Source: an uncultured archaeon
GTDB taxonomy: Archaea > Asgardarchaeota > Lokiarchaeia > Sigyniarchaeales > SOKP01
Assembly (NCBI GenBank): GCA_964525635.1
Contig: CAZGJX010000084.1
Span: forward strand, 1 to 19,988
Direction: 5' to 3'
Length of the DNA: 19,988 bases
Part shown: piece by piece, positions 1-19,988 of the stretch
How the letters are laid out: each line of letters starts with the position of its first letter
Position numbering within the stretch: position 1 is the stretch's first letter
The notes under the pieces: model-generated
The model's input: the letters and a program-made list of their open reading frames with translations, nothing else
The model's database searches: none
What the model was told of the DNA's origin: nothing
Made by a program: the position numbers and the translations under genes

Positions 1-10
1 AGAAAATAAA

Positions 11-61
11 AAAAGGGGTTAATTTATAATTGATCATTCATCTATAAAATTAACCCTTTTT
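11..61. terminator. Stem-loop flanked by A-tract and T-tract (possible bidirectional terminator)
   Basis: Perfect 10-bp inverted repeat gggttaattt (16-25) / aaattaaccc (47-56). It extends into poly-A on the left and long T-rich runs on the right. Confidence 0.45.
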
Positions 62-273
62 ATTTTTATTTTTATTTTTTAAATATTATAGATTTATTCT
101 ATAATTTATATAATTATTCAAAAATATCTTTTTCTACAACTTTATTCTTTTGAATATAAAATTAAGTTTAATTAATTTACCATTTTAAAAAGCTAATTCT
201 TGATAAATTTATAAATATAGATTTTATATAATTTTTATTAAAATTCTATAAATAAAAAAAAAGGAAAACAATA

Positions 274-1098
274 ATGAAAATATCAGATAAAATTATGAAA
301 ATCATATTTCTTGTAAGTATGATTTTCCTTATATCTATGACAATATACTGGTTAACTGGAAATCTAATCTTCCCAATTGATTTAGAAGAATTCGCCGCTA
401 TCACACAATTTGTTATTATTGTTACTGCAATAGGAATTGGTACTGTAATACTCATTTTAATTGGAATAATGTATAAACTCTCTACAATGTCAGGAAAAAT
501 ATGGTTTCTATTAGGATTAGGTATCTTAGGATGGTTTATAGGTGAGTTTTTATACAATTATTTGGAAATCTTTTTGAAGATAGAACCATTTCCAAGTATC
601 GCTGATTTTTTCTATCTGATTGCGTATTTACCTTTATCTATTGGACTAATATTACAAATGCGGTTAATAAAAATTAAACTATCTACTCTTGAAATTATTA
701 TCGTATTGATCTTGTTTGCAATTATATGCGTTTTAGTTAGTTTATTTGTTATAATCTTTCCCATCCAAGATTGGTATAGTTGGGATATTCCTGCTGAAGA
801 AGTAATACCATTATTGATTGGAATGGCTTATCCAGTGGTTGATCTAATTTTATTGTTCTTCGCTATGTTTGTATTAACTAAACTAAGACATGGGAAGATA
901 AGCATAGCTTGGTTATTATTACTTATAGGAATAATATGCACTATTATCGCAGATATTATTTACAATTACATTGAAAATACAACAGGATCTCAATTATTTG
1001 AACTTTATGACCTAGTATTTTTAATTGGATATGTCTTTATATATCTTAGCGGGTTTTCTATAATTAACGTAATGTCAAAATCATTTGAACAAAAATAA
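274..1098 (+). CDS. Polytopic membrane protein (about 8 TM) resembling a stand-alone membrane sensor module
   Basis: Hydrophobic segments throughout. Motifs W-x-LLGLG..WFIGE, PFPSIADFFYLIAY, AYPVVDLILL and ADIIY resemble the N-terminal membrane module of many GGDEF/His-kinase proteins, but no output domain is present. Confidence 0.75.
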   Translation: MKISDKIMKIIFLVSMIFLISMTIYWLTGNLIFPIDLEEFAAITQFVIIVTAIGIGTVILILIGIMYKLSTMSGKIWFLLGLGILGWFIGEFLYNYLEIFLKIEPFPSIADFFYLIAYLPLSIGLILQMRLIKIKLSTLEIIIVLILFAIICVLVSLFVIIFPIQDWYSWDIPAEEVIPLLIGMAYPVVDLILLFFAMFVLTKLRHGKISIAWLLLLIGIICTIIADIIYNYIENTTGSQLFELYDLVFLIGYVFIYLSGFSIINVMSKSFEQK

Positions 1099-1130
1099 AT
1101 CTTAATATTAAAAATCAGAGAGAAAATGGA

Positions 1131-1784
1131 ATGGTATTAAATGGTTTAATAATTTTGAAAGAAGGAGGAATTCCTTTTTATTCAAAATTTGTAGATATTA
1201 ATATTACTATGGATTCATTATTATTGGGCAGTTTCTTTACTGCCATGCAGAATTTTGCCAAAGAAATAGATGAAAATAAGGATACGTTTATAAAAGAAAT
1301 GCAAATCCATGAACTAATATTTCTATATAGGGAAATAGAATTTGGACTCTTTGTTGGTATTACAAAAGATAGAAAGGATTTAAAATCAACTACAATTGTA
1401 TTTGAATATATGATTTGGTCATTTATATCTAAATTTCGAAGTGCTCTTCAAGAACCAGATCCTGAACTCTCTCAATTTCAAGTATTTGATGATTTATTTA
1501 TGGAATACAGAACATCAAAAGAGAAAGAACTTCAAAAATGGTTGCAAAAGGAATCAATTGAGACTAATTTATTACAGAGGCTTTTAACTAATCTACTTAA
1601 TTATTTTCCAATAAAGGAAATTATGAAAGTTAATTCTAAATATTTAAAGATTATAGGTAATAAACTTATTCTAGTAAGTTTAAAGATCTCAAAAGAAGAA
1701 GAAAGTAAAATTATTGAAGATTTAAAAAATAAAGTTGCTGAAATTTACGGACCAGAGATGTTTGATACACTTCTAAATTCTTAA
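1131..1784 (+). CDS. Longin-like domain protein (Asgard eukaryotic signature protein type) with C-terminal extension
   Basis: N-terminal LIILKEGGIPFYSK, then DSLLLGSFFTAMQNFAKEI, IKEMQIHELIFLYR..GLFVGI and helix F-x-SKF..FQVFDDLF. This is the beta-beta-alpha-beta-beta-beta-alpha-alpha pattern of longin domains. Confidence 0.75.
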   Translation: MVLNGLIILKEGGIPFYSKFVDINITMDSLLLGSFFTAMQNFAKEIDENKDTFIKEMQIHELIFLYREIEFGLFVGITKDRKDLKSTTIVFEYMIWSFISKFRSALQEPDPELSQFQVFDDLFMEYRTSKEKELQKWLQKESIETNLLQRLLTNLLNYFPIKEIMKVNSKYLKIIGNKLILVSLKISKEEESKIIEDLKNKVAEIYGPEMFDTLLNS

Positions 1785-1990
1785 AAAAATAATTAAAATT
1801 TAAGAATTTTTACTTTTTTTTTTATTTATATTTGTTTAGAAATTGAAAAATAACATTTAAACAAAGCGAGAGTATGGTAGTGTTGAATTTAAAATTATAT
1901 TTAATTATAGTTAGAAAATTAACTAACTGTCAAAATGATATATAACTAAAAAAAAAAAGAATTAATAAAAAATAATAATAAAAAAATTAC

Positions 1991-3571
1991 CTATTTAGAT
2001 GATTTTGCACTAATAATACGATCAACACGTAAAACAAGTGTAGAAAGTTCACTACCAGATAATATGATATGTTTTACAAGTTCGGTTGGTTCAACAATTC
2101 CATTTTCTAAATTGTTTAATATCTCATTTTTAATTGTATCAATTCCAATCCATTTATCTTCTGGAGTTTTATGTGCGGCTCTGAGATCAGTCATTTTTTC
2201 AATTTCATCTAATCCTGCATTTCGAATTAAGGTTTTTGGGATTTCTTCAAGTGCATTTGCAAATACTTGAACTGCAAGTTGTTCTTTTCCGCTCATTTCT
2301 GTAGCATAAGACTTTAATCTTTTAGCTAATTCCATATAAACAGCACCTCCACCTGCTACTATGGACTTAGTATCAATGATCTTCGCTAAAACATTAATAA
2401 CATCATGTAATGCATTTTCAGCAGTATGTAATATTTTTTCAAGACCACCTTTCAATAAAATTGCTACAGATTTTGGGTGTTCACAACCAGAGAAAAGAGT
2501 ATAATTATCATCTCCTATTTTTTCAAATTTAACCTTTTTTGCAAATCCAAGATCTTCTTCAGATAAATCTTTAAGATTATCAATTAAATTTGCATTAGTT
2601 GCATTTAATACTGCTTTTATATCTTTTTCACCTACACTTTTAATTGCAGCAATACCCTCTTTTCCTAATAAAGCACCAAACTTGTCGGAAATATCTTGAC
2701 TATTTACAATCATTTTTACACCTAAATTCTTAAAATACTCTAAGAAATTCATTAGCATTTCTTTTTCTTGATCTAAGAATTTCTGGATATCCTCTGGTCT
2801 TGAAATCTCAATCTTAGAATCATAAGTTGATTTGCTAATATCCAATTTTTTTCTTACAACAGCTATCTTAACATCCTTTAAAACATCAGGCATATTTGAA
2901 CTAATTTTTTCTTTATCAATATAAACTCCATTGATTAATTCAGATTCTTTTAAAGATTTTCCACTTGCTTTAATAATTTTTATATTGTTTACTTTATTAA
3001 AAATTGAACCTGTATTTTTTTCAGCTATATGTTTTACTGCTTTTAATACTAATTCAGCAAAATAATCTTTCACAGCAGCAATATCTTTTGAATTCATTGA
3101 TGTAAGAGCCGCATTTTTAAGCATTTTTAAATCATCTATTGATATTTTCTCTGCAATTTCACCAAGTATTTCTACGGCTTTATCCGCAGCTAGTTTATAT
3201 CCCTTCATTATTGGTTTTGGATGAATACCTTGTTCTATTAATTCTAGTGCATTTCTTAATAACGCAGCACAAAATACTACTGCAGAAGTTGTCCCATCAC
3301 CTACTTCTTTATCTATTGATTTAGCTAAATTAACCATCATTGTGGCAGCTACATTTTCTATAGATAATCTATCAAGAATCTCAGCCCCATCATTTGTTAT
3401 TGTTACATCTCCAAGAGAATCAACAAGCATTTTATCCATACCTTTTGGACCCATTGTAGACTGGACAGCTTCTGTTATAGCAATCATAGCATTAATATTT
3501 TGCCTTCTAGCTTCTTTTTCACGAACTTCTTCTGTCCCTTCTTTTAAAATTATAATCGGAATGTTTGACAT
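1991..3571 (-). CDS. ths: Thermosome subunit (group II chaperonin, TCP-1/Cpn60 family)
   Basis: STMGPKGMDKMLVD, TITNDGA, GDGTTSA P-loop, GIHP, VAGGGAVYMELA, FANALEEIPKTL, GIVEP and LRVDRII motifs. Confidence 0.96.
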   Translation of the reverse strand: MSNIPIIILKEGTEEVREKEARRQNINAMIAITEAVQSTMGPKGMDKMLVDSLGDVTITNDGAEILDRLSIENVAATMMVNLAKSIDKEVGDGTTSAVVFCAALLRNALELIEQGIHPKPIMKGYKLAADKAVEILGEIAEKISIDDLKMLKNAALTSMNSKDIAAVKDYFAELVLKAVKHIAEKNTGSIFNKVNNIKIIKASGKSLKESELINGVYIDKEKISSNMPDVLKDVKIAVVRKKLDISKSTYDSKIEISRPEDIQKFLDQEKEMLMNFLEYFKNLGVKMIVNSQDISDKFGALLGKEGIAAIKSVGEKDIKAVLNATNANLIDNLKDLSEEDLGFAKKVKFEKIGDDNYTLFSGCEHPKSVAILLKGGLEKILHTAENALHDVINVLAKIIDTKSIVAGGGAVYMELAKRLKSYATEMSGKEQLAVQVFANALEEIPKTLIRNAGLDEIEKMTDLRAAHKTPEDKWIGIDTIKNEILNNLENGIVEPTELVKHIILSGSELSTLVLRVDRIISAKSSK

Positions 3572-3755
3572 ATTTAATCATTTTTTTTTTCAAATTACTG
3601 ATTATTAGATATATTAATTCCATACACCTAAAAAAATTTTTGATGATATAGAGATCATTTAAATATATTCATAGATAAAAATTACAAAACTTGTTGTCTC
3701 TATGTTCTTAGAAGTTCAAACTCTAAATTTTATTAAATATAATTCTAATAATTGA

Positions 3756-3935
3756 ATGTTTATGATTGTTAAAGATATAAATCTTTATGATAAATTCATT
3801 TTATTTTGTCCATTCGATCTAAGTTGTAATCTACCCCAAACTCAATCAATCTGTAAATTTCCAAACTATAAGGTGTGTCCAGAATTTCAAGAAAAAGAAA
3901 TAAAATTAAAACATAAATGCAGATATCTTCATTAA
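3756..3935 (+). CDS. Small Cys-rich protein (59 aa), possible metal-binding protein; not in the supplied ORF track
   Basis: Manual translation: MFMIVKDINLYDKFILFCPFDLSCNLPQTQSICKFPNYKVCPEFQEKEIKLKHKCRYLH*. Cys spacing is C-x5-C-x8-C-x7-C. The ORF is divergent from the thermosome. Confidence 0.6.
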   Translation: MFMIVKDINLYDKFILFCPFDLSCNLPQTQSICKFPNYKVCPEFQEKEIKLKHKCRYLH

Positions 3936-4010
3936 ATCATTAATATCCATCTTTAAATAGATCCAGTTTATTAATTTTATAGAAAAATATTATAATATAA
4001 CTCAACTAAA

Positions 4011-4151
4011 GTGATAAAAATACAAGGATTACTTAAAGAATTAAAAAGAGCCTATAAAACATGTAATAGTGAAGATGTAAGTGTATTAATTAAGAAAATC
4101 TTAAAAAAAAATAGAAATCATAATATCTTAATCAAAAAAGAATCCAATTAA
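4011..4151 (+). CDS. Possible small basic helical protein (46 aa)
   Basis: GTG-start ORF MIKIQGLLKELKRAYKTCNSEDVSVLIKKILKKNRNHNILIKKESN* with an amphipathic pattern. It stays open in stop-rich AT DNA. Confidence 0.3.
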   Translation: MIKIQGLLKELKRAYKTCNSEDVSVLIKKILKKNRNHNILIKKESN

Positions 4152-4307
4152 TAATTCGATAATTTTTTGCAGTGAATTTTCCTTTTTTTAGAATATATAT
4201 TTCCTTAAACAAACCAAAATCATTATAAGAATAGATCCAAGAAATCTAAATAATATTTAATAAAAGTGAAAGTTAAAAAAGAATATTTATTTTTTAATCT
4301 GAGTTCT

Positions 4308-5273
4308 ATGGATTTTTTTACTCATATGTTTATTGGAATTCTAATACCCATTCCTTTCTTAGGGTATGTTCCTCCAGAGACAGTCATGTTTATTTGGCTT
4401 ATGTCATTCTTACCCGATTTTGATATTCTTCTGGCTCCACTTCAAAAATTGCTAAATTCATATTTTCTTTCTCATAAAGCAGGATCGCATTCTTTTATAA
4501 TTGGTATTATATTTACTGGATCCATAAGTTACCTATTTAATTTAGTTATATCAGATTTTCAATTTTTGATGGCTTGGTTAGGTGCTTTAATTGGTTATTC
4601 TATTCATAACTTTTTAGATTATTTTACAGCTTCAAAGATCCCATTATTTTATCCAATATCAAGAAAAGAGTACAGATTTCTTGCAGACCGGGCTGTGAAT
4701 CCCTTACTTGCTTCCTTCTCTATTATTAATATTTTAATTTTAATATCATTATTCTTAACTGGTGCGAATCTATCTATATTTATTAATCTCTTTTATCTTT
4801 ATAGTTTTTGTTTAGTTTGTTATTTTGGATTTAAAGCAATTCTGAGATTAATTATTCAATCAAAATTACCAAAAGATAGTTTATATATTCCTGGTATTCT
4901 ACCTTATATTTATATTATCTATGAAAATCATAAAACAAATAATAAAATCAATTATAAGCTTATTAAAAAAAGACTTTTTGGATCAAGATCTATAGATATA
5001 ATAGAGAAATCTTATAGCTTTAATTCTGTAGAAATGGAATTTATCGATAAAACTTTGGAATACAGTAAAAAATTTAGATTTTTCTATAAATGGAATGCTG
5101 TAATTCCATTATTCAAAATAGATGGTGATTTTATTAATGTTATATTAGTTTTAGCGGAATCATATTCAAGACGAAGGTCTTATAGATTTACAATCATATT
5201 TAATAAAAATACAAAAGAAATAATAAAGAGAGAAGAAGGATTTATTAATCTTAATGATTGGTTAAATGTATAA
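4308..5273 (+). CDS. Membrane-bound metal-dependent hydrolase (YdjM / LexA-binding family) with soluble C-terminal extension
   Basis: MDFFTH, SFLPDFD, HKAGSHSF, SIHNFLDYFT and IPLFYP are the family motifs. The ATG at 4308 is preferred to the GTG at 4266 because family members begin MD-x-x-TH. Confidence 0.85.
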   Translation: MDFFTHMFIGILIPIPFLGYVPPETVMFIWLMSFLPDFDILLAPLQKLLNSYFLSHKAGSHSFIIGIIFTGSISYLFNLVISDFQFLMAWLGALIGYSIHNFLDYFTASKIPLFYPISRKEYRFLADRAVNPLLASFSIINILILISLFLTGANLSIFINLFYLYSFCLVCYFGFKAILRLIIQSKLPKDSLYIPGILPYIYIIYENHKTNNKINYKLIKKRLFGSRSIDIIEKSYSFNSVEMEFIDKTLEYSKKFRFFYKWNAVIPLFKIDGDFINVILVLAESYSRRRSYRFTIIFNKNTKEIIKREEGFINLNDWLNV

Positions 5274-5285
5274 ACTAAAATTTTA

Positions 5286-5738
5286 TCATATCTGCACATA
5301 TGATGTATTCTTATATTCTTTAAGAACCATATTTGATACTGTTCTTGTTACAGCCTCTTTTTCATTTAACTCTCTAATGAAATTATGAACATCATCACTT
5401 TCTCTAAACCTACAAATAAGTGCGGCAGATTGTTCTCCAGTAGTATGAAATACTGAACATACTTCAGGTTTATTCTTTATTTCATCAAGTATATCTTCGG
5501 TGGATTTACCTTTTATCTGAATTCTGATTAAAAAAGTGAGTTTATAACCTAATTTTGTGTTATTTAGCTTAATTGTGTATCCTTCAATAACCTCATTTTT
5601 TTTTAATTTTGCAATTCTATTATGGATTGTACCAATAGAAATACCTAATTTATCTTGGATTTCACGATAAGAAGTTCTTGCATTATCTTGGAGGATTCTA
5701 ATTATATCTTTATCAATATCATCAAAATCTTTTTTCAA
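5286..5738 (-). CDS. Lrp/AsnC family transcriptional regulator
   Basis: DDIDKDIIRILQDNARTSYREI..LGISIGTIHNRIAKL..VIEGY HTH plus a RAM domain (PEVCSVFHTTGE). TTG start preceded by GGAG. Confidence 0.95.
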   Translation of the reverse strand: MKKDFDDIDKDIIRILQDNARTSYREIQDKLGISIGTIHNRIAKLKKNEVIEGYTIKLNNTKLGYKLTFLIRIQIKGKSTEDILDEIKNKPEVCSVFHTTGEQSAALICRFRESDDVHNFIRELNEKEAVTRTVSNMVLKEYKNTSYVQI

Positions 5739-6270
5739 TTATAATCTACTCCGTTTAGAAATATAATAAATATTTCATTATTTGTTTAGATTGAAAAACA
5801 TTTAAAATCTTTTATTAGATAGGAAAAAAAATAAACATTTATCATAATTTTTAAATTAAATCTAAATAACATTACAAGTTAAAAAATAATGTTGTATACC
5901 AACAAATCTTCTGAGAATAATTCATATAAATGATATAAAAATTATAACCAAATATACCTTTGACAATAACTATACATCATTTTTTTTTTATTTTCTTCCA
6001 ATAATTTATTATATTGGATATTACCTATTGCCATATTTCTCCTAATAAAATTATCTATTATTATAGCTTACTTGATAATCAAGAGGATAAAATGTATTAA
6101 AATAATAATAAATGAGATCTAATTAGCAAATAGTAAAGGTGAATTCATCTAAGATACACCCACTTTACAATATGGATCTTTTTTAAGAAAGATTCCTTTT
6201 AAGCAATAAGCAATTATATTTCTTAGAAAAAATGTAATTATAGAATTAAAAACATTATTAAGGTAGTTAA

Positions 6271-7974
6271 ATGAGAATTTTTTTAAATCATATTGGTTAC
6301 GATCAATATTATCCTAAAAAAGGAATAATCGAAGCATCTAAAGATTCAAATCTTCATACTTTTACTATTATTGAAAAAGAAAATAGAAAAGTAAAGTATA
6401 GTGGGGAAATTGAATTTAGTGGTCCTGTAGATCGATGGAAAAATTGGTATTTTTGGACTATTGATTTTTCAGATTTTAATGAATGTGGTTCTTTTTACAT
6501 AGAAATCCCATATGGAAATACAAAAATATTTTCTGAGAATTTTGAAATACAAAACAATCTAATTCAAGAAAAAATACTTCCATATATTCTTAAATATTTT
6601 AAATTGCAGAGATGTTCAGGCGTTTGGAATGAGGCAGATTATAGTATTCCATTTTTTGGTGATAGAAGCGACCGAGTAGATGTACATGGAGGTTGGTTCG
6701 ATGCCTCTGGTGATAAAAGTAAATATCTTAGTCATTTATCATACACTAATTTTATGAATCCTCAACAAGCACCAATGGTTGTTTGGAATTTACTATATGC
6801 TTTTGATAAATTATCAAATGAGAAAATTATATATAATAAAGATTTAGCTTCAGGATTTTATGAAGAAGCATTGTATGGTGCTGATTTTCTATTTAGAATG
6901 CAGGATAAAAAGGGATATTTTTATACTATTGTTTTTGATAAATGGACTGGAAATCCTAAAAGAAGAGAAATTTGTTCTTATTCAACTCAAAAAGGTATTA
7001 AATCAGATGATTATCAAGCAGGATATCGACAAGGTGCTGGATTGGCAATAGCAGCACTCGCAAAAGTAAGTATTCTTGGTTTATCAGGAGATTATACATC
7101 AGAACAATATTTAAATGCCGCCTTAAAGGGATTTGAACATTTAGAAAAGCATAATTTAGAGTATTTAAATAATCATAAAGAAAATATCATTGATGATTAT
7201 TGTGCTTTACTAGCTTCAATTGAATTGTATAACGCTTCAAAGGAACAAAAATATCTTGATTCTGCAAGAAAAAGGAGAATTTCCTTATGTAATCGTTTAT
7301 CTGATGATAAAAATTATGAGAATTGGTGGAGAGCTGATGATGATGGTTTAAGACCTTATTTTCATGCTGTAGAAGCAGGATTACCTTTAGTATCTTTAAT
7401 TCGGTATATGGAAGTTGAACCTAATAAAAAATTAACTGAAGAAGTATGGAAAATAATTAAAGATTCTTTAGAATTTGAATTGTTTATTACAACCGAAGTC
7501 AACAATCCATTTGGATATGCAAGACAATATATAAAACCTCTAAATGACCAAAAACAAACTAGTTTTTTCTTTCCTCACCAAAATGAATCAGGATATTGGT
7601 GGCAGGGCGAAAATGCTAGATTGGCTTCATTAGTTGTGGCAGCTAGATTAGGAATAAAATTATATGAAAATGATGACGTATTGGTAAAAAAGCTTGAGAG
7701 TTATGCTTTAGATCAATTAAACTGGATTTTAGGTTTAAATCCTTATAACGCTTGTTTTATACATGGAATTGGTAGAAATAATGTAGAATATGGTTTTGGA
7801 CATAACAATGTCCCGGGAGGTATATCTAATGGTATTACTAGCGGTTTTAATGATGAACATGATATCGATTTCTTACCAGAAATATGTGAAAAAAATCCAT
7901 TTCATAGATGGAGATGGAGTGAACAATGGATTCCTCATTCTGCCTGGTTTTTATTAGCAATTTGTTTAATTTAA
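6271..7974 (+). CDS. Glycoside hydrolase family 9, exo-beta-D-glucosaminidase-like subgroup
   Basis: N-terminal Ig-like module (NHIGY..WTIDFSDF..G.FYI). GH9 motif DVHGGWFDASGD followed by KYLSHLSY.NFMNPQQ, ENIIDDYCAL, RPYFHAVEAGLP, WWQGENARLASL, WILGLNPY and WRWSEQWIPH. No signal peptide. Confidence 0.9.
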   Translation: MRIFLNHIGYDQYYPKKGIIEASKDSNLHTFTIIEKENRKVKYSGEIEFSGPVDRWKNWYFWTIDFSDFNECGSFYIEIPYGNTKIFSENFEIQNNLIQEKILPYILKYFKLQRCSGVWNEADYSIPFFGDRSDRVDVHGGWFDASGDKSKYLSHLSYTNFMNPQQAPMVVWNLLYAFDKLSNEKIIYNKDLASGFYEEALYGADFLFRMQDKKGYFYTIVFDKWTGNPKRREICSYSTQKGIKSDDYQAGYRQGAGLAIAALAKVSILGLSGDYTSEQYLNAALKGFEHLEKHNLEYLNNHKENIIDDYCALLASIELYNASKEQKYLDSARKRRISLCNRLSDDKNYENWWRADDDGLRPYFHAVEAGLPLVSLIRYMEVEPNKKLTEEVWKIIKDSLEFELFITTEVNNPFGYARQYIKPLNDQKQTSFFFPHQNESGYWWQGENARLASLVVAARLGIKLYENDDVLVKKLESYALDQLNWILGLNPYNACFIHGIGRNNVEYGFGHNNVPGGISNGITSGFNDEHDIDFLPEICEKNPFHRWRWSEQWIPHSAWFLLAICLI

Positions 7975-8378
7975 ATTCGATTTAGATTTTTTAAATCATT
8001 TTTTTTATATTAAATTTTTCCGTGTGATGATATATATATTTTTAAATTTAATATATCAATATCAGTTTTATTTTTAAAAGTTTAATAAATTGGATATCCT
8101 AAAAGATTAGATTTTTGTAATTATGAGTATTTTTCACTTTTTTTAAGAACTATACATCATGAGTAATATACTATATATGACGCAATTAATAATCACTCAT
8201 TCTAATCATTTTTATCTCATTAATACAACCAATTAAATAAGTGAGAAATTGTTGTTATGATTAAATATTTAATGCGTTATAAATACTTTATTCATATTTC
8301 ATATACTTAAAATTTAAGAATTAAAGAGAATTGATAGCATTATAAAATAAATTATCTTTAAATTAAAAGTGATACAAA

Positions 8379-8870
8379 TTGAAGATTTTAATCTTATATT
8401 TCTCAATGACGGGACGGACTAAGATGGTTGCAGAGAAAATTGCATCAAAACTTAATTCTTCAGATGTGACTATTGAGCAAATTAAATATTCCAATAAATT
8501 AAAAGAGCTGTGGCCAAAACAAGAAGAAATAAAGAAGGGAAACCTATCGGACTTTGAATATAATGATTCTATTTTAGATCATGAACCTTATGATCTCATA
8601 TTCTTTGGAACCCCTACTCATGGTGCAAATCCAGCAGTTGTTTTTTATGGGTATATAGAGCGAGTAAAAAATATTAAAGGAAAGAATTTTATCATCTTTA
8701 ATACATGTAGAGCCTTTGCTGGAAAAATCTTAAGAAAGATGGAAGCGGAAATAGAAAAGAAAGGGGGAAAAGTGGTAAATGAACGGATTTTCAGGAATTT
8801 ATTTAAGATTAAACTATCAAAAGTTAATAATTTTATAGATGAGCTCAACAAGGCATATTTTAATAATTAA
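8379..8870 (+). CDS. Flavodoxin family protein
   Basis: MKILILYFSMTGRTKMVAEKIA FMN-phosphate loop, YDLIFFGTPT and GKNFIIFNTC. Confidence 0.9.
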   Translation: MKILILYFSMTGRTKMVAEKIASKLNSSDVTIEQIKYSNKLKELWPKQEEIKKGNLSDFEYNDSILDHEPYDLIFFGTPTHGANPAVVFYGYIERVKNIKGKNFIIFNTCRAFAGKILRKMEAEIEKKGGKVVNERIFRNLFKIKLSKVNNFIDELNKAYFNN

Positions 8871-8925
8871 AAATATAATTTTTAAATTATTTTAGAAGTA
8901 TCTCATTAATTTAAAATATTCAAAA

Positions 8926-11346
8926 TTATACTAACTGCTCAACTTGTGGTTTCTCTTTTAGATCTATATCTTGAGCCGCCCAAAAAGATTGAATGCGCTT
9001 GATGACCTCTTGGGGTTCTTCAATTTTCCAATCGGTTGGAAGAACACTCTTATAATAGAGGGTGCTAAATCGATGTCCAATTAACATTACAAAACCACGA
9101 TCAGTTGATGTCCGGAATATTCGTCCCGCAGCCTGAATCACTTTCATCATACCAGGATTTCGATAAGCATATTCAAAACCTTTTTTCCATTTAAATTCAA
9201 AATACTTTCGCATTAATTCTTGTTCCATTGAAAAAGCGGGTAGTCCTGGACCGATAATGAAGGCTCCGATGGCCATATCTCCAATATAATCCACACCTTC
9301 ACTAAAGATTCCCCCATGCACTGCTAATAAAAGATATTTTTTATCTGGAGTCTGGAGTTTTTTTAAATACATTTTACGTTTTCTTTCACTCATTTGACGT
9401 TCTTGCACTATAAGCTCAACTGAAAGTGAGCAAGTTTCTATCTCTCGCTGGACTGCTTTAAGATATGCAAATGAAGGAAAAAAAGCTAAATAATTTCCAT
9501 TTTTAACATTCACGGCTTTACAAATTATGGAGGCAATTAGATCATACGACTCCCGACGGTTTTCATATTTTGTGGAAAGATTAGGCATGAGAAGATAAAG
9601 GCGATTTTGGTGAGAAAATGGGGAATTATATTGTATTATTTGTGCTGAGGGGGGAAACCCTACCATTTTTTGGAAATAATCGAGTGGAAATAAAGTTGCT
9701 GATTGCATTATGACCGAATGAAACCCTATGATTTGTTTTTCAAGTTTTGGTGCTGCAGATTTACATAATATTTTGATTTTCCCTTCTTTTATATACAATA
9801 ATTCATTATACTCAGGAGAATCACATTCTTGTAAGATCATGGAAAACTGGTGCAAATTTAAACCAAATTCTATTACCTTATCCTTTCCTCCAGGTTGACA
9901 TCCTTGTTGAAAAATGTATGCTTGAATATAATTTAAAATAAGTTGATCATAATCCTTTACTATTTTGTCGAAAAATTTTATATCAAATTTAACCAAAACA
10001 GGATTTTTTATTGATGAATCAGGAAATTGGCTAATTAGATTTGTAATGTAATTATATATCTGTTGATAAATAGTTATAAACTTCTGCTCAATAGACTTTG
10101 CTATACTTCTTGATTGTAAATAATTGGTACTTTCCGTTAGAGATTGTAATGTTATTTCTGGCGAATAATAAGTTATTGCTCGGGTGGGCAAATTATGGGC
10201 TTCATCGACAATTAATATGATATCATCATAAGTTTGGTGAAAAAACCGCTTCAACCGGATGTAAGGATGGAATACATAATTGTAATCCCCAACAATTACA
10301 TCACAAAAGAGAGCACAATCCAGAGAAATTTCAAAAGGGCAAACCATATGGCTTTTAGCTATTTTTCTAATATATCTAGCATTAATGACTTGTTTAGTGA
10401 GTAATTCTGAAATGACTTCATCCAATGGCACCTTCCCATAATTATTAAGATAGGGACATAATGAATTCTCACAGATAAAAACATCATTAATACAAATCTT
10501 TTCTTTAGCGGTGAGAATAATCGAATTAAATTTGGTTTTCTTTTTAATAAAAATCTTTAAAGTCTCCTGATATATATTTTGCTGGGTGGTTTTTGAGGTA
10601 ACCACGAATATTCGTAGATTTTTCTTTAAAGCATATTTTAGCGCAGGAAATAGAGTTGCAACTGTTTTTCCCAAACCAGAAGGTGCTAAAAGCATTAAAC
10701 GTTCTTTTCTTTGAAGACTTTTAATAGATTTTTGAATAATTTTTTCTTGATTTGGACGATATTCCTTAAAGGGAAAAACTACTGTATTGGCACGTAATTG
10801 TTGGTCTTTTTTTAATTTTTGATTAAATTCCCAAGAAATTAAAATAGTTTCACATTGTTTTTGAATATATTCCGAAAGATCTTGAGGGATAACATCAATA
10901 ATTTTAGTTTTTTCAGAAAAAACATCTATTAATACAAGATGACACTTAATCACCTTACCTAATTGGAGAAAATAATAACCATATAATAATAATTGTAAAC
11001 GATATTCATTAGCAGTTTGTGATTCAAGATCAAAGTCATCAAGGTTTAAGATTGATTTAATTTCTTCGATAATTTTAGTTCCTTCCTTTTCATAGACTAT
11101 ATCAGCACGTCCCGAAATGATAAATTTCCAACCTTGTACCTCTGTCTGATATTTTACTAAAACTTCACGTTGAAAATTCTTTTCAGTTTTCTCTCTTTTT
11201 TTTTGAAAAAATTGATGGATTTTAATTCCCTTTGAGGCTCGAATGCGAATTGGTATAGTCGAATTAAAAGGTCTATGAGTATAAGATGCAAAAATAATAT
11301 CTTTTATCAAAATATGGAATTCTTTATGTTCCTTGATGACTTTCAA
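8926..11346 (-). CDS. ATP-dependent DinG/Rad3/XPD-family Fe-S DNA helicase with N-terminal PD-(D/E)XK (Cas4-like fold) nuclease domain
   Basis: Nuclease motifs IH..E..SGRADIV..IIEEIKS..QLLLYG. Helicase motifs: Q motif (FPFKEYRPNQ), APSGLGKT, Fe-S Cys (KEKIC..C....CPY..CPFE), DEAH, SAT, FSEGVD and QAAGRIFR. Confidence 0.92.
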   Translation of the reverse strand: MKVIKEHKEFHILIKDIIFASYTHRPFNSTIPIRIRASKGIKIHQFFQKKREKTEKNFQREVLVKYQTEVQGWKFIISGRADIVYEKEGTKIIEEIKSILNLDDFDLESQTANEYRLQLLLYGYYFLQLGKVIKCHLVLIDVFSEKTKIIDVIPQDLSEYIQKQCETILISWEFNQKLKKDQQLRANTVVFPFKEYRPNQEKIIQKSIKSLQRKERLMLLAPSGLGKTVATLFPALKYALKKNLRIFVVTSKTTQQNIYQETLKIFIKKKTKFNSIILTAKEKICINDVFICENSLCPYLNNYGKVPLDEVISELLTKQVINARYIRKIAKSHMVCPFEISLDCALFCDVIVGDYNYVFHPYIRLKRFFHQTYDDIILIVDEAHNLPTRAITYYSPEITLQSLTESTNYLQSRSIAKSIEQKFITIYQQIYNYITNLISQFPDSSIKNPVLVKFDIKFFDKIVKDYDQLILNYIQAYIFQQGCQPGGKDKVIEFGLNLHQFSMILQECDSPEYNELLYIKEGKIKILCKSAAPKLEKQIIGFHSVIMQSATLFPLDYFQKMVGFPPSAQIIQYNSPFSHQNRLYLLMPNLSTKYENRRESYDLIASIICKAVNVKNGNYLAFFPSFAYLKAVQREIETCSLSVELIVQERQMSERKRKMYLKKLQTPDKKYLLLAVHGGIFSEGVDYIGDMAIGAFIIGPGLPAFSMEQELMRKYFEFKWKKGFEYAYRNPGMMKVIQAAGRIFRTSTDRGFVMLIGHRFSTLYYKSVLPTDWKIEEPQEVIKRIQSFWAAQDIDLKEKPQVEQLV

Positions 11347-11533
11347 ATTTGTTAATCACTAACATAAACAAATTTATTGATTATATTAAAAAACCGCCCT
11401 ACAAAGAATTATTAAATTATTGAGATATAAATAAAAACATTTGATAATATTCATTATATTACTTTAGTGATTTCAGTTAATCCAAATAACTAGCTTTTAT
11501 TTTATTATTAGAAACTTATTGAAATAATAATTA

Positions 11534-11884
11534 TCATAAACGAATTTTCGTTCCACATATCATACAAAAATTAGCATTTTTCATGTGTTTATTACCACAA
11601 ATAGGACAGCAATCTATTTTTCTTAAATCAGATATTGATTGTTTAGATTCATCTTCAAAAAAAAAAATATCTTCAATTCGACAATTAAAAACTCGAGAAA
11701 GTTTAAAAGCTAACTCAATAGAAGGATTATAACGTCCTTTCTCGATAGCAAGTATTGTTTGTCTTGATACATTAACTAATTGGGAAAGAGCAAATTGAGT
11801 AAGATCAAATCTTGCCCGAAATTCTTTTATTCTGTTTTTCAACTTTATTACCTTAATTAATTGATTGTTAATTTTGTTTTTCAA
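11534..11884 (-). CDS. XRE/Cro-family HTH regulator with C-terminal zinc ribbon
   Basis: LKNRIKEFRARFDLTQFALSQLVNVSRQTILAIEKGRYNPSIELAFKLSRVFNCRIEDIF, followed by CPICG-x8-FCMICG. The true start is uncertain and may be near LKNRIK. Confidence 0.9.
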   Translation of the reverse strand: MKNKINNQLIKVIKLKNRIKEFRARFDLTQFALSQLVNVSRQTILAIEKGRYNPSIELAFKLSRVFNCRIEDIFFFEDESKQSISDLRKIDCCPICGNKHMKNANFCMICGTKIRL

Positions 11885-11939
11885 CTGAGTTGTGATTCTA
11901 ATTTAGGAAAAAAAAAATATTTTTGTTATCTTCATCAGA

Positions 11940-12362
11940 TCAAGATAACTTTTTTTGGATGTGCTTTGATATTCCAGATACTATATTGAATGATATAACA
12001 CCAGCAAGTAAAAAAACATAAATAGGTATATCCCCTGCATCTGGAAGTGCCATATCTATTAGACATAAGTTTATTTGTACAATCAATAGAGCAAAAAATC
12101 CATGAGTATTGGCTTTATAGCGGATTTTAATAAGCCTCTCATCGTAATCCCTTTTATCCTGACGTGATATTATAAATGAAGATATAAATAAGATCCCACT
12201 TATAATTATAAATAAAATACCAATGATAATTCCCCGTGAAAGGACCTCAGAAAGCTCTAAAATTAAAAAGATTATTCCTTCTATTATATAAATTAATCCA
12301 ACAATTAAACTAATTATTATCCATTCTGTTTTATTATCTAAATTCTTGATTTTTTTAATCAT
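11940..12362 (-). CDS. DUF2178-like 4-TM membrane protein
   Basis: DERLIKIRYKA motif between TM pairs. It lies immediately upstream of an XRE HTH gene, the usual context for this family. Confidence 0.75.
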   Translation of the reverse strand: MIKKIKNLDNKTEWIIISLIVGLIYIIEGIIFLILELSEVLSRGIIIGILFIIISGILFISSFIISRQDKRDYDERLIKIRYKANTHGFFALLIVQINLCLIDMALPDAGDIPIYVFLLAGVISFNIVSGISKHIQKKLS

Positions 12363-12417
12363 AATATCCCTTTATAGAGTATTATTTTATATTCAAATTG
12401 TTAAAAAATATATCCTA

Positions 12418-12439
12418 AATGTAAAACATTCTTTACATT
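12418..12439. promoter_or_regulatory. Palindromic operator AATGTAAA-N6-TTTACATT, probably bound by the XRE regulator
   Basis: Perfect 8-bp inverted repeat with a 6-bp spacer, 56 bp upstream of the 12362 start and about 24 bp downstream of a TATA box. Confidence 0.7.
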
Positions 12440-12461
12440 ATAACTAGAAAATTTAACATTG

Positions 12462-12477
12462 TTATATAAACTTTTCC
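12462..12477 (-). promoter_or_regulatory. Archaeal BRE/TATA promoter of the DUF2178-XRE operon
   Basis: The minus strand reads GGAAAAG-TTTATATAA, a purine-rich BRE followed by a TATA box. Confidence 0.55.
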
Positions 12478-13066
12478 AATGATTACTCAAAAATTAGAAA
12501 TAATGTTTTTAAATAAGGTATTTAGAGATTAGAATAATGGAAAGAGGATTAAATCTGATTTAATTCATTTTATTTACTCTTTAAGTAAAAGATCTATTAA
12601 TTTATAGAAAAAAATTAGAAGTTCTACAAGAAAAAATAGATAGAATTATTACAACCTTACTTTAATATTAAGGATTAAATATAAAGACAAGTTCCTTATA
12701 AAAACAGTATTTCAGAAGAAATGAAATATTTGAATATTTCTTCATATTTTTTTTGTTATTTTATGAAATTCTGAAATATATAATAATCTAATTTTCATAT
12801 CCTATTATTCTTCTCTGTTTATATTAATATAATAAAATTAAGAAATCAAAGAAATAATACTATTTAATTATAAGAAATATTGAGAGAAAATATTTGCTTT
12901 TTTTTAAAAAATCTCGCATTTATTTAGAAAGATGAGAGCTTAGAGATTTTTTTTAATAATTTATTTTATTATTGTTAGGTGTTTTTTACACAAATGTCTA
13001 AATTAATAAACAACCAATGCTATCCTTTTTTTAATAATATTTATATTAAATATTAAGATTTTATTA

Positions 13067-13087
13067 GGTCAATATTCAATATTGTCC
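13067..13087. promoter_or_regulatory. Imperfect palindrome GGtCAATATTcAATATTGtCC, candidate transcription factor site
   Basis: 9 of 10 positions are symmetric. It lies about 137 bp upstream of the surface protein gene. Confidence 0.35.
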
Positions 13088-13223
13088 CATATACCTTTAT
13101 TAATATAGATTTTTTTTTATATATAATACCAATTTAAATAAAATTTAAATTTTATTTGTTAAAAATAAAGATCTTCTAAGCTATTATTGGATAAATAAAT
13201 ATAATCTAAATAAATGATTTTCA

Positions 13224-16007
13224 ATGAAAAAAAATTCTAATAGTAAATTATTTTTATTAATTTTTATGATTTTATGTATTGCCTCCTCAAGTTTACAACT
13301 AGAAATAAGCTTAGATTCATTTAAACCACAAAAAGAAAATGAATTAAATTATCCTTCAACTGCTGGCGGTCCGGGATTAGAATGGATGAGAACTTGGGGC
13401 GGAACTACTCCATTTGATGTATGGGATGGTATATATTATTATAAAGATTTTGGTCATGATGTTGCAATAGATTCCCAAAATAATATATATATTGCTGGTG
13501 AAACTGCATATGGAAGTGGCAAAAATGATTTTTGTTTAGTGAAGTATGATTCTGAAGGAAATGAGTTATGGAGTAGAATTTGGGGAGGAGATCGTTATGA
13601 TTCTGTTTATGGAGTGGCTGTTGATTCTGAAGATAATGTCTATATTTCTGGAGATTATCATTTTTATATCGCCCAAGAATCTGTAGATGGACAAATTGCA
13701 ACCATTAAATATAGTAGTAATGGAACAAAATTGTGGGAAAATATCTGGGGAGGCTCTGGAGAAGAAGAATGTAAAGGGTTGGTTGTAGATTCTGAAGATA
13801 ATATTTACATAGGAGGGGAACAGGATGAAAATTTCTTATTACTAAAATATAATAAATTGGGAACCCTTATATGGTCACGAATAATAAGTGGTTCAAATCC
13901 AGATTGGTGCTATGATATTGCAATAGATCCTAATGAAAATATAATTTTGACAGGAGTTACTAATAGTTTTGGTACATTTGGTCATTTTAATACATTTATT
14001 GTAAAATATAATAAAAATGGTGTAAAATTATGGCAGACTACATATAGCGGAGCATTTGAGAGTTGGGGATATGAAGTTACTACGGATTCTTATAATGATA
14101 TATATATTTTAGGTAATACTGATGAAACTGGTTCTGATCAACTATCATTATTAAAATATTCCTCATCGGGAAGTCTTTTATGGAAAAAAAATTGGAGTGG
14201 TCGAGGATATTTACAAAAATCTAGATTTAACTCCCATAATGGTGATTTAGCTGTAAATTCTGAAGATTTAATTTTCTTTACAACTACTTCTAGAACTTTA
14301 TGGGTTTATAATAGGACGGGAGATTTTCAATCAGCGTTTGATTACTCTCCTAGTGGGATTATTGATTGTAATGCGATCTCATTCGATTCTGAAGAAAATA
14401 TATTTTTAGGCGGTGCTAAGCTAATCGGTTATGACTATTTATGTTTAGTTAAATATAATCCTTCGAGACCTCCCAATATATCTATATCATTTCCAAAAAA
14501 TATGGAAATCTTTAGTTACGATGCTCCATTTTTTAATATTTCTTATTCTGATCCTGATATAGATTATTCATGGTATACTCTTAATAATTCATCTAATAAA
14601 TATTATATTCAGAACAACCATGAGCGAATAAATCAAACAGCTTGGAATCTATTAGATGAGGGTATCATCTCAATAAGTTTTTATGCTAATGATTCACTAG
14701 GCCAAACAGGAGTAAGGAAAGTTTTTGTAGTTAAAGATACAACTCCACCAACCATTGATATTTTATCTCCAATAGCAAATCAATTATGTGGTAAGAATAC
14801 TATTAATTATAATATCATTATTAATGATCCTCATTTAAATATGACATGGTATACATTAAATGGAGAAGGTTTTAATCTGTTTGAAGGGAATTCTGGAACA
14901 ATTAATCAATCAGCATGGGATGAATGTGGAAATGGTACTGTACTTATAAGATTTTATGCAAATGATTCTGTAAATAATCTACATTATGAAGAAATTAGTG
15001 TGAGAAAAAGTATTCAATTTCCTCAGATAACTATAGAAACACCTATATCAAATCAATTATGTGGTAAGAATACTATTGATTTTGAACTTACTATAGATAG
15101 TCCTAATTTAAATAAGACATGGTATACGTTAAATGGAGAAGGTTTTAATCTGTTTGAAGGAAATTCTGGAACAATCAATCAATCAGCATGGGATGAATGT
15201 GGAAATGGTACTGTAGTGATAAGTTTTTATGCAAATAATACCGAAGGAAATATAGGTTGTGAAGAGATTACCGTCAGGAAAGATATTCTCCCACCTGATA
15301 TAATTTTTGAATTTTCTACTGAATTTTTAAATACAACTCATCCAGAATATTTCCATAATTACTTAAAAATTAGTTGTGAAGTTTTTGATAGTATAGATAT
15401 TATTTGGGTTTATCTATGTGAAAATTCTTCAGGTTCATTCTTAAATCATCAAATGATAAATACAGAATTTAATATTTGGTCATTTGATTTAAACATTTCT
15501 AATTTAGATTGGAATGAAATCTTTTCATTTTATTTTAATTCTAGTGATTTAAATGGAAATATTGGGATAAATGATAATTTAACAATACCTTATATCATTA
15601 AAATCTATGATCTTCAACCCCCTGTAACTCAAATTCATTTGGAAAATAATATTGATGTCAATGTTGTTGATAAAAATACGATCTTTTACTTATACGCTGA
15701 AGATGAATGTTCAGGAATTAACATAATATTATATAGAATTAACAATTTAGAATGGATTGCATATGAAGAACCATTTAAATTACACAATTTAAAGAGTGGA
15801 GAGTATATTATTTATTTTTATTCTATTGATAATGATGGAAATGTCGAAGAAATAAAAGAATTTACATTTATATATAAAGGAGAAAAATCATCTAGTCTAC
15901 TGGTATCTGGTTATGAAATCACTATAATTATTTCTATGATGATTGTAATACAAATAATTTATGCATCTAAACATTATTTCAAATCTCGAAGAAAAACACT
16001 TTCTTAA
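13224..16007 (+). CDS. Cell-surface glycoprotein: signal peptide, SBBP-type beta-propeller, tandem Ig-like domains, C-terminal GY-TM-basic anchor (Loki-CTERM-like)
   Basis: Basic/hydrophobic N-terminus. Repeated VAIDS..NIYI.G / LVKY...G..LW...WGG blades. Three WYTLN..INQ.AW..G...I.FYAND repeats, a final D..PP.T..SG...YRIN..YSIDNDGNVE domain, and the tail VSGY + TM + KSRRK. Many N-x-S/T sequons. Confidence 0.88.
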   Translation: MKKNSNSKLFLLIFMILCIASSSLQLEISLDSFKPQKENELNYPSTAGGPGLEWMRTWGGTTPFDVWDGIYYYKDFGHDVAIDSQNNIYIAGETAYGSGKNDFCLVKYDSEGNELWSRIWGGDRYDSVYGVAVDSEDNVYISGDYHFYIAQESVDGQIATIKYSSNGTKLWENIWGGSGEEECKGLVVDSEDNIYIGGEQDENFLLLKYNKLGTLIWSRIISGSNPDWCYDIAIDPNENIILTGVTNSFGTFGHFNTFIVKYNKNGVKLWQTTYSGAFESWGYEVTTDSYNDIYILGNTDETGSDQLSLLKYSSSGSLLWKKNWSGRGYLQKSRFNSHNGDLAVNSEDLIFFTTTSRTLWVYNRTGDFQSAFDYSPSGIIDCNAISFDSEENIFLGGAKLIGYDYLCLVKYNPSRPPNISISFPKNMEIFSYDAPFFNISYSDPDIDYSWYTLNNSSNKYYIQNNHERINQTAWNLLDEGIISISFYANDSLGQTGVRKVFVVKDTTPPTIDILSPIANQLCGKNTINYNIIINDPHLNMTWYTLNGEGFNLFEGNSGTINQSAWDECGNGTVLIRFYANDSVNNLHYEEISVRKSIQFPQITIETPISNQLCGKNTIDFELTIDSPNLNKTWYTLNGEGFNLFEGNSGTINQSAWDECGNGTVVISFYANNTEGNIGCEEITVRKDILPPDIIFEFSTEFLNTTHPEYFHNYLKISCEVFDSIDIIWVYLCENSSGSFLNHQMINTEFNIWSFDLNISNLDWNEIFSFYFNSSDLNGNIGINDNLTIPYIIKIYDLQPPVTQIHLENNIDVNVVDKNTIFYLYAEDECSGINIILYRINNLEWIAYEEPFKLHNLKSGEYIIYFYSIDNDGNVEEIKEFTFIYKGEKSSSLLVSGYEITIIISMMIVIQIIYASKHYFKSRRKTLS
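14776..15234 (+). repeat. Intragenic tandem duplication, 273-bp (91-aa) period
   Basis: 14843-14942 and 15116-15215 match at 97 of 100 nt. caaatcaattatgtggtaagaatactatt is identical at 14776 and 15049. Confidence 0.92.
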
Positions 16008-16334
16008 AATTTTTCTTATTATTTTTTTTTTAATTATTAATGAATATATCTAATTGCGATTATATAGATAATTTTAAACTATTATCATAAATTTAAATTA
16101 TTTGAGCTTTTTTATTATATATCTTTTTTATCGATCCTTTGATTTTAGTTTATTTCTTGTTAATAATTTATAAAATAAAGGAATTAAAGAATTGATCAAT
16201 TTTTTTTCACATATCGAGGTTTACCTATTAAAATTCCTTTATTAATTTCTTCTCTATAATTTAATTTTCGATTCGATGGAAGTTCTAATAATTTTTTTTC
16301 TATTTTTGAATGATTTTTTAAGAGTTCTTTAAAT

Positions 16335-17546
16335 TCAACCTTTTACTTTTAGATTCGTTCTCTTTCTAAGCGTGGCTTTGAGAATTAGAGTTTCAATGCG
16401 TCGTAAAGCAACAATATCTTTTTTTGGAATGAGTTCATAAAGTTCCTCAAGTTCCTCCAAGTTAAGAAGCTTAAAGAAATCATTTTTTAATAAATATCGA
16501 TAGGCTTCAAAATTATCTTCTTTTAGATACAAAATAATTTCTTTCTTGATGATTTTTTTTGCTCTAGTAATCCCCCTTTCAATTAATTCTTTTAGAAGTG
16601 GGTACCATAACCTTCTTTTTTCCATGAAGGCGAAGTTCACGTTTTTATCAAGCCATTCTTCAAATAATACTTCTAATTCCTCATTTGAAAAGAGCTTAAG
16701 ATATTTCTCATTTAGATAAAAAATAATTGTATTATGATTGTTTGAAGCAATTCTCTGTGCGATGCTTTCCTTCAATCGAATAATAGCTTTTTTATCTCCT
16801 AAGAATGCCATTTTTTTAAGTAATGGAATTGACAAACTACTATGTAAAATTCTGAGATCATAATCATGTTCATACCACGCCTGGAGATTAGAACAATGGC
16901 CGATAAATTCAGATTCAGGATCAATTAGTTCATGATTTCTTTCATGTATTTTATCTATTTTGTTATAAATCTCAAACGCCTCGTCAATTGAATCAATATA
17001 ATCAAATTTAGCAAAATCCTTTTGAGTGAGGTTCATGAGCAAATACTTGCATTGATGAAAGGGATTTTCATCTGCATAAATTACCGTTTGCCCCTTAATT
17101 AATTTTAACGTGAGATGTTCATTAATTCGATATTCTCTCTCCTCAGGATAGTTTTCTTTTTCTTTTTTTTCTAATCTTTCACTATTGCGTATATATTTCA
17201 TGTCTGCTAATCTTTCTTTAACTTCCATTGATTCCATATTAAATGCATCAAGAAATTCATGAAGTTCATCTCCTTGGTCAATCGATACAATTTTACATTG
17301 ATGATAACGAGAATCTTTCAATAATTCTCCTTGTAGATCTCGTGCAACAAAAGTACTTATAAATCTTTTTTTTACAGGAGATTTTGCACCTTTCCAAATG
17401 AAGATCCTTCTTAAGTCTTCTCGGACGAGCAATAAAACTTGTTCTGGACGGATATTTTGCGCTAAATCCCTTTCAGAGAAATTAAGCTCTTTTTTTTTCC
17501 CGCTATCATCAAGTTCATAGGCAAAGAAAATCCTTAATTCAACCAT
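16335..17546 (-). CDS. Gelsolin-like domain fused to a Lokiarchaeal 'HCSNLQAW' domain and duplicated helical repeats
   Basis: aa ~30-103 (QVLLLV..RRIFIWKGAKSPVKKRF..A..L..IVSIDQGDELHEFLDAF) fit the gelsolin core (IFIWxG..S..K and xQGxE..EF). aa 137-250 read EYRINEHLTLKL..T.IY....F.QCKYLL..DSIDEA..EFIGHCSNLQAWYEHDYD.RILHS.L..PLLKK. Confidence 0.82.
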   Translation of the reverse strand: MVELRIFFAYELDDSGKKKELNFSERDLAQNIRPEQVLLLVREDLRRIFIWKGAKSPVKKRFISTFVARDLQGELLKDSRYHQCKIVSIDQGDELHEFLDAFNMESMEVKERLADMKYIRNSERLEKKEKENYPEEREYRINEHLTLKLIKGQTVIYADENPFHQCKYLLMNLTQKDFAKFDYIDSIDEAFEIYNKIDKIHERNHELIDPESEFIGHCSNLQAWYEHDYDLRILHSSLSIPLLKKMAFLGDKKAIIRLKESIAQRIASNNHNTIIFYLNEKYLKLFSNEELEVLFEEWLDKNVNFAFMEKRRLWYPLLKELIERGITRAKKIIKKEIILYLKEDNFEAYRYLLKNDFFKLLNLEELEELYELIPKKDIVALRRIETLILKATLRKRTNLKVKG

Positions 17547-17934
17547 ATCATGTTAAAAAACAAATAATCAACTATAAAAATTTCTCTAATATTTAATATA
17601 AGTTATTTAAAATAAGTTAGTATATATAAAAATCTTTAGAAAGAAATATAAAGTATGGTTTCACTTAAAGTTCAATTCAATAGAATTATCTGATAAACTT
17701 TATATTATCAAAACATATTTTTGTTATTTCATTTTCTAAAACCACACAAATTTTGAGAGTTTCTAAAAATAGATCAGAATCATCTATAAAGAGGATTATC
17801 GCATTTTCATTTTCTATTTTTCATAAATAAGCTAAAATTTTTCATAAATAATACAAAATTTTCTCCAACTTCTGAAAAAAAAAAAATCGGACTTTACAAT
17901 ATTAAAATAATATTCTATAAATCTTCTTCTTACT

Positions 17935-18714
17935 ATGGTATTTAATAAAAAAAAAATTCCATTAACAACTATAGTAGGTATTATAGGTATTCTCTTCTAT
18001 TGCATTTTAGTTTTTATTTCTGCCTTTTTATGTATTGGTTCATGGAACCCTATAGATAATTATCTTAGTGATTTTGGAAATTCAAGTTCTTCTTGGAATC
18101 CAAATGGAGCTATTTTTTTTGATCTTGCACTTATTATACTAGGAACTACATTAATTCTGTATTATATAAGTTTATATAAATGGTCAGGAGAATTAAAAAC
18201 AGAATACAATGAGAATATTTTAAACATAACTCAATTTATAGGTTTTCTTGTTGGAATCTTTTTGATTCTTTTTGGATTTTCTTATAATCTTAAATATACT
18301 TTCTATGGTTTTCCATTATTAATATTTTATAGTATAGGTTTATGTATGAGGGCAGAAAATCTAAAAAAAATATGGAATAAATCAGCTTTAATATTTACTC
18401 AAATTATAGGTTCTCTTTCCGGAATCTTTGTAATTACAGCGGGAATTTTTCCAACAGTAATTACAGAAGCACATGATTTGGCATCAGCACTATTTTTCAA
18501 TACTCATCTTTTTACATTTATCTTATTAGTGTTAACCATTCTTCCACACAAGAAATTTATTAAAATAATCGGTTTATATGGATGGATTGTCGCTTGTTTG
18601 ATTTTTTTGGATTTAGTATATCATAAACCAATATTTGAATGGATAAGTGTATTTAGTTCATTGAGTTTCATGGGATTGTTATCATATAATACTTATAAAG
18701 CATTTAGTGAATAA
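17935..18714 (+). CDS. DUF998-like membrane protein with an internal hairpin duplication
   Basis: WNPIDNYLSDFGN..NPNGAIFF, GIFP....HDLASALFF and IFEWI motifs; about 8 TM segments. Confidence 0.78.
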   Translation: MVFNKKKIPLTTIVGIIGILFYCILVFISAFLCIGSWNPIDNYLSDFGNSSSSWNPNGAIFFDLALIILGTTLILYYISLYKWSGELKTEYNENILNITQFIGFLVGIFLILFGFSYNLKYTFYGFPLLIFYSIGLCMRAENLKKIWNKSALIFTQIIGSLSGIFVITAGIFPTVITEAHDLASALFFNTHLFTFILLVLTILPHKKFIKIIGLYGWIVACLIFLDLVYHKPIFEWISVFSSLSFMGLLSYNTYKAFSE

Positions 18715-19165
18715 CTGAAAAGAATATAAAAAAATAAAAAACTTTTTTTTTTTTGAAAAATTAACATTTATTTTGTAACCTCACAAAAACCTAATAAATC
18801 ATAGATTTAATATCAAAATTTATAAGTTTATTTTTGGATTATTTATGATAAATTTTGGTTTATTTTTAAAAATTCACAATTATTGTGGTCTTGAAAAATG
18901 AAACGACAAATTAATTCTTAATAACTATATTTTTGTTGAATTTAAATAATTAATAGAATGATAATCTTTAAAAAGAAATGGTTTGATATCAAAGCAGAAA
19001 ATCTGCTAATATCAAAAAAATAATTTGATAATTATTATATAACAATTTATTATAGTATCTATCAATTTTTTTTTTTTAATTTCTAATTATAAATCTCATT
19101 TTAATTTAGTTTCTTGAACGACAAAATGAATAATGTTCAAGTTAGAAATTAATTAATTGGAGCTA

Positions 19166-19541
19166 TTATTTTTTATATTTCAATCTTTTGATTAGGTATT
19201 GCTCAATTAATGAAAAATCAATTGCTTCTAAATTCAATCCTTCTTTCAAATCGCAATTTAATTTTTTTTTAATTTGTAATAGAAGGTCTCTTAACTCCAA
19301 AAATGAATTTTCTTAATCTGTTTTTTTCTTCTTTATTGAGGAAGTCTATTTTATTTTTCTTATTTCTTAATAGTTTAAATGATAAGATATAATCTTTAAT
19401 AAAATCAATTAAATGATTGAGGAGAGTATTGTCACTTATTTCTCCGAACTTATATTTTCAAACTAATTCATTCTTTAACGAAGAGAGAATATTTTTACTT
19501 GAAATTATTCTCACTTCCTTGTTATTTTGTGTAATGCTCAA
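19166..19541 (-). pseudogene. Interrupted ORF (in-frame TGA, possible frameshift) downstream of the small charged protein
   Basis: From TTG 19541: MSITQNNKEVRIISSKNILSSLKNELV*(TGA 19460-19458)KYKFGEISDNTLLNHLIDFIKDYILSFKLL...PSITN* (19269). An overlapping frame at 19300-19166 gives LELRDLLLQIKKKLNCDLKEGLNLEAIDFSLIEQYLIKRLKYKK*. Confidence 0.4.
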
Positions 19542-19555
19542 ATATTACTACGAGA

Positions 19556-19726
19556 TTATTTATCATATAATTCTTCATGGAATTCGTTTTCATATTCGCC
19601 TTTTTCCTCATCTTCTTTTTTATTCCAGTCCTTATCATCTTCTTTTGTTTTCTTTTCTTCACGATTAGTATTCCTCTCATTCCATTCATCCGTTTTCATT
19701 TTTTTATTAATTTTATTTTTTTTCAT
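19556..19726 (-). CDS. Small highly charged, probably disordered protein (56 aa)
   Basis: MKKNKINKKMKTDEWNERNTNREEKKTKEDDKDWNKKEDEEKGEYENEFHEELYDK. AGGAG lies 8 nt upstream of the ATG at 19726, which is preferred over the 19768 start. Confidence 0.55.
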   Translation of the reverse strand: MKKNKINKKMKTDEWNERNTNREEKKTKEDDKDWNKKEDEEKGEYENEFHEELYDK

Positions 19727-19988
19727 AATTTTATCTCCTGAATATCTTTTTTCTAAAACACTATTCAAAACTCATTTAATATTCTTAAACATAATGATTA
19801 TGATTTATAGTATTTCTAAATATTAGTTATATTAATCTTAGGAGAAGAAGTCATTTTTGCTAAAAAATTTTCAGATAAGAAAGGTTATGAATTTCAAGTC
19901 TTTACCATTTAAATGCGAGAAAGTACACTCCTCTACAGTACCGAGTATTTTTTTTTTACATTTTTATCATAAATGATTTTTTTGAAAT

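Follow-up and report, generated by a model that had tools for sequence, protein, structure and literature searches.

The window, by which we mean the whole stretch of 19,988 nucleotides that was analysed, belongs to a genome of 4.45 Mb and 27% GC and carries a gene in which a gelsolin-homology domain is joined via a charged linker to an unrelated second part. The open reading frame, its linker and its motifs were found as the sequence-only reading had described them, except that the part behind the linker (aa 135-403), which had been taken for one domain, consists of a head of ~100 aa, a helical repeat of ~60 aa, a second such repeat and a terminal helix. Throughout, "HCSN domain" is a name coined in this analysis for aa 136-300. 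The features of the gene are the following:

16335..17546, minus strand: whole fusion gene, 403 aa with an ATG start; gelsolin domain, HCSN domain and an extra helical repeat
17181..17546, minus strand: single gelsolin-homology domain (aa 1-122); its fold matches, and it originates from a Lokiarchaeia 1DGelX-type paralog
17319..17396, minus strand: actin-binding element of the family, made up of the WxG motif (W51-K52-G53) and the long helix (aa 56-76)
17142..17180, minus strand: charged linker (aa 123-135), flexible and of low pLDDT
16842..17141, minus strand: conserved HCSN head (aa 136-235), a four-stranded beta-meander followed by helices
16875..16901, minus strand: GHCSNLQAW signature (aa 216-224) within the HCSN head, carried by helices
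16647..16841, minus strand: helical repeat 1 (aa 236-300), four helices, part of the HCSN family profile
16428..16646, minus strand: helical repeat 2 (aa 301-373 as tabulated here), a duplicate of repeat 1
16338..16415, minus strand: basic C-terminal helix (aa 378-403)

Repeat 2 was recognised as a second copy of repeat 1 (aa 298-373, 38.9 bits), and both together build a short alpha-solenoid in the fusion protein, which is soluble, no transmembrane segment being found in its 403 residues. About 70 full-length orthologs with identities of 66-84% were retrieved under the labels Promethearchaeota or Lokiarchaeota, among them Lokiarch_33820/KKK42604.1 from the founding Lokiarchaeum genome GC14_75; two of the orthologs bear merely the UniRef label 'Gelsolin-like domain-containing protein', and the linker of the orthologs occurs either in the short form seen here or in a form ~23 aa longer. 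Furthermore, the junction is covered without mismatch by contigs of run X1 and of X3, a separate sample (16828-17381), whereby run X1 may itself be the source of the assembly and X3 is independent of it. These orthologs, the presence of the gene in 23 genomes and the separate-sample contig refute an assembly chimera or a chance read-through, which is left with next to no probability, and the fusion is real, as had been proposed. DNA of the window is present in salt-marsh metagenomes, and no RNA dataset was found among those listed as carrying it.

Elsewhere in the window, a multipass membrane protein (274-1098, plus strand) is followed by a 217-aa protein (1131-1784, plus strand), both without a Pfam hit; the latter, which we take to be longin/roadblock-like in appearance, also adjoins the thermosome gene in genome G036. 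A glycoside hydrolase of family 9 with a CelD_N domain (6271-7974, plus strand) is unusual for an archaeon, and an XPD/DinG-type helicase with a weak N-terminal match to a PD-(D/E)XK nuclease was located at 8926-11346 (minus strand). The thermosome subunit (1991-3571), YdjM (4266-5273), an Lrp/AsnC regulator (5286-5738), a flavodoxin (8379-8870), an HTH plus zinc ribbon protein (11534-11884) and a DUF998 protein (17935-18714) are ordinary neighbours. The gene convergent with the fusion gene (13224-16007, plus strand) encodes 927 aa; its protein has hydrophobic ends, contains SBBP beta-propeller as well as Ig-like repeats and is probably surface-exposed.

Fold and origin of the gelsolin domain

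Although the Pfam gelsolin match of the N-terminal domain is weak (E 0.015) and stays under the cut-off, the gelsolin domain was confirmed by comparisons of sequence and structure. Its best PDB sequence match is ProGel of Thorarchaeota, 7C2F (phmmer, E 6e-5), to which the predicted model was also aligned by Foldseek (E 5.8e-5, TM by target 0.81) and by VIA-align (Z 13.5, 32% identity, rmsd 2.1, 88/88 residues aligned), the latter ranking ProGel above other gelsolin domains and cofilins. Sequence and fold searches unveiled one gelsolin match only in the fusion protein, and the full-length feature search with this protein gave no usable match.

The gelsolin domain is ~65% identical to a near-universal paralog, designated GelX type, in which one gelsolin domain is followed by a low-complexity linker and a C-terminal domain. 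As the latter stands behind single gelsolin domains throughout the Asgard classes, it was taken as domain X, and the paralog is taken, by layout and distribution, to be of the published 1DGelX type. In the host genome a query with domain X gave four matches, on contigs C24 (twice), C9 and C130, and none on C84, which carries the fusion. The GelX-type parent gene (L019, G000:C24:21355-22533) contains two tandem copies of domain X, a duplication that several of its relatives share.

In the gelsolin tree, rooted on family f3, the gelsolin domains of all 21 fusions group together in a single clade (100/99) within GelX, inside family f1. In the HCSN tree, the HCSN domains of the fusions lie within unfused HCSN-plus-repeat proteins and these within stand-alone HCSN proteins (SH-aLRT 95, 99 and 99). 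No gelsolin gene was found beside the two unfused HCSN-plus-repeat genes that were checked, and the carriers of the fusion retain the GelX-type parent gene. On the level of sequence, the gelsolin clade, the nesting in the HCSN tree and the unfused genes without an adjacent gelsolin show a single fusion event, in which domain X of a 1DGelX-type protein was swapped for an already existing HCSN-plus-repeat protein.

Published Asgard gelsolins comprise ProGel, 1DGelX, 2DGel and its extended form, and single-domain proteins that end in disordered tails. With 1DGelX/GelX (Akil et al. 2020, PMC7444086; preprint 10.1101/2025.11.30.690169) the fusion shares the N-terminal position of a single gelsolin domain, the lack of calcium sites in it and a further domain behind it, and its gelsolin nests among the paralogs of that layout; however, the HCSN domain, which is unrelated, and helical repeats stand where GelX has its long low-complexity linker and domain X, and whereas GelX is near-universal the fusion is patchy and mobile. 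ProGel has the WxG motif and likewise no calcium Glu, but it is a bare domain of ~90 aa, in contrast to a fusion with 280 residues more that is conserved over its full length. The extended 2DGels of Loki- and Heimdallarchaeia (PMC9433394) are similar in combining the gelsolin fold with lineage-specific C-terminal extensions; the fusion differs in having one gelsolin domain and neither the WH2-like motif, the type II calcium Glu nor the zinc finger. Narrow, shuffled architectures of eukaryotic signature proteins (ESPs) are a known Asgard trait (Liu et al., 10.1101/2020.10.19.343400), and the fusion resembles the examples given there in its ESP domain, its restriction to few genomes and its horizontal transfer; neither its architecture nor its HCSN partner is mentioned in the portion of that text that was searched. 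GC14_75 has been credited with 'three 1DGelXs', and earlier counts may have included the fusion under 1DGelX. In the papers that were searched, neither a description of the architecture nor the ortholog accessions were found. Among the single-domain Asgard gelsolins the fusion is a real variant and, in line with the initial suggestion, apparently one not described before.

The HCSN family

The second domain had been assigned to a highly expanded Lokiarchaeal family, mostly N-terminal and often placed before LRRs, and the census bore this out. The host genome contains 23 HCSN copies, 17 of them with LRRs and 21 at the N-terminus, the fusion gene and C15:35851 being the two exceptions to the latter. 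The family as a whole comprises 2,847 clusters at 50% identity, and among its best 147 representatives 124 have the domain at the N-terminus, 67 carry LRRs, 103 carry extra helical repeats (repeat 1 occurs in tandem copies in most family representatives) and none carries a gelsolin domain. The domain was detected in 128 of 134 genomes of the host's family, and most of the order's sister families have it too. Related genomes differ in copy number between 0 and 23, and no copy was found in the three closed genomes of sister family f3. Essentially, the domain is restricted to a single order; only one of 239 genomes from other genera of the phylum contains it; both copies of that genome (L129, L131) reside on one short contig, G237:C177, where their presence is due to transfer or to binning contamination.

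Besides LRRs, the partners of the domain include TPRs, N-terminal Ras/Roc GTPases (Ras-family in P0137, P0170, P0254 and P0261), DUF4240 (P0122, P0206), a Cdc6/Orc1 AAA+ protein (P0262) and a weak histone-fold match (P0251), that is mostly binding or switch domains. Many Lokiarchaeial members of the Asgard LRR proteins of unassigned function (PMC13734099) begin with HCSN; the passages searched in that report do not describe this N-terminal domain, and the fusion, unlike these proteins, has no LRR.

HCSN genes were also found on three IMG/VR genomes that measure 99-112 kb and have terminal repeats, one of which encodes a terminase and two a family B polymerase:

L114:5746-6624, IMG/VR genome: viral HCSN gene
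L115:5983-6894, IMG/VR genome: viral HCSN gene
L116:5746-7053, IMG/VR genome: viral HCSN gene

These copies are divergent and have extensions of their own. In addition, P0087 (L108:3650-4345), a stand-alone HCSN gene and close sister of the domain of the fusion, lies on a virus-like contig among short co-oriented ORFs, a DnaJ gene and a WGR-ligase gene; this contig has one gene, 68% identical, in common with the viral genome L114. No viral-contig relatives of the gelsolin part of the fusion or of P0087 were found.

The fusion matched the HCSN profile with 232.6 bits over profile positions 3-169, including the signature residues. Searches with the profile in Pfam, NCBIfam, PDB sequences, PADLOC and PHROGs gave no consistent match, and the predicted model (pLDDT 88.5) had no Foldseek hit at E<=0.001 in the PDB or in BFVD, by which a new fold is not shown. 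The best VIA Z for the model was 4.6, obtained mainly over the helical repeat, whereas the rows for the head were non-significant (7XML_D with Z 4.3, rmsd 2.8 and 61 aligned residues; 6D7K_H with Z 3.8). Atlas structures with TM >0.5 to the domain came from Promethearchaeota clusters only. HCSN is a large, unnamed family outside any curated family.

Near-invariant positions of the domain are C166, S186, D188, E213, H217, C218, S219, N220, W224, E226, Y229 and H235. Across 130 sequences that are ~40% identical, C166 is retained in 129, H217, C218 and D188 in 127 each, E226 in 126, E213 in 125 and H235 in 117 of them, and the Cys and HCS residues persist in the viral copies as well. Such Cys, His, Asp and Glu residues would be just as suitable for binding a metal or for catalysis, and the head might accordingly be metal-binding or catalytic, with the fusion being an enzyme that is delivered to actin or to actin-bound proteins. 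We regard this as quite unlikely, given that every one of these positions except Y229 is naturally substituted, that neighbouring His and Cys on the same helix would make an awkward ligand pair and that the profiles of enzyme families gave no match.

Spread and selection

The architecture recurs in the Asgard survey, as had been asked of it, in single copy in 23 of 161 genomes of the class, which represent five genera of one family (22 of the 134 other genomes of that family). Gelsolin fusions of greater length (707-2015 aa) were not found, which is weak evidence. Across 21 fusion loci no neighbours were shared except within close pairs, and neither a repeat or IS-like signal nor a promoter excess was detected around the gene. 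The reading of the locus as an operon or an undescribed system was therefore rejected; the fusion is an accessory gene instead.

Monophyly of the host's genus was rejected in the fusion tree (AU p 0.02), whereas the same genus is monophyletic for GelX. No donor genus is claimed, because the fusions of genus g5 may be monophyletic (p 0.25) and the gelsolin tree does not resolve where family f1 is rooted. Thermosome identity tracks the genus, with 84% within and 69% between genera, compared with 78% and 74% for the fusion. In 53 of 55 genome pairs, which are non-independent and to whose result codon bias could add, the fusion shows fewer synonymous differences than the thermosome gene, and likewise fewer than GelX; a second control gene for dS (window 1131-1781) was found in only one of ten genomes. 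Together, the patchy distribution, the missing synteny, the non-monophyly of the genus and the low synonymous divergence support horizontal transfer of the fusion among genera, as judged from these comparisons. The ratio dN/dS is below 1 in every domain, indicating purifying selection; for the gelsolin domain it amounts to 0.11-0.36 (nine pairs), which is two to three times the GelX value for close pairs.

This mobility, together with the viral HCSN genes, the virus-like contig of P0087, copy numbers that vary from none to 23 and the layout of a constant domain with variable LRRs, would also fit a host-virus conflict, in which HCSN is the signalling unit of LRR or TPR sensors, viral HCSN copies interfere and the gelsolin domain, whose helix position 66 is variable, serves as bait or sensor of the state of actin or of viral proteins attacking gelsolins. 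We consider such a role unlikely, if worth keeping in view, since PADLOC (2023 library) gave no match, the 21 loci have no conserved neighbour and recurring neighbours include no defence gene. Moreover, the fusion contains neither an NTPase nor a TIR and, by comparison with NLR/Roco-like receptors, neither a STAND or Roc-COR NTPase nor an LRR sensor, and selection on all of its domains is purifying.

A candidate actin tether

Within the gelsolin domain, W51 and G53 of the WxG motif are retained in all 21 fusions, and most of the positions that are invariant in GelX (R46, R47, W51, G53, V58, R61, F62, S64, Q72, K85 and DQGDE) are kept in at least 19 of them. R59 is replaced by K, N or T in all 21, and R66, common to ProGel and GelX, survives in four, being F66 here. 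The position of the type II calcium Glu is occupied by K60, the Asp-Glu pair of 2DGel aligning with K59-K60, and E35, a candidate counterpart of the Asp in the published DWG motif, stands opposite an acidic residue of ProGel. With Lys60 in place of the type II Glu, regulation of the domain by calcium appears unlikely from its sequence, in agreement with one-domain Asgard gelsolins not being calcium regulated; Thor ProGel and 1DGelX bind actin in a calcium-free manner.

The loss of the GelX-invariant R59 and, in most fusions, of the likewise invariant R66 as well as the faster evolution of the domain relative to GelX count against a function at actin. Gelsolin folds without known actin binding exist (Sec23), the affinity of ProGel is already negligible (Kd 337 uM), and the domain could thus have ceased to bind actin and have taken over a structural role or another partner, as in Sec23/24. 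We judge this improbable, since the helix, with a mean identity of 78% as against 72%, is conserved above the remainder of the domain and an identity of ~65% to the parent family is too close for a full change of the surface.

At a probability of about 0.5, we favour that the fusion is a calcium-independent, weak actin tether that carries a docking module. The gelsolin fold, the conserved residues of the WxG motif and helix, the purifying selection and the Lokiactin encoded by the host genome (E 9e-133) are in line with such a tether, and gelsolin-homology proteins including single-domain ones co-precipitate with Lokiactin in L. ossiferum. By analogy to ProGel and 1DGelX, the long helix would bind the cleft lying between actin's subdomains 1 and 3 without calcium. 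ProGel, whose binding to actin is very weak, bundles filaments, 1DGelX severs them, and domain X has been proposed to bind filament sides and to enable severing (PMC7444086); with domain X lost, weak binding as in ProGel would therefore be expected rather than severing. Following the logic of its domain partners, HCSN would be a docking module for a common partner that is usually aimed by LRR, TPR or small-GTPase domains, and in the fusion the gelsolin domain would aim it at Lokiactin, thereby bringing the HCSN partner to the cytoskeleton.

The sequence-only reading had used the fusion as a Rosetta stone, and its actin-targeted adaptor is still the likeliest role for the fusion protein itself. 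The extension to the whole HCSN family goes too far: the domain is near-ubiquitous in the host's family and joined to many partners, gelsolin in a single recent lineage of one origin, so that the fusion links its own protein and not the HCSN family to actin. Inference from fusions is weak for promiscuous domains.

A wider reading, which we put forward only as a long shot, is that HCSN, perhaps a new fold, is an undescribed module of one Lokiarchaeia order for assembly or signalling in a network that LRR, TPR and small-GTPase proteins form, exploited by viruses and wired to Lokiactin by the fusion; if true, it would parallel eukaryotic gelsolin-LRR adaptors or integrated-decoy immune receptors.

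Being recent and lineage-restricted, the fusion has little bearing on the origin of eukaryotes. Asgard actin regulation is thought to rest almost only on profilins and three gelsolin types, to which the fusion adds a further gelsolin architecture; its origin can be traced, both parents being extant, and its horizontal spread is ongoing. The absence of HCSN from the three closed sister-family genomes may explain why the family went unstudied, and, as far as the consulted passages of PMC13734099 go, the fusion offers the first experimental handle on the large unnamed domain that heads many Lokiarchaeial LRR proteins. The fusion shows how domain shuffling re-wires actin regulators within one Lokiarchaeial family.
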